Shown here: positions 1-64,000 of the stretch, piece after piece
Layout of the letters: each line of letters begins with the position of its first letter
How positions within the stretch are numbered: the first letter of the stretch is position 1
Assembly (NCBI GenBank): GCA_025361725.1
Contig: JANYJV010000073.1
Coordinates: 1,079-65,078, forward strand
Length of the DNA stretch: 64,000 nucleotides
Source of the DNA: Acidimicrobiia bacterium
GTDB taxonomy: Bacteria; Actinomycetota; Acidimicrobiia; IMCC26256; JAENVU01
Direction: 5' to 3'
Notes under the pieces: model-generated
Database searches by the model: none
Told to the model about the DNA's origin: nothing
What the model saw: only the letters and a program-made list of their open reading frames with translations
Made by a program: the position numbers and the translations under genes

Positions 1-43
1 CGCCTGGCTGGCAGGCATCAGCAAGGTCCTCGATCGCAACGGC

Positions 44-535
44 GTGTCCGACGTGCCGTGCGGTGAGTGCACTGCATGCTGTCGAGCATCGCAGTTCGTC
101 CACGTGGAGCCGGACGAACTCGAGACCCTTGCCCGGATCCCGCGAGCACTGTTGTTCCCGGCGCCGAACGCGCCGGTCGGCCACCGCGTGATGGGCTACG
201 ACGAGCGGGGCCACTGTCCGATGCTCGTCGACGATCGCTGCTCGATCTATGAAGTTCGCCCCCGAGCGTGTCGCGCGTACGACTGTCGGGTGTTCTCGGC
301 GACCGAGGTGTTCCCCGAAGAACCGGAAAAGGTCGAAGTCGTGGCCCGAGCGCGTGCGTGGACGTTCACCTACGCAGCCGACACCGATCGCCGAACTCAC
401 CAACGACTCGTGGAACTCGCGGCGTCGATCCGGTCCGACGCACGGCCGGTGCCCGGATCGACCGCGACTCATGTCGCCCTTGGCGCGATCGCGCGGTTCG
501 TTGCGAGCGATTCACAACCTGGGCGAGACTCCTGA
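44..535 (+). CDS. YkgJ/UPF0153-type cysteine-cluster protein. The frame is open back to base 2, so the true start may lie upstream of the window.
   Basis: The translation carries CGECTACC ... GHCPML ... DDRCSIYEVRPRACRAYDC, the Cys pattern of the YkgJ zinc/Fe-S cluster family. Confidence 0.7.
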   Translation: MSDVPCGECTACCRASQFVHVEPDELETLARIPRALLFPAPNAPVGHRVMGYDERGHCPMLVDDRCSIYEVRPRACRAYDCRVFSATEVFPEEPEKVEVVARARAWTFTYAADTDRRTHQRLVELAASIRSDARPVPGSTATHVALGAIARFVASDSQPGRDS

Positions 536-537
536 AC

Positions 538-894
538 ATGCAGCCACTCGATATTCATCACGTCTCGGTCAACGTCGCCAACGTCGCGGATGCGCTGGCG
601 TTCTACACGGAGGTCTTGGGCGGTGTCGCCCGAACCGATCGCCCCGACTTTGGCTTCGGTGGCGCGTGGATCGACTTCGGTGACCGGCAGGTGCATCTCA
701 TCGAGGCGCCGGTTCCGGACAACTTCGGTCAACACTTCGCGGTGCGTGTCGCCGATCTACCGGCGACGGTCGAGGAACTCCGAACACGCGGGTTCGAGGT
801 GAGCGATGCCGTCCCGGTCGGGACCGGGCTTCAGGCGTTCATGACCGATCCGTCCGGCAACGCCATCGAACTCCACCAAACCAACGCCCTCTGA
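538..894 (+). CDS. VOC-family (glyoxalase/bleomycin-resistance/dioxygenase fold) protein
   Basis: ATG at 538. The translation MQPLDIHHVSVNVANVADALAFYTEVLG ... HFAVRVADL ... DPSGNAIEL is typical of VOC modules. Confidence 0.8.
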   Translation: MQPLDIHHVSVNVANVADALAFYTEVLGGVARTDRPDFGFGGAWIDFGDRQVHLIEAPVPDNFGQHFAVRVADLPATVEELRTRGFEVSDAVPVGTGLQAFMTDPSGNAIELHQTNAL

Positions 895-920
895 AGTTTC
901 CGGCGTGTCTCGTCCCCCGG

Positions 921-2681
921 TCAGCGACGCGCGAACGTCGGGTCGCCGGAGAGGTACAGGATGTCGAAGGTCACGACGAACGAGTTGAACGTCGGCTGCG
1001 CAATGGTGTGGGCATCGACACAAGGATGCGGTACCGCAACACCGGCGCCGACCGAGGAACAGAAGGGCACCACCGTGCCGACCGTGGGCTGCACTGGATC
1101 GTTGTTCTTGTAGATCGTGGATCCATAGGCGTCCGCGGCGGCGGTGAGATTGTCGCCCTCACCGTTGAACGTGAACGTCAAACGCAACCGGATCGGATGG
1201 TTTGGGTCGTCATACCCCGGGAAGTCCGAGACGGTGGTCGCAGGCCCGGCGCACGGTCCGCCACAGAAGCTGCCATCGCCTTGGGTAATGACGATGGGCG
1301 CGCCGGGACCCGAATCGGGGAGCGTCACGGTCGCCGGGTTCGGCCCAGGGATCGTGATGGACCCACCGGGTGAGACGAAGCCCTTCGATACGCCTGGGGA
1401 TGGCGCTTCGACCGCAGTGGTTTCGTTCACGGTGGCGTTGCTGCCTGGTGTCGCAGTCGCCGAGTTGGTCATCGAACCGCCAGCGGGAACGGTGGCGGGA
1501 CTGGTCACCACCAGCGTGGCTTGGGCCGATCCACCAACGATCAATGCGCCGAGTGAACAGTCCACCGGCGCGGTGCCGGAGCATGAGTTGGGCGCAGAGG
1601 CGGTGACCAGGGTCGTGCCGGACGGCAGTGTGTCGAGGACATGTGCATCGGCCACCGGCGCGATGCCGTTGTTGGTGACAGTGAGGGCGTATTGAACGTC
1701 GTTGCCCGCGGTCACCGGATCGGGAGAGTCGGCGATCCTGACATCCAGGACCGGTGAAACCACGGTCGTCGACTCTGAGACAGCCGGAGCCTCACCGGGT
1801 GGCGCGCTGGCCGTGTTGACGATCTGTCCGCTGACGGGAACTGTTGTCGGGCTCGTCACCACGATGGTTGCGGTTGCGCTTCCGCCGCCGGGGATAGACC
1901 CGAGCGCGCAGGTGACGGATGTGGTTCCGATGCAGTTCCCGCTCGAACTCGCGGAGACGAGTGTTGCGCCGGGGAAGGCATCGGCCACGGACACGTTGGT
2001 CGCCGGCAACGTCGCGTTGTTCGTCACGGTCAGCTGGTAGGTGACATCACTCCCGGCCTGCACGGGATCCGGTCCGTCGGTGATGACGGTCGAGAGATGG
2101 TTCGAATGGCGCGTGAGGACTCTGAGCTCATCCATGACGGTCGGGGTGCGGACGTCGATCGAGACCGTTCGGCGATCGGTCGAGATCGTGAACTTGTCTT
2201 CGCTTTTCTCGAGCCCGCGTTGGACGGTGGAACCGGCGTACGTGGTGCCGGACGCACCGAGCGAATCGGTGGCAGCCAAACGCGCCGTCGACGCGATGAC
2301 GCCGATCACGTCGTCGGCGAAGGTCACGCTCCCGGTCCGCCGGCTGGTGGAACCGGAGGCGGTCGGGTCGCTGTGAATGAGGCTCGTGTCCAGGACGGTG
2401 CCGGCAGGAATCCGGGTGGTGCCGTTCGGGAATACCGTGTAGGTACCCGGATTGACTGCGTCAACGACAACCGCGCTGGCGAGGGTCACGCCCGAACGTT
2501 CGTCGAACGTGACGGCACTGGTGGCGTTTTCGAGCGCGTTCAGCGCGACTGATGGTGGCGGTGAGGAGAGTGTGATGACGCTGCCACTCGAACTCGATAT
2601 GAGCGCGCCGGCAACCGCAATCGTCGACGCCGCCATGACGATCGCGCCGCACACCGCAAGAAGTGCCTTCGAAGAACGCAT
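921..2681 (-). CDS. Secreted protein with two DUF11-type 'conserved repeat' domains and a C-terminal domain ending SGDPTFARR
   Basis: ATG at 2681 is preceded by GAAAGAGG. The signal peptide is MRSSKALLAVCGAIVMAASTIAVA. There are tandem repeats DVTYQLTVTNN...ATIVVTSPTTVP and DVQYALTVTNN...ATLVVTSPATVP. The long 5' extension of the 760-aa ORF overlaps the neighbouring gene and was discarded. Confidence 0.75.
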   Translation of the reverse strand: MRSSKALLAVCGAIVMAASTIAVAGALISSSSGSVITLSSPPPSVALNALENATSAVTFDERSGVTLASAVVVDAVNPGTYTVFPNGTTRIPAGTVLDTSLIHSDPTASGSTSRRTGSVTFADDVIGVIASTARLAATDSLGASGTTYAGSTVQRGLEKSEDKFTISTDRRTVSIDVRTPTVMDELRVLTRHSNHLSTVITDGPDPVQAGSDVTYQLTVTNNATLPATNVSVADAFPGATLVSASSSGNCIGTTSVTCALGSIPGGGSATATIVVTSPTTVPVSGQIVNTASAPPGEAPAVSESTTVVSPVLDVRIADSPDPVTAGNDVQYALTVTNNGIAPVADAHVLDTLPSGTTLVTASAPNSCSGTAPVDCSLGALIVGGSAQATLVVTSPATVPAGGSMTNSATATPGSNATVNETTAVEAPSPGVSKGFVSPGGSITIPGPNPATVTLPDSGPGAPIVITQGDGSFCGGPCAGPATTVSDFPGYDDPNHPIRLRLTFTFNGEGDNLTAAADAYGSTIYKNNDPVQPTVGTVVPFCSSVGAGVAVPHPCVDAHTIAQPTFNSFVVTFDILYLSGDPTFARR

Positions 2682-2820
2682 CTGCCCAACCTCTTTCGTC
2701 GCCCGCCCACGGGAACTCTCGTAGACCTTAGGCCCGTTCCTCAGGGTTTGTCCTATGACGACGGTTTCGACAAACTTGCTGACCGGAATCTGAGCCCGTG
2801 ACGCGACGAAGCTGCCGGAG

Positions 2821-4587
2821 TCAGCGGCGGGCAAACGTCGGGTCGTCGCGGCCAAAGACCTGCCACGTCGTGACCAGTTCGTTCGTCGCATTCGGCCGAG
2901 TGTTCTCGGACGCGATGCACCACGTCTCGCCGGCCGGAATCGTTGCGCTCGTAACGAGTCCCGCGTTGTCGAACTGAGGGGCGACACACCACTGGACCGG
3001 CCGGAAATTCGTTCCGCCGGTCGGGTCGTACTTGAGGAGCAGCGTGAATGCTCCAGAGCCGCCGACAACGGGTGCCGGGTCCGAGCCGAGGGTGACGAAG
3101 CCGCGGTAGTCGACCGTCGTTGCGCCCAACGGACGGAAGGACACCGTGCCCGCCGCAGCGGACGCGTCCAGCGCGTAGCGCTTGCAGTTGAACGTGTCGT
3201 CAAGGCGGGTGAACGAACCGGTCACCCCGCCGTCGGCGGCGGAGACGGTCTCGTTGCTGCAGATCGCCGGGAATACCGTCACCGTGACTGTGGCGACGTT
3301 GGAGCTCGCCGTACCGTCCGATGCGCGGTAGGTGAACGACGCCGGACCCGTGTAGCCGGGCGCCGGTGTCGCGGGAGGAGTGAAGGTCACGGTGCCATCG
3401 GCGTTCGCGACGACCGTCGAGCCCGCGGGACTAATACTGGCGAAGTCGCCGGGAACGAGCAAGTTGCCGTCGACGTCAGAGTCGTTGGCCAGCACGGGGA
3501 TCACCACGCTGCTCTTCTGGTTCACCTCGACGGTGTCGTCCTGGGCGACCGGTGCGTCGTTGACCGCAACGACGGTGATCCCGACGTTTGCGGTGGTGCT
3601 GGCGGCGCCGTCCGATGCGGCGTAACTGAACGAGTCTGGCCCGTTGTAGTTCGCGGCCGGCGTGTAGGTGAATGCTCCACTTGCCGCGAAAGACAGCGAG
3701 CCGTGGGACGGGCCGGTCACGAGTGCCGCGCTGAGCGGGTTGCCGTCGGAGTCGGAGTCGTTGGTGAGGACGTTGCCGGAGACCGGCGTGTCCTCCAGGG
3801 TCGTCACCGTGTCGTCGACGGCGGTGGGAGCTGCGTTCGACAGGAAGAACTGCGAATCGAAGTTGGGGTTGTTGGCGAAGTCATTGCTGCCCTCGAGCGA
3901 GACGGTCCCGATCGAGACTGTGGTGAGGGTCACCGTGTCGAAGTTGAAGCCGGGTTGCACGGTCCACTCGCAGTTGTCGTTCGGACCGTTGTTCGGTCCG
4001 GAACTGTTCGGTGCGGCGCAGGCGTCGGTCGTGTCACCCGGGCTGGAACTCGCAAAATACGGAGCGCTGGTGTCGTAGTCCGTCTCTGCAGCCTGAGGAG
4101 CCGTGATGGCAGTGCCGGTCTGGAGTTGGTAGACCGCGCTCGTCGCGCTGCTCGAGAGGGTGAGCTTGACCGTGGCGTTCCCGGTCATCTCGAGGTCGAG
4201 GCGCACGCCCGTGAACGTGCGGTTCGCGATGGCAGTGCCGGGCTTGAGCCGGAGGCTCTCGGTGCCGTCGACCTGGGAGCAGGGTGTTCCGTTGCCACTA
4301 CCCGGTGAGCCTTTGACGCCGATCGAATCGGAGCCCAATCCGGGTCCGGACTGGGTGCCGGTCGAGGTGAGGTGCATGACGGGCTCGGCCGAGTTGATCT
4401 TGCACGAGCTCGAGGCCGTGGTCAGCGACTGGGTCGTGGTCCCGTACTGGAAGTACCGACCGTCGCTCCCGAGATGCAGCCTGACGACGCTCGGCGCTGC
4501 GCCGCCGGCGGTGGCGAGCACGACTCCGGCCCCGGCCGTGACCAGCACCGTGACCAGCGCAAGTCGAAGAGATCGATTCCGGAACAT
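2821..4587 (-). CDS. Secreted protein with two cadherin-like/Ig-like tandem repeats and a C-terminal domain ending RDDPTFARR
   Basis: The signal peptide is MFRNRSLRLALVTVLVTAGAGVVLATA. The repeats are AVDDTVTTLEDTPVSGNVLTNDSDSDGNPL...FSYAASDG and AQDDTVEVNQ...LANDSDVDGN...FTYRASDG. Confidence 0.75.
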   Translation of the reverse strand: MFRNRSLRLALVTVLVTAGAGVVLATAGGAAPSVVRLHLGSDGRYFQYGTTTQSLTTASSSCKINSAEPVMHLTSTGTQSGPGLGSDSIGVKGSPGSGNGTPCSQVDGTESLRLKPGTAIANRTFTGVRLDLEMTGNATVKLTLSSSATSAVYQLQTGTAITAPQAAETDYDTSAPYFASSSPGDTTDACAAPNSSGPNNGPNDNCEWTVQPGFNFDTVTLTTVSIGTVSLEGSNDFANNPNFDSQFFLSNAAPTAVDDTVTTLEDTPVSGNVLTNDSDSDGNPLSAALVTGPSHGSLSFAASGAFTYTPAANYNGPDSFSYAASDGAASTTANVGITVVAVNDAPVAQDDTVEVNQKSSVVIPVLANDSDVDGNLLVPGDFASISPAGSTVVANADGTVTFTPPATPAPGYTGPASFTYRASDGTASSNVATVTVTVFPAICSNETVSAADGGVTGSFTRLDDTFNCKRYALDASAAAGTVSFRPLGATTVDYRGFVTLGSDPAPVVGGSGAFTLLLKYDPTGGTNFRPVQWCVAPQFDNAGLVTSATIPAGETWCIASENTRPNATNELVTTWQVFGRDDPTFARR

Positions 4588-4659
4588 TGCTGCCTCCCAT
4601 GGCCCGTGAACGGGCGAAACTAGGTGAACCGCTAGAATCGGTCAAATTGCCCCGGGCGC

Positions 4660-4691
4660 GACGAAGCCGCCGGAAAACCGGCGGCTTCGTC
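4660..4691 (-). terminator. Stem-loop downstream of cspA
   Basis: Perfect 14-bp inverted repeat GACGAAGCCGCCGG-AAAA-CCGGCGGCTTCGTC, 16 nt after the csp stop. There is no clear U-tract. Confidence 0.6.
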
Positions 4692-4706
4692 AATAGTTAC
4701 GGGGTT

Positions 4707-4907
4707 TCAGATGACGCGGACGTTCTGCGCTTCCTCACCCTTGCGACCGGGAGCAGTGTCGAACTCGACGCGCTGGCCATCTTCGAGGGTCTTGTACCCA
4801 TCGGCCTGGATCGCCGAGAAGTGAACGAACACATCCTCACCCGAGTCACGCGAGATGAAGCCGAAACCCTTTTCGGCGTTGAAGAACTTTACGGTGCCTT
4901 GCTGCAC
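4707..4907 (-). CDS. cspA: Cold-shock protein, CspA family
   Basis: The translation [48 protein letters not shown] contains the RNP1/RNP2 motifs. I prefer the GTG at 4907 (66 aa) over the TTG at 4940 listed by the ORF track. Confidence 0.9.
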
Positions 4908-5030
4908 AGATTTCTCGTTTCTTTGTTCGCGATCGACCAAGGGATTTTGATCGACTCGCGACCGACACCCTAGGGGCTCGACAGCATTGGTGAGGTACTG
5001 CGTCCAAAAAAGCTCGTGGACCGGGATGGA

Positions 5031-5822
5031 TCAACCCTCGAAATCGCCGCCGCGCCCATGTTTCCAGTACCCACGGATGGTGCAGTGTGATCGCGGGATT
5101 CTGAGGGTCTCGAAGCAGTGTCGGCGAATTCGTTGCATGCTGGCCGCTTCTCCCGCCGCCCAGATCCGCGTGTCGGGATTGATGGGCGTGTCCTGCATCG
5201 CATCGACGAGTCGCGATCCCGGGAGGGCATCGTCGCCAAGATCGAGCCACGTGACGAGCGCGTCGGTGTGATCGGTGATCTGAGTGCGTGCGTCGGGTCG
5301 GGTCACTTCGACGAACACCCGCGCGTGGGCATGAACGGGGAGTCCACCGACCAGTTGGCGGATGGCCGGAACCGCTGATTCATCACCCGCGACGATGAAG
5401 TGAGTCGCAGAAGAGTCGACGGTGTACCCGCGTCCGGGTCCCGAAACCGCTGCGGGCGCGCCGACGATCGCTGCGGCCGCCCAGTTCGACGCAGGACCGT
5501 GGCCATGGATCACGACGTCGACGTCGAGTTCGAGCGCGACCGGGTCAAATGCGCGTGGCGTGAAGGTTCGGATCGTCGGCTTGCTGTCGTCGGGCAACAG
5601 GAACTCGTTCCCGCGCCAGGTGGGAATCACGAGGTCGGTTGCCGCTTCGCCGGGTATCAGCAGCCGCACACTTGCGGCGGGCTCGTCGGCCGTGAACCCA
5701 GCCAGCGCATCACCGCCGAGGGTGATACGCCGCAGCCACGGCGTGACCGATTCGGCGCGAATCACCGTGATGGATCGGAACGGTGGTGGCGATCGCCGAA
5801 CGCGCGGGGCGGTGGTGCTCAC
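5031..5822 (-). CDS. Siderophore-interacting protein (FAD-binding ferric-siderophore reductase family, ViuB/SIP-like)
   Basis: The translation contains PTIRTFTPRAFD (RxYT-like FAD motif), HGHGPASNWA, FIVAGDESAVPAI and a C-terminal YWKHG. The GTG start overlaps the upstream stop as GTGA. Confidence 0.8.
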   Translation of the reverse strand: MSTTAPRVRRSPPPFRSITVIRAESVTPWLRRITLGGDALAGFTADEPAASVRLLIPGEAATDLVIPTWRGNEFLLPDDSKPTIRTFTPRAFDPVALELDVDVVIHGHGPASNWAAAAIVGAPAAVSGPGRGYTVDSSATHFIVAGDESAVPAIRQLVGGLPVHAHARVFVEVTRPDARTQITDHTDALVTWLDLGDDALPGSRLVDAMQDTPINPDTRIWAAGEAASMQRIRRHCFETLRIPRSHCTIRGYWKHGRGGDFEG

Positions 5823-6367
5823 TTCTTCGGGTTCGCCGCCGCGAGTGCTGCGAACTGCCTGCGCACCGTCGCATCGTCGGGACGGTAGAGGAGCGTGGCC
5901 CTACCGGCCGGTGTGATGAAGACCCACGCCGGTTGACCCCGTACGCGGAACTTCTTCCAGACTTTGAGATCGAGGTCCGCGCCGTTCGGGAACGGCAGGT
6001 CGTACTTCTTCTCGAAGTCCACCATTGGGCCTTGGTCGTCGCGCCCAGAAATTCCGACGACCGCAAGGCGGTCTTGATACTGCCGCGCCAACTGCGCGAC
6101 TCCGGGAGCCTCCCGGTTGCACACCTCTCACCACGGCGCCCAGAACCAGAGCGCGAGCGACTTCCCTGCGTAGTCAGCACCGCGGATCTGCGGTCCGGTG
6201 ACGCCGGGCAGCGTGAAGTCGAGTGCGTCGGCAACGGGCGTCGCAGCAGGTGTCCCGTTGGTGCTCGGCACCGAGCTCTTAACGGTGACGCCTTTCTCCG
6301 ACCCGCCGCTCGACCCACACGCGGCGGTCAGGAGGACGGCGGCGACGAGACCCACGAGGCGGTGCAT
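5819..6367 (-). CDS. TlpA/ResA-like thiol:disulfide oxidoreductase lipoprotein, predicted selenoprotein (UGA at 6128-6130 read as Sec; active site W-A-P-W-U-E-V-C)
   Basis: The two ORF-track ORFs 6128..6367 and 5819..6124 are in the same frame, separated only by TGA. The lipobox is LLTAAC. The motif LALWFWAPW-[TGA]-EVCNREAP aligns with the canonical FWAxWCxxCxxExP redoxin motif. A hairpin lies 11 nt downstream. Confidence 0.75.
6102..6116 (-). promoter_or_regulatory. Putative bacterial SECIS hairpin for the redoxin UGA
   Basis: The RNA CCGGGA-GGC-UCCCGG forms a 6-bp stem with a G-containing loop. It starts exactly 11 nt 3' of UGA. Confidence 0.6.
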
Positions 6368-6428
6368 GCCACGGAAGTGTAGGGAGCAAGGTCGCTGTTG
6401 CGGGACCGGTCTCGGCGATTGGGATGGA

Positions 6429-6447
6429 CGTCACGCCGAGCGTGACG
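6429..6447 (-). terminator. Hairpin downstream of the doc toxin gene
   Basis: CGTCACGC-CGA-GCGTGACG forms an 8-bp perfect stem. There is no U-tract. Confidence 0.35.
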
Positions 6448-6514
6448 CTGATCCCACACGCGGTCGAGGCGGCACATCGGCAGGGCTGAGGACCGGCCCC
6501 CCAGGCCGAGGTCG

Positions 6515-6907
6515 TCAACGCTCGACACCCGTTGCGGTCCGGAGCATTGACACGATCTCAGCGACGTCGAGGCGCTGCGCTGCAACGCGCATCACGAGGT
6601 CGTAGACGTCGGCATTCGAGGTGGTCGTCGCTCGCACGCCGTTGAGTTCCAAGAACACCGCGGTTGCCAGCCAACCCAATCTTTTGTTGCCGTCGACGAG
6701 CGCGTGATTGTTGACGATCGAGTCGAGGAGTGCGGCGGCCTTGGTCCAGAGATCGGGGTACGCATCGGCGGCGAACGCGGTGGCTTGGGGGCGGGCCACG
6801 GCCGATCCGAGGAGACCGAGGTCCCGAATCGGCGGAGGGTCGCCAAGGAGGAGGCGAGCGAGCTCCACCACGTCGTCCAGATCGAGGTACTCAATCCGGG
6901 GCGTCAC
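6515..6907 (-). CDS. doc: Doc-family (Fic fold) type II toxin
   Basis: The motif NHALVDGNKRLGW matches the Doc signature Hx[FL]x[DN]GNKR. The protein is 130 aa. The GTG start overlaps the antitoxin stop (GTGA). Confidence 0.85.
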   Translation of the reverse strand: MTPRIEYLDLDDVVELARLLLGDPPPIRDLGLLGSAVARPQATAFAADAYPDLWTKAAALLDSIVNNHALVDGNKRLGWLATAVFLELNGVRATTTSNADVYDLVMRVAAQRLDVAEIVSMLRTATGVER

Positions 6908-7107
6908 TGCCCCAATCGTTCGAGCGCGTCGGCGTGGGTGCGGATGACTCGACGCGCGGCGGCCGAGACGCGGTCTCGGTGCTGTCCGGCGGCGACGTAC
7001 GCGCGCACCGCTTGGCGGGCTGCGTCCTGGAGTGAGATTCCCTCCGCCGCAGCCCGTTCACGCAGCCCGGCTTGCTCGTCGTCGGTCAGTCGCAGCGTCA
7101 TGGCCAT
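6904..7107 (-). CDS. Ribbon-helix-helix (Phd/CopG-like) antitoxin
   Basis: The 67-aa product MAMTLRLTDDEQAGLRERAAAEGISLQDAARQAVRAYV has an RHH pattern and lies immediately upstream of doc, coupled to it. Confidence 0.75.
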   Translation of the reverse strand: MAMTLRLTDDEQAGLRERAAAEGISLQDAARQAVRAYVAAGQHRDRVSAAARRVIRTHADALERLGQ

Positions 7108-7120
7108 GAGGTGGATGGTA

Positions 7121-7849
7121 TCAGTCTGATACCAGCTGCTCGAAGAGGGCGAGGTGGTCGGGGCGGTGGCGGAGAAACTCGGGGTGCCACTGCACGCCGA
7201 GCACGTTGGTTGCGCCGTCGATCTCGATCCCCTCGACGTGACCCTGTTCGTTGTGCGCCACCGCGTGCACGCGGTCACCAAGTTCGTCGAGCACCTGATG
7301 GTGGAGCGTGTTCACGCCGAGGGTCTCGGTGCCGACGATTTTGGCCAGGCGCGAGTCCGGTTCGATGGTGACCGTGTGCGCGTCATGGTTGTACTGGTCG
7401 AGACGCATGTGATCGTCGACGTGCTGGTGCAATGTGCCGCCGAGCGCGACGTTCAGGATCTGGATACCCCGGCACACCGCGAGCGTGGGCTGATCGCGTG
7501 CAACAACCGCGCGCGCGATCGCGATGTCCGACGCGTCGCGCACGGGATCGAGCGGTCCGAGCTGTGGGTGCGGAGTCTGGCCGTACCCGGCCGGATCGAG
7601 GTCACGGCCGCCCGTGATCACGACTGCGTCGACCGCGTCGAGCAACGCCTCGACGTCGCTGGGATCGACGACGGGCAGGATCACCGGCACCCCACCGGCA
7701 CGTTGTACCGCCTTCACGTACGCGGTGGTGGCCATGTAGTGATCGACGGCGACACCCTCGTCGCCCCCGACCGCGGTGAGGTGCCCGACGATGCCGACGA
7801 CTCGTCCACGGACGCCGGTTTCGCTTCGCGCTTGCTCGGTGCGGTTCAT
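7121..7849 (-). CDS. Gamma-glutamyl-gamma-aminobutyrate hydrolase family protein (class I glutamine amidotransferase, peptidase C26, PuuD-like)
   Basis: The translation contains VVITGGRDLDP, the LAVCRGIQILNVALGG nucleophile elbow, and GVQWHPE. ATG at 7849. Confidence 0.85.
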   Translation of the reverse strand: MNRTEQARSETGVRGRVVGIVGHLTAVGGDEGVAVDHYMATTAYVKAVQRAGGVPVILPVVDPSDVEALLDAVDAVVITGGRDLDPAGYGQTPHPQLGPLDPVRDASDIAIARAVVARDQPTLAVCRGIQILNVALGGTLHQHVDDHMRLDQYNHDAHTVTIEPDSRLAKIVGTETLGVNTLHHQVLDELGDRVHAVAHNEQGHVEGIEIDGATNVLGVQWHPEFLRHRPDHLALFEQLVSD

Positions 7850-7854
7850 CGCGG

Positions 7855-9228
7855 TCACACCAACTCGAAGTAGCGGTCGAGTTCCCAGGTGGTCACGGCT
7901 TCGGCCATCGGGTCGCCGCCCGTGGTGTGGAACATCAGCCACTCCCAACGGCGCGTGTTCATCCAGTACCGCACGAACGCCGGGTCGAGCACCGCGGCGA
8001 GTCCGGTGTCGGCCTCGAGCGCATCGGCCGCGCTGGTGATCGTCTTCGGCAGGTGCGGATAGCCGTCGGGCGGTAGTCCCCATCCGGTGACGGCGAGCGG
8101 CGGCGGCAACGCCGTGTTCGCGTCGAGACCGGCGAGACCGCTCGCGAGGGTGGCGGCCAGGACGAGATACGGGTTGGCGTCTCCACCGGCAACACGGTTC
8201 TCGATGCGGGCCGCCTTCGGTTCGATCGACAGCACCCGCAGCGACGCGGACTTGTTGTCCTCGCCCCACGACGCCACCGTCGGCGCGGCAGCGAAGCCGA
8301 CCATCCGGCGGTAGGAGTTGATCGTCGGGCACAGGAAGGAGGTCGTCGACCCGGCACTGGCCATCAGCCCGCCGAGCCAATGGCGGGTGGTGTCGCTCAT
8401 CGCGCCGTCGGGCGCGTAGAAGACCGGCTCGCCGTTCCGCGTGAGCGAATGATGCACGTGCAGACCGTTTCCGTACTCGGCCGACGGCTTCGCCATGAAC
8501 GTGACCGCGCGCCCCTGTTCCATCGCCACCTCGCGCATCACCTGTTTCGCGCGTACGACGTGATCGCACGACGTGATCGGATCTGCGGGGTCGAGATTGA
8601 TCTCGAACTGCGCCGGCGCGGCTTCGTCGTGCCAACCCTCTACCGGGATGCCGAGCGCCTCCAAGCGGGCGAGCACGACGTCCAGGAACGCGAGTTGCTG
8701 ACGGGAGTTGTGCTGGAGGTAGCCGATCGGCACGTCGGTCGACATTGGGGTGAGGCCCTGAAAGTGCTTGCGCCGTGCGGTCTCGATCGGCTCGGCGAAG
8801 AGCATCGCTTCGATTTCGAACGCGGCCTTGGCCGCGAACCCGCGGTCGGTCAACTGCGCGAGCACGCGCTTGAGGACACCGCGTGGGCAACTGGGAATTG
8901 CCGTTCCCGACGCGTCGACGAAATCGCAGATGACGTTGGCAGTGCGCGGCCGATCCGGTGCGACGACGAGGGTGGCGAGATCGGGCTGTTGGTAGATGTC
9001 ACCCAACGCGTCGGCCCGCCATTCGTCCCACCACGCGAGGTATGGGGTGCCCGCAAGGTCGTAGCCGAGGACGAGCTCGGTGATCGCGTTGCCGCGCGGC
9101 AGGCACTTCGTGAACTTGGGGGTGCCGATGTGCTTGCCAATGACGAGACCGTCGAGCGAAACTCCCTCGGTCTTCACCCAGCGGATGTCGTTGGCGTCGA
9201 GCCAAGCGGGAACTGCCGCAGCCTCCAC
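7855..9228 (-). CDS. Glutamine synthetase family protein (GlnA3/GlnA4/PuuA-like gamma-glutamyl-amine ligase)
   Basis: The 457-aa product shows a GS catalytic-domain pattern (FEIEAMLF, KPSAEYGNGLHVHHSL, ENRVAGGDANPYL). It lies 5 nt upstream of the PuuD-like gene. Confidence 0.8.
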   Translation of the reverse strand: MEAAAVPAWLDANDIRWVKTEGVSLDGLVIGKHIGTPKFTKCLPRGNAITELVLGYDLAGTPYLAWWDEWRADALGDIYQQPDLATLVVAPDRPRTANVICDFVDASGTAIPSCPRGVLKRVLAQLTDRGFAAKAAFEIEAMLFAEPIETARRKHFQGLTPMSTDVPIGYLQHNSRQQLAFLDVVLARLEALGIPVEGWHDEAAPAQFEINLDPADPITSCDHVVRAKQVMREVAMEQGRAVTFMAKPSAEYGNGLHVHHSLTRNGEPVFYAPDGAMSDTTRHWLGGLMASAGSTTSFLCPTINSYRRMVGFAAAPTVASWGEDNKSASLRVLSIEPKAARIENRVAGGDANPYLVLAATLASGLAGLDANTALPPPLAVTGWGLPPDGYPHLPKTITSAADALEADTGLAAVLDPAFVRYWMNTRRWEWLMFHTTGGDPMAEAVTTWELDRYFELV

Positions 9229-9229
9229 G

Positions 9230-9895
9230 TCAGCGGCCCATCATGAACGCGAGCGAGCAGCCGGTGAGTTCGGCGGTATGCGCGAGCGAGCCGACACCGA
9301 ACAGATTCCCGGCGAGCAGTTCCTCGCCGAAGACGGTGCCGCCGGAGAACATCGAACGGAGGCGATGCGCGGTGCCGTGGATCTCGTACTCCGCCGGGGT
9401 GATGCCGAAGCTGCACTCGGTGTGCTCATCGAGACAGACGACGCGCAGTCCGGCCGGCGAACGCGGGTGGCTCGCGAGCGTGCTCCAGAACCGAGCGGCC
9501 TCTGCCTGCCAGGGGCCCAGCGGAGGTTCGAGGACCTTGCCCGCGGTCAGCGCGAGCCGGAGGTGCGTGGCGGCGCCGGTGATCTTCGGCTTCGGCGCGT
9601 CGAGTTCGCTCATGCGGTTGACGTCGGTGGCGATGGTCACGTGCGTGTCCGGCGCGACGCCCCGCTCCACGAGCACGCGGCCGCGTTGGAATCGGATGGT
9701 TGCGGCCTGCGGGTCGACGGTGGACTTCAGCGCAACGTTGCCCGTGGCCTTCGCCATCATCGATGCCAGTTTGGGCGTCTCCTCCGCACGGCGGAGGGTG
9801 GCCGCGAGGATCAAGACGATGGGCGTGGGGTCGGGTTCGGTCTCCACGATCGACGCGCTCCCTGCGCCGGTCCCAGGCATCGGTTCGGAATCCAT
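9230..9895 (-). CDS. Hypothetical protein, tentatively two SCP2 (sterol-carrier)-like halves
   Basis: Two similar halves fit an SCP2-like pattern: ATIRFQRGRVLVERGVAPDTHVTIATDVN, and a C-terminal LLAGNLFGVGSL...MMG. The assignment is weak. Confidence 0.4.
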   Translation of the reverse strand: MDSEPMPGTGAGSASIVETEPDPTPIVLILAATLRRAEETPKLASMMAKATGNVALKSTVDPQAATIRFQRGRVLVERGVAPDTHVTIATDVNRMSELDAPKPKITGAATHLRLALTAGKVLEPPLGPWQAEAARFWSTLASHPRSPAGLRVVCLDEHTECSFGITPAEYEIHGTAHRLRSMFSGGTVFGEELLAGNLFGVGSLAHTAELTGCSLAFMMGR

Positions 9896-9956
9896 ACCGA
9901 CTACCTACCACGCGCTCCGTGTGATCGGCACGTATACCTCGGAATCGAGGCGTGCG

Positions 9957-11660
9957 TCAGGAGATGGTGGCGGCGGGTACCAAACGGTGTACCCCGCGCG
10001 GCACGAACGAAAGACCATCGCTCTCGTCGAGCAGATCGGCCGCGAGGTAGATCACGGCCATGAACATCTCGGTACCGCGCAGACCGGGCTGGTCTCGTCC
10101 GATCTGCCACGGGAAGCCTTCGCCGTCGACCCAGTCGGCGCACACGCCGTCGAGGAGCGACGCGATCGCGGTCCGGATCTCGCTGCGCCGGTAGTCGGTC
10201 TGACGGCCGAGCAACCAGAGTGGATGCACGATATCCAACAGGTTGCAGGCGTTCCGTTCGCGAGTGGCGAACCACCCGGAATGACGCGCGTGGGCGAGCA
10301 CGGTGTCGATCGCGGCTTCGGGGTTCGGGACATCGACACCGAATTGCGCGTAGGTGCCGCGGGTTAGTCGGTAGAACCCGTTGACCGCCATCAGCCAGCG
10401 GAAGTCGTATTCGCCGACGGGCGCGAGGTACTTGCCCCACATGCCGCTGCGCTGGTCCTGGTGGGTGGGTAGCCAGCCCCAAAGCGTGGGTGCGGTGTTG
10501 GTGGAACCGTGGTGGACGCGATTCAGCATGAGGCCGGTGCCGAAGCCGTCGATCCACGAACCGCTGGGCCACGCGAAGTAGTCGAGGTCCAGGCCGGCGA
10601 GGAGCGCCTCGAGTTGGTTGGCCGAGCACCGCTCGATGATGTGCACCGGATGGGTCGGACCCGCTCCCAACACTTGGAGTGCGTACCCGCACGACAGCAA
10701 GCCGTACATGTCCCACTCTTCGTGCGACGGCGTGAGCGTCATCTCGCGGCCCGGCAGCCTCGGGTCTCGGAAGAGTCCGGTGTCCGGGTCTTGGGTCGCT
10801 TGGATGCGCGCGACGAGTTCGTCACGATCCGCACCGGGAGGTAGCGCACCGAACATGCTCGCGATCTCGATCGCGTCGTTGAGCGGTCGGGGATCGCGCG
10901 GGTCGGCGCCGGGGAACTCCACGTACTCGAGGCGTTCCGTATCCGGGACCCGGCACCCTTCGAGCACGGTCTCCCATTGGTCCGCCGCAGTGGCGTCGAA
11001 CCGCGCGAGCGCGTGGCGGCCAGGCGGCGCCGGCTTCCGGTCGCGCCGGTCCGAGACCTTGCGGGCGGGGACGCCGGCCATCACGCTGTAGGGCTGGACG
11101 TCTTTGGTGACGACCGCACCCGCGGCGATCACGCTGTGCGCGCCGACGGTGACATCGTCCACGACCGTGACGTTCGCGCCGATCCACACGTCGTCCTCGA
11201 TCACCACGCCGATCGACGTCAGCCCCTGATCCATGATCGGGACGTCGGGATCGTCGAACACATGGTTCTCACCGACGAGAACGACGTACGCAGCGATGCG
11301 GACGCGGGACCCGATGGTGACCTTCCCGATGGTGATCACACCGGGGTTGAGGCCGGTGAGCTCGCCGATGATGACCTCACCGCGAATCTTGCAGCCGCTC
11401 GCGATCGTGCTCATCGCACCGAGCGTGAACGTGTCGGCAATGACGTTGGCGCCGAGCGCGACGAAGCTCTGCGGATGCACGTCGTATCCCGCTCGCGCGC
11501 CGAGTTCCGCGTGCGCGGCGATGCGCTCGGGCGACGGGTCAGGGACGTAGACGAGCCACCACGGTTCGTCTTCGATGCGGTCGGCCGGGAGTTCGGTCCA
11601 CCGGTCGCTCGCGAGTGGACCCGGCGCCGGCGCAGCTTCCGCGTGGTCGTCACTCGTCAT
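9957..11660 (-). CDS. Fusion protein: N-terminal left-handed beta-helix (hexapeptide) acyltransferase plus a C-terminal alpha/alpha-toroid (prenyltransferase/terpene-cyclase-repeat-like) domain
   Basis: Hexapeptide repeats run from IGSRVRIAAYVVLVG to VWIGANVTVVDDVTVGAHSVIAAGAVV. The C-terminal ~330 aa contains repeated Q-x-x-D/S-G-(L/M)-(F/W) motifs (QDPDTGLF, QDQRSGMWG, VDGEGFPW). Confidence 0.6.
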   Translation of the reverse strand: MTSDDHAEAAPAPGPLASDRWTELPADRIEDEPWWLVYVPDPSPERIAAHAELGARAGYDVHPQSFVALGANVIADTFTLGAMSTIASGCKIRGEVIIGELTGLNPGVITIGKVTIGSRVRIAAYVVLVGENHVFDDPDVPIMDQGLTSIGVVIEDDVWIGANVTVVDDVTVGAHSVIAAGAVVTKDVQPYSVMAGVPARKVSDRRDRKPAPPGRHALARFDATAADQWETVLEGCRVPDTERLEYVEFPGADPRDPRPLNDAIEIASMFGALPPGADRDELVARIQATQDPDTGLFRDPRLPGREMTLTPSHEEWDMYGLLSCGYALQVLGAGPTHPVHIIERCSANQLEALLAGLDLDYFAWPSGSWIDGFGTGLMLNRVHHGSTNTAPTLWGWLPTHQDQRSGMWGKYLAPVGEYDFRWLMAVNGFYRLTRGTYAQFGVDVPNPEAAIDTVLAHARHSGWFATRERNACNLLDIVHPLWLLGRQTDYRRSEIRTAIASLLDGVCADWVDGEGFPWQIGRDQPGLRGTEMFMAVIYLAADLLDESDGLSFVPRGVHRLVPAATIS

Positions 11661-13065
11661 CGTGGGATCCTCGCGTCAACTTCTTCACCCGGGTCAGCTC
11701 CACGCGGTCGCCGTGTTCCTTGTAGAACGGATCGAGGGGGAAGCAGCCGGAGACCAGACCGTGCCTCGGGGCAGTGGTGCAATCGGAGAACGTCCGACAG
11801 ATCTGCGTGCGTAGCAAGGCGCGGCCGGCAAGCACGTCGGCCGGCAGGTCGGGGTACGAGAGCACCATGCGGCCGAGCCCGATCATCGTGGCGTCACCAC
11901 GGCCCACCACCTCCTGGCCCGCGTGCGCCAGCCAGTCCTGGAGATAGGAGTAGCCAGACCCGATGACGGTGAGGTCGGGATGGCGGTGGGTGATCTCGGC
12001 GGTCGCCGCAAGCTGGCGTGCCACGCCGACCAACGGATCTTCCGGCGGTTGGTAGCCGTCTGACGGTGGGAAGTAGGCCGGTCGTTGCACGTGCGGGTTG
12101 TAGTGCGGGCTGCCGGCAGTGATGCTCACGAGTCCGATACCGAGATCGGCGACCGCGTCGAGGAATGCGTGCGTTTCGGTGAGGTCGATGCCGAGGCCGG
12201 TGCCGTCACCGCCGAACGCGTACGGATAGTTGGCCTCGATCGTCTCGGGCGCACCGATTCGATCGGAGCCGGGCACGAACGGCATGAGGTCGAACGCCGA
12301 GAGCCGCACCGCGATCGCGAGCTGTGGTGTGCGGGCGCGGATTCCGCTCACGACCGTGCGGAGGAAGTGCATGCGGCCGTCGAGGTCACCGCCGTACGGA
12401 CCGGGTCGATCGTGCGCGCTCAAGAGTTCGTGCAGGAGGTACCCGTGACAGTGCTTCACGTCGACGAAGTCGAAGCCCGCGTCGTGGGCGAGCACGGCTG
12501 CGTCGACGTAGGTCTGCGCGAGCGCGTCGAGTTCTTCATCGTCGAACCGGTGGGCATCGGTCGCGTCGACGCGCCGGTCAAGCCAGGGATGGCGATACGC
12601 GATGCGTGGTGCGGGCGCGCCGTCGGGGCGAGACCAGCGACCGGAATGGGTGAGCTGGAGTCCGGCGACTTGGCCGGGTGCGAGCAGAGTGCGGAGGGTT
12701 GCGAACTCGTCGACGGTCGAGCGATCGAGCAGGAGCTGGTGGGGATTGGCGCGGCCGTCGGCGCGCACCGCAGTGGCTTCGCACCAGGCGAGCCCGGCGC
12801 CGCTCGCGCCGATGCGGTCCCATCGGCGGCGGACGAGGTCGGTCGGGTGGCCGTCGGCGGTGCCGTCCCAACCCTCCATCGGCAGGATCGCAAACCGGTT
12901 CGGCGCGGTGAGGGCACCGGCGCTCGCGTCGCGGATCGTCACTGCTTCCCCCAGCGGACCGGGCGCATCGACGTGGTGGGCAACGGGAATATCGACGCCA
13001 AGATCCGCGACGTGGGCGCGGAACTCTTCGACGGTTCGGAGCCGCTTGACCTGGGTGTACCTCAC
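11650..13065 (-). CDS. NADH:flavin oxidoreductase, Old Yellow Enzyme-like TIM barrel with a Cys-containing C-terminal tail
   Basis: The translation contains FAILPMEGWDGTADG, LQLTHSGR, FDFVDVKHCHGYLLHELLS, GGDLDGRMHF and AVRLSAFD. It overlaps both neighbours (11 nt and 4 nt). Confidence 0.75.
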   Translation of the reverse strand: MRYTQVKRLRTVEEFRAHVADLGVDIPVAHHVDAPGPLGEAVTIRDASAGALTAPNRFAILPMEGWDGTADGHPTDLVRRRWDRIGASGAGLAWCEATAVRADGRANPHQLLLDRSTVDEFATLRTLLAPGQVAGLQLTHSGRWSRPDGAPAPRIAYRHPWLDRRVDATDAHRFDDEELDALAQTYVDAAVLAHDAGFDFVDVKHCHGYLLHELLSAHDRPGPYGGDLDGRMHFLRTVVSGIRARTPQLAIAVRLSAFDLMPFVPGSDRIGAPETIEANYPYAFGGDGTGLGIDLTETHAFLDAVADLGIGLVSITAGSPHYNPHVQRPAYFPPSDGYQPPEDPLVGVARQLAATAEITHRHPDLTVIGSGYSYLQDWLAHAGQEVVGRGDATMIGLGRMVLSYPDLPADVLAGRALLRTQICRTFSDCTTAPRHGLVSGCFPLDPFYKEHGDRVELTRVKKLTRGSHDDE

Positions 13066-14012
13066 GTGAAGTCGCGCAGCCGGTCGAGGATGTCAGCCAA
13101 CACGGAACGGTCGGACTCGGGTCGACGGGGTACACCCGGGGCAGTGGCGTCCGTCCCGGCCCAGCCGCGCAGCTCGAAGCACATCGCCGCGTCGTGGCGG
13201 TAGGCAGGGACCGGATCGCGGAACGCGAACGCGCCGAGGTACTGCAGCAGGTCATTGAGTTCGTAGAAGCGCGCATCACCGGCTGCCCACATGCGGTCTC
13301 GCGCCGCGAAGGCTTCGGGCGCAAACGTCGAGAGCCCGAGGAGATAGTCCGCGCCGTACATCACCATGTCGATGGCGAGGTCGTTTCCGGTGAAGACCTT
13401 GAAGTCGGGCCGCGATTCATCGCGGACCTGCAGCCGGTCCCACTCGAGTTCTCGGCTGAGCGACGAGTGCTTGGCTCCGATGCATTGGGGGATCCGCACG
13501 AGCGCGCGATATGCGTCGAGCGACACGATCCGGCCGTAGGGCACGAACATCGGTCCGAGTTCGAACCCGATGAACCGATCGATGTGGGTAGCGATCGCCC
13601 GGTGGGCATCGACCCAACCGTCGTCGTCGAGCTCGTTCAATCCGTGCGACGGGAAGATGACCGGAGTGCCGCCGCGCCGGGTGATTGCATCGCTCGCGCG
13701 CCGGTACGCATCGAGATCGAGCGGCGCACCGGTGGTGTCGGGGACGTACGCGCCGGCGACGAACGCGCCACCGGTGACCGTGGCCGCGAGGTCGAGCACG
13801 TGCTCCTTGTCAACTTCGTTGAGGAGTTGCACGTACCCGGTGTCCATGTTGACGGCCGGGGTGAGTCCGACCTCATGCGTGCGGGCGATGTGGGCTTCGA
13901 CTGCGTGCCAATCGATCTCGCCATCGGTGGTGAAGGGCACCAGGACGGCCGACATTCCGGTGATCGTGCGTTGCGGCCGTACTCGTGCCGGGATGTCGGG
14001 GTTGCCGGTCAT
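13062..14012 (-). CDS. Dihydrodipicolinate synthase/N-acetylneuraminate lyase superfamily (DapA-like class I aldolase) protein
   Basis: ATG at 14012. The translation contains MSAVLVPFTTDGEIDW, GLTPAVNMDTGY, and IGAKHSS with the candidate Schiff-base Lys. Confidence 0.65.
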   Translation of the reverse strand: MTGNPDIPARVRPQRTITGMSAVLVPFTTDGEIDWHAVEAHIARTHEVGLTPAVNMDTGYVQLLNEVDKEHVLDLAATVTGGAFVAGAYVPDTTGAPLDLDAYRRASDAITRRGGTPVIFPSHGLNELDDDGWVDAHRAIATHIDRFIGFELGPMFVPYGRIVSLDAYRALVRIPQCIGAKHSSLSRELEWDRLQVRDESRPDFKVFTGNDLAIDMVMYGADYLLGLSTFAPEAFAARDRMWAAGDARFYELNDLLQYLGAFAFRDPVPAYRHDAAMCFELRGWAGTDATAPGVPRRPESDRSVLADILDRLRDFT

Positions 14013-14051
14013 CGTCCGATCATCGCGCACCGGCCTTCCTCCTCCCCACCT

Positions 14052-14105
14052 CCGACTCTCGCGCGATTTGGGGGTCCCGGGCACCCCAAATCGCGCAGAA
14101 GTCGG
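14052..14105. repeat. Long imperfect palindrome (REP-like hairpin) in the spacer between the sulfatase and DapA-like genes
   Basis: CCGACT-CTC-GCGCGATTTGGGG-(10 nt containing CCCGGG)-CCCCAAATCGCGC-AGA-AGTCGG. This gives a 13-bp perfect inner stem plus a 6-bp outer stem. Confidence 0.7.
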
Positions 14106-14122
14106 GGAGAGCGCGGCGGCAA

Positions 14123-15688
14123 CTACACCGGGGCCTCGACGTCCAGACGCGGAGTATGTGCCTGAGGTTGGTGGTCCCAGAGGTCCGCAACCAAGTCCGA
14201 CTGCAGCGCGGCGACGGCGGGGTCGTTCCACCGGTTGTCGTGCTGCAGCGGATCCGCGCCAAGGTCGTACAACTCTCCCTCGTTACCGTTGTGCACGAAC
14301 CCCGGCCGGTACGTGGTGCAGACCCAACCGTTGCGCGTGATCGTCCGGAGATGGACGCCGACACCCCAGAGCTCGCTGTCCCACTCCGTGAGCACTCGCT
14401 CCTTGTCTCGATCGGTGGCGTCTTGGTCGTCGATCGGGAGTGCGGTGGCCTGGAGGTAGTCGGGCGCGTCGACACCCGCGATCGCACAAAACGTCGGAGC
14501 GAGTTCCACCAGACCAACGGGAGTGGTGACGACGGCGGGCGCGATGTGCGCCGACGGTGCCGGTCGCCAGATCAGGGGGAGTCGCATCAAGGAGTCCGTG
14601 TGGTACGGGCCCTTGAACAGCAGGCCGAAGTCGCCCTGAAGCTCACCGTGGTCGGTGGTGAACACGATGTCGACGTCGTCGGTCCACCCGCGCGTGTCGA
14701 TCGCGCGCAGCACGCGCCCGAGCGCTTCGTCGATGAGTTCGCACTCGACCGCGTTGCGGGCGTTCACTTCGCGTACCTGGTCCGCCGTCATCGTCGCGGG
14801 TACCCAGTGCTTCGGCGCTTCGTAGTTGGAGACGAGATCGCCGTCGTACCACATGCGCCAGTGACGCGGCTTGTCGTCGAGTATGCGTTCACGCTCGGCT
14901 GCGGTGGTGGGATAGCCGGCTGGGAGCGGCGTGTCCTTCCAGAGGATGCGATGCATCTCGGACTCGGGTGGGTCCCACGGATGGTGCGGATCCGGGAAGC
15001 TCATCCAGCAGAACCAGTCGTCGGTCGCGTCGAGGCCGTCGAGCCACGCGATCGTGCGATCGGCCACCCAATCGGTGTGGTACCAGTCGCGCGGAATCGG
15101 GTTGGCCGTCACTTGCGGTGCGTCGGTGTCGCCTCCGCCGAGCGCGCTCACGTTCCAGCCCGCGTCGATCGCGGCGTAGAACATTCCGACGGCTTCGGGG
15201 TGGTTGGCGCCGAGCCACCGCGCGTAGTGGAGCATCCCCGCGGCGCCGTGGGTCGCGAACTCGAGGTGGTCGAACCCGCGGTGCGGGCCGACGGTGCCGT
15301 CCGCCCACGGCCGTTGTGCGGTCTCGTTGCCGGACCGGGCGAGCAGGTTCTCGGTGAACCGACCGAACGCGTCCATGAACGGTTCGAAGTGGGCCTTGCC
15401 GATGAGCGCGGTTCTGTAGCCGGCGCGGTGGAGATCGGCTGCGACCGACGGCGCGTCAACCGGCAGCGGCACGCCGTTCATCCACACGCCGTGGGTGCTC
15501 GGGTACTGGCCAGTGAGCATGGTGGATCGCGAGGGCATGCAGACGACCGACTGCGGGATCGCCCTTTCGTAGCGAATACCGGCGGCTGCGAGCGCGTCGA
15601 CAACGGGTGTGCGAGCCAGTGTCCCGCCGTTGCAGCCCAACGTGTCGTACCGCTGTTGATCCGTCGTGACGAACAAGATCTTCCGCAC
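14123..15688 (-). CDS. Sulfatase (formylglycine-dependent, type I)
   Basis: The N-terminus reads ILFVTTDQQRYD, the C-x-P-x-R motif is CMPSRSTMLTG, and GKAHF is present. Confidence 0.85.
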   Translation of the reverse strand: MRKILFVTTDQQRYDTLGCNGGTLARTPVVDALAAAGIRYERAIPQSVVCMPSRSTMLTGQYPSTHGVWMNGVPLPVDAPSVAADLHRAGYRTALIGKAHFEPFMDAFGRFTENLLARSGNETAQRPWADGTVGPHRGFDHLEFATHGAAGMLHYARWLGANHPEAVGMFYAAIDAGWNVSALGGGDTDAPQVTANPIPRDWYHTDWVADRTIAWLDGLDATDDWFCWMSFPDPHHPWDPPESEMHRILWKDTPLPAGYPTTAAERERILDDKPRHWRMWYDGDLVSNYEAPKHWVPATMTADQVREVNARNAVECELIDEALGRVLRAIDTRGWTDDVDIVFTTDHGELQGDFGLLFKGPYHTDSLMRLPLIWRPAPSAHIAPAVVTTPVGLVELAPTFCAIAGVDAPDYLQATALPIDDQDATDRDKERVLTEWDSELWGVGVHLRTITRNGWVCTTYRPGFVHNGNEGELYDLGADPLQHDNRWNDPAVAALQSDLVADLWDHQPQAHTPRLDVEAPV

Positions 15689-15766
15689 GTCATCTCCGCT
15701 CTTGGCGCCTGCGGCGCCGGGCCGCTCGGGCCACGCCTCGCCGCGTGGCTTCGAGCGCTCGTTGGT

Positions 15767-16171
15767 CTAGCGGCGAGGCTGTTGGTCTTCCTCGAGTTGG
15801 CGTTTGAGTTCCTTCAGGGCGTTGCCGGTGGCGCCGCCGATCATGAGGGCCAGCGCGGCTGGTTCGCAGTCGGTCGAGTAGGCCACGAGGCTCCGGCCAT
15901 CGCCGAGGTCGAAGACGTCGATCGTCCCAAGGTGATCCTGAATGAAGCCGGGCGCCAGTCGGTATTGGAACCGGCGTTGGATCGCGTCATTGGTGACGAT
16001 CTCCTCGGCCATCGGGAGGCCCGACTCGGTCGTGATGATGCGCGTGGTCCCGTCGACCGTGGCGTTGACCATGCCGGGAAACCAATCGGCGATCGTGACC
16101 GGGTCGCCGATGACCGCGTACACGTCGTCGGCGGTTCGATTGATGATGACCTGACGCCGAACTGAGGCCAT
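15767..16171 (-). CDS. SRPBCC (START/polyketide cyclase-dehydrase-like) family protein
   Basis: The translation begins MASVRRQVIINRTADDVYAVIGDPVTIADWFPG. Start chosen at ATG 16171. Confidence 0.7.
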   Translation of the reverse strand: MASVRRQVIINRTADDVYAVIGDPVTIADWFPGMVNATVDGTTRIITTESGLPMAEEIVTNDAIQRRFQYRLAPGFIQDHLGTIDVFDLGDGRSLVAYSTDCEPAALALMIGGATGNALKELKRQLEEDQQPRR

Positions 16172-16209
16172 GTTGCTCCTAGAACGCGATCGCGTGGGTG
16201 AAGAGGCGG

Positions 16210-16500
16210 TCATGCGATATCGAGATAGAAGATTTCGACGCCACCGTCGTCGACGATCGCGGCGTACACCGCGAGAAGAGGGACCAGCATTCCGGACCCG
16301 ATCAGGACGCGTACGTCGGGTTCGAGATCACTTGGTGTCGTCGCCATTTCGAAGTTCGTTGCCAACGTCTCGATGATGTTGGGCATCTCATGCAGGAGAA
16401 AGTCCGTGGCCGACGGGCTCCCGTTCGGGGATCGCTGCTGTGGGAGGAGGTCGTCGAGCCGATCGAAGAACTGTTGGGTGACGCGAACCTCGCGACGCAA
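16210..16500 (-). CDS. Small hypothetical protein, possible RelE/ParE-like toxin (weak)
   Basis: The C-terminal pattern is VRVLIGSG...AVYAAIVDDGGVEIFYLDIA. A TTG at 16500 lies 5 nt after the upstream stop. The start is uncertain. Confidence 0.3.
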   Translation of the reverse strand: MRREVRVTQQFFDRLDDLLPQQRSPNGSPSATDFLLHEMPNIIETLATNFEMATTPSDLEPDVRVLIGSGMLVPLLAVYAAIVDDGGVEIFYLDIA

Positions 16501-16505
16501 CGGCG

Positions 16506-16691
16506 TCAGTCTGCGGTGGTGGTGCGGCGCTCGCGGCCAAGTCGTTCGGCGGTCGATACGACCCGGGTGCGGAAGTCCTCGGGTAGCTCGTCGAGGTCGG
16601 TGATCAGCCCCCTTTGGAATGCCTCCGAACGCTCGTCCGGGGTCATCGCATCGAGCACATGAGCGGTGATCGGTTCCGACTTCTCTGGCAC
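16506..16691 (-). CDS. Small acidic hypothetical protein (possible antitoxin partner)
   Basis: The 61-aa ORF MPEKSEPITAHVLDAMTPDERSEAFQRGLITDL lies immediately upstream of 16210..16500. Confidence 0.35.
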   Translation of the reverse strand: MPEKSEPITAHVLDAMTPDERSEAFQRGLITDLDELPEDFRTRVVSTAERLGRERRTTTAD

Positions 16692-16731
16692 GCTCGAATC
16701 CTACCGTTCGTCGCATCGTGATGGCAGTGCG

Positions 16732-19020
16732 TTACTGCTGGCTCATGGTGGCGCGCTCGGCGGACGCGGCGTTTGCCGCTTCGTCCTTCGGGCGTCCGGA
16801 GACGAGCTGGATGTCCACGCGGTCGAGCGTGCCCTCGAACGGGAACGAGTCCGAGTAGCGATCACTCACCGGCGAGCCGTGGTCGTAGCCGACACTCGGG
16901 CCGAGGCTCGAGATGATCCGCATCGCGAACGGGACGTCCATCGCGCCGCACTCCTCACCGTCGATCACGAGCGTGGCGCGCCCGGCATTCCTTTCTTGCC
17001 GGCGGAACCGAACCCCCACCACCGACGCGCCCTCGGGTACATCGCGGTCGGACTCCACCACGTGATGCTCGCCGAAGCAGTTGTAGTCGAGGACCAGTCG
17101 ATCGTTCTGGACGAACACACTGACGCCGGAGTTGCCGTTCCCGGTCGCATAGATGACGCCACCTTGGCCGGTCGCGCGGTCAATGGCGCCGTCGAGATCC
17201 CAGCTGGTGCCGCCGAGCGTGGCACCCACCTGCGCGGGCATCGGCGCCATCGGCGGGCGGTAGGTGTAGTGACGATCCTCGCGGTGGGGTGACCGATCCC
17301 GGAAGCGTGCACCGAAGAGTTCGACGGTCCGGTCGTCGAGCGGCAGCACACCGTGCGCCTCGGCTTCGTCCCACCACATCGCGACGAGCTCGGCAAGTTT
17401 CTCGGGCATCGCGGACGCGAGGTCATTGCACTCCGACCGGTCTTCGGCGAGGTGGTACAGCTCCCACAGATCGTCATCGAACGGCGTTCCCGATTGATGG
17501 CGGGTGACGGCCTTCCACCCGTCGGCGTAGAGCGCGCGATGGCCCATCATCTCGAAGTACTGCACGCCCTTCTCGGTGGGCGCGTCCGGCGCGTCGAAGG
17601 TGGAGAGCATCGACGTTCCGGTGATCGGCATCTGCTCACGGCCGCGATAGATCTCGGGCGCCTCGACGCCGAGTGCTTCGTAGATGGTGGGCACGATGTC
17701 GTTGACGTGGTGGAACTGGTCGCGGAGGTTGGTGGTGCCGCTCTCGCCCGATGAACTGCTCGTGATCCGATCCGGCCAGTGGACGATCAGCGGGACGTGG
17801 ACCCCACCCTCGTGGGTGTTCTGCTTGTACCACTTGAACGGCGTGTTGCCGGCCTGGGACCAACCCCACGGATAGTTGGTGTGACTGTTCGGACCGCCGA
17901 TGTCGTCGATCCGGTCGATCGCCTCGTCCGGTGTCTCCAGAATGAAGTTGAAGAACTTCCACTCGTGCAGCACGCCGAACGGACCGCCCTCTTGGGATGC
18001 GCCGTTGTCGGACAGCAACACGATCATCGTGTTGTCGAGTTCGCCGAGGTGCGTCAACGCACCGACCAGGCGGCCGATCTGCGCGTCGGTGTGGTCGAGG
18101 AAGCCGGCGAATGCTTCTTGGAGGCGAGCCGCGAGCTTCTGGTGATTCTCGGGCATGTCGTCCCACGCGTCGACGCCGGGATTGCGGGGTGCGAGCTGCG
18201 TGTCGGCGGGCAGGAGGCCGCGCTCGATCTGGTTGGCATGCCACTCGGCGCGGGTCACGTCCCATCCGGCGTCGAACGCGCCGCGGTACTTCTCGAGGTA
18301 CTCCGGCGGAGCTTGGTGCGGTGCGTGCGTGGCACCGAACGCGAGGTAGAGGAAGAACGGACGGTCGGGCCGGATGGACTTCGTGTCGTGCACGAACTCG
18401 ATCGCGTGATCGACCAAATCCTCGCTCAAGTGGTAGCCGTCGGTCGCGGACTTGGGCGGGTCCACGTGATGGTTGTCGTACACGAGTTCGGGATGGAACT
18501 GATCGGTCTCGCCGTCGAGGAAGCCGTAGAACCGGTCGAAGCCGCGCTGGCACGGCCACTGGTCGTACGGACCCGCGGCGGATGCGTTCTCCATCTGGCT
18601 AAGGTGCCACTTGCCGACCGCGAACGTGGTGTAGCCCTCGTCTCGGAGGACCTCGGCCGCGGTCGTCGCGTGGTTGGAGATGTGGCCGCGCATGTTGGGG
18701 AAGCCGGTGTTGAAGTTGCTGACCGACCGCATGCCGACCTCGTGATGGTTGCGGCCAGTGAGGAGCGCGGCGCGAGTGGGGGAGCAGAGCGGGGTGACGT
18801 GGAAGTTCGTGTACTGGAGGCCGTTCGCCGCGAGGCGGTCGATGTTCGGCGTCTCGATGCTCGAGCCATAGCAGCCGAAGTGGGAGAAGCCCAGGTCGTC
18901 CAGCAGGATCACCACCACGTTCGGTGCCGCGTCCCCCGGGTGCGGAGCGTCCGGCCACCACGGCGTCGACTCGGCCAGCGTCCGACCGATCGTGCCCTCG
19001 AAGGTTTGGTAGGTAGCCAC
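16732..19020 (-). CDS. Large arylsulfatase (AtsA-like) with a C-terminal ~250-aa beta-sandwich-like extension
   Basis: The translation contains NVVVILLDDLGFSHFGCYG, the C-x-P-x-R motif CSPTRAALLTGRNHH, and GKWHL. GTG at 19020 is preceded by GGGAGA. The upstream ATG at 19137 would run through the low-GC operator region. Confidence 0.85.
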   Translation of the reverse strand: MATYQTFEGTIGRTLAESTPWWPDAPHPGDAAPNVVVILLDDLGFSHFGCYGSSIETPNIDRLAANGLQYTNFHVTPLCSPTRAALLTGRNHHEVGMRSVSNFNTGFPNMRGHISNHATTAAEVLRDEGYTTFAVGKWHLSQMENASAAGPYDQWPCQRGFDRFYGFLDGETDQFHPELVYDNHHVDPPKSATDGYHLSEDLVDHAIEFVHDTKSIRPDRPFFLYLAFGATHAPHQAPPEYLEKYRGAFDAGWDVTRAEWHANQIERGLLPADTQLAPRNPGVDAWDDMPENHQKLAARLQEAFAGFLDHTDAQIGRLVGALTHLGELDNTMIVLLSDNGASQEGGPFGVLHEWKFFNFILETPDEAIDRIDDIGGPNSHTNYPWGWSQAGNTPFKWYKQNTHEGGVHVPLIVHWPDRITSSSSGESGTTNLRDQFHHVNDIVPTIYEALGVEAPEIYRGREQMPITGTSMLSTFDAPDAPTEKGVQYFEMMGHRALYADGWKAVTRHQSGTPFDDDLWELYHLAEDRSECNDLASAMPEKLAELVAMWWDEAEAHGVLPLDDRTVELFGARFRDRSPHREDRHYTYRPPMAPMPAQVGATLGGTSWDLDGAIDRATGQGGVIYATGNGNSGVSVFVQNDRLVLDYNCFGEHHVVESDRDVPEGASVVGVRFRRQERNAGRATLVIDGEECGAMDVPFAMRIISSLGPSVGYDHGSPVSDRYSDSFPFEGTLDRVDIQLVSGRPKDEAANAASAERATMSQQ

Positions 19021-19056
19021 CCGGTATCTCCCATCTGCCGACGCCAGCAATCTAGG

Positions 19057-19079
19057 TATTGACACTCCGACTGTCAATA
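19057..19079. promoter_or_regulatory. Palindromic operator candidate in the sulfatase/GH4 divergent intergenic region
   Basis: TATTGACA-CTCCGAC-TGTCAATA is a perfect 8-bp inverted repeat. It sits in the only AT-richer patch of the spacer. Confidence 0.5.
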
Positions 19080-19175
19080 GTTCGGATGTGCGATCCTCGG
19101 CATATGACTGACGTTCAGAATCTGGGTCATCAGGCACACATCCAACGGGCTGAGTCGCGGGGGTTGCCGGGGGAG

Positions 19176-20516
19176 ATGCCGCGGCCGGTGAAGGTCACCA
19201 TGCTCGGCGCGGGGAGCATGTTCACGCCCGAGTTGGTGAAGGACCTGTTCCTCATCCCGGGGAACGTCGGCGGGACCGTTGCGCTCGTAGACATCGACGA
19301 AGCCCGCCTGACCACGATGACGAAGCTGGTGGAACTGCTCGCCGAGGAGTTCGAGGTGGCGGACCGGTGGACCGTCGAGGCGAACGCCGATCGGCTCGCA
19401 GTGCTGCCCGGCACGGACTACCTCGTCAACTGCATCGAGGTCTCCGGTGTGGACTGCGTGGGCTTCGACTCGGACATTCCCGCGTCCTACGGAGTGGACC
19501 AGTGCATCGGCGACACCATCGGTCCCGGCGGGGTGTTCAAGGGCCTGCGGACGATCCCGGTGTGGCTCGAGGTGCTGGCCGACGTCGAGCGCCTCTGCCC
19601 GCGTGCGCTCGTCCTCAACTACACGAACCCGATGAGCATGATGTGTCTCGCGGCGGCCCGAACGTCGAACGTGGTGGTACTCGGCCTGTGCCACTCCGTG
19701 CAGGCCACGAGCCGGGTGCTCGCAGCGCGCGCCGGGATCAAGTGGTCACAGCTCACGTGGGAGTGCGCAGGAATCAACCACCTGAGTTGGTTCACGCGTC
19801 TGGAGCACGACGGTATGGACCTCTACCCGCAGCTCATGGAACGCGCCCGTCGCGATCTCGCGGGCGACCCGTCGGACGACTGGGACGCCGGTGATCTCGT
19901 GCGCAAGGACATGATGCTGCACTTCGGTGCGTTCATCACCGAGAGCAGTGGACACCTCTCCGAGTACCTGCCGTACTACCGGACGAAGGCCGAGACCCAA
20001 GCGCGGTACTGCGGTGCCGAGTACGACGGCGAGTCGTTCTTCTACGCGACCAACTGGCCGCAGTGGCGCGTGAACGCCGACGCGCAACGTGATCGCATGC
20101 TCGGTGGTGAGGAGACGCCGAACGCGAAGCGATCGTGGGAGTACGCCACGTGGATCATCGAAGCGCGCGAGAAGAATGTTCCGTATTCGATCAACGCCAA
20201 CGTGCCGAACCGCGGTGGTCTGATCGACAACCTCGCGCACGACGGCATCGTCGAGGTCGCGACGATGATCGACCGGACCGGTGCCCGGGCCACTCGCTAC
20301 GGACGGCTGCCCACGCAGATGGCCGCCGTCTGCGCGTCCAACATGCCCACCTACGACCTCGCGGCGCAGGCCGCGATCGAACGGTCGAAAGAGGCGGCGA
20401 TCCTCGCCGTCACCCTGGATCCGTTGACCGCAGCGGTGTCGAGTCCGGCCGAGATCCGCTCCATGGTCCTCGAACTCTTCGACGCCGAAGCCGAATACCT
20501 CCCCGGCTATTCGTGA
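19176..20516 (+). CDS. Glycoside hydrolase family 4 (NAD+/Mn2+-dependent alpha-glucosidase/alpha-galactosidase type)
   Basis: The N-terminal Rossmann motif is KVTMLGAGSMFTPELV, and NYTNPMSMMC, CHSVQ and INHLSWF are present. The alternative start ATG 19104 cannot be excluded. Confidence 0.8.
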   Translation: MPRPVKVTMLGAGSMFTPELVKDLFLIPGNVGGTVALVDIDEARLTTMTKLVELLAEEFEVADRWTVEANADRLAVLPGTDYLVNCIEVSGVDCVGFDSDIPASYGVDQCIGDTIGPGGVFKGLRTIPVWLEVLADVERLCPRALVLNYTNPMSMMCLAAARTSNVVVLGLCHSVQATSRVLAARAGIKWSQLTWECAGINHLSWFTRLEHDGMDLYPQLMERARRDLAGDPSDDWDAGDLVRKDMMLHFGAFITESSGHLSEYLPYYRTKAETQARYCGAEYDGESFFYATNWPQWRVNADAQRDRMLGGEETPNAKRSWEYATWIIEAREKNVPYSINANVPNRGGLIDNLAHDGIVEVATMIDRTGARATRYGRLPTQMAAVCASNMPTYDLAAQAAIERSKEAAILAVTLDPLTAAVSSPAEIRSMVLELFDAEAEYLPGYS

Positions 20517-20540
20517 TCGAGTCGCCGCAGTGCGCGGCGG

Positions 20541-21794
20541 TCAGTGGAACTCGAAGGTGGCGGCGCCGCTGAAGCGGGCCAGTGCCGTCTCGGGTTCTTC
20601 CAGCCTCGGTCCGGCGTTCGGGTCGACGGTGATCTCGTAGGCAACCAGCTCGTCGGCTCGCGTGTCGGCCCGCTCGGCGTCCGAGTGCGGATTGATCGCT
20701 CGGGCGAGCGCGGCGACAGCGCGGTCGCCGTCTTGTATGAGGCCGGCGAGCCAAATGAAGTCGTCGGCTTCGTCGAACATTGGTGACGGCGAGACGGAGA
20801 CCCGGACGCGTGCATCGTCGAGCGCTTCGACGTGCGTTGTCACGTATTCGGGCGGTTGGAACGACGGATGGAGTGCGAGCACGCGGGCGATGGCAGGTGC
20901 GTCGGTGTCGGTGATGCCGTAGGCGCGCACCAATCGCTCGGCGGTGATGGGCGCAACGCCGGTCAGGACGCGCGGTCCGAGTTCGGCAGCGACCTCGGGG
21001 CTCACGCGCTCACTCACGCTGAGCAAGTACGACCGCAGCAGCAAGTGACTCTGAAGGGCGACCTCCGTGAGTGCCGCGATCAGCGTCGCCCGAGAAAGAT
21101 CCTCGAACCGGAGCGCGGGATCGAAGGTGCCTGGATACCCGACTCGACCGTCCGGGTCGGCTTCCTCGGCGATGACCGTGGCCGGCAACGTCGCGGCCAA
21201 CGAGGCGCCGACGATCGCCAGGTTCGGGTGCGCGACGGCCGGTTCGGTCGACGGGTCGATGTCGATGCGCCACGCGCAATGCGGCATCCGATCTGCCGGG
21301 GTGCGGGGCGGGCGGTGAATCGGCCGCATGACCGCGTGTGGGGAGGTTGCCGCCGCGGTCGCGTCGAAGGTGGGGTCCTCGATCGTGTGGCACATGCCCC
21401 GCACCCACTCGTCACCCATCGGTTCCACGTCCATGAGCGCACCGCAGTGACCGAGTTCGAACACCGCGTGGTTCTCGTCGGTGACGGTGATCTGGAAGTC
21501 CATGTACTGGGGCGGCGCGCCGATGTCGATCTGCAGGTTCTTCACGATGGCGACGACGGACTGTCCACCGAAGCCCATGGTCTCCTGCATGCGGAGGGAG
21601 TACAGCGGGCTCGCGGCAGCCCACTCGTCGATCGCGATCTGTTCGGCGCCTTCGCGGTCGACGCCGTGTTGATAGAGCAGCGGGATCCCGACCCGATCCT
21701 GGAGATGGCCGTGCAGCAGCCACTCTCGGAGGAGAATCGCAAGCGCGTCGCGATCGAGATCGGCGAACTGGTCGATGCCCAAAGCTGCGGTCAC
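20541..21794 (-). CDS. Hypothetical protein (417 aa, no confident family assignment)
   Basis: The long ORF has coding-like composition and a GTG start. Cys/His pairs are present (ELGHCGALMD, RGMCHTIEDP). Confidence 0.5.
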   Translation of the reverse strand: MTAALGIDQFADLDRDALAILLREWLLHGHLQDRVGIPLLYQHGVDREGAEQIAIDEWAAASPLYSLRMQETMGFGGQSVVAIVKNLQIDIGAPPQYMDFQITVTDENHAVFELGHCGALMDVEPMGDEWVRGMCHTIEDPTFDATAAATSPHAVMRPIHRPPRTPADRMPHCAWRIDIDPSTEPAVAHPNLAIVGASLAATLPATVIAEEADPDGRVGYPGTFDPALRFEDLSRATLIAALTEVALQSHLLLRSYLLSVSERVSPEVAAELGPRVLTGVAPITAERLVRAYGITDTDAPAIARVLALHPSFQPPEYVTTHVEALDDARVRVSVSPSPMFDEADDFIWLAGLIQDGDRAVAALARAINPHSDAERADTRADELVAYEITVDPNAGPRLEEPETALARFSGAATFEFH

Positions 21795-21818
21795 TGCGGC
21801 CTCTCGCTTTCGTAGGAA

Positions 21819-23024
21819 CTAGTAGGACTTTGGAAGTCCGAGCGACTGTTGGGCGACGAAGTTCAGCACCATCTCCCGGCTGACCGGCGCGATCCGCAGG
21901 AGGCGAACCATGCCCCAGAGGTCGGCGAGTCCGTATTCACTGGACAGCCCGTTCCCCCCGTGGGTCTGGATGGCCGCGTCGAGCGCATGGAGTCCAGCCT
22001 CCGCCGCGGCGTACTTCGCCATATTCGCGGCCTCGGCTGACTGTCTGCTCATCCGCTCGGTGTGGGTGCTCGCGCGGTGCGTCGGGATGCTCCCGAGCTG
22101 TTGGTGGTCGTGGAGCCAGGCGGCTTTGAGGGTCATGAGGCGGGCGAGTTCGACTTCGATCTTGGCGGTGGCGAGAGGGTGGGCGATGCCTTGGTGGCGG
22201 CCGATGGGGGTACCCCAGACCTCCCGATCGTTCGCGTAGGCCGCGGCCTTCCCCAGTGCGTAGCGACCGACGCCGGTGCAGATCGCCGCGCTCATGATGC
22301 GTTCGGGGTTGAGGCCGACGAAGACCTGGCGCAATCCTTCGTCAACGCCTCCGAGCAGCCGATCGGCCGGCACCTCGACGTCGTCGAAGAAGAGGGTGAA
22401 CTGCTTTTCCGGTCCACTGATCTCCATCGGGATCAGCGTGCGTTCGAGGCCGGGCGCATCGGTGTCGACGACGAACAACGACAATCGAGCGCGACCCGAG
22501 TCCGGATCGGTGCTGGTTCGCGTGACCACCACCATCGCGTCGGCTTCGTCGACCCCGGAGATGTAGGTCTTGGATCCGTTCAGGCGATAGACGTCGCCGT
22601 CACGGGTGGCGGTGGTGGCGATGTTGTGGCTGTTCGAACCGGCGTCGGGCTCGGTGATCGCGAAGACCATCTTGGCGCCCTCCGCCATGGGCCGCAGCCA
22701 ACGGTCCTTCTGCGCGGCGGTCCCGAAGGTCGCGATCAGCTCGCCACAGATCGCCGGCGACACGAGGATCAACAACAGCGGACACCCTTGCGCCGCGAGT
22801 TCCTCACAGACAATGGCGAGTTCAACCATTCCGGCACCGCCGCCGCCGTATTCCTCGGGCAGGTGAACGCCGAGGAATCCGAGCTCGCCGATTGCGTCCC
22901 AGAGTTCGGTCGCCCGTTCACCGGCGCGCACCTTCTCGGCGTAGTACTCGTGCCCGTACTTCGCGGCGACGTCTCGAACCGCCGCTCGCAACATCTCATG
23001 TTCGGGGCTCTCGGCGAAGTCCAT
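21819..23024 (-). CDS. Acyl-CoA dehydrogenase
   Basis: ATG at 23024. The translation contains FAITEPDAGSN, YRLNGSKTYISG and QTHGGNGLSSEYGLADLW. There is a ~15-20 aa insertion (LGSIPTHRASTHTERMSRQS) before the C-terminal helices. Confidence 0.85.
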   Translation of the reverse strand: MDFAESPEHEMLRAAVRDVAAKYGHEYYAEKVRAGERATELWDAIGELGFLGVHLPEEYGGGGAGMVELAIVCEELAAQGCPLLLILVSPAICGELIATFGTAAQKDRWLRPMAEGAKMVFAITEPDAGSNSHNIATTATRDGDVYRLNGSKTYISGVDEADAMVVVTRTSTDPDSGRARLSLFVVDTDAPGLERTLIPMEISGPEKQFTLFFDDVEVPADRLLGGVDEGLRQVFVGLNPERIMSAAICTGVGRYALGKAAAYANDREVWGTPIGRHQGIAHPLATAKIEVELARLMTLKAAWLHDHQQLGSIPTHRASTHTERMSRQSAEAANMAKYAAAEAGLHALDAAIQTHGGNGLSSEYGLADLWGMVRLLRIAPVSREMVLNFVAQQSLGLPKSY

Positions 23025-23135
23025 CGGTATCCTCGGCTGCGAACGGTGGGGTGAGTGCGACCAGAAGATACGACGTGACCGGCACCACGCCGGTGCCGAC
23101 GCCCCTGCGGGTCCGAAGGCTTTGGAGGATGAGAC

Positions 23136-23927
23136 GTGCCGGTTGATCTCACGATGCTGGTGGAAGATCTCAAGGCCGAGACCGCCGAGCTGCGCCACGT
23201 GCTCGTGCCGCTGGACGAGCGCGGTTGGAAGACGCCGACGCCGGCACCCGGATGGCGGGTCCAGGAACAGGTCGCACACCTTGCCTATTTCGACGAAGCG
23301 GCGACGACCGCAGCGACCGACGCCGACCAGTTCCAACGCGAACTCGACGAGGCCGTGCGAGACGCCGATGGGATCACCGAACGCATCAGCCGTCGCTCGC
23401 GAACGATGCAACCCGTGGAGGTGCTCGCGTGGTTCGACTCGGCTCGGCGCACGATGATCGAGACGATGCTGTCGCTCGATCCGTCGGCACGCGTTCCCTG
23501 GTACGGGCCGCCGATGAGCGTTGCGTCGTCGCTCACGGCCCGCATCATGGAGACCTGGGCGCACGGGCAGGACGTCTTCGACGCACTTGAACTCGTTCAC
23601 CCGCCGAGCCGGGCGCTGCGTCAGGTCTCACACCTCGGGGTGCAGACCTTCACCAACTCGTTCGTGAGTCATGGTCTCGATGTTCCGGACGTCTCGGTCT
23701 TCGTGGATCTGACCGGGCCGGATGGATCCGTGTGGACCTGGGGTGACCCGACCTCCGACGAACGCATCTCGGGTTACGCATTGGACTTTGCGCTCGTCGT
23801 CACGCAACGCCGTCACGTCGACGACACGAATCTTAAGATCCATGGTCCCGTTGCGGCGGAATGGATGAGCATCGCCCAGGCATTTGCCGGGCCGCCGGGC
23901 GAAGGGCGCTCGCCGACGAAACCGTGA
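23136..23927 (+). CDS. TIGR03084-type DinB/mycothiol-dependent maleylpyruvate-isomerase-N-terminal-domain protein
   Basis: The translation contains LVEDLKAETAELRHVLVPLDERGWKTPTPAPGWRVQEQVAHLAYFDEAA, plus the downstream ETWAHGQDV. Confidence 0.75.
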   Translation: MPVDLTMLVEDLKAETAELRHVLVPLDERGWKTPTPAPGWRVQEQVAHLAYFDEAATTAATDADQFQRELDEAVRDADGITERISRRSRTMQPVEVLAWFDSARRTMIETMLSLDPSARVPWYGPPMSVASSLTARIMETWAHGQDVFDALELVHPPSRALRQVSHLGVQTFTNSFVSHGLDVPDVSVFVDLTGPDGSVWTWGDPTSDERISGYALDFALVVTQRRHVDDTNLKIHGPVAAEWMSIAQAFAGPPGEGRSPTKP

Positions 23928-23939
23928 GGTCCGCTCGCT

Positions 23940-25223
23940 TCAGCCGCGGGTCTCGACGGAGACGCGGCTCACGGTGGGAAACGCGCAGTAGTAGAGGTCG
24001 CGTCCGAACCCCGGCGCGAGAAACACCACGCTCTGCAGCGGACTGCCGGTGTCCACTCGTCCGAGTTCGGTGCCGGTTTCGATGTCGAGGACGACGATCT
24101 GGTCCATCATTCGCTCACCGTCGTGATCGGCGGTGACGAGTTCACCGGTATCCGGATACAGCAGCGGATGGCACGCGTGGTTCTGCTCACGGGACCAACG
24201 TGGCGTGCACGCGCCGTCGGCTCCGATGTCGAAGGCGGCGAGGATGCCGTTCGCGCTGTCGTAGCCCACGGCGATACCGCGGCTCATGTCGATCGCCGGT
24301 GGGTTGGCGACGATGCCGTTGGGCAACCCGCAGATCTCGGTGAGTGAGACGTCCGCAGTCATGAGGTCCACCCGCACCAGATGAAGTGGGGCATCAGAGA
24401 GCCCGTGCCCACGAAACGTTCCCGCGTACGCCTCGCTGCCGGCACCGTTGTCGAGGAACCACGCCGCGCCACCCGTGATCACCGCGTCCCAGCCGTAGGT
24501 CTGGCCGGCGACGGTTCGGTAACGCGGCCGGAACGTCTCGTCGAGCGTGAGCTCGGTCCCGTCCCAGCGCGCACGGGAGAGGTGGGTGTCACCGACGACG
24601 TAGATCGCGTCGCCGTCCGCCGAGAGGCGGGCGATGGAACGCTCGGGGATCGTGGCGCGCGCCACGATGTCGAGACCTTCCGGGTTCACGACGAGCAGTT
24701 CGCACGAGTCGTCGCCGATCATCTCCACGCCTGCGAGCAGCGTGCCGCCGAAGTCCTTCAGCGCGAGATGGCCGTCGGGCAGGATGACGAAGCTGTTGTA
24801 GGGCCGGTCGCGCGGGAGTTCGACACGTGCCTCGACCTCGAGGCCGGGGCTGAGTCGGTGGAGGTGTCGTCCGAACGCGACGTACAAGGAGCCGTTTGCA
24901 TGCGCGGCCAACCCGCCCGGCCAGGTCTTCCCGCCGACGAGATCGGCCGAACGCGTCACGAGTTCGAGTGTCGTGGGATCGATCTTCTCCACCCAGGCGA
25001 TGGCGTCGTTTCCCCCGGTGTGGCACAGGAGATACACCTCGCCCGGTTCGCGCAGCACCACCATCGTGGAGACGACGGCGTCCCGGCTCGTGACCGCGAG
25101 GTGATCGGTCGGGAGGATGCCGAGCCCCGTCCCCGCCCGGGGGATGGCGGTGCGCTGAGGACCGCCGTCCTCACCGGGCCAGCGACTCGGCCAGTATCCC
25201 GTCGAGACTTCCGAAATGGTCAT
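23940..25223 (-). CDS. Hypothetical protein, probably all-beta (beta-propeller-like)
   Basis: ATG at 25223. The sequence shows repetitive strand-like segments. No catalytic motif was recognised. Confidence 0.4.
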   Translation of the reverse strand: MTISEVSTGYWPSRWPGEDGGPQRTAIPRAGTGLGILPTDHLAVTSRDAVVSTMVVLREPGEVYLLCHTGGNDAIAWVEKIDPTTLELVTRSADLVGGKTWPGGLAAHANGSLYVAFGRHLHRLSPGLEVEARVELPRDRPYNSFVILPDGHLALKDFGGTLLAGVEMIGDDSCELLVVNPEGLDIVARATIPERSIARLSADGDAIYVVGDTHLSRARWDGTELTLDETFRPRYRTVAGQTYGWDAVITGGAAWFLDNGAGSEAYAGTFRGHGLSDAPLHLVRVDLMTADVSLTEICGLPNGIVANPPAIDMSRGIAVGYDSANGILAAFDIGADGACTPRWSREQNHACHPLLYPDTGELVTADHDGERMMDQIVVLDIETGTELGRVDTGSPLQSVVFLAPGFGRDLYYCAFPTVSRVSVETRG

Positions 25224-25264
25224 CGCGTGATCCTCGCAGACGCGCCGGATGCGAGACTGGGGGC

Positions 25265-26305
25265 GTGACCGACGACATCGACCTGGTTCGCGCTCGTCTC
25301 CGTGACGCCGGCGCGTCGAATGCCGATCTGGACGCAGCAACCAGCTTGGACATGCTCTACCGACTCGCGGGTGACATGGGGAACCGGCCGGACGGCGAGC
25401 AGGTCAACCTGCGCGAGATCGCCGCTCGAGCCGAGGTTGCCGTCGACGTGGTCCAAGCGTTTCTCCGTTCCGCCGGGCTCGCCGCCGACGATCCCGATGC
25501 GCCGGTGTGGTACTCGTCGGATGTCGAATGGGTTCGAGCCGCGAACGCCGCTCGCAGTGCGTTCGGGGACGAGGCGATCTCGGTCATCCTCCGTCGTTCG
25601 GGGGCGGCGATGTCGCAGCTCTCGACCGCCGCCTCCTCGGTGTTCCGCGTCAACCTCGTCGATGTGGACACCGTGGATCCCATGACGATCGTGGAGCGCA
25701 ACCTCGCGACCCGGCCGTTGATCGACGCCTTACTCGCGGTGGTCTCCCAGCTCTACCGCTACCACTCCCGGCTTTCGTTCCGTGACGACACGGTTGCGGC
25801 CGGCTCGTTCGGCGAACTGCGCGCAATGACGGTGGGTTTCGTCGATCTGGCATCGTCGACCGAACTCGGTTCTCGGTTGAGCGCCGAGGAACTGGCGCGT
25901 TCGATCAACGACTTCAACCGGGAAGCCTTCGACGCCGCGACCCGTCATGGGGCGCGGCTGGTCAAGACGATCGGCGACGAAGTGATGCTGTGCGCGCTGG
26001 ACCCGAACGCGGTGTGTCGAGCGGCGCTGGCCCTCGTAGCGTTCAGTCACGAGCACCCGACGTTCACGACCGCGCGTGGTGGGATCGCCCACGGCGACGT
26101 GCTCGACCAGGACGGAGACTGCTACGGACCGATCGTGAACCGTGCTGCGCGATTCGTGGAGTCCGCGCCCGACGGCAGGGTCATGGTCGACGCCGCGGTC
26201 GCCGGAGCGCTCGGCCCCGAGTTCACAACGACCCGGCAACCCACGATGGAGCATCGGGGACTGGGCCTCGTCGAATGGTCGGCCGTCGTGCGAGCCCGCG
26301 GCTGA
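25265..26305 (+). CDS. Class III adenylate/guanylate cyclase domain protein with an unassigned N-terminal ~170-aa domain
   Basis: The translation contains MTVGFVDLASSTELG, LVKTIGDEVML and YGPIVNRAARF. Confidence 0.8.
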   Translation: MTDDIDLVRARLRDAGASNADLDAATSLDMLYRLAGDMGNRPDGEQVNLREIAARAEVAVDVVQAFLRSAGLAADDPDAPVWYSSDVEWVRAANAARSAFGDEAISVILRRSGAAMSQLSTAASSVFRVNLVDVDTVDPMTIVERNLATRPLIDALLAVVSQLYRYHSRLSFRDDTVAAGSFGELRAMTVGFVDLASSTELGSRLSAEELARSINDFNREAFDAATRHGARLVKTIGDEVMLCALDPNAVCRAALALVAFSHEHPTFTTARGGIAHGDVLDQDGDCYGPIVNRAARFVESAPDGRVMVDAAVAGALGPEFTTTRQPTMEHRGLGLVEWSAVVRARG

Positions 26306-26314
26306 CGCGGCTCG

Positions 26315-27412
26315 TCAGAGACGCAACTGGGGTCCGCCGGTGATGAGCGGCAGGTCGAGGGGACTGAGCGGACCCGGTGCCGCGTCGCACACCGCAGGGA
26401 TCGCATTCACGATCCGGTTGGCTGCGCTCGCGTTGCCACCGCCGGCCGCGTCGGGCTCGCCCACCTCGGTCCCATGCACCGTCACGGTGAGGTTGGGGTG
26501 ACCGGTCAGCTCGACCCGATGCTCGCCGCCCGGCGAACTCGATTGCGGCCACTCTGGCGCGCAGTCGTCGTCGATCCGAGTCACGTGCTCGACGACAAGT
26601 GGAACGTGATCGCCCACCATCCCGCGTACTTCGAAGCGGAACGCGCCTTGGGTGCCGGCTTCGAATGAACCCATGCCGGGAACGTCGATGGTCTTCTCCA
26701 GCGGCTTGCGTTCGACGTGGGTCGTGACCGCGTCCAGTTCGATGCCGAGCGCGTCGGCCAGGATTCGAAGCATCGGCGCCCACACCATTTGGAGCGAGAA
26801 GTCGAGTAGCATCAACGGCGTCTCGTCCATCGGGCCACCGAACCCGATGACGTTTCGGACGACGTCGGGTTGGTCGTAGAGCGCGTAGTTGAACAGCTCC
26901 TGGACCCGGATCTCGGTGATGCCGGCACCGACCCCGCTCACGAGGACCGGAAGGATGTCGAGGGCCCAACCGGGATCGATGCCCGACACGAACACCGACG
27001 CGTTCCCTCGCGCACACGCAGGTTCCACGACGTCGAGGAGTTCGCGCGGCGCGCTCGCCGGATGCAGCAGTGGATAGAACGAGGTCGAGACGACGTTGAC
27101 ACCGGCCTCGAGGCACTGGAGCAGATCGGCGTACGCGGCCTCGGGTCGCGTGTCAGCCGTCGCGGTGTAGACGACGGCGTCAACGCCCGGCGCGCACGCG
27201 ACCCGTGTGTCATCGGTTGCGATGATGCCGAGTGGCCCGATGCCGGCGATCTCACCGGCATCGCGCCCGACCTTCTCGGGTGACGACACGACGGCGCCCA
27301 CCAGCTCCAGATCGCGGTGGGCAGCCACCGCGCGGATGGCGGGTCGACCGACGTTGCCCGTGCCCCACACGACCACATTGCGCGCTCCGTCTTGGTCCTG
27401 CGGTTGCGTCAT
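26315..27412 (-). CDS. DapB-N-terminal-like NAD(P)-binding oxidoreductase (amine dehydrogenase/diaminopentanoate dehydrogenase-like family)
   Basis: ATG at 27412. The translation contains NVVVWGTGNVGRPAIRAVAAHRDLELVGAVV. Confidence 0.6.
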   Translation of the reverse strand: MTQPQDQDGARNVVVWGTGNVGRPAIRAVAAHRDLELVGAVVSSPEKVGRDAGEIAGIGPLGIIATDDTRVACAPGVDAVVYTATADTRPEAAYADLLQCLEAGVNVVSTSFYPLLHPASAPRELLDVVEPACARGNASVFVSGIDPGWALDILPVLVSGVGAGITEIRVQELFNYALYDQPDVVRNVIGFGGPMDETPLMLLDFSLQMVWAPMLRILADALGIELDAVTTHVERKPLEKTIDVPGMGSFEAGTQGAFRFEVRGMVGDHVPLVVEHVTRIDDDCAPEWPQSSSPGGEHRVELTGHPNLTVTVHGTEVGEPDAAGGGNASAANRIVNAIPAVCDAAPGPLSPLDLPLITGGPQLRL

Positions 27413-27473
27413 CGGTTGCGCTCCTGGATGCATTCGGCGGCCGTCGCTCGACTGCGCGCTTCCACGCGTCGAG

Positions 27474-27740
27474 TCAGGATCGGCTCTCCATTCGAGCGAG
27501 CAGATCCATGTCGATGAGATCGGCGTAGTCGGGATGACGTTCAATCCAATCGGCGACGTACGGGCAGAGCGGCACGATCAGTGTTTGATGGGACTGCGCG
27601 TCGTCCAGGGCGGCGCGCACGAGGGTGGAGGCGTACCCGTGGCCTCCTTGTGCGGGGTCAGTCATAAGGGTGACGTTGTAGTCGGTGGATGGAGATATCG
27701 CGAGCGATCGGCGGCGTGGGTCTCGTAACACGCCGTTCAC
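27474..27740 (-). CDS. Small GNAT-like (YjdJ/PF14542-type) acetyltransferase-domain protein
   Basis: The translation contains GGHGYASTLVRAALDDAQSHQTLIVPLCPYVADWIERHPDYADL. The start (GTG ~27740) is uncertain. Confidence 0.5.
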   Translation of the reverse strand: MNGVLRDPRRRSLAISPSTDYNVTLMTDPAQGGHGYASTLVRAALDDAQSHQTLIVPLCPYVADWIERHPDYADLIDMDLLARMESRS

Positions 27741-27977
27741 AGAGCCGACGGAAACACGAAACAGGACCTCCGTACCGTGACGCCCGACGCAACGGAGCGT
27801 CTCGTGTCCACTTCCGCCCGACGACCGAAAGTTTCCTTCACCATGTTGCGTCCACTGTTCGTGGTTCTCATCGTGGCCGCCCTCTTGAGTCCTGTGATCT
27901 TCCGGCGCCAGCGCCGGAGAGCAGGTCTCCAGGCCGGCCACCTCACCCCCCGGTTCCGTCGCCGCCTCTTTGCGACG

Positions 27978-29570
27978 ATGGGCCTCTCCACGATGTTCCT
28001 CATCGTTGGGCTCGCCGGAGTTGCGTTCGCCGACAACGGCGACTCGACCGGAGCCAACACCGGTAACTCCAAGGATCAAATCGAATTGGTGACACCGGCG
28101 GGGAAGACCCCGGCCGCAACCAGCGACACGTTGCGCTCGACAGTCGCGAAAGACCACCTGGCGATCAACTACACGTGGTTGATGACCGGCGGGGTACTGG
28201 TCCTCTTCATGCAAGCCGGGTTCGCGCTCGTCGAGACCGGATTCACTCGAGCCAAGAACGCGGCGCACACGATGATGATGAACCTCGTCATCTTCGCGTT
28301 GGGAACCGTAGGTTGGTTCGTGTGCGGGTACGCGCTGATGTTCGGGTCGGTGTCGAATCCGGCGTTAGGAATCACTCCCCTCGGAACCGGTGCTCACTTG
28401 GGTGACTGGCAAGTCATCTCGCACTCCGGGTTCTTCCTCACCGGCCACGCATACGACGTTGGCATCCTCGCGTTCTTCTTCTTCCAACTCGTCTTCATGG
28501 ACGCGACGGCCACCATCCCGACGGGAGCAATGGCCGAGCGATTCAAGTTCTCGGGCTTCATCTGGTGGGGTCTGTTCGCCTCGATGATCCTGTACCCCGT
28601 CTACGGCAACTGGGTGTGGGGCGGAGGGTTCCTCTCGCAGCTCGGTGCGCTCGGACCGAAGTGGGGCCACGGCTCTTTGGACTTCGCCGGTTCCGGCGTG
28701 GTGCACGCCATGGGTGGCATCGCGGCGTTCTGGGGCGCCAAGATCCTCGGCGCTCGGATCGGGAAGTTCGACAAGGACGGCAAGCCGCGCGCCATCCCGG
28801 GTCACCACCTCCCGATGGCGTTCCTCGGCACGATGGTCCTGCTCGTCGGGTGGATGGGCTTCAACGGCGCCTCCACTTTCGGAGCCACCGACTTCCGCTT
28901 CACCATTGTGATCGTGAACACGATCCTCGCGGCGGCCTTCGGTTGTCTCACCACGATGTTCGTGATGTGGACGAAGTACGGCAAGCCCGATCCGTCGATG
29001 ACGTGCAACGGTCTGCTCGCAGGATTGGTGGCCATCACGGCGCCGTGCGCCTTCGTTGCACCCTGGGCGGCCGCAGTGATCGGCATCGTTGCCGGTGTCC
29101 TCGTGGTCGCTGCGGTGGTCTTTGTGGAACACAAGGCGAAGGTCGACGACCCGGTCGGGGCAGTTGCGGTCCACGGTGCCAACGGCCTCTGGGGCATGAT
29201 CGCCCTGGGTCTCTTCGCCGACGGTCGGTACGGCGACGGCGTCAACGGCGTTGCCGGTGGGGTCAAGGGTCTCCTGACCAACGGCGAAGCCGGCCAGCTC
29301 TGGGCGCAGCTCGCGTCAGTGGTGGTGGTGATCACATGGTGCTCCATCGCCTGCATCATCTTCTTCACGATCCTGAAGAAGGCCGGAGTCTTGCGGTCCG
29401 ACCCAGCGGCGGAGGTCGCAGGTCTCGACATGCCGGAGATGGGCGCACTCGCGTACCCGGACTTCCTCGAAGCCCAAGGCGCGGTCTTCTACACGACGGG
29501 TGGTTCCGCCCTCGTCGAACTCAAACCATCCGATGCAGCAGGTACGCGTGAAGAAGTGGGGGCGTCATGA
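27978..29570 (+). CDS. amt: Ammonium transporter
   Basis: The translation contains LFMQAGFALVETGFTRAKNAAH, DFAGSGVVHAMGG and GVAVHGANGLWG. The signal-peptide-like start MGLSTMFLIVGLAGVAFA is at 27978. In-frame upstream starts (27777, 27843) are possible. Confidence 0.9.
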   Translation: MGLSTMFLIVGLAGVAFADNGDSTGANTGNSKDQIELVTPAGKTPAATSDTLRSTVAKDHLAINYTWLMTGGVLVLFMQAGFALVETGFTRAKNAAHTMMMNLVIFALGTVGWFVCGYALMFGSVSNPALGITPLGTGAHLGDWQVISHSGFFLTGHAYDVGILAFFFFQLVFMDATATIPTGAMAERFKFSGFIWWGLFASMILYPVYGNWVWGGGFLSQLGALGPKWGHGSLDFAGSGVVHAMGGIAAFWGAKILGARIGKFDKDGKPRAIPGHHLPMAFLGTMVLLVGWMGFNGASTFGATDFRFTIVIVNTILAAAFGCLTTMFVMWTKYGKPDPSMTCNGLLAGLVAITAPCAFVAPWAAAVIGIVAGVLVVAAVVFVEHKAKVDDPVGAVAVHGANGLWGMIALGLFADGRYGDGVNGVAGGVKGLLTNGEAGQLWAQLASVVVVITWCSIACIIFFTILKKAGVLRSDPAAEVAGLDMPEMGALAYPDFLEAQGAVFYTTGGSALVELKPSDAAGTREEVGAS

Positions 29571-29899
29571 AACGCGTCGAAGCGATCATCCGGCCCGAGC
29601 GCCTCGGCGAGGTCGCCGCGCTGCTCGAACAAGCCGGACTGTCTGGATTCACGATCAGCGACGTTCGTGGTCACGGCCGTTCACCCGAACGCACCGGTGA
29701 GTACCGCGGGAACGCGTACGAGATGCTCGTATCCCACAAGCTGCTCGTATCGCTCTTCGTCGAAGACGGCGAGGTGGACACCGCGGTCGGTGCGATCGCC
29801 GGCGGTGCCGCCACCGGCCAAGTCGGTGACGGACTCGTTGCAGTGAGCGATGTCACTGCGATGTACCGGATTTCGGCGATCGCGACGCCGGTCTCGTAG
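29567..29899 (+). CDS. glnK: P-II nitrogen regulatory protein
   Basis: The translation begins MKRVEAIIRPERLGEVAALLEQAGLSGFTISDVRGHGR and has a T-loop GEYRGNAY. The start overlaps the amt stop as ATGA. Confidence 0.9.
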   Translation: MKRVEAIIRPERLGEVAALLEQAGLSGFTISDVRGHGRSPERTGEYRGNAYEMLVSHKLLVSLFVEDGEVDTAVGAIAGGAATGQVGDGLVAVSDVTAMYRISAIATPVS

Positions 29900-29926
29900 C
29901 GGTTCGTTCCGTTCATCCATCCCGAA

Positions 29927-29971
29927 CGATTGGCGTCTGGAGCCGCGAACCGCGGCCTCAGACGCCAATCG
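29927..29971. terminator. Bidirectional stem-loop between convergent glnK and the P460-like gene
   Basis: CGATTGGCGTCTG ... CAGACGCCAATCG forms a 13-bp perfect stem enclosing a second small GC hairpin. Confidence 0.65.
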
Positions 29972-29990
29972 TCGTGATGGACGGAGTTCG

Positions 29991-30572
29991 TCAGTTCTTG
30001 GTGGCGAGTGGCCTCGGGTCGGTGGCCTGGATGCCGTGGATCAGGTCGTCGCCGATCGGCAGGGGCGCGCAACCATGGGTCTTTTCACAGACGAGGTCGA
30101 ACTTGCCCTGGGCGGCGGCGTGGCACGCGTAACAGTTGCCACCGAACCGGTTGACCACCTCTTCGCCACCGCGCTTGTCGATGGCGGTGCCGGCCGCGCT
30201 GGTGGTGAGGAAGAAGAACTCCCAGTCCTTGGTCTTGGGGTTGAATCCCGCCCGACGCTTGACCATCGCCTCTTGCGGAACCAACTGCAGGATCGTGCCG
30301 ACGGGGTATTTTCCACCCTTGTTCGCGGTGGCGATCGCCACCGTCTCTTTCAGATGGCCGAGCTTGTTGGCCACGAAGAATCCGCGCACCGGGGTCATGT
30401 CGTGCAGGTTCACGAAATCGGTGGCTGCCATGTTGAGGTCCTCGATCGGCTTTGGGGTCTCGACCTTGGAGGCCGCTTTCGGCGTGTCGGAACCGCATCC
30501 CCCGATGACCACGAAGATCGCAAAACAGAGCGCGACGAGGGAGAACCAGGGTGATCGGGTAGCGGAACGCAT
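29991..30572 (-). CDS. Cytochrome P460/c'-beta-like haem lipoprotein
   Basis: ATG at 30572. The lipobox is VVIGGC. KDWEFFF is present, and a single C-terminal CXXCH (NCYACH) is present. Confidence 0.6.
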   Translation of the reverse strand: MRSATRSPWFSLVALCFAIFVVIGGCGSDTPKAASKVETPKPIEDLNMAATDFVNLHDMTPVRGFFVANKLGHLKETVAIATANKGGKYPVGTILQLVPQEAMVKRRAGFNPKTKDWEFFFLTTSAAGTAIDKRGGEEVVNRFGGNCYACHAAAQGKFDLVCEKTHGCAPLPIGDDLIHGIQATDPRPLATKN

Positions 30573-30690
30573 GCATCTCCAGTCAGGGTCGCGCCGCAAG
30601 TGCGCGCCGGCCACGGAGCGTAGTGGGCCCGTCGCCCAACCTCATGGGGCCCCTGGTCGCGATGGGCTCGGGCTTCTACGCTGGGTCTCC

Positions 30691-30978
30691 ATGTGCAGAA
30701 ACATCACGGAACTCAGAGGACTCGAACCACCGGCGACGCGCGATGAGATCGAGGCGGCGGCGCGTCAGTTCGTCCGCAAGATCAGTGGCGTCACCAAACC
30801 CAACGGCGAGGTTGCCGCGGCGATGGAGGAGGCGGCGCTGAAGATTGCGCACATCAGCGGACATCTCCTCGCCGATCTGCCGGCTCGCCGCCAACCGCCC
30901 AAGACCGACCCGCCACTGCGTCGACCCGAGGTGCGCAAGCGCCTCGGTCTTCCGGAGTTCGACGCCCAGACCGCCTGA
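30691..30978 (+). CDS. DUF2277 domain protein
   Basis: The translation begins MCRNITELRGLEPPATRDEIEAAARQFVRKISGV, the characteristic N-terminus of this family. Confidence 0.8.
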   Translation: MCRNITELRGLEPPATRDEIEAAARQFVRKISGVTKPNGEVAAAMEEAALKIAHISGHLLADLPARRQPPKTDPPLRRPEVRKRLGLPEFDAQTA

Positions 30979-31030
30979 GCAGACCGCCAGAGCGACTCGA
31001 GTGGTCGGCGGCGAGTGTTGCGTCCGGTTG

Positions 31031-33211
31031 CTAGTTCGTCGTCGGTGACGACTCGGACACTGAGAGCGCGGCGAGTTCGGCATCGAGGTCATGACCGCCG
31101 TCGATGTGGATGCGCGGCAGGATGCGGTCGATCCAACCTGGGAGCCACCAGTTGCGATCGCCGAGGAGTTCCATCGTCGCCGGTACCAGGATGAGCCGCA
31201 CGATGGTGGCGTCGATGAACACGGCCACGGCCATGCCGAGACCGAACACCTTCAGTGACCGTTCCGGGCCGAGCACGAACGCGCCGAACACGCACACCAT
31301 GATCGCGGCGGCCGCGGTGATGACCCTGGCGGTCGCGGCGAGGCCGTCGGCGACTGCGCCGGCGTTGTCACCGGTGCGGTCGTACTCCTCTTTGATGCGC
31401 GAGAGCAGGAAGACCTCGTAGTCCATCGAAAGGCCGAAGACCACGGCGAAGAGCATGAGTGGCGCCCAGGACTCGATCGGCCCCTCCTTGCCCACACCGA
31501 TCCAACTCGCTCCCCAACCCCACTGGAAGACCGCGACCATGACGCCGTAGGCGGCGCCCACGGACAGCAGGTTCATGATGACGGCTTTGAGCGGTACGAG
31601 CAGGCTGCGGAACACGACCATCAACAAGATGAACGACAGCAGCAGCACGAAGCCGACCACGACCGGCAGCATCCGAGCGGTATAGCTCGCAAAGTCGTTG
31701 ACTGCGGCAGGGAACCCGCCGACCGATGCCGTCACCGTCGAACCCTTGATCGCGTCCGGCACGACGCGCTGGCGCAGATCGTCGACGAGATCGCTGGTGG
31801 CCTTGTCCTGGGGTGAAGTGGTGGGGAACACCTGCATGATCGCAGCCGTGCCCGCGGCGTTGGGCTGGGCCGGGGTGGCGAACGCCACGCCGGCGGTGCG
31901 GTTGACGGCGGCCGAGAGTTGGTTGAGAACTTTGAGATCGCCACTGCCGCCGGGCGTTTCCGCAGCGATCAGGATCGGCCCGTTGAAGCCGCGACCGAAT
32001 CCCTTGGCCAGGAGGTCGTAGGCGCGACGAGTCGTGTTGGACGTGGGTTCGTTGCCGGCGTCACCGAAGCCGAGGCGCATGGAAAAGACCGGAGCCGCGA
32101 CGACGAGGAGGACGACCAATGCCCCGACGAACGCCGGCCACGGACGCCGCTGGACGAGCTTGCTCCAGCGGTTCCAAAACGGTGGCCGGTCCGAGTCCGC
32201 ACGGTCCCGGTGGGGGAGGCCGAACCGGTCGATGTTGGTCCCGACGAATCCCAGCAGTGCCGGGAGGAGCGTGACCGACCCGACCATGGTGAAGAGCGCG
32301 CCGATGATGATCCCGATCGCAACGCCTCGGAACGTCTCGGTGTTGAGAATGAGGAGTCCGGTCAACGAGATGATGACGGTTGAACCCGCGAAGAGAACGG
32401 CGCGCCCCGCGGTGTCGAGCGCCATCACCACTGATGATTCCGGCGCGTGCCCGAGCACCAAGTTCTCGCGGTAACGGGTGACGATGAAGAGCGCGTAGTC
32501 GATACCCACGCCGATCGAGACCATCAAGGTGGCCTGGGTGGTGAAGTTCGGCATGTTGAACACGTTGGCGACGAGTGAGACCACGGCCACGCCACAGCCG
32601 ATGCCGAACATCGTCGTCGCGATCGGGAGACCCATGGCGAGCAGCGAACCGAACGCCACGAGCAGGATGATCATGGCCAGACCGATACCGATGGCCTCGC
32701 TGCCGAACTTCTGCTCCTTGAAGATCTCGTTGCCGAGTTCGATCTGCAATCCGGGCACCCGGACTTGATCGCGCAGTTCCTTGACGGTGGTGGCCACGGA
32801 TTCGAAGTCGGCCGAGGACCGATCGCGGAGATTCAGCTCGGCGTAGGCGATGTTGCCGTTCTTCGAGATCTGGCGTTCTCGGCCGGCTTGGAATGGGCTG
32901 ACGATCTGCGCGCCCGAGACCTTCTGCTCCGCGGAACGGAAGAGCCCGTCCATCGTCGCCTGGACCGTCGGCGTGCGAACGCCGGCCGGGTCGGTGAAGA
33001 CGATCTGCGCCGAAGCGCCGGCGCGCTCGCCGAAGCCCCGTTGCCGCAACGTGGCGAACGCGCGTTGGCTCTCCGAGTTGGGGAGGCCCTGTTGCACCTT
33101 GAACACGCCGCCGGCCTGGCTCGACGCGACCGACAGGCCGACGAGGAGCAGGATCCAGACCGCCAGGACGATCCGGCGGTGGCGGTAGCAGGCGCGCGCG
33201 AGTTTCTGCAT
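31031..33211 (-). CDS. MMPL-family (RND superfamily) membrane transporter
   Basis: The 726-aa product has a duplicated 6-TM plus periplasmic-loop layout. The N-terminus reads LARACYRHRRIVLAVWILLLVGL. Confidence 0.85.
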   Translation of the reverse strand: MQKLARACYRHRRIVLAVWILLLVGLSVASSQAGGVFKVQQGLPNSESQRAFATLRQRGFGERAGASAQIVFTDPAGVRTPTVQATMDGLFRSAEQKVSGAQIVSPFQAGRERQISKNGNIAYAELNLRDRSSADFESVATTVKELRDQVRVPGLQIELGNEIFKEQKFGSEAIGIGLAMIILLVAFGSLLAMGLPIATTMFGIGCGVAVVSLVANVFNMPNFTTQATLMVSIGVGIDYALFIVTRYRENLVLGHAPESSVVMALDTAGRAVLFAGSTVIISLTGLLILNTETFRGVAIGIIIGALFTMVGSVTLLPALLGFVGTNIDRFGLPHRDRADSDRPPFWNRWSKLVQRRPWPAFVGALVVLLVVAAPVFSMRLGFGDAGNEPTSNTTRRAYDLLAKGFGRGFNGPILIAAETPGGSGDLKVLNQLSAAVNRTAGVAFATPAQPNAAGTAAIMQVFPTTSPQDKATSDLVDDLRQRVVPDAIKGSTVTASVGGFPAAVNDFASYTARMLPVVVGFVLLLSFILLMVVFRSLLVPLKAVIMNLLSVGAAYGVMVAVFQWGWGASWIGVGKEGPIESWAPLMLFAVVFGLSMDYEVFLLSRIKEEYDRTGDNAGAVADGLAATARVITAAAAIMVCVFGAFVLGPERSLKVFGLGMAVAVFIDATIVRLILVPATMELLGDRNWWLPGWIDRILPRIHIDGGHDLDAELAALSVSESSPTTN

Positions 33212-33299
33212 CAGATTCCTCGGATGAGAGGCGGGAGTCCGGGGAGGCTACGACGACGGCACGCGAAAAGCAGCGTGCAATCGGTCACGCGAGACGGGG

Positions 33300-34475
33300 T
33301 CAGGCGGTGCTGAGTGCCTTCTCGATCGGGGTGCGGAATCGGGGTGTCACGCGGGTACCTGACAGCCACTCGGTGAGGGACGTCGCTTCGCGATCGATCA
33401 TCGCCACGACGGGCCTGGCGACATCGGCGAGCAGCTGGACAACGACCTCGCCGTCAGCCCGTGGAGCCCACCCGCCCACGATCTCGCCATTCGCCCACAC
33501 CGAAGGACCCGCGTTGCCGTTGCGGTCGAACAATTGGGGTGTATGGCGACCGAGGTACCAGTCGCGTTGCTTCCAACCCATGACCGTGGGGTCCAATGCC
33601 GGGAGGAGCGCCACCCACGCCTTCGGTGCTCGGTGGGGCGCGACGTCGTCGGCAAGCAGGTATCCGGGCTCGGCGCCGGTCTCGAGCTCAACCTCGACGG
33701 CTCCGACCGCGTCGAGCGCGGCCCGCGTGTTGCGTTGGCCCCAGCCAGTCCACCACGAGACGTCCACCGCCGTCCCGGGTCCGAAGGTATGCAGCCACCG
33801 CCGAACCAGTTCTGCACGGGCGGCCGCGCGATCCAGATCGGGGAAAGGCCCGATCCACCGCTCGGTCGTGGCCCAGCGGTACTGACTCGAGATCCACGAT
33901 CCCTTGGGTCGGGCGCGGACGATCCGCCCCTCAGTGGCGAGGAGGAACAGCACCCGAGTCGAGAGTCCGACGTCGGCGCCCCACGTCTTTCCCACTCCCA
34001 TTGCGACCTTCAACTTGAGGTCGGGCACGGCGTTCGAGAGTTCGGTTGCCGTCGCCTCTCTGAGTTCGTCGAGCGCGCCCATCGTCAGTTTCTCGACTCG
34101 GCGCAACCATTTCGCGCCGTCCGATGCGTGGCCCTGCTGCTCCACGAGCCGGATCAGCCTGCGCCGCTCGGCGGGCGCAAGCGCTTGAGTACACGCGGCG
34201 TCCATCACCGCAGCGACGTCACGGTCAACGACGAACATCGTGCGACGCATGCCCAACATGCGAACGAGCGTGCGCTCCTCGTAGAGCGCGCGCTCCAGAT
34301 CCGCGACTTGAAAGCGTTGCGCCCGGGCCTGCGCCGAGAGGAACACGCTCGCCGGATCGCTGGAGTGCAGGCCGATGAGCGCGGTGGTTGCATCCTCGAC
34401 GGTCGCCGCGGCCGACGCGAGGTGGTGGCAACGGCCCAAGCGGGCCCGTCGTTGCGCGTCCGTGACCCGGATCAC
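33300..34475 (-). CDS. Winged-helix DNA-binding domain protein, YcaQ/AlkZ (HTH_42, DUF1006) family, paralogue 1
   Basis: The translation contains IGLHSSDPASVFLSAQARA ... ERTLVRMLGMRRTMFVV. The GTG at 34475 overlaps the upstream stop (GTGA). Confidence 0.7.
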   Translation of the reverse strand: MIRVTDAQRRARLGRCHHLASAAATVEDATTALIGLHSSDPASVFLSAQARAQRFQVADLERALYEERTLVRMLGMRRTMFVVDRDVAAVMDAACTQALAPAERRRLIRLVEQQGHASDGAKWLRRVEKLTMGALDELREATATELSNAVPDLKLKVAMGVGKTWGADVGLSTRVLFLLATEGRIVRARPKGSWISSQYRWATTERWIGPFPDLDRAAARAELVRRWLHTFGPGTAVDVSWWTGWGQRNTRAALDAVGAVEVELETGAEPGYLLADDVAPHRAPKAWVALLPALDPTVMGWKQRDWYLGRHTPQLFDRNGNAGPSVWANGEIVGGWAPRADGEVVVQLLADVARPVVAMIDREATSLTEWLSGTRVTPRFRTPIEKALSTA

Positions 34476-35950
34476 GACTCGCGAGCGAGTGCGAGGCGCG
34501 CCGCGTGGAGCCCGCCCATGCCGTGCACTCCGCCCCCGGGTGGCGTCGACGACGAGCACAGGTAGACGCCGTCGACGGGCGTGGCCCAAGGATGGAGCGA
34601 GATCACCGGACGCGTGAAGAGTTGGCGAAGGTCGCCGGCGCCGCCGTTGATGTCGCCGCCCACGTAGTTCGCGTTGTGTTCCTCCATCGCCGCGGTGTTC
34701 ATCACGTGCCGGTCAAGGATCACGTCGCGAAAGCCCGGTGCGAAGCGTTCGACTTGTTGTTCGATGACCTCGGTGCGAGCCAGCGTGGACCCGTTCGGAA
34801 CGTGGCAGTAGGCCCACGCCACGTGCTTTCCGTTCGGCGCTCGACTCGGGTCCATCACCGTCGGCTGGACGAGCAGGACAAAGGGTTGGTCGGGATGGTG
34901 ACCGCTGGCGACTTCGGCTTCGGATTCCGTGATTTCCTCGAGCGTGCCCCCCACGTGCACGGTACCGGCGAGCATCACGTCGGGGTTCGTCCACGGGATC
35001 GGCGCATCGAGCGCCCAGTCGATCTTGAACACGCCCGGCCCGTACCGGAACTTCGTCAGTGCGCGTCGGGCGTGTCCCGCGACCCGATCCCCGGCCATCG
35101 TAAGGAACTGGCGCGGCGTGACGTCGAGCAGGGTGATCGGTGCAGGCGGGAGCGAGGACAGATTGGCAACCGTTCGATTCACCTCGATCTCGCCGCCGAG
35201 ACCGACGAAGATCGCGCCGAGCGCATTCGCCAGTTGTTGACTTCCGCCCTTCGCCACGGGCCAACCATTGGCGTGAGCGAGCAGGTTGAGGAAGAGGCCG
35301 TAGCCCGCGGTGCCGACGTTGCCGAGCGGTTGGATCGCGTGCGCGGCCGAACCCGCGATCAGCGCACGCGGCTCGTCGCCCGTGAAACGAGAACGCGCGA
35401 GTCCGCGCGCACTGCGGATCGCGTGCCGTCCGAACGCGGCGGCCTGGATCGGCGCCGGTGGAATCTGAAACGGTGACAGGAACGTCGCGACCAGATTCGT
35501 CTGGTGGGCGACGAGGGGACGCATCAGTTGTTCGTACCGTTGCGCGTCATCAGGCGCGAATGCTGCAGCGGTCGCACCGATATCGCGGCGCAACAAGGCG
35601 GCGCGACCGCCGTCGAGTGGATGCGCGATCGCAATCTCGGGCGTGCTCCACTCCACGCCATGGGATTCGAGGTCCAAGTCCCTGAACGCCGGGGACGCGA
35701 CCCCGAGCGCCTGCACCGTGGAGCAGACGTCGTGGACGAAACCCGGACGAGTGAGTTCGGCCGAGCGCATCCCGCCACCGATGATCGGCGCGGCTTCGAG
35801 GAGCAGCACCTTCCGTCCGGCCCGGGCGAGGGTGATCGCCCCGATCAGCCCGTTGGGGCCCGCGCCGACCACGACGGCGTCGTATTCGGTGTTCCTCACG
35901 ACTTCTCCGATCCAAGACAGGACGGCACGGTTGCATTCTTGGTTCTGCAC
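34472..35950 (-). CDS. NAD(P)/FAD-dependent oxidoreductase, phytoene-desaturase (CrtI)-like family
   Basis: The dinucleotide fold reads YDAVVVGAGPNGLIGAITLARAGRKVLLLEA. The C-terminus reads GVYLCSSSTPPGGGVHGMGG. A GTG start near 35899 is an alternative. Confidence 0.8.
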   Translation of the reverse strand: MQNQECNRAVLSWIGEVVRNTEYDAVVVGAGPNGLIGAITLARAGRKVLLLEAAPIIGGGMRSAELTRPGFVHDVCSTVQALGVASPAFRDLDLESHGVEWSTPEIAIAHPLDGGRAALLRRDIGATAAAFAPDDAQRYEQLMRPLVAHQTNLVATFLSPFQIPPAPIQAAAFGRHAIRSARGLARSRFTGDEPRALIAGSAAHAIQPLGNVGTAGYGLFLNLLAHANGWPVAKGGSQQLANALGAIFVGLGGEIEVNRTVANLSSLPPAPITLLDVTPRQFLTMAGDRVAGHARRALTKFRYGPGVFKIDWALDAPIPWTNPDVMLAGTVHVGGTLEEITESEAEVASGHHPDQPFVLLVQPTVMDPSRAPNGKHVAWAYCHVPNGSTLARTEVIEQQVERFAPGFRDVILDRHVMNTAAMEEHNANYVGGDINGGAGDLRQLFTRPVISLHPWATPVDGVYLCSSSTPPGGGVHGMGGLHAARLALARES

Positions 35951-36159
35951 GGGGGCGAGAGCGACTCGCGCGACCGGTGATCTACGTCGCCGACGGGGCG
36001 CGCGGATCTACGCCGACCAGCCCCGCGCAGGAGTTCGGTCGCCAACTCCAGCTCGGCGGGGTGGAGCCCGGTGGCCGCGTTGACGGTCCCGGCAATCCCC
36101 TGGTGTGGTCGTGACCCCGGGCCGGCTCTCGACTCGCGACGCCGGCCTACGATCTCGCC

Positions 36160-36738
36160 GTGGCCCGCGCAACGTTTCCCATCACCGGCGACGTCGACGC
36201 CGACCGACTCCTGGTCGATGACCCGCTAGCGCTGCTGATCGGGATGTTGCTCGATCAGCAGGTGCCCATGGAGTGGGCGTTCCGGGGACCGGCGCGATTG
36301 AAAGCGCGGCTCGGCGCGCTCGATGCCGGTGCCATCGCGACGATGAGTCCTGACGCGATCGATGCCGTATTCCGCGAGAAGCCGGCGCTGCATCGATTCC
36401 CGTCGGCGATGGGCAAACGCACTCATGCGCTGTGTGCCCACATCGTCGCCGAATACGACGGGAAGCCGGCGAAAATCTGGCAGCGCACCAAAGACCCGGA
36501 GGTCGTCTTCGCACGCATCCGGGCGCTCCCGGGTTACGGGGACGAGAAGGCCAAGATCTTCCTCGCGATTCTGGGCAAGCGAATGGGCTTGGCGCCGGCC
36601 GGGTGGGAGCAATTCGCGGGGCCTTTCGGTGACGCCACGCCACGCTCGGTTGCCGACATCGATTCCCCGGAGGCCCTCGTCCGTGTCAGAGCGTGGAAGA
36701 AGGAACAGAAGGCCAAGGGCAAGTCCAAAGCCCAGTAG
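36160..36738 (+). CDS. HhH-GPD-type base-excision DNA repair protein
   Basis: The translation contains DPLALLIGMLLDQQVPMEWAFRGPARLKARLG, LPGYGDEKAKIFLAILGKRMG, and a Lys-rich tail. Confidence 0.75.
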   Translation: MARATFPITGDVDADRLLVDDPLALLIGMLLDQQVPMEWAFRGPARLKARLGALDAGAIATMSPDAIDAVFREKPALHRFPSAMGKRTHALCAHIVAEYDGKPAKIWQRTKDPEVVFARIRALPGYGDEKAKIFLAILGKRMGLAPAGWEQFAGPFGDATPRSVADIDSPEALVRVRAWKKEQKAKGKSKAQ

Positions 36739-36759
36739 CCCCGATTTGGTCCGCCCGAC

Positions 36760-36774
36760 TGCACACCGCGTGCA
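36760..36774. promoter_or_regulatory. TGCAC-N5-GTGCA palindrome upstream of the secreted His/Met-rich lipoprotein gene
   Basis: The sequence is TGCACaccgcGTGCA, 47 nt upstream of GTG 36821. The same core lies upstream of the paralogue at 54363..54377. Confidence 0.4.
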
Positions 36775-36820
36775 AAGTTCGTTAGGATCCCGGTTCTTCT
36801 CGAATCTGTGGGGGTTTCTC

Positions 36821-37702
36821 GTGCGTGTTTCTCGACTCTTCGGCGCCGCTGCGGTCGGTACCGCGTTACTGGTCTCCGTCGCTGCCTGCGGTAGCAGTAG
36901 CTCGGGCAAGGGCACGACTTCGCCGGCGAAGTCGTCCGGTGGCGGCATGTCCGCCCAAGAGATGAAGTGCATGGACAAGCACTACGCGGGCCAGAACCGC
37001 AAGCTCTGCCCGAATGCAGCGCCGGAGGCGAAGCCCTACACCTTGGCGAAGCCGCTGACGTACCAGGCCGATGGCATCGCGGACCCGAACAACGTCGACC
37101 TCTCCGGCGTCGCCGGGGTCGGGCCCGCACAGCAGAAGGAGGCGGAGAACCTCCTTGTCTCGACGATCAAAATCCTGCCCCGCTGGAACGACATCGAGAA
37201 GGCCAAAGCCGACGGTTTTCAGTCGATCGGTGACGGGCCGACCGGCGAGGAGCACCTGCTCCACTGGGACTGGATCAACGACAACACGGTGTTCGACCCG
37301 AACCACCCCGAGTCGCTGGTCTACAAGGTCGACCGGGTCACGAAGGCGAGGACGCTCGAGGCGGCGATGTACATCCTCCCGGCGAAGTACACCCTGGACA
37401 ATCCGCCGTCGATCGACAGCCCGCTCGTGCAGTTCCACTTCCACGACAATCTCTGTTTCACCGCCGCCACGCCGACCGAGGGCCCACAGGTCCGCGGACT
37501 GACCGATGCCAGTGGCAACTGCGGCAAGTCACCGTTCGACGGCCAGCAGCTCACCAAGTTCAACCCGAACATCCAGGTGCACGTCTGGATTCGCAAGAAC
37601 GACTGCGGACCGTTCGCGGCCCTCCTCGGTGTTGGTGCCGGCCAGATCAAAGGCGGCGCCGAGCGCTCCTGCGTCCACGACCACACCAAGCTCGGCCTGT
37701 AA
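36821..37702 (+). CDS. Uncharacterised secreted lipoprotein, paralogue of 54400..55323
   Basis: GTG at 36821. The lipobox is LVSVAACG. The conserved blocks ADGFQS...EEHLL...FDPNHPESLVY, FHFHDNLC and VHVWI..NDCGPFA align with the second copy. Confidence 0.65.
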   Translation: MRVSRLFGAAAVGTALLVSVAACGSSSSGKGTTSPAKSSGGGMSAQEMKCMDKHYAGQNRKLCPNAAPEAKPYTLAKPLTYQADGIADPNNVDLSGVAGVGPAQQKEAENLLVSTIKILPRWNDIEKAKADGFQSIGDGPTGEEHLLHWDWINDNTVFDPNHPESLVYKVDRVTKARTLEAAMYILPAKYTLDNPPSIDSPLVQFHFHDNLCFTAATPTEGPQVRGLTDASGNCGKSPFDGQQLTKFNPNIQVHVWIRKNDCGPFAALLGVGAGQIKGGAERSCVHDHTKLGL

Positions 37703-37704
37703 CC

Positions 37705-38035
37705 ACCTTCACGTCTGCTCGTACGATCGCCGACCAAGGGACCGCGTTGCGCGTGGGCTCCCTTCCGAGCTGCTCGCTTCGCTCGGTGAAGGTTTGGCGC
37801 GTCTGTGAGTTCCAGAATCGCGTCCGGCACACGAGAGCCGCAGCGCAGCGGAGGCGTACAGCTCGGGAGGCGTCGTTACCAACTCCGGATCGAGTCTCAT
37901 CGCCCCACTGGTTGCGAAGCCGGACGAGCAGAAAAGCGGGCGCGTCTGTGAATTCCAAAAGCGGGTCCGGCGCGTCGTGAACTCCCGATGACGCTCGACC
38001 CGCTCCCGAGACGCAGCGCAGCGGAGTCGAGCAGG
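37705..38035. repeat. Composite copy of a dispersed intergenic repeat (MITE/REP-like) with inverted termini TCTGCTCGTACG / CGGACGAGCAGA
   Basis: 37714..37835 is about 90% identical by eye to 43610..43741. The sub-unit GGCGCGTCTGTGA(G/A)TTCCA(G/A)AA occurs twice (37797, 37939). The right-hand part CGCTCCCGAGACGCAGCGCAGCGG matches 43759..43790. Confidence 0.7.
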
Positions 38036-38106
38036 CCGGTAGGCGTCCCGGACGACGCCATCCCGAAGTGCAGAGAGCGGTTCTTGCCGTAGAGCCGGAC
38101 GGGCCA

Positions 38107-38880
38107 TCAACTCGTCGTCAGGCCACCGTCGATGACGAGGACCTGGCCGGTCATGAAGCTGGATGCGTCGCTGGCAAGGAACAGTGCACCGTTCGCAATC
38201 TCCTCGGGTGACGCCATGCGCTTGATGAGGCCGGCGTCGGCCATGGCGGCCTGGGTGGCGTCGCTGTTGTTCCGGACCATGTCGGTGTCGGTGGTGCCGG
38301 GCGCGAGCGCGTTGGCGCGCATGCCCTGAGCGGCGAACTCGGCGGCCATCGCACGAGTCATCTGGAGCATGGCGGCTTTCGCCGAGCAGTACATGGACAG
38401 GTACGTTCCGTGGGTGAACGCGCCGGCACTGATCACGTTGACGATGTTGCCGTGACCGCTCGCGATGAGATGCGGCAGCGCGTGCTGGACCAGAAAAAGT
38501 GGCCCCCGCAAGTTCGCCCCGTACGACGACTCCCATGCTTCGGGGGTGATGGTGCCGATCGGCATCCCGAGCGCGTTGGCCGCGTTGTTCACCACGATGT
38601 GGACCCCACCGAGTTGCTCGACGGTCCCGGTCACCAACGCCTCGAGCTCGTCGTTGCGGCCGGCGTGGGCGGGAATTGCGATCGCCCGTCCGCCCGTCCC
38701 ACGGATATCGGCTGCTACCCGTTCGCACGCCTCGGCCTTGCGACTGGCGATCACGACCGCAGCGCCGCAGGCCGCGAAGGTCTCGGCAATCGCCTTGCCG
38801 ATGCCGCGGCTTCCGCCGGTAATGATGGCGACGCGATCAGTCAGATCGAATTGGTGGGTGATGTCGGCGAGGGTGCGCAT
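38107..38880 (-). CDS. SDR-family oxidoreductase
   Basis: The translation contains ITGGSRGIGKAIA, NNAA, YCSAKAA and a C-terminal GQVLVIDGG. Confidence 0.9.
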   Translation of the reverse strand: MRTLADITHQFDLTDRVAIITGGSRGIGKAIAETFAACGAAVVIASRKAEACERVAADIRGTGGRAIAIPAHAGRNDELEALVTGTVEQLGGVHIVVNNAANALGMPIGTITPEAWESSYGANLRGPLFLVQHALPHLIASGHGNIVNVISAGAFTHGTYLSMYCSAKAAMLQMTRAMAAEFAAQGMRANALAPGTTDTDMVRNNSDATQAAMADAGLIKRMASPEEIANGALFLASDASSFMTGQVLVIDGGLTTS

Positions 38881-38915
38881 TGCATGAGTTTCGCCGACGG
38901 CGTCGCGCTCGGTCG

Positions 38916-40115
38916 ATGATGGAGCTGACGACGGCACAGGCGCGACGCATTGCGCTCGCGGCGCAGGGCTTCAACGAGCCGCGTCCCGCGGGGCGCGTGG
39001 ACCGGCGCCACGTGCGCAAAGTGTTCGATCGTGTCGGACTGATCCAGATCGACTCCGTCAATGTGCTCGCACGGTCGCAAGAGCTGCCGCTGTTCGCGCG
39101 GTTGGGTCCGCATCCCCGCGATGTGCTGCCCAAGATGCTCGACGACGGGGAGTTGTTCGAATACTGGGCGCACGAAGCGTCCCTCCTCCCGATCGAAACG
39201 TTGCCGTGGTTCCGCTGGCAGATGGACTCGGGCTTCATCCGATGGGCGGGGCTGCGGCGGATGGCGGAGGAGCATCCGGACGTCGTCGAGCGCATCCTCG
39301 CCGAGGTCGGCGATCGCGGGCCGATTGCGCCGAGTGACATTGCCGATCGGGAGGGCCGGTCGGGCCCGTGGTGGGGGTGGGACAACACCCAGCAGGCCTT
39401 CGCAGTGCTCTTCGCCCACGGGAAGATCTCGGCGCGTCGCCGCCCCAACTTCGAGCGCGAATACGACCTCCAGCATCGCATGCTGCCCGCAGCCCACGTG
39501 GACGCGCCCGCCCTCAGTGAGCACGAATCCCGTCGGGCCATGGTGTTGCGAGCCGCACGCTCGCTGGGTGTGGCCACTGTCGCTGACCTCTGCGACTACT
39601 TCCGAATGAACGTGCCTGCGACGCGTCCAGTGGTAGCGGAGCTCGTCGACGAAGGCGCGCTCCTTCCTGCGACCGTCGCCGGGTGGAAGGCCCCGGCACT
39701 TCTCCATCCGGACGCGAAGCTCCCGCGGTGGATCCGAGCTCGGGCCTTGCTCTCGCCATTCGATTCACTGGTGTGGAACCGTGATCGCACCGAGCGCCTC
39801 TTCGGTTTTCGCTATCGCATCGAGATTTACGTGCCGGCTCCCAAGCGGATCTACGGCTACTACGTGCTGCCGTTCCTGCTGGGTGACCAGCTCGTCGCAC
39901 GCGTGGACCTCAAGGCCGATCGGGCGGCGAAGGTGCTCCGGGTTCGGGGCGCGTTCGGCGAGGTACCCGCGAGCTCGCCCGAGGTCGCACACGAGCTCGC
40001 GACGGAACTGACGTTGATGGCGGGATGGCTCGGGCTCGACGCCGTAGTGGTCGATCCCCACGGCGACCTCGCCCCCGCACTCACCGCGTCGGTCCAAGCG
40101 CACCGCGAAACCTGA
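38916..40115 (+). CDS. YcaQ/AlkZ-family (HTH_42) winged-helix protein, putative crosslink-repair DNA glycosylase, paralogue 2
   Basis: The translation contains LTTAQARRIALAAQGF, LIQIDSVNVLARSQELPLFARLG, SPFDSLVWNRDRTERLFGFRYRIEIYVP and YGYYVLPFL. Confidence 0.8.
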   Translation: MMELTTAQARRIALAAQGFNEPRPAGRVDRRHVRKVFDRVGLIQIDSVNVLARSQELPLFARLGPHPRDVLPKMLDDGELFEYWAHEASLLPIETLPWFRWQMDSGFIRWAGLRRMAEEHPDVVERILAEVGDRGPIAPSDIADREGRSGPWWGWDNTQQAFAVLFAHGKISARRRPNFEREYDLQHRMLPAAHVDAPALSEHESRRAMVLRAARSLGVATVADLCDYFRMNVPATRPVVAELVDEGALLPATVAGWKAPALLHPDAKLPRWIRARALLSPFDSLVWNRDRTERLFGFRYRIEIYVPAPKRIYGYYVLPFLLGDQLVARVDLKADRAAKVLRVRGAFGEVPASSPEVAHELATELTLMAGWLGLDAVVVDPHGDLAPALTASVQAHRET

Positions 40116-40151
40116 ACCCGCTCCCCGAGCGGAGCCTGCGAAGCGAGCCGC

Positions 40152-40263
40152 GAGGTAGCGAGCCTCCCGTACCGGCACCGACGGAGTGCGAGCGTACGAG
40201 CAATTTGGAGGTAGCGAGCCTCCCGTACCGGCACCGACGGAGTGCGAGCGGACGAGCATTTTG
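40152..40263. repeat. Tandem direct duplication (2 x 56 bp) related to the dispersed repeat family
   Basis: The unit is GAGGTAGCGAGCCTCCCGTACCGGCACCGACGGAGTGCGAGCG(T/G)ACGAGCA(A/T)TTTG. It lies between convergent genes. The ends ...GCGAGCGTACGAGCA match the family terminus. Confidence 0.8.
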
Positions 40264-40267
40264 CCAG

Positions 40268-40966
40268 CTAGACGACGGTGCCGAGCACGTTGCCGATCAG
40301 GGCGGCGAGCACGAGGGCGATGCCGCCGATCAGGGTGACACGAATCGCGCCGCGCACAACGGGTGCAGCACCGAGACGAGCGCCGGTCGCGCCGATCACC
40401 GCGAGCAGCACGAGCGCGGAGGCGGCCAGGACACCGATCCGGCCGCCGGCCGGTACCAACATCACGATCAGGACCGATGGCACCGCGCCCAGCAGAAACC
40501 CGACGGACGAGACGCCGGCGGCCTGCAACGGTCGAGCCACATCTTGGTGGTCGAGCCCGAGTTCGTCCCGCACGTGGGTGCCGAGCGCGTCGGTTTTGGT
40601 GAGTTGAATCGCAACTTGGCGTGCCAACGGCCGGTCGAGTCCGCGGTGCTCATAGATCTGGGTGAGCTCTTCCAACTCGACGTCGGGGGTTTCCTCGAGT
40701 TCGACGGTCTCGCGGGCGATGTCGGCGAGTTCGGTGTCGCGCTGGGAGGACACGGAGGTGTACTCACCGGCGGCCATGGACATTGCGCCGGCGACCACGG
40801 CCGCGACTCCGGCGATGATGAGGGCGTTGCGATCGTTGCTGGCGGCCGCGATGCCGATCAACAAGCTCGCGGTCGACGAAACACCGTCCTGCGCGCCGAG
40901 CACTCCGGCCCGTAGCCAACCGACGCGGTGGGAGCGGTGGACTTCGGTGCTCGGCCGAACTGGCAT
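40268..40966 (-). CDS. VIT1/CCC1-family iron/manganese transporter
   Basis: The translation contains WLRAGVLGAQDGVSSTASLLIGI and MSMAAGEYTSVSSQRD, with C-terminal TM helices. Confidence 0.85.
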   Translation of the reverse strand: MPVRPSTEVHRSHRVGWLRAGVLGAQDGVSSTASLLIGIAAASNDRNALIIAGVAAVVAGAMSMAAGEYTSVSSQRDTELADIARETVELEETPDVELEELTQIYEHRGLDRPLARQVAIQLTKTDALGTHVRDELGLDHQDVARPLQAAGVSSVGFLLGAVPSVLIVMLVPAGGRIGVLAASALVLLAVIGATGARLGAAPVVRGAIRVTLIGGIALVLAALIGNVLGTVV

Positions 40967-41076
40967 CGCACCAGCATGACGCGTCGACGACCGAGAAGAT
41001 GGAACAAAACTCCGGGCGCTTGGTTACGAGTGGTACGAAGTGGAACTCAGATTGGGTTTTGGGAAGGGGTGGGGAT

Positions 41077-43356
41077 ATGGCAATCGCCATTTTGGTCATT
41101 GTCTTTGCGTTCGCCGTGGTGGCGTTCAAGTCGGTACATCTGATCGGACCCGCGCAGGTCGGTTTGGTGAACAAGCGGTTCTCGTTTCGGAAGCTGCCGT
41201 CGGACAACCCGATCGCCTTCCGCGGTGAAGCTGGTTACCAGGCCACCCTGCTGACCCCGGGTCTGCGCATCGCGCTCTGGCCCGTGAATGCGGTGCAAAA
41301 ATTCCCCTGGGTGCAGGTGCCCGCGGGGGAAATCGGAGTGGTGATCGCCCAGGTCGGGCAACCGCTGCCGATCGGCGCGAAGAGTGGCGTGTACAAGACC
41401 CAGTTCGGGAACTTCTCGAACCTGGTCGGGTTCATCGAAGGCGGCGGCCAGAAGGGTGTGCAGCGCCCGGTCCTGCCCCCAGGCACCTTGGTCCCGATCC
41501 ATCCGGTCGCGTTCCTCGTGCTCACGCCGGGCCAGGTCTACGGCGTGCCCGTGTCGCCGGACCTTGCCGCGCAGACGCGCGGGAGTGGCGGCATGTTGTC
41601 GCCGGCGTCGTTCGGACTGGCGTCCGAAGCATTGCGAGTCGTGGTGATCTCGCCCGAGGGCCCCACCGACATGATCGGCATCGTGACGGTGCTCGAAGGT
41701 GAGCCGCTGCCATCGGGTGACATCGCGAGCCGGCTCGCCGGCTACGAGGACGTGACCTCGATGGAAGCGGATGCGGTCGCCGACGGCATGTCCTCGAGTG
41801 AGACCGACGCTCGCATCATCGAGGTGCTGCTCGGCAACAAGAACATTCAGCACAACAACTATCAGGACATCCAGGCGTTCCTCGCCGCCGGAGGGAAGAT
41901 CGGGTTGCAGCACGACCCGCTCCTCTATGGCGCCTACCTGTTGAACCCGTTCCTCGTGCGGGTCGAGATGGTCCCGATGCTGGTGGTCAACCAGGGCGAG
42001 GTCGCGGTGATCAAGTCCTTCGTCGGACTCGCGACGCTCGACACCTCGGGAACCGAGTTCAAGTTCGGGTCCATCGTGTCGCCCGGCCACCGTGGCATCT
42101 GGCGTGAGCCGTTGCGGACGGGGAAGTACCCGATCAACCCGCGGTGCTACGCGCCGGAGATCGTGCCGACGTCGATCCTCACGTTGAACTGGTCGAAGGA
42201 GACCAGTGCATCGCACAACCTGGACGCGCACCTCGCCCCGATCGAGGGCAAGAGCCGCGAGGGTTTCGTGTTCTCCATCGAACTCCAGGTGCAGATCCAT
42301 GTTCCGGACACGCGTGCGCCGAAGGTCATCTCGATGGTGGGCACGATGCTGAACCTGGTGAACGAGGTCTTGCAGTCCGCCGTCGGCAACCACTTCCGCA
42401 ACACGTTGCAGGACCAACCCGCGGTCACGTTCATCGAGACCCGGATGGAGGTTCAGCAGGCCGCGTTGGTGCGGATCAGCGAGTACCTCGGGCTGTACGA
42501 AGTAGAGACCAAGGGTGTCTACATGCAGAACGTGCACTTTCCGGCCGAGCTGGTGGAAGTCCTGACCAAGCGCGAGATCGCCAACCAGGAGAAGGCAACC
42601 TTCGAAGAGGAGCAGCGCGCCCAGACGGTGCGCGTCGAGATGGAGAAGGCCAAGGGCACCGCAGACATGCAGGCGTCGCTGGCGCAATCCGCGGTGTCGG
42701 TCGAGATCAACCGCAACCAGGCCAGCGCGCGCAAGGCCGAGGCGGAAGGTCAGGCGGCGTACGTGGAGGCGACGGGCCGCGCTGAGGCAACCAAGGTCGA
42801 GGCCATCGGCCTCGCCGAGGCCGCCAAGGCGGAAGCGATGTTCCGCGCCGACGCCGTACGCGCCGAGGCCGTCGGTCTGGGTCAGGCGAAGGCCGTCGAG
42901 GCCCAAGGTCTTGCAGAGGCGACGGCCATCGAAGCGCGCGGTCTCGCCGAGGCGAAGGCGGTCGAGGCGGTTGGACTCGCCCGAGCGGAAGCGACTGAAG
43001 CCGTCGGGATCGCGGCAGCGAAGGGGTACGAACCGCAGGTCGCGGCGCTGGGTGCACCGGCGACGGCGCTGGTGGCGATCTCCCAGGCCATCGCCGACGG
43101 TCACGTCACGGTGGTGCCCGAAGTCCTCGTCACCGGTGGTGGCGGCGGAAGCCTGGACGGATTGGCGGCGCAGCTGATCCGGTATCTCGGCGCGGGCAAC
43201 AACGGCAAGGCGCCCGGACTGCCGGCCGCGAATGGTGCGACTCCGGCTGCGGCGCCCGATGCCGAAGGAACAGAAGTGTCGGCGCGGGCCTCAGCGCGCG
43301 GCGCGAGCGAGGGCGAGGATCATGCGGTGCGCGACGGCGGTGTCAGCCGGACTTAG
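41077..43356 (+). CDS. Flotillin-like SPFH/Band-7 domain protein with an Ala/Glu-rich repeat tail
   Basis: ATG at 41077 follows GGGAAGGGGTGGGG. The N-terminal TM segment is MAIAILVIVFAFAVVAF. The protein has an SPFH region and a long AEA/EAxGLAEA coiled-repeat region. Confidence 0.8.
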   Translation: MAIAILVIVFAFAVVAFKSVHLIGPAQVGLVNKRFSFRKLPSDNPIAFRGEAGYQATLLTPGLRIALWPVNAVQKFPWVQVPAGEIGVVIAQVGQPLPIGAKSGVYKTQFGNFSNLVGFIEGGGQKGVQRPVLPPGTLVPIHPVAFLVLTPGQVYGVPVSPDLAAQTRGSGGMLSPASFGLASEALRVVVISPEGPTDMIGIVTVLEGEPLPSGDIASRLAGYEDVTSMEADAVADGMSSSETDARIIEVLLGNKNIQHNNYQDIQAFLAAGGKIGLQHDPLLYGAYLLNPFLVRVEMVPMLVVNQGEVAVIKSFVGLATLDTSGTEFKFGSIVSPGHRGIWREPLRTGKYPINPRCYAPEIVPTSILTLNWSKETSASHNLDAHLAPIEGKSREGFVFSIELQVQIHVPDTRAPKVISMVGTMLNLVNEVLQSAVGNHFRNTLQDQPAVTFIETRMEVQQAALVRISEYLGLYEVETKGVYMQNVHFPAELVEVLTKREIANQEKATFEEEQRAQTVRVEMEKAKGTADMQASLAQSAVSVEINRNQASARKAEAEGQAAYVEATGRAEATKVEAIGLAEAAKAEAMFRADAVRAEAVGLGQAKAVEAQGLAEATAIEARGLAEAKAVEAVGLARAEATEAVGIAAAKGYEPQVAALGAPATALVAISQAIADGHVTVVPEVLVTGGGGGSLDGLAAQLIRYLGAGNNGKAPGLPAANGATPAAAPDAEGTEVSARASARGASEGEDHAVRDGGVSRT

Positions 43357-43572
43357 CCGCCGGACCTCGATGATCTGTCCGCCGGTCAGGGTGAGGAGCA
43401 GCCGAGCTCCTCGCCAGGACCGGCGTTGCGCGACTCGTTCGACGTCGGTGATCGGAATGGTCCGTTCGCCGTCGTCGGTGACGAGCTCCAAGCGATGGTC
43501 GAAGACGTAGACCTGGCCGCGGGCCCGTCCGACTCGCACCTTCGTGAGCGCCAGGAGCGCTGCTTCGGCCAT
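43291..43572 (-). CDS. Small PH-domain-like (bacterial PH) protein
   Basis: The 93-aa product reads ...VYVFDHRLELVTDDGERTIPITDVERV...LLLTLTGGQIIEVR. Its 3' end overlaps the flotillin 3' end by 66 nt. Confidence 0.45.
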   Translation of the reverse strand: MAEAALLALTKVRVGRARGQVYVFDHRLELVTDDGERTIPITDVERVAQRRSWRGARLLLTLTGGQIIEVRRLSPADTAVAHRMILALARAAR

Positions 43573-43601
43573 AGGCCCACTCTTGCAGTTCGGCCCGGCT
43601 G

Positions 43602-43790
43602 CCTTCATCTCTGCTCGTACGGTCGCCGCCCAAGGGACCGCGTGCCGCGTGGGCTCCCTCCCGAGCTGCTCGCTTCGCTCGGTGCAGGTTCGGCGCGTGT
43701 GTGAGTTCCAGAACCGCGTCCGGTGCACGAGTGACCCAGCGCAGCTTTCCTCTTGACTCGCTCCCGAGACGTAGCGAGCAACGAGCAGCG
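43602..43790. repeat. Second copy of the dispersed intergenic repeat
   Basis: See 37705..38035. It starts TCTGCTCGTACGGTCGCC and ends ...GTAGCGAGCAACGAGCAGCG. Confidence 0.7.
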
Positions 43791-43812
43791 GTGAAGTCGT
43801 AGCCTGCGGCGA

Positions 43813-45069
43813 ATGCGCGCCTTATTGTTCGGCACCGATCCCGAGCCCGTTCTTGAGCCGGACACCGAGATTCGGAATCTCAAGATGCTGGCGGCGGCGC
43901 CGATGCGGGTCGTCGAAATGGACGAGCCTCGCCGGTTCGGACCCGACTGGGTGATGACCCGGCCCCGGCTCGTGGGGATCTGCGGCTCGGAGTCCAAGCA
44001 AGCCTTCTTCGACTACGCAAGCTTCACGTCACCCGAACGTTCGGGCTCATTCCGTGACAACCCGATGAAGAACTTCGTATCGTTCCCACACGTGATGGGA
44101 CACGAGGTCGTGGCCGATGTGATCGAGATCGGACCCGAGACTGAAGGGTTCGCGGTGGGGGATCGGGTGGTGTTGAACCCGTGGCTCACGTGCGGTCCGC
44201 GCGGCGTAACAGACGCGTGCCCGGCGTGCGTGGCCGGAGACCTGAGTCAGTGTTGGTCGTTCGGAGTGGGGCCGATTGCGCCGGGCATCCACATCGGGAT
44301 GTGCAAGGACGTCCCCGGGGGGTTCGGCGAGCGCATGGCCGCGCACGACTCGATGCTGTTCAAGGTGCCGGACGCGGTGAGCGACGAAGTCGCAGTCTTT
44401 GCCGATCCGTTCGCGGTGTCGCTGCACGGCATCACGCGCCACCCGCCCGCGCCCGGGTCCAAGGTGTTGGTCTACGGCGCCGGCGCGTTGGGCACGAGCG
44501 CGATCGCGATCTTGCGCGCGTTGTACCCGAGCGTCGAGGTGATGGTCGTCGCCCGGTTCGCGACTCAACGGGCGCTGGCGGAGTCGTTTGGTGCGATGAC
44601 CGTCGCGCCCGAACCGAGAGAGCAACTCATCGACACGGTTGCGGCGTGGTCAGGTGGTGTGTTGCAACCCGCCGACGGACTTCCGATGGCGTTCCCCGGA
44701 GGCATCGACGTGGTGTACGACACCATCGGCGCCGCGGAGACACTCGAAGTCGGCGCCCGGTTGCTGCGAGCGCGCGGCACCTTGGTGAAGCTCGGGATGC
44801 ACGGTCCGGCGCGATGGGAAGACACGCCGGTGTACTTCAAGGAACTCGTGTTCACCGGTTCGAACGCGTTCGGTTTCGAGGAGGTGGACGGCGTGCGCAA
44901 GCACGCAATTGAGCACTACCTCGAACTCGCGCAGACCGGCCGGATCAGTCTCACCGGCATGCTGACCCATACGTTCCGGCTCGACGAATGGCGAGACGCG
45001 TTCGCCGCGCTGGCCGACCAGGAGACCTCCGGCGCGATCAAGGTCGCCATTGATCATCGGGGCGGATGA
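43813..45069 (+). CDS. Zinc-dependent medium-chain alcohol dehydrogenase/reductase family protein
   Basis: The translation contains ICGSE, GHEVVADVIEIG, GDRVVLNP, CPACVAGDLSQC and VYGAGALG. Confidence 0.85.
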   Translation: MRALLFGTDPEPVLEPDTEIRNLKMLAAAPMRVVEMDEPRRFGPDWVMTRPRLVGICGSESKQAFFDYASFTSPERSGSFRDNPMKNFVSFPHVMGHEVVADVIEIGPETEGFAVGDRVVLNPWLTCGPRGVTDACPACVAGDLSQCWSFGVGPIAPGIHIGMCKDVPGGFGERMAAHDSMLFKVPDAVSDEVAVFADPFAVSLHGITRHPPAPGSKVLVYGAGALGTSAIAILRALYPSVEVMVVARFATQRALAESFGAMTVAPEPREQLIDTVAAWSGGVLQPADGLPMAFPGGIDVVYDTIGAAETLEVGARLLRARGTLVKLGMHGPARWEDTPVYFKELVFTGSNAFGFEEVDGVRKHAIEHYLELAQTGRISLTGMLTHTFRLDEWRDAFAALADQETSGAIKVAIDHRGG

Positions 45070-45085
45070 CGCTGCCGGCTGACGC

Positions 45086-46630
45086 TCAACCCACCCGTTT
45101 GTCGCGGGTTTCCCAGTACGGGGCTCGCAGCTTGAATTTCTGCAACTTACCGGTGGCCGTTCGCGCCAACTCGATCCGAAACTCGATCGACGTCGGACAC
45201 TTGTAGTGCGCGATCCGACCGCGGCAGTGCTCGATGAGGGCGGCTTCATCCACGTCGGGGTTGCCGGCTCGTAACACTACGAGCGCCTTCACGGTCTCGC
45301 CCCACTTGTCGTCCGGGACGCCGATCACTGCGACCTCGGCGACAGCTGGATGCTGGAACAGGCAGTCTTCGACGTCGATGGAGCTGACGTTCTCACCGCC
45401 CGAGATGATCACGTCCTTCTTGCGGTCCGAGATCACGACGTAAGCGTCGTCGAGCTCGCCGCCGTCGCCGGTGTGGAACCAACCGTCGACCACGGCTTCG
45501 GCGGTGGCATCGGGCTGGGCCCAGTACCCCTCGAAGACGTGGTTCGATCGGGCGAGGAGCTCGCCGTCGGGGTTCACGCGCATCCGAACGCCGATGGCGG
45601 GAACCCCAGCCCGAGAGAGCCTCCGAGCTCGTTCGGCAGGATCGAGTTCGTCGTACTCGGCCGGCGCGCGATTGACGGTCAGGAGCGGCGAGGTCTCGGT
45701 GAGTCCGTAGATTTGCATGAACTCCCAGCCGAGTTCGGCCTCGACGCGCTCGATCATTTTCGACGGCGGTGGCGCGCCGGCCACCACCATCCGAACGGAG
45801 TCGCGCCCAGGTACCGGCCGGTCGTCGGCCCTCCGGGCTTCGGCCGCGTCGAGGGTTGCCGCAAGTACTGCCGGGGCGCCGGCCAGGAAGGTCACGCCGT
45901 CGCGCTCGATGCGATCGAGAATGTCTTCACCGTCGACCTTGCGGATGACCACTTGTCGTGCGCCCATTCCTGCGATCGCAAACGGCAGACCCCAGCCGTT
46001 GCAGTGGAACGTGGGCAACGTGTGGAGATACACGTCGCGGTCCGAGACGCCCATGTGCCATCCGAAGGTCACCGCGTTCAACCAGAGATTTCGATGCGTC
46101 ATCTCGACGCCCTTGGGGCGGGCCGTCGTCCCCGAGGTGTAGTTGATCGTTGCCGTCGCGCCTTCGTCGGTGGCCTCGTGGGCCGGAGCACCGGTGCGCT
46201 CGAACAAGTCCCGGTCGGTCCCTTCGCCGAGCACGAATCGATGGTGGACCGGGATGTCTTTGGTCAGGTCGTCGTATTCGGGGTCGACGAGCAACGCCGT
46301 CGCACCGGAGTGTTCGATGATGTAGCCGATCTCGTGGCGATTGAGGCGGAAGTTGATGGGGACGAGAACCCGTCCGTGGGCAGGGATTCCGAAAAGTGCG
46401 ACGAGGAATCGACCTGCATTCGGGGACAGGATCGCGACGCGTTCGCCGGCCGCGAGACCGAGATCATCGAACGCGACGGCGAGAGATCGAGCCCGGCGCG
46501 CGAGTTCCGCGTACGTGATGGTCCCGAGCCCACCACCGGGTGGGTTCGGTTCGTCGATCACGGCCGGACGGGCGCCGTAGACGTTCTCCGCTCGGTGAAG
46601 GAAATCGAGTGTGGTCAGCGGTACGTGCAT
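45086..46630 (-). CDS. AMP-dependent acyl-CoA synthetase/ligase (FadD-like)
   Basis: The translation contains INYTSGTTARPKGV, IYGLTETS, FHTGD and DRKKDVIISGGENV. Confidence 0.9.
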   Translation of the reverse strand: MHVPLTTLDFLHRAENVYGARPAVIDEPNPPGGGLGTITYAELARRARSLAVAFDDLGLAAGERVAILSPNAGRFLVALFGIPAHGRVLVPINFRLNRHEIGYIIEHSGATALLVDPEYDDLTKDIPVHHRFVLGEGTDRDLFERTGAPAHEATDEGATATINYTSGTTARPKGVEMTHRNLWLNAVTFGWHMGVSDRDVYLHTLPTFHCNGWGLPFAIAGMGARQVVIRKVDGEDILDRIERDGVTFLAGAPAVLAATLDAAEARRADDRPVPGRDSVRMVVAGAPPPSKMIERVEAELGWEFMQIYGLTETSPLLTVNRAPAEYDELDPAERARRLSRAGVPAIGVRMRVNPDGELLARSNHVFEGYWAQPDATAEAVVDGWFHTGDGGELDDAYVVISDRKKDVIISGGENVSSIDVEDCLFQHPAVAEVAVIGVPDDKWGETVKALVVLRAGNPDVDEAALIEHCRGRIAHYKCPTSIEFRIELARTATGKLQKFKLRAPYWETRDKRVG

Positions 46631-46825
46631 CGAAATGGCTCCCCCGGGGTGCGAGTCCCGGAGCGTACGCGAGCGGGACGCTCCGTGAATCGAGTCGTGA
46701 GTGTCCCTTCGGCCGCGTGCTATTTCGACGAGTTGGCCGCAGGTGGCGGTCGGCCGAGCGCGGTCGGGAGCAAGGTTGGCGTTGGGTGCCTACACTGCCG
46801 CCCGTCCGCGGCGAACGGCTGAATC

Positions 46826-49800
46826 GTGTTCTGTACGCAGTGTGGGTCTGAGAGCGGCGGTGACGCTCGGTTTTGTGGCTCTTGTGGCACCGCGCTTGCG
46901 ACCCCGGCTGTCCCGACTCGGGTGGACGGTGAGCGTCGGCACGTGACCGTGATGTTCTGCGACCTGGTGGGGTCCACGGCCCTCTCGGAGCAGCTCGATC
47001 CGGAGGATCTCGGAGACCTCGTACTCGGGTACCAGGAGATGGGCCGCCAGATCGTCGATCGCTTCGGTGGGTCGGTGGCGCAGTTCCTCGGGGACGGGCT
47101 GCTCACGTATTTCGGTCACCCCGTCGCGCACGAAGACGACGCGGACCGCGCGGTCATGGCCGGAATCGCAATTCTGGAGGCGTTGGAGCCGCTGCGGGTG
47201 CAAGCCATCGCACTGGGTGCCACGACGCTGGAGGCGCGCGTCGGGATCCACACCGGACCGGTCGTCGTCGGCGCGATGGGCAGCACCGACCGCTCCGACA
47301 CGTCATTGTTCGGGAGCACCACCAATGTCGCCGCGCGCCTCGAAGCGTTCGCACCCGCAGGGTCCGTGGTTGCGAGCGAGACCACGGTGCGGTTGTTGCG
47401 GGGTGGGTACTCCCTGACTGACGGTGGGACGCCCGAACTCAAGGGCATCGATCGGCCGGTACGCGTCTGGCATGTGGGCGGAACCGCCGAAGCCGCAGCC
47501 GCGGCGCGAGTTCACGGCGACACCCCCGCACCGATCGGTCGGACGGTCGAGACTGCGGCCATGGTGGCGGCGGTCGACCGGGCAACCGATCGTGGTGGTC
47601 AGACCATCCTCGTGACCGGTGAACCCGGCGTGGGGAAGTCGGCGCTGGTCGGCGCGCTCTTCGGAGCACTCCAAGACCGACCGCATCGATGGCTCGAGTT
47701 CCAATGTTCGGAGTTGGCGTCGGCCAGCCCGCTCCTCCCCGTGACCAACGGGTTGCGACGGCTGCTCGAAATCGGCGAGCGAGACGAGGCCACGACCCAA
47801 CGAGAACGGCTGGAAGCCGGATTGAGTGTGCTCGGGGCATCGGCGGACGTTGCGCTGCCGTTCGTTGCCGACTTGCTCGGTATCGACGTCGATGGCGGAG
47901 CTGCGTTGCGAGGATTGAGTCCCGAGGTGCGCCGTCACCGTCTCCTCGACGCGCTCGTCGACTGGGCGTTGGTCTTGGCCGACGATGCACCTCTGGTGCT
48001 GGTCACCGAGGACCTCCACTGGGCGGATCCGTCGACCCTCGAACTTCTCCAGCGGATCACCGCACGCGCCACGACGCGTCCGGTCGCGTGTGTGTGCACC
48101 TCCCGCGTGGAACTCCCACCCGATTGGGAACCGGCGGCGTTCACCCGTCTCTCGGTTGGGCGCCTCGGAATGGAGGACAGTCAGGCCCTGGCCGCGCGTC
48201 TCGCACGAGAGTTGGACCTGCCTGCGGGCGCGGTTGCGGCGTTGGCCGAGCGGGGTGACGGAGTGCCCCTGTTCATCGAGGAACTGGTGCGGGAGGCAGC
48301 CGATGCCGGAGGGAAACTTCCCGAGACCCTGCAAAGTGTCTTGGCCGCGCGCCTGGATCGCCTCGGCGATGACCGCGCCACCGCGCAAGCGGCGGCCGTG
48401 TTGGGTCGGGACTTTCCCGTCGGTCTGCTCAGTGCGGTGCTCGGTGTCCCCGAATCCCGAGTGCTCAACTCGCTGGTCCGGCTGCGTGATGCCGGCATCG
48501 TGTCGTCGGGGTGGTCGGCGGACGGCAGTCGGTACGTGTTTCGCCACGCGCTCATTCAGGACGCGGCGTACGCGAGCCTGCTCCGTCGGCGACGGCGCGA
48601 ACTCCACGCGCGAGTGGCCGAGGTGCTCACCGAGGAGTACCCGCTCCAGGCGGATGCCGCGCCGGAACTTCTCGGACACCACTACCGGGAGGCCGACCGC
48701 ACCCTCGACGCCGCCCGGTGTTTTGCCCTCGCCGGACGCCGCGCCGTGGAGCGCGCCGCGCTCCAAGAATCGATCACCCACTACGAGACGGGGATCGAAC
48801 TCCTGGGCTCACTGGAGCCAGGGCCGGAGCGAGATGAACTCCTGCTCTCGTTACTGATCCTGTTGGCCAACGCGTTCATGGGTACTGGTGGCCCCGGGGC
48901 CGGGGCCGTCATCCCCGTCTGGGAAGACGCCATGGCCCTCGCCGAGCGCGTCGGGAACTTCGACGAGTTGACGTCGGCGATGAACGGCGCCGCGATGTAC
49001 TGGTCCGACCGCGGCGATCTGGAGAGGACGATCGGGCTGGCGACACGGATACTCGAGATCGCGGAATCGTCGCAGTCCCGCATCGCGTCGCTCCGCGGCC
49101 ACTGCACGCTGGGGATGGCGTACCTGTTCCAGGGGGACGGGGCCCGTTCGCTCGTGCACTCCGAGACCGGAGTCGGTTTCGAGCGCGACGGCGACTTCTT
49201 CACCGTCACCTACGGCGTCGGGCACGACCAAGGTGTGTTCGGACGCACCATGCAGTCGTGGGCGCTGTGGTGGGTGGGTCGGCCCGATGCCGCGCTCGCC
49301 GTCGCGCTCGAAGCTGACGAACGTGCGCAACGGCTGCCGTCGTCGTTGACCCAGGCGATGGCCCGACACGCAGTGGCGCTCGCCCGTCACCTCCGCCGGG
49401 AGAGTTCGGGTGCGATCGAGGCGGCGATGGCCAACGTGATGCTCACGGAGGAACTGGGAATCCCGTTCTGGCTTTCCACTGCCTTGATGGTTTTGGGTAC
49501 CGAGCGGGCGCGCAGCGGGGATCCGGCCGGTCTCGAAGACCTCGACCGCGCGTTCGCGGTGCTGCTGGAGATCGGCAACCAGGGTGGGAGCACGATGGGT
49601 TTGACGTTGCTCGCCGAGGCGCAGTGCGGGCTCGGACTGATCGACCAGGCGGTGGCGACAGCGGAGGCCGGGCTTGCTGTGTCGGAAGGACTGGACCAAC
49701 CCTTCTACGACCCGGAGTTGTTGCGGGTGAAAGCGGCGGCGCTCCGCGCACGGGGTGCCGACGGCGTCCAGGAGTCGGACGGCGCGCTGCGTGAGAGTCT

Positions 49801-50008
49801 GACGAGATCAAAAGCGCTCGGCGCGCACTCCTTCCACCTCCGGGCGGCCGTCGATCTCGCGACCTTGCACGAGTCCAATGAGCACGAGTTCGCCGAAACG
49901 CAGTCGATCCTCGCCGCCGCGTGCTCGGCCATGGGCGACGGCGCGACCACCGTCGACCAGATTGCGGCCCACGCTCTCCTCGCCGTTCGCGTCGGGGACG
50001 TCTCCTGA
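46826..50008 (+). CDS. Multidomain signalling protein: zinc ribbon + class III nucleotidyl cyclase + STAND/AAA P-loop ATPase + TPR-like helical repeats
   Basis: The N-terminus reads FCTQCGSESGGDARFCGSCG. The cyclase domain contains HVTVMFCDLVGST, GDGLLTYFG and FGSTTNVAARL. The Walker A motif is VTGEPGVGKSAL. The C-terminal ~450 aa is helical repeats. Confidence 0.85.
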   Translation: MFCTQCGSESGGDARFCGSCGTALATPAVPTRVDGERRHVTVMFCDLVGSTALSEQLDPEDLGDLVLGYQEMGRQIVDRFGGSVAQFLGDGLLTYFGHPVAHEDDADRAVMAGIAILEALEPLRVQAIALGATTLEARVGIHTGPVVVGAMGSTDRSDTSLFGSTTNVAARLEAFAPAGSVVASETTVRLLRGGYSLTDGGTPELKGIDRPVRVWHVGGTAEAAAAARVHGDTPAPIGRTVETAAMVAAVDRATDRGGQTILVTGEPGVGKSALVGALFGALQDRPHRWLEFQCSELASASPLLPVTNGLRRLLEIGERDEATTQRERLEAGLSVLGASADVALPFVADLLGIDVDGGAALRGLSPEVRRHRLLDALVDWALVLADDAPLVLVTEDLHWADPSTLELLQRITARATTRPVACVCTSRVELPPDWEPAAFTRLSVGRLGMEDSQALAARLARELDLPAGAVAALAERGDGVPLFIEELVREAADAGGKLPETLQSVLAARLDRLGDDRATAQAAAVLGRDFPVGLLSAVLGVPESRVLNSLVRLRDAGIVSSGWSADGSRYVFRHALIQDAAYASLLRRRRRELHARVAEVLTEEYPLQADAAPELLGHHYREADRTLDAARCFALAGRRAVERAALQESITHYETGIELLGSLEPGPERDELLLSLLILLANAFMGTGGPGAGAVIPVWEDAMALAERVGNFDELTSAMNGAAMYWSDRGDLERTIGLATRILEIAESSQSRIASLRGHCTLGMAYLFQGDGARSLVHSETGVGFERDGDFFTVTYGVGHDQGVFGRTMQSWALWWVGRPDAALAVALEADERAQRLPSSLTQAMARHAVALARHLRRESSGAIEAAMANVMLTEELGIPFWLSTALMVLGTERARSGDPAGLEDLDRAFAVLLEIGNQGGSTMGLTLLAEAQCGLGLIDQAVATAEAGLAVSEGLDQPFYDPELLRVKAAALRARGADGVQESDGALRESLTRSKALGAHSFHLRAAVDLATLHESNEHEFAETQSILAAACSAMGDGATTVDQIAAHALLAVRVGDVS

Positions 50009-50066
50009 GCGTCATGGGCCGGGTCGTCGCATCCATTAGCCCTCTAACTTTGAAACGAGGCCAACC

Positions 50067-50792
50067 ATGGCAACTCTTCCCACCAGCGGATCACCCGTTT
50101 ACTGCTCCGGCCCGATGTTCAGCGTCGGCGATCTGAACGAACAGGCTCAGGTCGCCGCCGCGCTCGAGGCGGCGAACTTCACCACCTATCTGCCCCAACG
50201 CGACGGCATCGAGGTCGGCAAGGTGATGGGGGACATCAACAGCGGTCTCGACCTCCCGATGAGCGAGATCCTCGAGATCATGACGTTCGTCCGCAAGATC
50301 GTGTTCGCCCTCGACGTGTACCAACTCGTCGAGCGATGCGAGTCCCTGGTCTTCAACATGGACGGTCGGGTTCCCGACGACGGCAGCGTCGTCGAGACGG
50401 CCATGGCATTCGCAGCCGGCAAGCCGATCGTGATCTACAAGACGACGCCGATCTCGATGCTCGGCGGTTTCGACAATCCGATGGTGCAGGGTCTGTCGAC
50501 CACCTGGCAGTACGTCTCCGACGTCGCCCAAGTTCCGGCGGCAGTGTCGGCCGCCGTTGCGGCCACCGCCGCGCTGCAAGGCACGTCCTTCGTCGCCGGT
50601 CCGCACCTCGATGCGGTGCTGAAGCTCGGTGCGGCCGTGTGGGGACTGGTGCCCGAGATGCACGCCGCGAGCAACGACACCCCGGCGCAGCTCTACGCGG
50701 CGGTCCAGGGGCTCGAGCAGGTGCTCGGACCGTTGGTGGCAGCCGCCGACGGCGACCCTGCGCCGCCATCCGCGCCGGCGAAAGCGTCCTAG
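50067..50792 (+). CDS. Nucleoside 2-deoxyribosyltransferase-like (NDT/Rcl fold) protein with an Ala-rich C-terminal extension
   Basis: The translation contains VYCSGPMFSVGDLNEQ...YLPQRDG and PDDGSVVETAMAFAAGKPIVIY, which resembles the family's catalytic Glu context. Confidence 0.65.
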   Translation: MATLPTSGSPVYCSGPMFSVGDLNEQAQVAAALEAANFTTYLPQRDGIEVGKVMGDINSGLDLPMSEILEIMTFVRKIVFALDVYQLVERCESLVFNMDGRVPDDGSVVETAMAFAAGKPIVIYKTTPISMLGGFDNPMVQGLSTTWQYVSDVAQVPAAVSAAVAATAALQGTSFVAGPHLDAVLKLGAAVWGLVPEMHAASNDTPAQLYAAVQGLEQVLGPLVAAADGDPAPPSAPAKAS

Positions 50793-50802
50793 AACCGACC
50801 GG

Positions 50803-52065
50803 TCACGCGGCGGCCGCCGAGCGCGTCGACGGTGCGTCGGCGGCACGATCGCTGCGCACGCGCAACGTGCGAAGTGCGATCAGGGCCACGAGCACCGCGG
50901 TCACGCCACCAACGGCGATCCCGAAGCGGGCGCCGAAGAACTGAGAGATGGCACCGATGATCGGTCCACCGATCGGTGTGCTTCCGAGGAACGCGACCGC
51001 AAACAGTGCCGCGACTCGCCCGCGATACTCGGGCGCGGCCCGGCTCTGCGCGAGCGCACCGGCGGAGGACAAGAAGGCGATCGACGTCGCGCCCATCGGG
51101 ACGAGCAGGATCGCGAAGACCGGGAGTGATGGCGCGGCAGCCGCGCTGAGCATCATCACGCCGAGACCGAGGGCGCAGAACGTGACGAACCGCGTCGTGA
51201 CCAGCTCCCGGTGCGCGACGTAGAGGGAGGCGACCACCGCCCCCACGCTCATGAGGGCGTAGAGCGAGGCGAACTGACCGGCGTCGCCGCCGAAGACCTT
51301 GCGGGCCATGAGCGAGATGGTCACTTGGAAGTTGAACGACAGCGTTCCGATGATGGCGGTCATGAGCAGTGTGGTGCGGAGGGTGGTGCTGGCCCAGACG
51401 TACCGCAGGCCGGCGACGAGCTGGCCCTTCTCGCGTCGCACCGGTGCCGACGGTCGGATGGCACCACGATCGAGGGTCACGAGCGCGACGATCACCGCGC
51501 CGAACGACAACGCGTTCACCACGAAGCACCACCCGATGCCCGCGGTCGCGATGATGACGGCGGCGATCGTCGGTCCGATGACGCGCGCCGCGGTGAACAC
51601 GGAGCTGTTGAGACTGACGGCGTTCGCGGCGTGGTGGTCGGGGACGAGTTCGGTGACGAACGATCGACGGGCGGGGCTGTCCAGCGCAGTGGCGATGCCG
51701 AAGGTTGCGGCAAGGACGTAGACCATCCAGAGTTCGACGACGTTCGTGAGCACGAGCACACCCATCACCGCGGCGCACACGGCCGCGCCGGTCGACGTTG
51801 CGAGGAGCACCCGCCGCTTGTCGAGGCGGTCGGCGAGGACGCCCGCCCAGGCGCCGCCGATCAGCACCGGAGTGAACTGCAACGCCGTCACGGCACCCAC
51901 GGCGAGACCATTGCCATGGGTCAGACGGACGACGAGCCAGGTCAGCGCGATCTGTTGGATCCAGCTGCCGCTTGCGGAGATGATCTGACCGACGAGGTAC
52001 TTCCGATAGTTCGGAGTCTCCAGGGATCGGAAGGTCTGGCGGCGGGCGCGATGGAGGCGGTTCAT
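50803..52065 (-). CDS. MFS transporter (EntS/MFS_3-like)
   Basis: The translation contains FRSLETPNYRKYLVGQIISASGSWIQQIALTWLV, with about 12 TM segments. Confidence 0.85.
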   Translation of the reverse strand: MNRLHRARRQTFRSLETPNYRKYLVGQIISASGSWIQQIALTWLVVRLTHGNGLAVGAVTALQFTPVLIGGAWAGVLADRLDKRRVLLATSTGAAVCAAVMGVLVLTNVVELWMVYVLAATFGIATALDSPARRSFVTELVPDHHAANAVSLNSSVFTAARVIGPTIAAVIIATAGIGWCFVVNALSFGAVIVALVTLDRGAIRPSAPVRREKGQLVAGLRYVWASTTLRTTLLMTAIIGTLSFNFQVTISLMARKVFGGDAGQFASLYALMSVGAVVASLYVAHRELVTTRFVTFCALGLGVMMLSAAAAPSLPVFAILLVPMGATSIAFLSSAGALAQSRAAPEYRGRVAALFAVAFLGSTPIGGPIIGAISQFFGARFGIAVGGVTAVLVALIALRTLRVRSDRAADAPSTRSAAAA

Positions 52066-52520
52066 CGAGTGAGTTCCTCCATGATCTCGGATGCCCGGTG
52101 AAGGGTGGCGCGATCCGATTCGGACAAGGCGCGCAGCCGCCGTTCGAGGAACGCGTTCTTTTGCTTCCGATGACGGGCCAAGAGATGTGAGCCCTCGGCG
52201 CTCACCGCGACGCGGTGGATTCGCCGGTCGGTAACGTCGATGGACCGGTCGACGAGTCCCGCCGCTTCGAGCTTGCTGGTCAACGCGGTCATGGTCGGGG
52301 GCTGAACCTGTTCGACCCGAGCCAGGTCGCCGAGTGTGATCGGACCGGCCCGCTCGATGCTCGCAAGTGCGGAGAGCTGCGAGATGGTGAGGCCGGGGTC
52401 GGCGCTCTGGCGGAGCCGGCGGTGCAGCCGGGCCACACTCAACCGCAGCCGCGACGCCAGCGCGTCCTCGGCGTCGGTGGTTGCTGTGGCCGAAGCCGGC
52501 CGGGTCGGAGAAGTTCCCAT
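52062..52520 (-). CDS. MarR-family transcriptional regulator
   Basis: The winged-HTH pattern reads LTISQLSALASIERAGPITLGDLARVEQVQPPTMTALTSKLEAAGLVDRSIDVTDRR. There is a 4-nt overlap with the MFS gene. Confidence 0.9.
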   Translation of the reverse strand: MGTSPTRPASATATTDAEDALASRLRLSVARLHRRLRQSADPGLTISQLSALASIERAGPITLGDLARVEQVQPPTMTALTSKLEAAGLVDRSIDVTDRRIHRVAVSAEGSHLLARHRKQKNAFLERRLRALSESDRATLHRASEIMEELTR

Positions 52521-52566
52521 AGTTCGTGCAACAAATTAGTGTAGCGAACTATTCCCCTCTCGGGAT

Positions 52567-53475
52567 CTACTTCGTGGGAGTGAACATGGGATGCGGTGGA
52601 CCCACACCGAGGTAGTCCTCGATTCGACCGATGCGATAGCCCTCCGCACGCGCCCGTGCGAAGACGAGCTTGAGGTTCTGGAGCAGATCGGTCCGGAAGT
52701 GCATCAGGAGGATGTCGCCGGGGTGAAAGCTGCCGCCGATCATGTCGAGGCGGCCGTCGTTGGTGGCACCGCGCCAGAGGATGAGCGCGTGGAGTTGGCA
52801 CTGACTGACCACGGAACGGGTGGTCTCGTTCCATTCGCCGTACGGCGGTCGGAAGAGGGTCGGTCGGTTCCCGTACCACTTCGTCAGGTCGTTCAACTCG
52901 TCGCAGATCTGATGACGCTGGTCCGAGTACCCGAGCTTCTTCAACTGCGGATGGCTGATGGTGTGCGCCTGGATGGTGGCGCCCAGGCCCTGCATCGTCC
53001 GGAAGAACTCTTGACCGTCGAGGGCCGGCTGGCGGACGAGGAAGAGCGTGAGCGGAACCCGTTCCTGCCTGAGCAACGCGATGACGGCCGGATCCCTCAC
53101 CAGTCCGTCGTCGATGCCGAGGAAGATCACCTTGTCCGTGGTCGGCACCTGATCGATCGCGGGCGTGGTCCGGCTCAACGTGACCGGTGTGGTCGGAGAC
53201 GGCTGGGCAAGCGGTCCGGGTTGCAGATGCGGGACGGTGGTCGTGGTCGTGGAGGTCGTGGTCGTTGACGGCCGGCGCCGGGTCGTCGGAACGGTGGCGA
53301 CGGACTTCACCGGGAGCGCGCCCTTCGGTGATGCGGTGATGCGGCGTCCGAGGACCTGCACCGGAGCGGTCGTCGAGGCGACGGAACTCGCCCCCGGAAT
53401 GACGCTGGCCAGCCCGATCGCGGACGCGATGAGGCCGAGGGCAACGAGGACGGTGGCGAGAAGGTGGCGAGTCAT
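52567..53475 (-). CDS. Secreted polysaccharide deacetylase (NodB homology domain)
   Basis: The TM/signal segment is MTRHLLATVLVALGLIASAIG, followed by a Thr/Pro-rich linker. The translation contains FLGIDDG, QAHTISH, LFRPPYGEWN and ILLMHF. Confidence 0.8.
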   Translation of the reverse strand: MTRHLLATVLVALGLIASAIGLASVIPGASSVASTTAPVQVLGRRITASPKGALPVKSVATVPTTRRRPSTTTTSTTTTTVPHLQPGPLAQPSPTTPVTLSRTTPAIDQVPTTDKVIFLGIDDGLVRDPAVIALLRQERVPLTLFLVRQPALDGQEFFRTMQGLGATIQAHTISHPQLKKLGYSDQRHQICDELNDLTKWYGNRPTLFRPPYGEWNETTRSVVSQCQLHALILWRGATNDGRLDMIGGSFHPGDILLMHFRTDLLQNLKLVFARARAEGYRIGRIEDYLGVGPPHPMFTPTK

Positions 53476-53564
53476 AAGAGGGCGACGCGCGGGCGCGTCC
53501 ATGGAAGTGTACGAACTGGACACCCGTAAGTGACAGTTCGCCCGCCACGTGGCACGCTCGGTCC

Positions 53565-54338
53565 ATGCCCGACACCGCCTCCGACATGCGTGAGTGGGGC
53601 CTGCCGCGGTCCGGCGAGTTCGACCGCGTGGTGATCCTCTCGCCCCATCTGGATGATGCGGTGCTGGGATGCGGTCGGTTCATGGCGGCCCATCCCGGGG
53701 TCACCGTCGTCACGGTCTACGCGGGAGCGCCTGACCGATATCCCGGCCCGATGACGCCGTGGGACACGAAGTCCGGGTTCCGGACCGGGGACGACGTCCT
53801 TGACGCACGGCGGAAGGAAGACGCGCTTGCGCTGGGTGAACTCGACGCACTACCGCGCTGGTTGGACTTCGTCGAACATCAGTATCTCGATCGGTCGGAC
53901 TGGATCGGAGCGTCGGACACGTGCGATCGGCTCGAGAGCGAGCTCCGTGCACTGGACCCGACGGCGGTCTTCTTACCATTCGGTCTCGCGAATCCGGACC
54001 ACGTCGCGACGCACGAATCGGCGATGTTCGTGCGAAATCGCTATCCCGAACCGTCGTGGTTCGTGTACGAGGACTTCGGTTACCAGCACATCCCCGGCTT
54101 GCTCGCGTGGAGGGTGAGCGGCTTGTTCCGGGCCGGCGTCTGGCCCACACCCGTCGCGCTCGGCGGCGATTCGGGCGCACAGGACCAGCGGAAGCGGCGG
54201 GCGCTCGCGCACTACCAATCCCAATGCCGAGCGCTCGAAGCGGAATGGCAGTTGGCATCGAAACTGGTGGCACCCGAACAGTTGTGGCGACTCGCAGATC
54301 CGCCGGCCGGCTGGGAGGGGCTGATCGACGCCGCGTGA
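53565..54338 (+). CDS. PIG-L/LmbE-family deacetylase
   Basis: The translation contains VVILSPHLDDAVLGCG and NPDHVATH. Confidence 0.8.
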   Translation: MPDTASDMREWGLPRSGEFDRVVILSPHLDDAVLGCGRFMAAHPGVTVVTVYAGAPDRYPGPMTPWDTKSGFRTGDDVLDARRKEDALALGELDALPRWLDFVEHQYLDRSDWIGASDTCDRLESELRALDPTAVFLPFGLANPDHVATHESAMFVRNRYPEPSWFVYEDFGYQHIPGLLAWRVSGLFRAGVWPTPVALGGDSGAQDQRKRRALAHYQSQCRALEAEWQLASKLVAPEQLWRLADPPAGWEGLIDAA

Positions 54339-54360
54339 CACGAGGTCCACGCGCGCCTAG

Positions 54361-54379
54361 ATTGCACGGGTCGTGCAAT
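54361..54379. promoter_or_regulatory. ATTGCAC-N5-GTGCAAT palindrome upstream of the second secreted His/Met-rich protein gene
   Basis: Perfect 7-bp inverted repeat, 21 nt upstream of ATG 54400. It shares the core TGCAC-N5-GTGCA with 36760..36774. Confidence 0.45.
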
Positions 54380-54399
54380 CACTCCTTGGGGGAACCACC

Positions 54400-55323
54400 A
54401 TGGCCGCAACGCCCACTCTTCGCCGCCGCGCTCGATTCGCGGTCGGCGTCGCCGTCATCGCGCTGCTGACGTTCGCAGCCGTCCCCGCCCTTGCCGACAA
54501 AGGCCCCGACCACGGAGCCATGAAGGGCATGAAGGGCATGAAGGGCATGAAGCATTCCAAGACTGGGATGCAGGTGATCACGGCCGCACTGACCGGCGAC
54601 TCGCCGTGTGAGAAGTCGGGACCACCGGCGTCGGTCGGTCAGGTCAAGAAGGACGCCGAGGGTCACGACGCGCGAGGCCCGCTCGTGCAGTATTCGGTGT
54701 CCAAGGCCGACCGGGAAACATTGATCGAGCAGCAGCGTCAGGCTCGCGCCGTCGTGGACAAGTACCCCACGGTGGCCGCCGCCGAGGCAGACGGATACAA
54801 GAAGTCCACCGTGTACGTCCCGTGCATCGGTGCGCACTACACCAAGACTGCGCTCGTCGGGCACTTCGATCCGTCGACGCCGTCGGAGCTGTTGTACGAC
54901 GGCACCGCACCGGACTCCAAGATCGTCGGTCTCAGCTATCTGCTCTTCAACAAGGGCGGTCCGCCGGAAGGCTTCGCCGGCCCGAACGACCAGTGGCACC
55001 AGCACAATGCCAACGGTGGACTGTGCTTGAACGCACAGGCTGTCGTCGTCGGGAACGAGTCCACGACGAAGCAGCAGTGTGAGGCACGCGGGGGCAAGAA
55101 GGTTGGGCTGGAAGATATCTGGATGGTGCACGACTGGGTCGTGCCCGGATGGGAGTGCGGCTGGGGCGTCTTCGCCGGCGAATGCCCGGAGCTCGGCGGC
55201 CGAATCGGTGGGACGGTGTTCGATGCGCCGGACCCGAAGGCGTTCAAGAAAGCGCTCGACGGCAAGGCGAAGACCACCAGCTCTCAGAAGAGCACGTCGG
55301 GGTCTTCGGCGGGCGGCAAGTAA
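54400..55323 (+). CDS. Uncharacterised secreted protein with an MKG x3 Met/His-rich segment, paralogue of 36821..37702
   Basis: The Tat-like signal is RRRARFAVGVAVIALLTFAAVPALA. The translation contains HGAMKGMKGMKGMKHSKTGM. The conserved blocks ADGYKKS...FDPSTPSELLY, WHQHNANGGLC and WMVHDWVVPGWECGWGVFA align with the first copy. Confidence 0.7.
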   Translation: MAATPTLRRRARFAVGVAVIALLTFAAVPALADKGPDHGAMKGMKGMKGMKHSKTGMQVITAALTGDSPCEKSGPPASVGQVKKDAEGHDARGPLVQYSVSKADRETLIEQQRQARAVVDKYPTVAAAEADGYKKSTVYVPCIGAHYTKTALVGHFDPSTPSELLYDGTAPDSKIVGLSYLLFNKGGPPEGFAGPNDQWHQHNANGGLCLNAQAVVVGNESTTKQQCEARGGKKVGLEDIWMVHDWVVPGWECGWGVFAGECPELGGRIGGTVFDAPDPKAFKKALDGKAKTTSSQKSTSGSSAGGK

Positions 55324-55350
55324 CCGTCCGGTCGCTCCACCAGACTTCGT

Positions 55351-55380
55351 CGAAGGCGCAGACCTCGGTCTGCGCCTTCG
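55351..55380. terminator. GC hairpin between convergent genes
   Basis: CGAAGGCGCAGAC-CTCG-GTCTGCGCCTTCG forms a 13-bp perfect stem. Confidence 0.65.
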
Positions 55381-56109
55381 TCATGACCAGAGTCGGGTCA
55401 GGGCCGTGGCCGTTTCGTCCGCGCGCTCCCAAGCCCACCAGTGTCCAGTGTCGGGATAGACGGTGAGTTCGGCGCCAAGTCGCTGGGCCAGGCGGGTCGC
55501 AATATCAACCGGCACGAACGCGTCGTCGGCGCCATGGAACACCATTGCGGGTCGGTGCGGCATGGCGTCGACCGCCGGCTGCCACTCGGCTCCCACGTCG
55601 ATGGCGGAGCGGTACAACGCCAAGATGCACTCGGCCATCCGGGCGTCGACTCGGGGCGCCTGAATCGCCGCAAGTTCGGGCCCGGCACCTCCGGCGGCCA
55701 GCCCGGCCGCGAGATCGTCCGGTGCAGTTTCGACCAGCGCAGTCATGACCTGCTCGCCGACCTCGGCGGTCTGCATGGCCTGGGCCATCGGGTGCCACTC
55801 GTACTCCACGTCGAGGGGGCCGCTCCCCACCGCGAGGGTGCGGATCAGGTCGGGGCGCACGGATGCCACGCGTTGGCACAAGATCGCACCCCAGTCGTGG
55901 CCGACCAGATCCACGGGGTCGCCGATCTCATCGAGGCGGGCGGCAAGCCAATCCGCGTAATCCTCCTTCGTTGCGGTCCAACCGATCGGGACCTCGGTCC
56001 CGAAACCGGGAAGCGACAACCGGACCAGTTCGCGTGGACCCAGCGCGGCGGCGAGGCGATCCCACATGTGTTCGGTGTCGGGGACCCCGTGGACGAGAAC
56101 GACGGTCAT
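55381..56109 (-). CDS. Alpha/beta hydrolase
   Basis: The translation begins MTVVLVHGVPDTEHMW and contains the LVGHDWG nucleophile elbow. Start at ATG 56109. Confidence 0.8.
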   Translation of the reverse strand: MTVVLVHGVPDTEHMWDRLAAALGPRELVRLSLPGFGTEVPIGWTATKEDYADWLAARLDEIGDPVDLVGHDWGAILCQRVASVRPDLIRTLAVGSGPLDVEYEWHPMAQAMQTAEVGEQVMTALVETAPDDLAAGLAAGGAGPELAAIQAPRVDARMAECILALYRSAIDVGAEWQPAVDAMPHRPAMVFHGADDAFVPVDIATRLAQRLGAELTVYPDTGHWWAWERADETATALTRLWS

Positions 56110-56128
56110 GCGGGGTGGCCTCGTGCTT

Positions 56129-56842
56129 TCAGAAGAGGGGTGACCAGGCGGCGGTACGCAACATGCGACTCTCCCAGTCGTCACGAACTCGGAGCGCGTC
56201 GTGCATCCAGGTGCCGGGGGCCCGGTGTTCGGCGGGGACCTCGGTGGTGAGCAACCCGAGGAGTCCTGACGGTCGCGTCACTTTCTGCCACAGGACCACT
56301 TCGCGATGGCGAGCCGCGGCGCCCCACGCGGGCGTGAACACGGCTTGGAGTTCGAGCAGCGACCGACCGCCATGGCGACCCTCGGCGAGGCTCGGCGCGT
56401 AGTTGTCCCGCGCCGCTTCGAGGTATTCCTCGAGCATTCCGGCGTGGGGCCAGGCAGTGTCTTCCATGAAGAGGGTCAGGTCGTGGTCGCCGCCGTCCGT
56501 GGGGACGTGGGCGAAGTCGACGTCCTGGAGCGGTGACCACTCGGCCGGCGCGAGGGCTTTGCTCGTGACATCCCATCGGAGTTGGTCGAGTGATCGGGCC
56601 AGGCTACGGAGGTCACCGCGCTGAAGCCGCCACACCAGGCGTTCCCATGCGGCGCCGTCGCGCACGGCGGTCAGGGTGACGAAGTTGTAGGCACGGCCGG
56701 TCCCGTGGGTGAGCCGCATGAAGTAGAGCAAGCGCGCATCCTCGGTCTCGCCGAGCGTGCTCATCCACTGGTCGCGGAAGCAGGCCTCGAACTCGTCTTC
56801 GTGCGCGCCCATGACGCGGTGGACCTCATGGATGAAGAGCAT
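56129..56842 (-). CDS. NIPSNAP-like / dimeric alpha+beta-barrel protein (tentative)
   Basis: The 237-aa product consists of two similar halves. The assignment is by pattern only. Confidence 0.45.
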   Translation of the reverse strand: MLFIHEVHRVMGAHEDEFEACFRDQWMSTLGETEDARLLYFMRLTHGTGRAYNFVTLTAVRDGAAWERLVWRLQRGDLRSLARSLDQLRWDVTSKALAPAEWSPLQDVDFAHVPTDGGDHDLTLFMEDTAWPHAGMLEEYLEAARDNYAPSLAEGRHGGRSLLELQAVFTPAWGAAARHREVVLWQKVTRPSGLLGLLTTEVPAEHRAPGTWMHDALRVRDDWESRMLRTAAWSPLF

Positions 56843-56851
56843 GGGCGGACA

Positions 56852-57379
56852 CTACCGCTCGGAGTCTGCCCCCGTGATGGACGCCACGATGTCTTCGATG
56901 GCCGAATCTGCGAGCGCGCGCATCTCGTCGTCGGTGCGATCTTGGATCGGATGCGGCACGAAGATCACCGCCGGGTCGGCGCCCAGAGCGCGCGCTTGAG
57001 CGGCGGCGGCGTCGATGAACTCGGTGGAGGCGAGGAACACGCCCGCGACGCCGACCGCTTCGAGGTTCACGATGTCGTGCACACTGCACGACGTACACGA
57101 GCCTCAGTCGGCGAGGGCTTCGATCACCACGTCGCACTTGGCCGAGATCTCGTGACGGAGATCGATGGGCGCCGGTTTGGTGAACGTGGGCTTGGCGAAA
57201 CGAAGCACGGTGTGGCCGCGCCGTTCCAGATGCTCGGCGACGCGGTCGAGGAAGACATCGCCGCGCGCTTTGGTGATGTCCAACAGGCCGATCGTCTTGC
57301 CGTCCAGGCTGGACGGGCGCGGCGCCCGCTCTCGGGTCCCCGGTGCGCGTTCACTGGTGGGATCGAGCAGTGTGGTCAT
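56852..57379 (-). CDS. UGSC-motif (UxxCxxC) selenoprotein (UGA at 57104-57106 read as Sec)
   Basis: ORFs 57104..57379 and 56852..57082 are in one frame (528 nt). The translation across the junction is EALAD-[TGA]-GSCTSCSVHDIV. A perfect 8-bp hairpin lies 11 nt downstream. The ATG overlaps the upstream stop (ATGA). Confidence 0.75.
57074..57092 (-). promoter_or_regulatory. Putative bacterial SECIS hairpin for the UGSC UGA
   Basis: The RNA GUCGUGCA-GUG-UGCACGAC forms an 8-bp perfect stem with a G/U loop. It starts exactly 11 nt 3' of UGA. Confidence 0.65.
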
Positions 57380-58851
57380 GAACCGACCTCTCTCGTCACG
57401 GGTTCAGAACCCATCTTTCCACTGGCCCAGCCGCCCATGATGCCCGAGAACAGGCCGGCGCCACCACCGGCGTGGGCAATCAGGAGACCGCCGTCGCGAA
57501 ACTTTGGCAGCGTCACCCCCGCGAGGCTTTCCGGCACGCCTTCGTCGATGCCGTCGGCGCCGCGCGCCATCTCCGCGCCGGGAATCTGCAGCAGCGCTCC
57601 GAGTTCTTCGCGAAACTTCGCTTTGGACCAGCCGGCTTCTTCGTAGACGCGGAGATGGTCGGGCGTGATGATCACCATCGCGTCGAACGCGATCGGCAAC
57701 TTCGGGTGTGCCGTTGCGCGCAGACACGCGGCGAAGCTCCGAGTGAGGGACTCCGGGGTACGGGAGAGTTGGTCGACGACTCCGCGCACGCCCTCGCCGG
57801 CGAACAGGGTCACGGTGTTCTGGCTCGCCTCGTACCCGCGCTCCACGTGCATCGGCTCCCAGTACGCGTCTTCGTGCTCGGCGAAGCAGCAGGTGTACTT
57901 GCCGGGTTGCCCGAGCGTGGCGCGATCGACGTCACCCGGCCGGCCGCCACCGACGTTGCGGACGACGAGTTGCAGCGCCCGTCCGATGGTGGCATTCGCT
58001 CGATTCCCCGGCCCGAGCGCGTTGATCCCGTTGTTCATTCCGATGGCTTTGGCGATCGGTCCGTTGACGATGACGACGGGACCGCTGAACCATGTGGTGG
58101 CGAGCAGTCCGTGCATGTTGAACTCATCAGTGCACGCAGCTTCGATGGCGGCGAGCACGACCGGCAGGTACTCTGGACGGCAACCCGCCATCACCGCGTT
58201 GATCGCGACCTTCTCGACCGTGCACTCCACGAGGTCCGGCGGAATCGTGGCCACGATGTCCTGCGGATTGCGAGTGGTACCGGCGAGCATGGCCACGACA
58301 CGCGCGGGCGTCGGGGGCACGAGCGGCAGGCCGTCGGACCATCCCCGTTCGTACATGGCTTCGGCGTCGTCCTCTTCCTCGCCGAGGTCTAAACGCCGAG
58401 ACTGCAACGCCCGGTCACCGATGGCCGTGGCGCGCGCGGCGGCGACGGCCGGATCCTGGGTGCGGGATCCGCACCCAGGTCGATACGGCGGGAGGTCGAG
58501 GCCGAGTTCGTCGATGCCGGTGAACTCGGTCCAGTGGTCTCGACTCCATCCCACGGTGCGAGCGACCTCGGTGCCGTCCTCGACGCGGATCAGGGTCGGC
58601 ACGGTGTCCAGATCGAGCGAGAAGCTGACCTCGAGGTCCCGGTCGTCGATGGCACCTCCGGTGACCTCGGGGAAGTCCGGATCATCTTGGGAGAAGATCG
58701 TGACGGTCCCCGGATAGGCCGTGCGCAGTTGTGCGAGCACCGGCGCGACCAGCGTGCAGGTCGGGCAATCTCGTTTGACGATGGCGACGAGTCCGTCGGG
58801 GAGGTCGGTCTTCACACCCGGCATGCTGGCCGTGGCGGCTCGGTCACGCAA
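57376..58851 (-). CDS. Thioredoxin-fold (CPTC) domain fused to a large uncharacterised conserved domain
   Basis: The N-terminus reads VAIVKRDCPTCTLVAPVLAQL...VPTLIRVEDG. The rest contains the blocks WSDGLPLVPPT, KVAINAVMAGCRPEYLPVV and GNRANATIGRALQLVVRN. The alternative start is ATG 58824. Confidence 0.65.
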   Translation of the reverse strand: MRDRAATASMPGVKTDLPDGLVAIVKRDCPTCTLVAPVLAQLRTAYPGTVTIFSQDDPDFPEVTGGAIDDRDLEVSFSLDLDTVPTLIRVEDGTEVARTVGWSRDHWTEFTGIDELGLDLPPYRPGCGSRTQDPAVAAARATAIGDRALQSRRLDLGEEEDDAEAMYERGWSDGLPLVPPTPARVVAMLAGTTRNPQDIVATIPPDLVECTVEKVAINAVMAGCRPEYLPVVLAAIEAACTDEFNMHGLLATTWFSGPVVIVNGPIAKAIGMNNGINALGPGNRANATIGRALQLVVRNVGGGRPGDVDRATLGQPGKYTCCFAEHEDAYWEPMHVERGYEASQNTVTLFAGEGVRGVVDQLSRTPESLTRSFAACLRATAHPKLPIAFDAMVIITPDHLRVYEEAGWSKAKFREELGALLQIPGAEMARGADGIDEGVPESLAGVTLPKFRDGGLLIAHAGGGAGLFSGIMGGWASGKMGSEPVTREVGS

Positions 58852-58886
58852 ACGCGTCGGTCAGCTCGGTGCGTTCCGCTCGTCCT

Positions 58887-60047
<1,161 letters not shown>

Positions 60048-60713
60048 TTACGCGTCGGCGAGTTCGGCATCCTCGGTAGTACTGCTGTGTTCCTCGGCAT
60101 ACCAGCGGGGCCGATGCTGCGCGGCCCACGCGGTCGACACCGTTCCCCGGGTCATGCCTCGGAACGACTCGAAATCTCGAAAGGCCAGGACGATGTGGCC
60201 GAACACGGTGATCCAGATCAACCAACCGAACCATTGGTGCACGAAGTCGGCGCCGGTGCGGGTGTCGGTCCCGAAGGCCTGATTCCAGTACATGATGGAG
60301 CCGGTGAAGCCCAACACGATGGCGGCGGCGCCGACGAATACCGCGTTGAGCTTCTGACCCGGATTGAACTTGCCGAGGCGCACCGTGTCGTCACGTCCGC
60401 GTGATCGGAACCAGCGGACATCGTCGCTCGACCACCGGTTGATCCGGCTCAGGTCGCGACGGAGCGAGCGCCCCCAGCGCGGGCCGACCGCGACGGCGAA
60501 GGCCACGAGGATTCCGAGCCCGGAGTAGACGTGCACGGCGCGTACCAGGGCGCGATCCGACAACAGCGATTGGCCAAAGCCGAAATAGAACATCGCGCCG
60601 GTCGCCATCGTGATCGTGAAGAGCACCGCGTTCACCCAGTGCGCGATGCGTTCCACTTTCGTGAAACGCGCGACCCGCACGGCGGGATCAGGTTGTTTCA
60701 TCGTTGCGTCCAT
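60048..60713 (-). CDS. Cytochrome b (Ni_hydr_CYTB/MsrQ-like) membrane protein
   Basis: The translation contains RFTKVERIAHWVNAVLF and VHVYSG, with 4 TM helices carrying conserved His. Confidence 0.7.
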   Translation of the reverse strand: MDATMKQPDPAVRVARFTKVERIAHWVNAVLFTITMATGAMFYFGFGQSLLSDRALVRAVHVYSGLGILVAFAVAVGPRWGRSLRRDLSRINRWSSDDVRWFRSRGRDDTVRLGKFNPGQKLNAVFVGAAAIVLGFTGSIMYWNQAFGTDTRTGADFVHQWFGWLIWITVFGHIVLAFRDFESFRGMTRGTVSTAWAAQHRPRWYAEEHSSTTEDAELADA

Positions 60714-61386
60714 TCGATCGTCCGACCCACGCGTCGATCGAGTAGCCGCGTTCCTCCCAGTATCCGGGGATGACCTTGTCGACGACCTCGATGCCGTCGA
60801 GCCACTTCACCGACTTGTACCCGTACATCGGTGCGACGTACAAGCGGACCGGACCGCCGTGGTCACTCGAGATCGGCTTGCGATCGAGCTGGTACGCGAC
60901 CATCACGTCCTTCCGGCGGGCTTGCTCCATCGTCAAGCTCTCGGTGTACGCACCGTCGAAGCTGGTCAAGCGCAGGGCGCGGGCATGGGGTTGCACACCG
61001 GCGCGATCGAGGAGGTCGGACAGCCGTACGCCTTGCCACTTCACGCCGAGCACCCGCCAGCCGGTGACGCACTGGAAGTCACGGTCGAGTCGGGTCGGCG
61101 GTAGCGCCACGAGCTCGTCGTAGGTGAGGGTCAACGGCGTATCGACGAGTCCGTGGACCTTCAGGCGGTAGTCCGCGGTCGGGCGTTTCGGGTAGTCGCC
61201 GGTCACCGTGTAATAGCGCCATCCGCCGCCGCCCGGGAAGACCGCACTGAGTCCGGTCGGGTCGCGTTTGGCGAGCTGCTGCCACCAGTTCGAGATTGTC
61301 GAACCGGTTGCCACGCCGACGGCGCCGACACCGACGAGGCCGAGAAAAACGCGGCGACCGATCGGAGTGCCGGGCTCGTTCGTCAC
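60688..61386 (-). CDS. Tat-exported molybdopterin-dependent oxidoreductase (sulfite-oxidase/MsrP fold, short form)
   Basis: The Tat signal is GRRVFLGLVGVGAVG. The translation contains DFQCVTGWRVLGVKWQGVRL and GYKSVKWL. Confidence 0.75.
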   Translation of the reverse strand: MTNEPGTPIGRRVFLGLVGVGAVGVATGSTISNWWQQLAKRDPTGLSAVFPGGGGWRYYTVTGDYPKRPTADYRLKVHGLVDTPLTLTYDELVALPPTRLDRDFQCVTGWRVLGVKWQGVRLSDLLDRAGVQPHARALRLTSFDGAYTESLTMEQARRKDVMVAYQLDRKPISSDHGGPVRLYVAPMYGYKSVKWLDGIEVVDKVIPGYWEERGYSIDAWVGRSNGRNDETT

Positions 61387-61475
61387 ACTCTGAGGCTAGG
61401 TGCACGAGCGTGCCGCCGGCCGTCGCAGGTCCTCACGAAACTCGAAACATGTACGCGTCGCTGGAGTGCTCCCCG

Positions 61476-62906
61476 TCAGGCGAGGGCGAGCACATCCGCG
61501 AAGCCTTGCTCGAGGCAGTCCATGAAGAAGTCGTGGTCGGGGATGGCGACCGAATCCAGATTCACCCCGATGCAACAGGTTCCGCAGTTGGAAAGCAGCG
61601 TCACGTTGACCGCGGCCCCGGACAGAGGGCCGAAGGCATACATGTGCTCAAGTTTCGCACCGCCGGCATAGATCGGGAACGGCGCGCCCGGGACGTTCGA
61701 TGTGACGAAGTCGGCGCCCTTCAGCATGGCGCCGAAGACGGCGGTCGTCACGGTGGTGGGGAGTTGGTTGAGCACACCGGCGAGCGCGTCCGTCAGCGCG
61801 ACTGCCGGCTCGTTCCGCACCACCCGGGCGATCCGGCCCAGCTCGACGATCCGATCCGCGGGATCTTTGATCCGCATCGGGACCAGGAATCGCGCGGGCG
61901 TGAAGTGATTTCCTCCCATCGTCGCGCCGGCATCACGAAGGTTGATCGGCATGACCATTCGGAGTGTTTCGACCGGTTCACCATGGAACTCGTGGTAGCG
62001 AGCGAGCCCGCCGATCACCGCGGCGACGAACGCGTCGTTCAACGAACCGCCCGCCTCCTTGCCGGCGCGCTTGAGGTCGGCGAGTGACACGTCGAACACG
62101 CCGAGCCCTCGGGACAAGGTTCGGGCGCGCATGATCGGTGAGTGGGGAACGGTGGCCGGTGCGAGAAAGCGCGCGATCGAACCGCTGACCTCCACCGCGT
62201 GGGTCAACGTCTCTCGGGGGTGACGCGCAATCGCGCTGGTCCCGTTCCACAGGTCGGTGGCGGTCCGGCGGGCCATGCCGACGATCCGGCGCCGCCGATG
62301 ACTCAGCGATTTCAACACGAGATCGGTGGCCCCGAACGTGGGGATCGCCTCGACTTGGTCGAGCGGTCCGGGGTCGGGCGCCGTGCGCTCGAAGTCGAAC
62401 AACATGAGCAGCAACTTCATGCCGCCGACGCCGTCGGTCATCGAGTGGTGCACCTTCATCACGAACGCAGCCCGACCGCCTTCCAAACCTTCGACGAGGG
62501 TGTACTCCCACAGCGGGCGGGAACGATCGAACCCGGCCATCGCCGCGTTGCGCGCAATGTCGAGCACCGCGTCATCCGATGACTCGCAGGCACTGACGCG
62601 CCGGAGGTGGTACATCAGGTCGAAGTTGGCATCGCCGGACCAGTGCGGAGGTCCCATCCGCATCATCGGCGTCGCCACGCGTTGGCGCATCCGGGGAATG
62701 AGCCAGGATCCGCGTTCGATACGGCCGACGAGCGTCTCCCAATCCGGTGTCTGATCGAAGAACAGGACGGTCACGATCGTGGACCGCAGGAGCGGGTCCT
62801 TCTCGATGTTCCACATCAGCGCGTCCGAGTCGCTCATGTGGGCGTCGAACCGTTCCGCATCCTGAGGTCCGGGCACTGTGTTTCTCCCTGCGCGTGGAGC
62901 GCCCAT
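61476..62906 (-). CDS. Wax ester synthase/diacylglycerol acyltransferase (WS/DGAT)
   Basis: The active-site motif is HHSMTDGVGG. NVPGP is present. The alternative start is ATG 62837. Confidence 0.85.
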   Translation of the reverse strand: MGAPRAGRNTVPGPQDAERFDAHMSDSDALMWNIEKDPLLRSTIVTVLFFDQTPDWETLVGRIERGSWLIPRMRQRVATPMMRMGPPHWSGDANFDLMYHLRRVSACESSDDAVLDIARNAAMAGFDRSRPLWEYTLVEGLEGGRAAFVMKVHHSMTDGVGGMKLLLMLFDFERTAPDPGPLDQVEAIPTFGATDLVLKSLSHRRRRIVGMARRTATDLWNGTSAIARHPRETLTHAVEVSGSIARFLAPATVPHSPIMRARTLSRGLGVFDVSLADLKRAGKEAGGSLNDAFVAAVIGGLARYHEFHGEPVETLRMVMPINLRDAGATMGGNHFTPARFLVPMRIKDPADRIVELGRIARVVRNEPAVALTDALAGVLNQLPTTVTTAVFGAMLKGADFVTSNVPGAPFPIYAGGAKLEHMYAFGPLSGAAVNVTLLSNCGTCCIGVNLDSVAIPDHDFFMDCLEQGFADVLALA

Positions 62907-62930
62907 CGTAGGCCCGTACGGTTCCCCCCG

Positions 62931-63704
62931 TTATCCGGTCTGTGATTGGCCGCGTCCGATCACGGTTTCGCGGCGACGACCGATTTCGGCGGGGTCGAGA
63001 CGCCACGCCCGGAAGTATTCCTGCTCCTGTTCGATGCCGTCACCGACGGTGACGCGCTCATTGGCGTCGTAGAGCTTCTTGAGATTTCGTACGGCGGCTT
63101 GATCGTTCCCGGCGATGTCGGCGCCGAGTCGAAGGGCGGTGGCCAGCAACTCGGCATGGGGCACGACGTGGTTGACCAGGCCGGCCGTGAGCGCGTCGGC
63201 CGCGCTCAGGAAGTTGCCGGTCAGGCTCATTTCCTTGGCTCGGCGCACGCCGACGGTCGCGGGGAGGAACACACTCATCCCGCCCGCCGGCATCACGCCA
63301 ACGCGCGCATGGGTGTCACCGAAGAAGGCGAGCTCGGATGCAACGAGGAAGTCACACGCGAGGGCGAGCTCGAACCCGCCAGTCACGCACGCGCCGTTGA
63401 TCGCGCCGATCACCGGCTTCGACGCCTTCCAGAGTGCGGCGAAGGGGCTGACCCGTGCGTCGTCGGCACCCCCCACGAGATTCTTCCCACCGTCGGCGAG
63501 TTCCCGGAGATCGAGACCCGCACAGAACGCGGGGTCGGAGCCGGTGAGCACCATGACGTCGACGCCGTCGTCGGTCTCGGCCGCGATCAGGGCCGCACCG
63601 AGTTGGTGTTGGAGAGCGACGTTGAGTGCGTTGCGCGCCTCGGGACGGTGCATCGTGATGGTGCAGACGCGGCCGACGGTTTCGACAATGACGAGTTCGG
63701 ACAT
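62931..63704 (-). CDS. Enoyl-CoA hydratase/isomerase (crotonase) family
   Basis: The translation contains ITMHRPEARNAL, FCAGLDL, and PVIGAINGACVTGGFELALACDF. Confidence 0.9.
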   Translation of the reverse strand: MSELVIVETVGRVCTITMHRPEARNALNVALQHQLGAALIAAETDDGVDVMVLTGSDPAFCAGLDLRELADGGKNLVGGADDARVSPFAALWKASKPVIGAINGACVTGGFELALACDFLVASELAFFGDTHARVGVMPAGGMSVFLPATVGVRRAKEMSLTGNFLSAADALTAGLVNHVVPHAELLATALRLGADIAGNDQAAVRNLKKLYDANERVTVGDGIEQEQEYFRAWRLDPAEIGRRRETVIGRGQSQTG

Positions 63705-63727
63705 CCGCTCAATGTAAAGCGGTCCGG

Positions 63728-64000
63728 TCAGGCGATCTCGTAGACGACCCTGACCCGGATCTGGAGGTCCTGGGTACCCGGCGAGACCGGTATCGCCGCG
63801 CTCGCCAAGCTCTGGTCGAGTGCCGCGAACCGAGCGACCGACGGGTTGGTGTCTCGTTCTTCGACGATGGAGCGCACTCGTCCGAGGCGAACGCCCGCGG
63901 CCCGTGCGAGCTGTGCGGCCTGATCGTGGGCTTCGGTGACCGCCTTCGCCCGCGCACTGCGTACGACCGGACCGGTGTCCTGGATACTGAGCGCGATGTT
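63728..64000 (-). CDS. SIMPL (DUF541) domain protein, 5'-truncated by the window end
   Basis: The minus-strand translation reads ...AKAVTEAHDQAAQLARAAGVRLGRVRSIVEE...ISPGTQDLQIRVRVVYEIA*. Confidence 0.6.
   Translation of the reverse strand, partial: NIALSIQDTGPVVRSARAKAVTEAHDQAAQLARAAGVRLGRVRSIVEERDTNPSVARFAALDQSLASAAIPVSPGTQDLQIRVRVVYEIA

Follow-up and report, generated by a model that had tools for sequence, protein, structure and literature searches.

Gene organization at the locus

The window, by which we mean the whole 64-kb stretch of DNA analysed, carries at 5819..6367 on the minus strand a complete gene of 182 codons plus a TGA stop, for a predicted lipoprotein with a thioredoxin-fold, DsbE/DsbF-like redoxin domain. 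Translation leaves its 182-residue frame open except for a single internal TGA at 6130-6128. The ORF list places 6128..6367 and 5819..6124 in the same frame, which confirms the initial annotation in its view of one frame split only by the TGA at 6128-6130.

The internal TGA falls exactly on the codon of the first Cys in a WFWAPW-C-xx-C redox motif, and the surrounding sequence reads LALWFWAPW-(stop)-EVC-NREAP. The active site, U80-E-V-C83, spans 6119..6130 on the minus strand, with the UGA (Sec) codon at 6130-6128, and was placed by alignment with Cys homologues. In terms of coding signal, GC3 is continuous across both halves of the gene (0.84 and 0.79). UGA also terminates 38 of the 60 high-GC3 ORFs in the window; being the main stop there, it has not been reassigned across the genome.

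The N-terminus of the protein, MHRLVGLVAAVLLTAAC, reads as a signal peptide followed by a lipobox (MHRLVGLVAAVLLTAA-C17), at 6317..6367 on the minus strand. The lipobox pattern is LTAA-C17, with the Cys17 codon at 6319-6317, and agrees with the lipoprotein read-through product that had been proposed. Of the 38 genome-derived Sec-form loci described below, 32 have a lipobox, as do many Cys-form homologues.

Downstream of the redoxin gene lies a siderophore-interacting (SIP)/FAD_binding_9 protein gene at 5031..5822, also on the minus strand, delimited by its ORF coordinates and named from the Pfam domains FAD_binding_9 and SIP on the syntenic genes in loci L001-L005. Its GTG start codon and the redoxin stop share 4 nt (GTGA), an overlap suggestive of an operon of the two genes, limited to the clade of the window. 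The pairing is not kept in other Sec-form groups, and the scan of neighbours of the redoxin loci found no partner gene common to the whole family: SIP/FAD_binding_9 accompanies the redoxin in the clade of the window, MauE in Salinilacustrithrix flava and PPK2 in another group.

Conservation of the UGA codon

TGA is found at the active-site codon in 82 loci, 38 of them genome-derived and 44 from metagenomes, the latter out of 80 JGI metagenome loci. The genome-derived set combines genome assemblies and short metagenome contigs, with 32 loci obtained through a scan of species-representative genomes, and represents 34 distinct sequences. These 38 loci have between 33% and 76% identity to the protein of the window. 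The hosts of the TGA form are Acidimicrobiia, Nitriliruptorales, Euzebya and other Actinomycetota. The carriers include the cultured Salinilacustrithrix flava (NZ_CP133888.1), a 4.87-Mb Acidimicrobiia contig (JAWPMS010000001.1) and the MAGs GCA_043724125.1 and GCA_031422675.1.

In Mycobacterium, Lentzea, Streptomyces and other homologues the same codon is TGC or TGT, for Cys. The initial annotation had placed U at the nucleophilic CxxC position, in LALWFWAPW-U-EVC-NREAP, and had advised an alignment with homologues; in that alignment the UGA stands opposite the nucleophilic first Cys of WFWAPW-C-xx-C. W74-W79, C83, N84 and E86 are invariant beside the UGA, and Q145, P146 and A147 in the cis-Pro region are unchanged across Sec and Cys homologues.

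As for the sequence downstream of the TGA, the frame stays open for 99-103 codons in all 38 genome-derived loci (125 in one), and the equivalent stretch of the Cys forms has 96-105 codons. In the 44 metagenome TGA loci the frame is likewise open as far as the contigs reach. The dN/dS 3' of the UGA is 0.07-0.19, with dS up to 1.1. The tree has one large Sec clade with few Cys forms nested within it, which is the usual selenoprotein pattern. The mycobacterial clade is all Cys and lies apart from the Sec clade.

Hairpins after the UGA

Two hairpins follow the UGA on the minus strand. Hairpin 1 (CCGGGA-GGC-UCCCGG, 6102..6116) covers +12..+26, starting 11 nt after the UGA with its GGC loop from +18, and is the likeliest candidate for the SelB-binding part of the SECIS. 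Hairpin 2 (GUCGCGC-AGUUG-GCGCGGC, 6082..6100) covers +28..+46, with its AGUUG loop from +35, and adds to the recoding region another conserved element, better conserved even than hairpin 1. The initial annotation had noted a single hairpin; hairpin 1 proved real, at 6116..6102, and is kept by codon choice in UGA forms only, but the second, better conserved one at +28..+46 had been missed.

Synonymous codon choice and compensatory changes preserve these hairpins in the Sec forms, but not in Cys forms that encode an identical REAP peptide. The full 5-bp stem of hairpin 1 is present in 12 of 13 Sec forms and in none of 20 Cys forms, all encoding REAP, in a contrast between phylogenetically non-independent sequences (as are the other Sec versus Cys hairpin contrasts given here). 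The Sec forms of the group to which the window belongs (CNREAP type) use CGG/GCU/CCC for this peptide, and the Cys forms mostly CGC/GCG with CCC or CCG. A C:G to U:A change at one base pair of hairpin 1 was seen in four sequences, and 96% of cells are paired. The full stem of hairpin 2 is found in 24/34 Sec forms against 0/46 Cys forms. Across 51 distinct sequences its five core pairs form in 92-100% of cases, with compensatory double changes at 6 of 8 pairs. None of 500 shuffles reached the observed values.

In terms of spacing, 38 of 72 Sec forms and 0 of 79 Cys forms have a perfect hairpin of 6 bp or more with its start at +9..+13. Over codons 4-16, which hold the hairpins, dS is 0.27, compared with 0.93 in the remaining downstream half, a 3.4-fold reduction. 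In a third sequence group of the family there is just one hairpin, whose GGUC loop is invariant.

A perfect hairpin of 6 bp or more, at the spacing of hairpin 1, follows 20 of the 1493 TGA trinucleotides in the window (1.3%), and the folding energy at the recoding site is unexceptional (z = -1.48), so the hairpin by itself is weak evidence. Between Sec and Cys forms, minimum free energy gave p = 0.027 and best-hairpin energy p = 0.13. Folding energy discriminates poorly in sequence of 66% GC, and was replaced by codon-choice and fixed-register pair counts. It is the comparative data that put the UGA/hairpin finding far beyond chance. With the E threshold relaxed to 10, Rfam still gave no family match to the window or to the recoding region.

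Probable selenocysteine use in the genome

A second selenoprotein gene lies in the window at 56852..57379 on the minus strand, with its UGA at 57106-57104. It belongs to the UGSC family of (seleno)proteins, with 154.9 bits against NCBIfam NF041046 (cut-off 125) and 152.9 bits against Pfam PF24696. An 8-bp hairpin, GUCGUGCA-GUG-UGCACGAC, at 57092-57074 on the same strand starts 11 nt after this UGA, which is the geometry of hairpin 1 in the redoxin gene. The split UGSC gene is also present in the NCBI MAG GCA_043724125.1 and in several metagenomes. Two further UGA candidates in the window, at 28394 and 36112, fail stricter frame criteria.

As for the machinery, the 64-kb window and some 2 Mb of related loci gave no tRNA-Sec, selA, selB or selD. 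ARAGORN, run on the window and 34 related loci, detected no tRNA-Sec; tblastn with E. coli SelA, SelD and SelB covered the window and 165 loci and revealed neither selA nor selD. The SelA and SelD probes were validated on PDB entries 8uzw and 3u0o. Weak SelB-like matches were the GTPase TypA/BipA and not selB. In a protein database search with E. coli SelA, the best 120 of 8000 matches were all enterobacterial.

The UGSC gene in the same window indirectly supports Sec use by the source genome, and we infer that this genome has the Sec machinery. For Actinomarina, a different lineage of Acidimicrobiia, such machinery has been reported (bioRxiv 10.64898/2026.04.03.716425).

Annotation in public protein sets

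The redoxin gene is mis-annotated wherever checked. A collection of 5.8 billion proteins yielded 164 homologues, all of them without U, and the Sec forms are present there as fragments only, either ending in ...WFWAPW or beginning just after the UGA. Recognising the Sec clade would correct annotation in many Actinomycetota genomes.

Interpretation

We consider it very probable that 5819..6367 on the minus strand is one functional, genuine selenoprotein gene. From its anatomy, a ribosome meeting the UGA at 6130-6128 would have downstream mRNA folded as hairpin 1 and then hairpin 2. SelB-GTP with Sec-tRNA(Sec) would bind the bacterial SECIS, so that Sec is inserted instead of termination. The prediction for the 182-residue precursor is export, lipidation at Cys17 and anchoring on the outside of the cytoplasmic membrane. 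By homology, the DsbE (MPT53)/DsbF-type thioredoxin-fold domain would present a W-U-E-V-C active site with the selenolate as the attacking nucleophile, and Sec80 would cycle with Cys83 via a selenenylsulfide in thiol-disulfide exchange on exported proteins. Because a selenenylsulfide has a lower potential than a disulfide, our guess is that the protein works as a reductant or isomerase and not purely as an oxidant.

A false TGA from sequencing or assembly error can be dismissed outright, as the identical feature occurs in independent ENA, Logan, NCBI and JGI assemblies. The initial annotation had itself raised a decaying pseudogene against its reading, that is, a nonsense mutation in a Cys-type redoxin gene with a decaying 3' half. 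Gene callers do give two ORFs, public protein sets hold only fragments of the Sec form and the window lacks visible Sec machinery, but the occurrence of UGA in 82 loci (at the same codon down to 33% identity), together with the intact downstream frame and purifying selection, excludes such decay. Further stops or frameshifts are absent, dN/dS downstream is 0.07-0.19 and the RNA hairpins are conserved specifically in UGA forms, which leaves this reading next to no probability.

Hardly more credible is a pair of products, with a stop at the UGA giving a 79-residue lipopeptide and a restart at GTG 6124 giving a 101-residue cytoplasmic fragment. ORF finders do start at that GTG, 3 nt downstream of the UGA, yet it is simply the Val codon of U-E-V-C. 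The redox residues would be separated and the C-terminal thioredoxin-fold half would have no export signal, while a break always at the Cys codon and selection on the downstream hairpins would go unexplained. We also regard as very unlikely, if marginally less so, that a near-cognate tRNA (Trp, Cys or Arg) reads the UGA without selenium, helped by the downstream structure. Downstream hairpins can stimulate ordinary read-through as well, and no Sec machinery was found in the window or the related loci. Against this, the UGA occupies the catalytic nucleophile position, where only Cys or Sec works; alternation of UGA and Cys is a selenoprotein signature; and the window also contains a member of a curated selenoprotein family whose UGA and hairpin share this geometry.

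With the locus read as a selenoprotein gene, we tentatively propose, at a little short of an even chance, a large, ancestrally Sec clade of DsbE/DsbF-type lipoproteins with a two-hairpin SECIS, first recognised here. It would extend over Acidimicrobiia, Nitriliruptoria and other uncultured Actinomycetota and number over 80 loci, among them that of the cultured Salinilacustrithrix flava. If this is true, part of the extracytoplasmic thiol-disulfide chemistry in mostly aerobic environmental actinobacteria would be selenium-dependent, and Sec use would extend to lineages that have no such report in the literature searched. The two selenoprotein genes in the window are added evidence for Sec use by Acidimicrobiia and related classes. 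Furthermore, the cultured carrier makes selenium incorporation directly testable, and the gene supplies, for the family that includes the M. tuberculosis antigens MPT53 and DsbF, a naturally occurring Sec/Cys pair as a model system.

Comparison with known systems

The recoding region has the features used by bSECISearch, namely a stem-loop just downstream of the UGA, an apical loop 16-37 nt away and a G early in the loop; the loop of hairpin 1 is at +18 and that of hairpin 2 at +35. In the E. coli fdhF SECIS, the minimal upper stem-loop lies 11 nt after the UGA and has G/U in its apical loop. Hairpin 1 likewise starts 11 nt downstream of its UGA, with G as the first base of the loop, and a GGUC tetraloop is found in one of the sequence groups of the family. 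Unlike in fdhF, a second conserved hairpin follows directly in the group of the window, and the redoxin hairpins have no sequence similarity to that SECIS.

In terms of domains, the redoxin scores 63 bits against PF00578 (AhpC-TSA; cut-off 26), 35.9 bits against PF08534 (Redoxin; cut-off 26.6) and 35.9 bits against PF13905 (cut-off 27). Its best solved relatives are MPT53 (PDB 1LU4, E 5.7e-25) and DsbF (PDB 3IOS, E 7e-22), with weaker PDB matches to ResA (about 1e-12) and TlpA (5e-6), and named database matches include MPT53 and protein disulfide oxidoreductase. These Pfam and PDB sequence matches place it, as a predicted TlpA-like thioredoxin fold, in the actinobacterial DsbE(MPT53)/DsbF branch. 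The earlier label of TlpA/ResA-like holds for the thioredoxin-fold redoxin, but the closest relatives are DsbE (MPT53) and DsbF, and the protein stays under the curated NCBIfam equivalog cut-offs for ResA (57.9 vs 170), TlpA (31.8 vs 230) and DsbE (28 vs 123.15).

DsbE (MPT53, Rv2878c) and DsbF (Rv1677) of M. tuberculosis share with the redoxin the W-F-W-x-P-W-C-x-x-C-N-x-E-A-P motif, the Q-P-A cis-Pro region, the size and the extracytoplasmic location (here predicted). They have about 40% identity to it, and Cys in place of its Sec. DsbF is also a lipoprotein, and the mycobacterial DsbE/DsbF proteins are characterised as oxidants. With the cytochrome-maturation reductases ResA, TlpA and CcmG(DsbE) the redoxin shares the TlpA-like fold and a predicted membrane-tethered extracytoplasmic topology, and no cytochrome-maturation gene was found among the immediate neighbours scanned.

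The family NF041054 (ResA-like WAxxUGC motif-containing (seleno)protein) likewise has a ResA-like redoxin domain with Sec. It differs from the redoxin in its motif (U-G-C against W-U-x-x-C) and in length (a model of 354 positions against 182 residues), and the redoxin scores only 20.7 bits against it (cut-off 300).

Finally, the known UxxC thioredoxin-fold selenoprotein families have in common with the redoxin the thioredoxin fold, a PF00578 match and a UxxC motif with N-terminal Sec. UxxC thioredoxin-fold is the commonest predicted selenoprotein type, and the understanding of how selenoproteins work is unchanged by the present gene. The UxxC families have been described mainly from Deltaproteobacteria and marine metagenomes (PMC1794560), and the literature searched on them makes no mention of an actinobacterial DsbE/DsbF-type clade. 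They are defined by a PF00578 or cd02966 domain together with the UxxC motif (PMC13188914), and the redoxin has both the PF00578 domain and UxxC. On domain and motif, the redoxin would join the known UxxC thioredoxin-fold selenoproteins as a new and so far unannotated member.

Reading frame and identity of the redoxin

The redoxin gene at 6367..5819 on the minus strand forms one frame of 183 codons, with TGA 6130-6128 (residue 80) as its sole internal stop. By sequence pattern, the product opens with a lipobox-containing signal peptide, MHRLVGLVAAVLLTAAC; the residues flanking the stop are ...LALWFWAPW-*-EVCNREAPGV... GC at third codon positions is 0.84 upstream of the UGA and 0.79 downstream, so both halves look coding. 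A hairpin, CCGGGA-GGC-UCCCGG (hairpin 1, 6116..6102), begins 11 nt past the UGA. The initial annotation had described a lipoprotein encoded in a single TGA-interrupted frame with this hairpin downstream, and the sequence agrees on all these points.

If Cys is substituted for the stop, the product scores above cut-off on Pfam AhpC-TSA (63 bits), Redoxin and Thioredoxin_8. Among proteins of solved structure, its sequence comes closest to M. tuberculosis MPT53/DsbE (1LU4, E 5.7e-25) and DsbF (3IOS, E 7e-22); ResA and TlpA rank well behind. On the curated equivalogs for ResA, TlpA and DsbE, as on the selenoprotein model NF041054, its scores stay below cut-off. This refines the earlier “TlpA/ResA-like” label towards the DsbE/DsbF branch. 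Among aligned homologues, the cis-Pro region Q-P-A shows no variation and most have the lipobox. On a 538-nt ENA contig, a 125-aa ORF (P0084) begins like GalT (PF01087) and continues into the C-terminal ~55 residues of the redoxin, from NGADLDL on; it represents a deletion variant or else an assembly chimera.

Conservation of the UGA codon

The nearest protein-search matches are half-proteins, ending at ...WFWAPW or beginning just past the stop. Matches with Cys, several named MPT53 or protein disulfide oxidoreductase, carry the motif WFWAPW-C-xx-C-N-x-E-A-P, and in the alignment its first Cys lies opposite the redoxin UGA, which bears out the proposed replacement of the first Cys of CxxC. The same in-frame TGA occurs in five related contigs (L001-L005) from independent ENA, Logan and NCBI assemblies.

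We pooled these contigs and the window with 80 loci returned by a species-level scan (one genome per species). TGA stands at exactly the Sec codon in 38 loci (34 distinct sequences), from Acidimicrobiia, Nitriliruptorales, Euzebya, more uncultured Actinomycetota and the isolate Salinilacustrithrix flava. TGC or TGT takes its place in 46 loci, among them those of Mycobacterium, Lentzea and Streptomyces. A scan of JGI metagenomes adds further TGA forms (44 of 80 loci).

Neighbour-joining places the Sec forms in one large clade and the mycobacterial-type Cys forms in another. A few Cys forms (P0003, P0006) are nested within the Sec clade, which suggests secondary Sec-to-Cys replacement. P0003, from a 1.8 Mb ENA contig, shares 64% identity with the window protein, to whose subclade it is sister.

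A decaying pseudogene was raised as a possibility in the initial annotation. The frame after the TGA is open in all 38 genome-derived Sec loci, for 99-103 codons (125 in one), against 96-105 codons for the same stretch of Cys forms; metagenome Sec forms have equal downstream lengths wherever the contig permits. For the window and four relatives, dN/dS across the 102 codons that follow the UGA is 0.07-0.19 at dS 0.26-1.1, with similar dN/dS before it. Open frames and low dN/dS together indicate that the downstream half is translated in this frame, and rule the pseudogene out.

Hairpins downstream of the UGA

Energy-based folding tests of the recoding region were uninformative in this GC-rich sequence, and compensatory changes were scored by fixed-register pair counts. 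Three sequence groups can be told apart among the Sec forms. Group 1 (CNREAP), which includes the window, carries two hairpins: hairpin 1 (+12..+26) and hairpin 2 (+28..+46; 6100..6082). Group 2 (CQGAAP) shares hairpin 2, and its hairpin 1 has another sequence, CAGGGG-GCGG-CCCCUG (+10..+25). Group 3 has a single hairpin (+20..+37), whose GGUC loop is invariant.

For an identical R-E-A-P peptide, the 5-bp stem of hairpin 1 is present in 12 of 13 window-group Sec forms versus 0 of 20 Cys forms. The former use CGG, GCU and CCC, the latter mostly CGC, GCG and CCC or CCG. Complete hairpin 2 is found in 24/34 Sec forms versus 0/46 Cys forms. When all loci are taken together, perfect hairpins of 6 bp or more that begin at +9..+13 are present in 38 of 72 Sec forms versus none of 79 Cys forms; comparable hairpins follow ~1.3% of all window TGA trinucleotides by chance. 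These contrasts are phylogenetically non-independent, with an effect that is large and consistent.

Compensatory changes are seen in both hairpins. In hairpin 1, four sequences have U:A in place of C:G at one base pair. In hairpin 2, double changes affect 6 of 8 pairs among 51 distinct sequences, and the five core pairs are 92-100% paired, values reached by none of 500 shuffles. The group 3 hairpin behaves likewise. Synonymous divergence is 0.27 over the 13 hairpin codons versus 0.93 across the remaining downstream half. We consider this comparative evidence for a putative recoding signal strong. As the SelB-binding element we lean slightly towards hairpin 1 over hairpin 2, because of its 11-nt spacing and short G-first loop, like the hairpin of the UGSC gene described below. 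Hairpin 2, the more widely conserved, may be part of the same signal.

Probable selenocysteine use by the organism

Scanning for in-frame TGAs with coding sequence on both sides revealed a second UGA gene, at 56852..57379 (-), with UGA 57106-57104 at the U of ALAD-U-GSC. Its read-through product matches NCBIfam NF041046 “UGSC family (seleno)protein” (154.9 bits, cut-off 125) and Pfam PF24696 (152.9 bits). A hairpin of 8 perfect base pairs and loop GUG (57092-57074) begins 11 nt past this UGA. The split gene is also present in NCBI MAG GCA_043724125.1 and several metagenomes. Gene callers report it as ORFs of 91 and 76 aa; it adjoins an unannotated 491-aa ORF and serC.

No tRNA-Sec, selA, selB or selD was found in the 64-kb window or any fetched related locus, with E. 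coli SelA and SelD probes validated against PDB 8uzw and 3u0o. This is as expected, since the window is only a piece of the genome. UGA is otherwise the commonest stop, ending 38 of 60 high-GC3 window ORFs. Two independent selenoprotein-type UGA genes in the window argue that the source organism decodes Sec. Complete Sec machinery has been reported for another Acidimicrobiia lineage, Actinomarina (preprint, bioRxiv 10.64898/2026.04.03.716425).

ARAGORN calls a 78-nt tRNA-Ser(cga) at 50122..50199 (-), inside an opposite-strand high-GC3 ORF (50067..50792 (+)). Rfam shows no tRNA at this site with E-values allowed as high as 1. The call is probably a false positive.

Genomic neighbourhood

The redoxin neighbours vary by group, and no conserved partner gene pointing to a specific pathway was seen among the neighbourhoods compared. 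The window's clade has a FAD_binding_9/SIP gene with a 4-nt overlap with the redoxin stop, and another Sec group has PPK2. In S. flava (L041, 10441..11028 (+)), a MauE-family membrane protein directly follows the Sec redoxin, a pairing that resembles MauD/MauE. Locus L020 (9013..9795 (+)) has another redoxin paralogue, immediately 5' of its Sec form.

Directly 5' of the redoxin gene (6515..7281 (-) in the window), both the window and L002 encode a DOC/Fic toxin preceded by a small ORF. Three close relatives, L001, L004 and L005, instead carry a divergent MerR regulator there. This junction is a variable spot.

Elsewhere in the window, two large cadherin/Big_9-type repeat proteins (921..3203 (-) and 2821..4587 (-)) end in a common C-terminal motif, ...[GD]DPTFARR, which might act in both as a signal for sorting or anchoring. 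At 60048..61386 (-), a cytochrome b subunit like formate dehydrogenase gamma adjoins a SorA/MsrP-like molybdoenzyme fragment. The arrangement resembles MsrPQ, with every score below the curated cut-off.

Proposed mechanism and relation to known selenoproteins

We propose that Sec would be inserted at UGA 6130-6128 in a SelB-dependent manner, steered by the hairpins at 6116-6082. The protein would then be exported and lipidated at Cys17. In the tethered thioredoxin-fold domain, Sec80 would act as nucleophile and Cys83 as resolving residue via a selenenylsulfide, leading to thiol-disulfide exchange on exported proteins. Sequence comparisons support the genetic steps well, and the biochemical steps are inferred from homology.

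The literature consulted on selenoprotein families makes no mention of an actinobacterial DsbE/DsbF-type Sec clade. A U residue is absent from all 164 homologues retrieved from the protein collection, in which S. flava's own redoxin copy is missing. UxxC thioredoxin-fold selenoproteins are established predicted families, to which we rate this unannotated gene a new addition. The finding is real and tidy, and would not surprise a selenoprotein specialist.

What the first reader, a model, noticed from the sequence alone, without database searches (positions are those of the whole stretch)
55381..58851. Four-gene operon around a UxxCxxC selenoprotein and its own thioredoxin-fold partner: candidate uncharacterised selenium-dependent reductase system
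Four minus-strand ORFs are packed head to tail and closed by a 13-bp GC hairpin at 55351..55380.
- 57376..58851 has an N-terminal thioredoxin fold with CPTC. It is fused to a ~370-aa domain with conserved-looking blocks (WSDGLPLVPPT, AINAVMAGC, NRANATIGRA) that I cannot assign to a characterised enzyme.
- 56852..57379 is the selenoprotein. Its ATG overlaps the upstream stop as ATGA.
- 56129..56842 is an alpha+beta-barrel/NIPSNAP-like protein, after a 9-nt gap.
- 55381..56109 is an alpha/beta hydrolase, after a 19-nt gap.

The selenoprotein motif U-G-S-C-T-S-C is a UxxCxxC arrangement. From memory, this is the redox motif of the substrate-specific selenoprotein B subunits (GrdB/GrdF/GrdH) of glycine/sarcosine/betaine reductases, which are thioredoxin-fed enzymes. 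A small UxxCxxC protein translationally coupled to a dedicated Trx-fold protein looks like a self-contained reductive module. The substrate and physiological role are unknown. The fusion protein also contains a Cys-type echo of the motif (RPGCGSRT).
Basis: partly seen in the sequence, partly recalled or inferred. Interest (0 to 1): 0.8.

Follow-up and report, generated by a model that had tools for sequence, protein, structure and literature searches.

The report
UGSC selenoprotein with conserved redox partner
A catalogued selenium-containing protein of unknown function (UGSC family) sits beside a thioredoxin-fused protein of unknown fold; the two nearly always occur together, which points to a widespread two-protein redox enzyme whose substrate is unknown.

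Summary
The sequence observation is correct. Four tightly packed minus-strand genes are present, and 56852..57379 has an in-frame UGA that reads D-U-G-S-C-T-S-C.

That gene belongs to a catalogued family: UGSC family (seleno)protein, NCBIfam NF041046 at 154.9 bits (cut-off 125) and Pfam PF24696. The family has been known since 2005-2008 and its function is still unknown.

The UGA is recoded. All 63 genome relatives that could be scored keep TGA there. An 8-bp hairpin sits 11 nt downstream, and codon choice is frozen across it.

The conserved unit is two genes, not four.
- The Trx-fused partner ("Trx-X") is followed by UGSC in 64/80 genome loci and 78/80 metagenome loci.
- X and UGSC are also fused in either order in other organisms.
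- The 237-aa protein and the hydrolase accompany the pair only in close Acidimicrobiia relatives (14 and 10 of 80 loci).

X (about 340 aa) has no Pfam or NCBIfam model and no solved structural relative. It is repeatedly fused to thiol-reductase modules.

Best reading: a self-contained thiol/selenol relay oxidoreductase. Substrate unknown.

The parts
57376..58851 (-). Trx-X gene: an N-terminal thioredoxin-fold domain fused to the uncharacterised ~340-aa domain X. This is the longest ORF (TTG start); the probable start is ATG 58824.
   Evidence: ORF. More than 8000 clusters of homologues, named only 'thioredoxin family protein' or 'hypothetical'. 6027 representative hits. AlphaFold2 pLDDT 93.
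58516..58812 (-). Thioredoxin-fold domain (residues ~14-112). The CPTC redox motif lies at 58756..58767.
   Evidence: Foldseek matches E. coli thioredoxin and relatives with probability 1.00 and TMt ~0.64. C-x-x-C is present in 78/78 genome loci. TIGR01068 scores only 18.9 bits against a cut-off of 96.8.
58465..58479 (-). Linker motif P-G-C127-G-S (Cys codon 58471..58473). It is the Cys counterpart of a selenocysteine site in marine relatives.
   Evidence: PGCG[SA] is conserved in all Trx-fused forms apart from the Sec form L032 (PG*GS). TGA replaces the Cys codon in L032 and in 40/80 metagenome loci. A covarying hairpin follows it.
57379..58404 (-). Domain X (residues 150-491). Invariant or near-invariant residues: D173, P176, T181, A222-G223-C224, T253, R284, N286, R291, C322, E325, E327, H399, G462.
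   Evidence: Alignments A1/A3. No Pfam or NCBIfam model for any of 50 members. No PDB sequence hit. The domain-only model has pLDDT 94.4 and no Foldseek hit with E <= 1e-3; best TM is 0.31.
56852..57379 (-). UGSC family selenoprotein gene (175 codons). Its start overlaps the upstream stop as ATGA.
   Evidence: NF041046 scores 154.9 bits (cut-off 125) and PF24696 gives E = 1.2e-44. Translation.
57104..57106 (-). In-frame UGA (codon 92), read as selenocysteine within D-U-G-S-C-T-S-C.
   Evidence: TGA in 63/63 genome loci that could be scored, with no Cys codon. TGA also in 77 metagenome loci.
57074..57092 (-). SECIS-like hairpin: 8-bp stem GUCGUGCA/UGCACGAC with a GUG loop, starting 11 nt after the UGA. 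A possible lower stem extends it to 57061..57106.
   Evidence: Fold. 94.5% of cells are paired across 52 distinct sequences, with one compensatory G-C to A-U change. Codon choice is frozen at codons 96-103, including AGT at 100%.
56129..56842 (-). 237-aa protein of an unannotated, Acidimicrobiia-restricted family, built as an internal tandem duplication. It is a lineage-specific neighbour, not part of the conserved core.
   Evidence: 1444 clusters, all unnamed or 'hypothetical', none with a Pfam domain. The two halves align at hhalign probability 80%. Present in 14/80 genome loci and 0/80 metagenome loci.
55381..56109 (-). Alpha/beta-fold hydrolase with an HGxP motif and a GHDWG elbow (Asp nucleophile, epoxide-hydrolase/dehalogenase type). 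It is a lineage-specific neighbour.
   Evidence: Abhydrolase_6, E = 2.8e-20. Sub-threshold haloalkane dehalogenase hits. Motifs read directly from the translation. Present in 10/80 genome loci and 0/80 metagenome loci.
55351..55380 (.). G+C-rich hairpin between this gene string and the convergent gene 54373..55323. It is a terminator candidate without a U tract.
   Evidence: -30.4 kcal/mol, z = -3.5. The U-tract terminator scan does not report it.

Best explanation
The functional unit is the two-gene module Trx-X (57376..58851) plus UGSC (56852..57379). The two products most likely form one complex that acts as a thiol/selenol relay oxidoreductase.

Proposed path:
1. Reducing equivalents enter through the thioredoxin-fold CPTC of Trx-X.
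2. They pass to the linker cysteine in P-G-C127-G-S, which is selenocysteine in marine relatives.
3. They then reach the U92/C95 selenol-thiol pair of UGSC, a small relative of the Sec-bearing segment of selenoprotein B.
4. Domain X, a large conserved domain of unknown fold with a near-invariant Cys (A-G-C224), binds the still unknown substrate, which is reduced.

Shown here: recoding of the UGA; the thioredoxin fold; the near-obligate adjacency and the natural fusions of X with UGSC; the Sec/Cys exchange at position 127; and the repeated fusion of X to unrelated disulfide-reductase modules.

Inferred: physical complex formation, the order of the relay, and that X is the catalytic or substrate-binding part.

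The 237-aa protein and the hydrolase are lineage-specific neighbours. They are probably co-transcribed here but are not required by the system.
For: Recoding:
- TGA in 63/63 genome loci that could be scored and in 77 metagenome loci.
- A conserved hairpin with frozen synonymous sites.

Family: NF041046 and PF24696 score above their cut-offs.

Pairing:
- UGSC lies directly downstream on the same strand in 64/80 genome loci. By record title these span Acidimicrobiia, Myxococcota, Alphaproteobacteria, Desulfobacteraceae, Binatia, Palauibacter, Chthoniobacterales and cultured Pseudonocardia yuanmonensis.
- The same holds in 78/80 metagenome loci. The median gap is about 5 nt.
- No other gene is conserved with the pair across lineages.

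Rosetta-stone fusions:
- UGSC-X in Cys forms (P0218, P0254).
- X-UGSC and UGSC-X in Sec forms, seen as gene calls cut at the TGA.
- Tandem X-X.

Other X architectures also lie next to Sec-type UGSC genes: stand-alone X, FTR-B-X and X with a NifU-like CxxC tail.

X is fused to Trx, ResA/Redoxin, AhpC/TSA, the ferredoxin:thioredoxin reductase catalytic chain and a NifU-like CxxC tail.

The linker Cys127 is Sec in 41 loci. Its hairpin shows compensatory C-G/U-A changes (15 vs 12 sequences), and 0 of 500 shuffles reach the observed covariation.

UGSC members repeatedly hit GrdF/GrdB/TIGR01918 over the Sec segment.
Against: - No biochemical datum exists for any member; reviews up to 2026 list the function as unknown.
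- Twelve to thirteen informative genome loci (marine Acidimicrobiia) carry Trx-X with no UGSC within 6 kb. UGSC is therefore not strictly required near Trx-X.
- The loci were collected by similarity to Trx-X. The reverse question, UGSC without X, was not measured.
- Many loci are close relatives, so the counts are not independent events.
- X gave no clue to chemistry: no family, no structural neighbour, no internal repeat.
- No Sec-insertion genes or tRNA-Sec were found in the parts of the window that were checked.
Confidence: 0.6

Rival explanations
1. A miniature selenoprotein-B-type reductase, like glycine/sarcosine/betaine or D-proline reductase. X would activate an amine substrate, for example through a self-generated pyruvoyl group. 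The Sec of UGSC would then cleave a C-N bond reductively, and the Trx domain would re-reduce the Se-S bond.
For: - UGSC members hit GrdF (12/17), GrdB (10/17, best E = 4e-5) and TIGR01918 (5/17) over the Sec segment.
- UxxC is the selenoprotein B motif (PrdB is listed as UxxC in PMC2398784).
- Some loci lie beside peptide or amino-acid genes: Opp-type transporter and aminopeptidase N in L083/L084, and an ABC transporter plus Peptidase_M24 after the fused form in L092.
Against: - Scores are about 16 bits against cut-offs of 600-800.
- X shows no similarity to any NCBIfam or Pfam model, GrdE/PrdA families included, in 50 members.
- No grdA/C/D-like genes are conserved nearby, and neighbours vary freely.
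- Judging from my own knowledge of these taxa, the hosts are mostly aerobic aquatic or soil bacteria rather than Stickland fermenters.
- No self-cleavage motif could be identified.
Confidence: 0.15
2. An antioxidant or protein-repair system, such as a peroxidase or a sulfoxide/disulfide reductase. X would be a scaffold or client-binding domain, and UGSC the peroxidatic or resolving selenol.
For: - AhpC/TSA-X and Redoxin-X fusions exist.
- Neighbours are housekeeping genes and vary: serC here, gap-pgk-tpiA in other loci.
- Sec is strongly preferred over Cys: 255 Sec against 21 Cys homologues in GOS. In my experience this is typical of fast peroxide or disulfide chemistry.
Against: - A 340-aa domain with about 15 invariant polar and glycine residues is more than a scaffold needs.
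- No similarity to Prx, GPx or Msr catalytic domains was found in X or UGSC.
- The AhpC/TSA-type fusions are a minority of the architectures seen.
Confidence: 0.12
3. The Sec and Cys residues are metal or cluster ligands rather than a redox relay. U-x-x-C-x-x-C of UGSC, together with C224/C322 of X, would hold an Fe-S or other metal centre, giving a hydro-lyase-like or metal-handling enzyme.
For: - CxxCxxC is, from general knowledge, a classic Fe-S spacing.
- The best, though weak, fold matches of X are Fe-S-dependent class I fumarate hydratases (E = 3.5e-3) and HypE/SelD-type proteins.
- X conserves Cys, His and Glu residues.
Against: - TM-scores are at most 0.31 with rmsd about 16 A, so this is not the same fold.
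- The third Cys of UGSC is not conserved in the fused Cys forms.
- Fusions to Trx, ResA-like and FTR-B modules, and a Sec/Cys exchange in a flexible linker, point to dithiol/selenothiol exchange.
Confidence: 0.06
4. One reading: all four genes (Trx-X, UGSC, the 237-aa protein and the hydrolase) form one dedicated functional system.
For: - Gaps of -4, 9 and 19 nt and a single closing hairpin suggest one transcript in this organism.
- The order is kept in 10-14 related Acidimicrobiia loci.
Against: - Both extra genes are absent from every locus outside the close Acidimicrobiia group. That covers 66 and 70 of the 80 genome loci and all 80 metagenome loci.
- Within that group the upstream serC and further neighbours are conserved as well. 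The synteny can therefore be explained by shared ancestry alone.
Confidence: 0.1
5. The UGA is a true stop, so 57104..57379 and 56852..57082 are two separate small genes or a pseudogene.
For: - Gene callers split the gene this way in public data: two ORFs of about 92 and 79 aa, each carrying a PF24696 hit.
Against: - One HMM spans both halves.
- TGA and both flanks are conserved in 63 + 77 loci.
- A hairpin with frozen synonymous codons follows the UGA.
- Cys-codon homologues exist as single ORFs (P0218, P0254).
Confidence: 0.01

Closest known systems
UGSC family (seleno)protein (NCBIfam NF041046; Pfam PF24696; 'UGSC-containing protein' of Zhang and Gladyshev)
   Same: The window protein scores above both curated cut-offs. 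It has the U-G-S-C motif at the family position, an in-frame UGA and a SECIS-like hairpin. It comes from the kind of aquatic or soil bacteria in which the family is abundant.
   Different: Nothing distinguishes it from the family; it is an ordinary member. The work here adds context: its near-obligate partner, and that partner's properties.
'UGSC/Unknown_1' fusion reported in the GOS selenoproteome paper (PMC2398784, Fig. S1A)
   Same: Natural fusions of UGSC with a conserved domain of unknown function were also found here, in both orders and in Sec and Cys forms. Domain X is very probably that 'Unknown_1'.
   Different: The identity could not be verified because the figure is held only as an image. 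In the window the two parts are separate, translationally coupled genes. X also carries an N-terminal thioredoxin-fold domain, which the paper does not mention.
Selenoprotein B subunits of glycine/sarcosine/betaine and D-proline reductases (GrdB, GrdF, GrdH, PrdB)
   Same: Both have Sec in a U-x-x-C context. The local similarity is weak but reproducible and centred on the Sec. Thioredoxin-type electron supply fits what is established for glycine reductase (my own knowledge).
   Different: UGSC is 175 aa, against about 240 aa for PrdB and about 435 aa for GrdB. Scores are far below the cut-offs (16 against 600-800 bits). There is no GrdE/PrdA-like pyruvoyl proprotein and no GrdA/C/D. The partner is an unrelated domain of unknown fold.
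Thiol/selenol relay oxidoreductases with a redox-active residue on a flexible segment (for example the G-C-U-G tail of animal thioredoxin reductase; Trx-fused methionine sulfoxide reductases)
   Same: The proposed logic is the same: a Trx-fold CxxC, then a Cys/Sec on a linker (P-G-C/U-G-S), then a further selenol/thiol centre. A Sec/Cys interchange marks the redox-active position.
   Different: There is no homology to these enzymes and no flavin or NAD(P)H domain in the module. The comparison is an analogy drawn from my own knowledge, not a tested relationship.

Membership tests
UGSC family (seleno)protein (NF041046 / PF24696) | Whole-protein HMM score above the curated cut-off | tested here: met
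   NF041046 scores 154.9 bits against a cut-off of 125. PF24696 scores 152.9 bits against 25.
UGSC family (seleno)protein (NF041046 / PF24696) | U(or C)-G-S-C motif at the conserved position | tested here: met
   D-U-G-S-C-T-S-C at codons 91-98. U/C92, G93, S94, C95, T96, H101 and D102 are invariant in alignment A4.
UGSC family (seleno)protein (NF041046 / PF24696) | Selenocysteine actually inserted at the UGA | not testable with these tools
   Comparative evidence only: TGA in 63/63 and 77 loci, a hairpin, and frozen codons. Confirmation needs 75Se labelling or mass spectrometry.
Bacterial SECIS element | Stem-loop shortly downstream of the UGA with G/U in the apical loop, conserved beyond the coding constraint | tested here: met
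   An 8-bp stem and a GUG loop start 11 nt after the UGA. 94.5% of cells are paired and G29/U30 of the loop are invariant. Synonymous entropy is 0.67 inside against 1.18 outside, p = 0.017. Covariation itself is weak (one compensatory change) because the sequence hardly varies.
Selenoprotein B (GrdB/GrdF/GrdH/PrdB; TIGR01917, NF040794, TIGR01918) | HMM score above the curated cut-off | tested here: not met
   16.2-16.5 bits against cut-offs of 602-800. Pfam GRDB gives no hit.
Selenoprotein B (GrdB/GrdF/GrdH/PrdB; TIGR01917, NF040794, TIGR01918) | Local homology of the Sec-bearing segment | tested here: inconclusive
   12/17, 10/17 and 5/17 UGSC members hit GrdF, GrdB and TIGR01918 at E <= 0.05 (best 4e-5). 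For the window protein the match covers model positions ~333-407. The hits are consistent but sub-threshold.
Selenoprotein B (GrdB/GrdF/GrdH/PrdB; TIGR01917, NF040794, TIGR01918) | Adjacent pyruvoyl proprotein (GrdE/PrdA) and the other reductase components | tested here: not met
   The neighbours are Trx-X, the 237-aa protein, a hydrolase and an aminotransferase. None hits a Grd/Prd model. None of 50 X-domain proteins hits one either.
Thioredoxin (TIGR01068) / thioredoxin fold | Thioredoxin fold with a C-x-x-C at the start of the first helix | tested here: met
   Foldseek probability 1.00 and TMt 0.58-0.67 to bacterial thioredoxins. CPTC is present in 72/78 loci and C-x-x-C in 78/78.
Thioredoxin (TIGR01068) / thioredoxin fold | Membership of canonical thioredoxin by HMM cut-off | tested here: not met
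   18.9 bits against a cut-off of 96.8. It is a thioredoxin-fold domain, not a canonical thioredoxin.
Alpha/beta hydrolase fold (PF12697/PF00561) | HMM above the gathering score, plus nucleophile-elbow and oxyanion motifs | tested here: met
   74.4 and 62.8 bits against cut-offs of ~26. HGVP and GHDWG are read from the translation. Every specific NCBIfam equivalog is far below its cut-off.
NIPSNAP / dimeric alpha+beta barrel (proposed for the 237-aa protein) | Detectable similarity to the family models | tested here: not met
   No Pfam hit at E <= 10, no NCBIfam hit and no PDB sequence hit. Only an internal duplication of a ~115-aa unit was shown.

The most novel reading that the evidence does not exclude
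Domain X together with UGSC, plus a thiol-reductase module, would be a new class of selenoenzyme.
- Its catalytic domain has a fold with no solved relative.
- It carries up to two selenocysteines per complex: U in UGSC, and U in the P-G-U-G-S linker of marine forms.
- By metagenome counts it is among the most abundant selenoenzymes of aquatic bacteria.
- It would catalyse a reductive reaction not yet assigned to any enzyme family.
- The P-G-U-G-S form of Trx-X would itself be a selenoprotein family missing from current catalogues.
Probability: 0.45. Interest if true: 0.8.

Novelty: new member of a known kind. Interest (0 to 1): 0.55.

Why it matters
[quoted passage not shown] In the GOS data there were 255 Sec forms against 21 Cys forms, and they were the top family in many non-marine samples (PMC2398784). 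Twenty years on, reviews still list the function as unknown.

The work here turns a lone orphan protein into a defined two-protein system with four candidate redox centres.
- It names the partner: a very large, unannotated domain family with no solved structural relative.
- It shows that a second residue of the system is selenocysteine in a marine clade.
- It identifies a cultured host carrying the Sec-type pair, Pseudonocardia yuanmonensis JCM 18055 (L040). The literature also names Hyphomonas neptunium.

That makes the old question of what UGSC does directly testable. The partner gives a handle for pull-downs, reconstitution, structure determination and genetics.

For genome annotation there are two practical points. 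Both genes are routinely mis-called: UGSC is split in two, and Sec-type Trx-X is truncated. Domain X also deserves a family model.

Tried and rejected
- **Pfam, NCBIfam and PDB sequence searches for domain X** (single sequence, profile and 50 members one by one) found nothing for X itself. Only the fused redox modules were hit.
- **Foldseek of the full-length model** returned only thioredoxins.
- **Foldseek of the X-only model** returned no hit at E <= 1e-3. The top hits were class I fumarate hydratase, Toblerone-fold hydrolases, HypE/SelD and YjgF-like proteins. All had TM <= 0.31 and rmsd 9-17 A, so I do not treat them as fold assignments.
- **Internal repeats in X** (three segments, hhalign): none found.
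- **PDB sequence search for UGSC and the 237-aa protein:** nothing.
- **Conserved third genes around the pair:** none across lineages. Recurrent neighbours (acyl-CoA dehydrogenase, MutY, SDR, gap-pgk-tpiA, serC) are each confined to one clade.
- **A more divergent UGSC in the 12-13 loci that lack it** (HMM on six-frame translations with TGA read through): none within 6 kb.
- **Verifying that X is the 'Unknown_1' domain of the 2008 paper:** the figure is held only as an image.
- **Searching the GOS supplements and a 2026 review for a P-G-U-G-S family:** not found, but one supplement is truncated.
- **Sec machinery:**
  - ARAGORN found no tRNA-Sec in the window or in 60 loci.
  - Rfam gave no hits in the window.
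  - Ten large window ORFs held no selA/B/D.
- **Sigma-70 promoter and U-tract terminator scans:** empty. This is uninformative for a high-G+C actinobacterium.
- **UGSC structure and a complex model:** not possible.

Full report
**1. The observation**

The region holds four minus-strand ORFs as described.
- ORF 57376..58851 is 491 codons from TTG. Homologues of 476-482 aa favour the ATG at 58824. It ends in a TGA that overlaps the ATG of the next gene (ATGA).
- 56852..57379 translates as one 175-codon frame. Its single internal stop, UGA at codon 92 (57106..57104), sits in ...EALAD-U-GSCTSCSVHD....
- 56129..56842 follows after 9 nt, and 55381..56109 after 19 nt.
- A 12-13-bp G+C-rich hairpin at 55351..55380 separates the string from a convergent gene. 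It folds at -30 kcal/mol (z = -3.5) and has no U tract.

**2. The selenoprotein**

With U replaced by C, the protein scores 154.9 bits on NCBIfam NF041046, 'UGSC family (seleno)protein' (cut-off 125). It gives E = 1.2e-44 on Pfam PF24696. It is therefore a member of a catalogued family.

The literature describes 'UGSC-containing protein' as follows.
- It is a selenoprotein of unknown function, first seen in Hyphomonas neptunium and in ocean metagenomes (PMC1976440).
- It is one of the major families in the GOS data, with 255 Sec and only 21 Cys homologues. It is the most used family in many non-marine samples (PMC2398784).
- It is still listed among families whose 'biological functions remain largely uncharacterized' in a 2026 review (PMC13188914).

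**3. Is the UGA read through?**

I collected 80 genome loci through the partner protein. In all 63 where the position can be scored the codon is TGA, never a Cys codon. The protein is conserved on both sides. A further 77 metagenome loci show the same.

Eleven nucleotides after the UGA lies an 8-bp stem (GUCGUGCA/UGCACGAC, 57092..57074) with a GUG loop.
- Across 52 distinct sequences, 94.5% of the cells in this stem are paired.
- Loop positions G29 and U30 are invariant.
- One sequence shows a compensatory G-C to A-U change made of two synonymous substitutions.
- Formal covariation is weak because the sequence barely varies.

That invariance is itself informative. Codons 96-100 and 102-103 use essentially one codon each: ACG 98%, TCG 98%, TGC 100%, AGT 100%, GTG 100%, GAC 98%, ATC 98%. 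Equally conserved residues elsewhere in the gene use two to six codons. Mean codon entropy is 0.67 inside against 1.18 outside, p = 0.017. A stop-codon reading is effectively excluded.

**4. The partner, and what is really conserved**

The 491-aa protein has more than 8000 homologue clusters, named only 'thioredoxin family protein' or 'hypothetical', with no Pfam domain. A full HMMER scan of 1.84 billion representatives gives 6027 hits.

UGSC lies immediately downstream on the same strand in 64/80 genome loci and 78/80 metagenome loci. The median gap is about 5 nt. By record title these come from Acidimicrobiia, Myxococcota, Alphaproteobacteria, a Desulfobacteraceae MAG, Binatia, Palauibacter, Chthoniobacterales and the cultured Pseudonocardia yuanmonensis.

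No other gene travels with the pair across lineages.
- The 237-aa protein is present in 14/80 genome loci and 0/80 metagenome loci.
- The hydrolase is present in 10/80 genome loci and 0/80 metagenome loci.
- Both are confined to close Acidimicrobiia relatives, where upstream serC and further genes are syntenic too.

The unit is thus two genes, not four.

Twelve to thirteen informative loci have Trx-X without UGSC within 6 kb, even by HMM on read-through translations. These are marine Acidimicrobiia with gap-pgk-tpiA upstream.

**5. Domain architecture of the X family**

The C-terminal ~340 residues ('X') occur in several forms.
- Alone, as proteins of about 350 aa.
- As tandem X-X proteins of about 715 aa.
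- Fused to UGSC in both orders. The Cys forms P0218 and P0254 are intact ORFs. The Sec forms appear as gene calls cut at, or starting after, the TGA.
- Fused to thioredoxin-like, ResA/Redoxin and AhpC/TSA modules.
- Fused to a ferredoxin:thioredoxin reductase catalytic chain (P0171) or carrying a NifU-like CxxC tail (P0243, P0246, P0266).

Stand-alone X, FTR-B-X and X-NifU-like genes again lie next to Sec-type UGSC genes, which are called as two ORFs of about 92 and about 79 aa.

These fusions and the adjacency are the classical signature of two proteins that work as one complex. The variety of attached disulfide-reductase modules argues that the complex is fed by dithiol chemistry. The 2008 paper's 'UGSC/Unknown_1' fusion is very probably the same domain. 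I could not confirm this because the figure is not readable.

**6. What is X?**

None of 50 diverse members hits any Pfam or NCBIfam model in the X part. A profile search of PDB sequences finds only thioredoxins.

AlphaFold2 gives confident models: pLDDT 93 for the whole protein and 94.4 (pTM 0.92) for X alone.
- Foldseek confirms the N-terminal thioredoxin fold, with TMt about 0.64.
- For X it finds no PDB match at E <= 1e-3. The best is class I fumarate hydratase at E = 3.5e-3, TM 0.28, rmsd about 17 A.
- I treat X as having no solved structural relative.
- No internal repeat was detectable.

Conserved residues are D173, P176 and T181 (G-L-P-x-x-P-P-T); A222-G223-C224; T253; R284, N286 and R291 (N-R-A-N-x-x-I-G-R-A); C322, E325 and E327; H399; and G462. 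A-G-C is kept in 78/80 loci and 130/140 representatives.

**7. An unexpected second selenocysteine**

This linker motif (P-G-C127-G-S, 58479..58465) is conserved in all Trx-fused forms.

In MAG locus L032 the Cys codon is TGA. A metagenome scan with that protein returned 80 relatives, of which 40 have K-P-G-TGA-G-S with the frame conserved on both sides.
- Twelve nucleotides downstream lies an 8-bp hairpin (GUCGAYCC-CGGGC-GGRUCGAC).
- It is 98.8% paired in 30 distinct sequences.
- One pair alternates C-G (15 sequences) and U-A (12). None of 500 shuffles reaches the observed covariation.
- Most Cys forms lack the hairpin.

In this marine clade the partner is thus itself a selenoprotein, next to a Sec-type UGSC.

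A Sec/Cys exchange marks a redox-active residue, so C127 of the window protein is very likely catalytic. No NCBIfam model recognises this protein. I found no P-G-U-G-S family in the GOS supplements held here or in the 2026 review table. One supplement is truncated, so I cannot claim it is undescribed.

**8. Relation to selenoprotein B**

The window protein hits GrdF and GrdB at E about 3e-3, over model positions ~333-407, the segment that carries the Sec. Of 17 UGSC members, 12 hit GrdF, 10 hit GrdB (best E = 4e-5) and 5 hit the general selenoprotein B model TIGR01918.

This is reproducible local similarity, but it scores about 16 bits against cut-offs of 600-800. No GrdE/PrdA-like or other Grd/Prd component is present. 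UGSC may share ancestry with the Sec-bearing segment of selenoprotein B. It is not a member of that family.

**9. Mechanism**

*Shown:* the recoded UGA; the thioredoxin fold with CxxC; the X-UGSC linkage by adjacency and fusion; the Sec/Cys site in the linker; and fusion of X to many reductase modules.

*Inferred:* the two proteins form a complex. Electrons flow from a cellular reductant to CPTC, then to C127, then to the U92/C95 pair of UGSC. From there they reach a substrate held by X, possibly involving C224.

I put this at about 0.6. The chemistry is open.
- A selenoprotein-B-like reductive cleavage: about 0.15.
- An antioxidant or repair role: about 0.12.
- A metal or cluster-ligand role: about 0.06.

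Gene context gives no consistent hint. Scattered loci show CoA-transferase, MaoC, acyl-CoA dehydrogenase, SDR, peptide transporters and peptidases, none of them recurrent across clades.

**10. The two extra genes**

The 237-aa protein belongs to an unannotated family seen almost only in Acidimicrobiia: 1444 clusters, all unnamed or 'hypothetical'. It is a tandem duplication of a ~115-aa unit, each copy ending in W-S-P-L. A NIPSNAP-like fold is plausible but untested.

The hydrolase has H-G-x-P and G-H-D-W-G motifs. That indicates an Asp nucleophile, as in epoxide hydrolases and haloalkane dehalogenases.

Spacing suggests both are co-transcribed with the pair here. Their narrow distribution argues against a required role.

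**11. Verdict**

The locus is an ordinary member of a known orphan selenoprotein family, so the claim of a newly found selenoprotein system is overstated. The partner relationship is real, strong and under-described. The partner domain is a large unannotated family with no solved relative.

Interest is moderate to fairly high (0.55). It is not a surprise in kind, but it makes a 20-year-old open question experimentally approachable.

Noticed in passing
L032:6319 (TGA); L094-L128, L130, L139, L159, L171, L172; window counterpart 58471..58473 (-): In one MAG and 40 of 80 marine metagenome relatives, the linker Cys of the Trx-X protein (P-G-C-G-S) is encoded by an in-frame TGA. A covarying 8-bp hairpin follows it, so the partner is itself a selenoprotein there, giving a two-selenoprotein operon. 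No NCBIfam model hits this protein, and I found no such family in the papers searched.
   Followed up: yes
P0173, P0190, P0195, P0197, P0216 (proteins): Proteins of about 715 aa consist of two tandem copies of domain X. This suggests X normally works as a dimer. In some of these proteins one copy has lost C322 or the A-T-T motif.
   Followed up: partly
P0171 (L090/L091); P0243, P0246, P0266: Domain X also occurs fused to a ferredoxin:thioredoxin reductase catalytic chain (CPC...CPC...CHC). It also occurs with a C-terminal NifU-like tail carrying a CxxC. The two forms whose neighbourhood was examined (P0171, P0243) lie next to Sec-type UGSC genes.
   Followed up: partly
L061, L062, L067-L070, L072-L075, L078 (and L017): Marine Acidimicrobiia loci carry Trx-X with all its Cys motifs but no UGSC within 6 kb. 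Most follow gap-pgk-tpiA and have C-T-L instead of A-T-T in domain X. Whether these genomes lack Sec machinery or keep UGSC elsewhere is unknown.
   Followed up: partly
window 56129..56842 (-): The 237-aa protein is an internal duplication of a ~115-aa unit, each copy ending ...R-x-D-x-x-S-x-x-L-x-x-x-x-W-S-P-L. Its family (1444 clusters) has no name or Pfam model and appears restricted to Acidimicrobiia.
   Followed up: partly
window 55381..56109 (-): The alpha/beta hydrolase has H-G-V-P and G-H-D-W-G motifs. This indicates an aspartate nucleophile of the epoxide-hydrolase/haloalkane-dehalogenase type rather than a serine esterase.
   Followed up: no
window 60048..61386 (-) and 58887..60038 (-): Upstream on the same strand lies a SorA/MsrP-like molybdoenzyme (232 aa, twin-arginine-like leader) overlapping a b-type cytochrome (FDH-gamma-like, 221 aa). 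A class-V aminotransferase (serC-like) follows, ending 35 nt before the Trx-X ORF. This order is syntenic only in close relatives.
   Followed up: partly
window 50122..50199 (-): ARAGORN calls a 78-nt tRNA-Ser(CGA) here, but the Rfam scan of the whole window at gathering threshold reports no tRNA or any other family. The call may be a false positive or an atypical tRNA.
   Followed up: no
L081, L082, L083/L084, L087, L090-L093: Public gene calls split Sec-type UGSC into two ORFs (about 92 and about 79 aa, each with a PF24696 hit) and truncate Sec-type X fusions at the TGA. This is systematic mis-annotation of the family in metagenome catalogues.
   Followed up: partly
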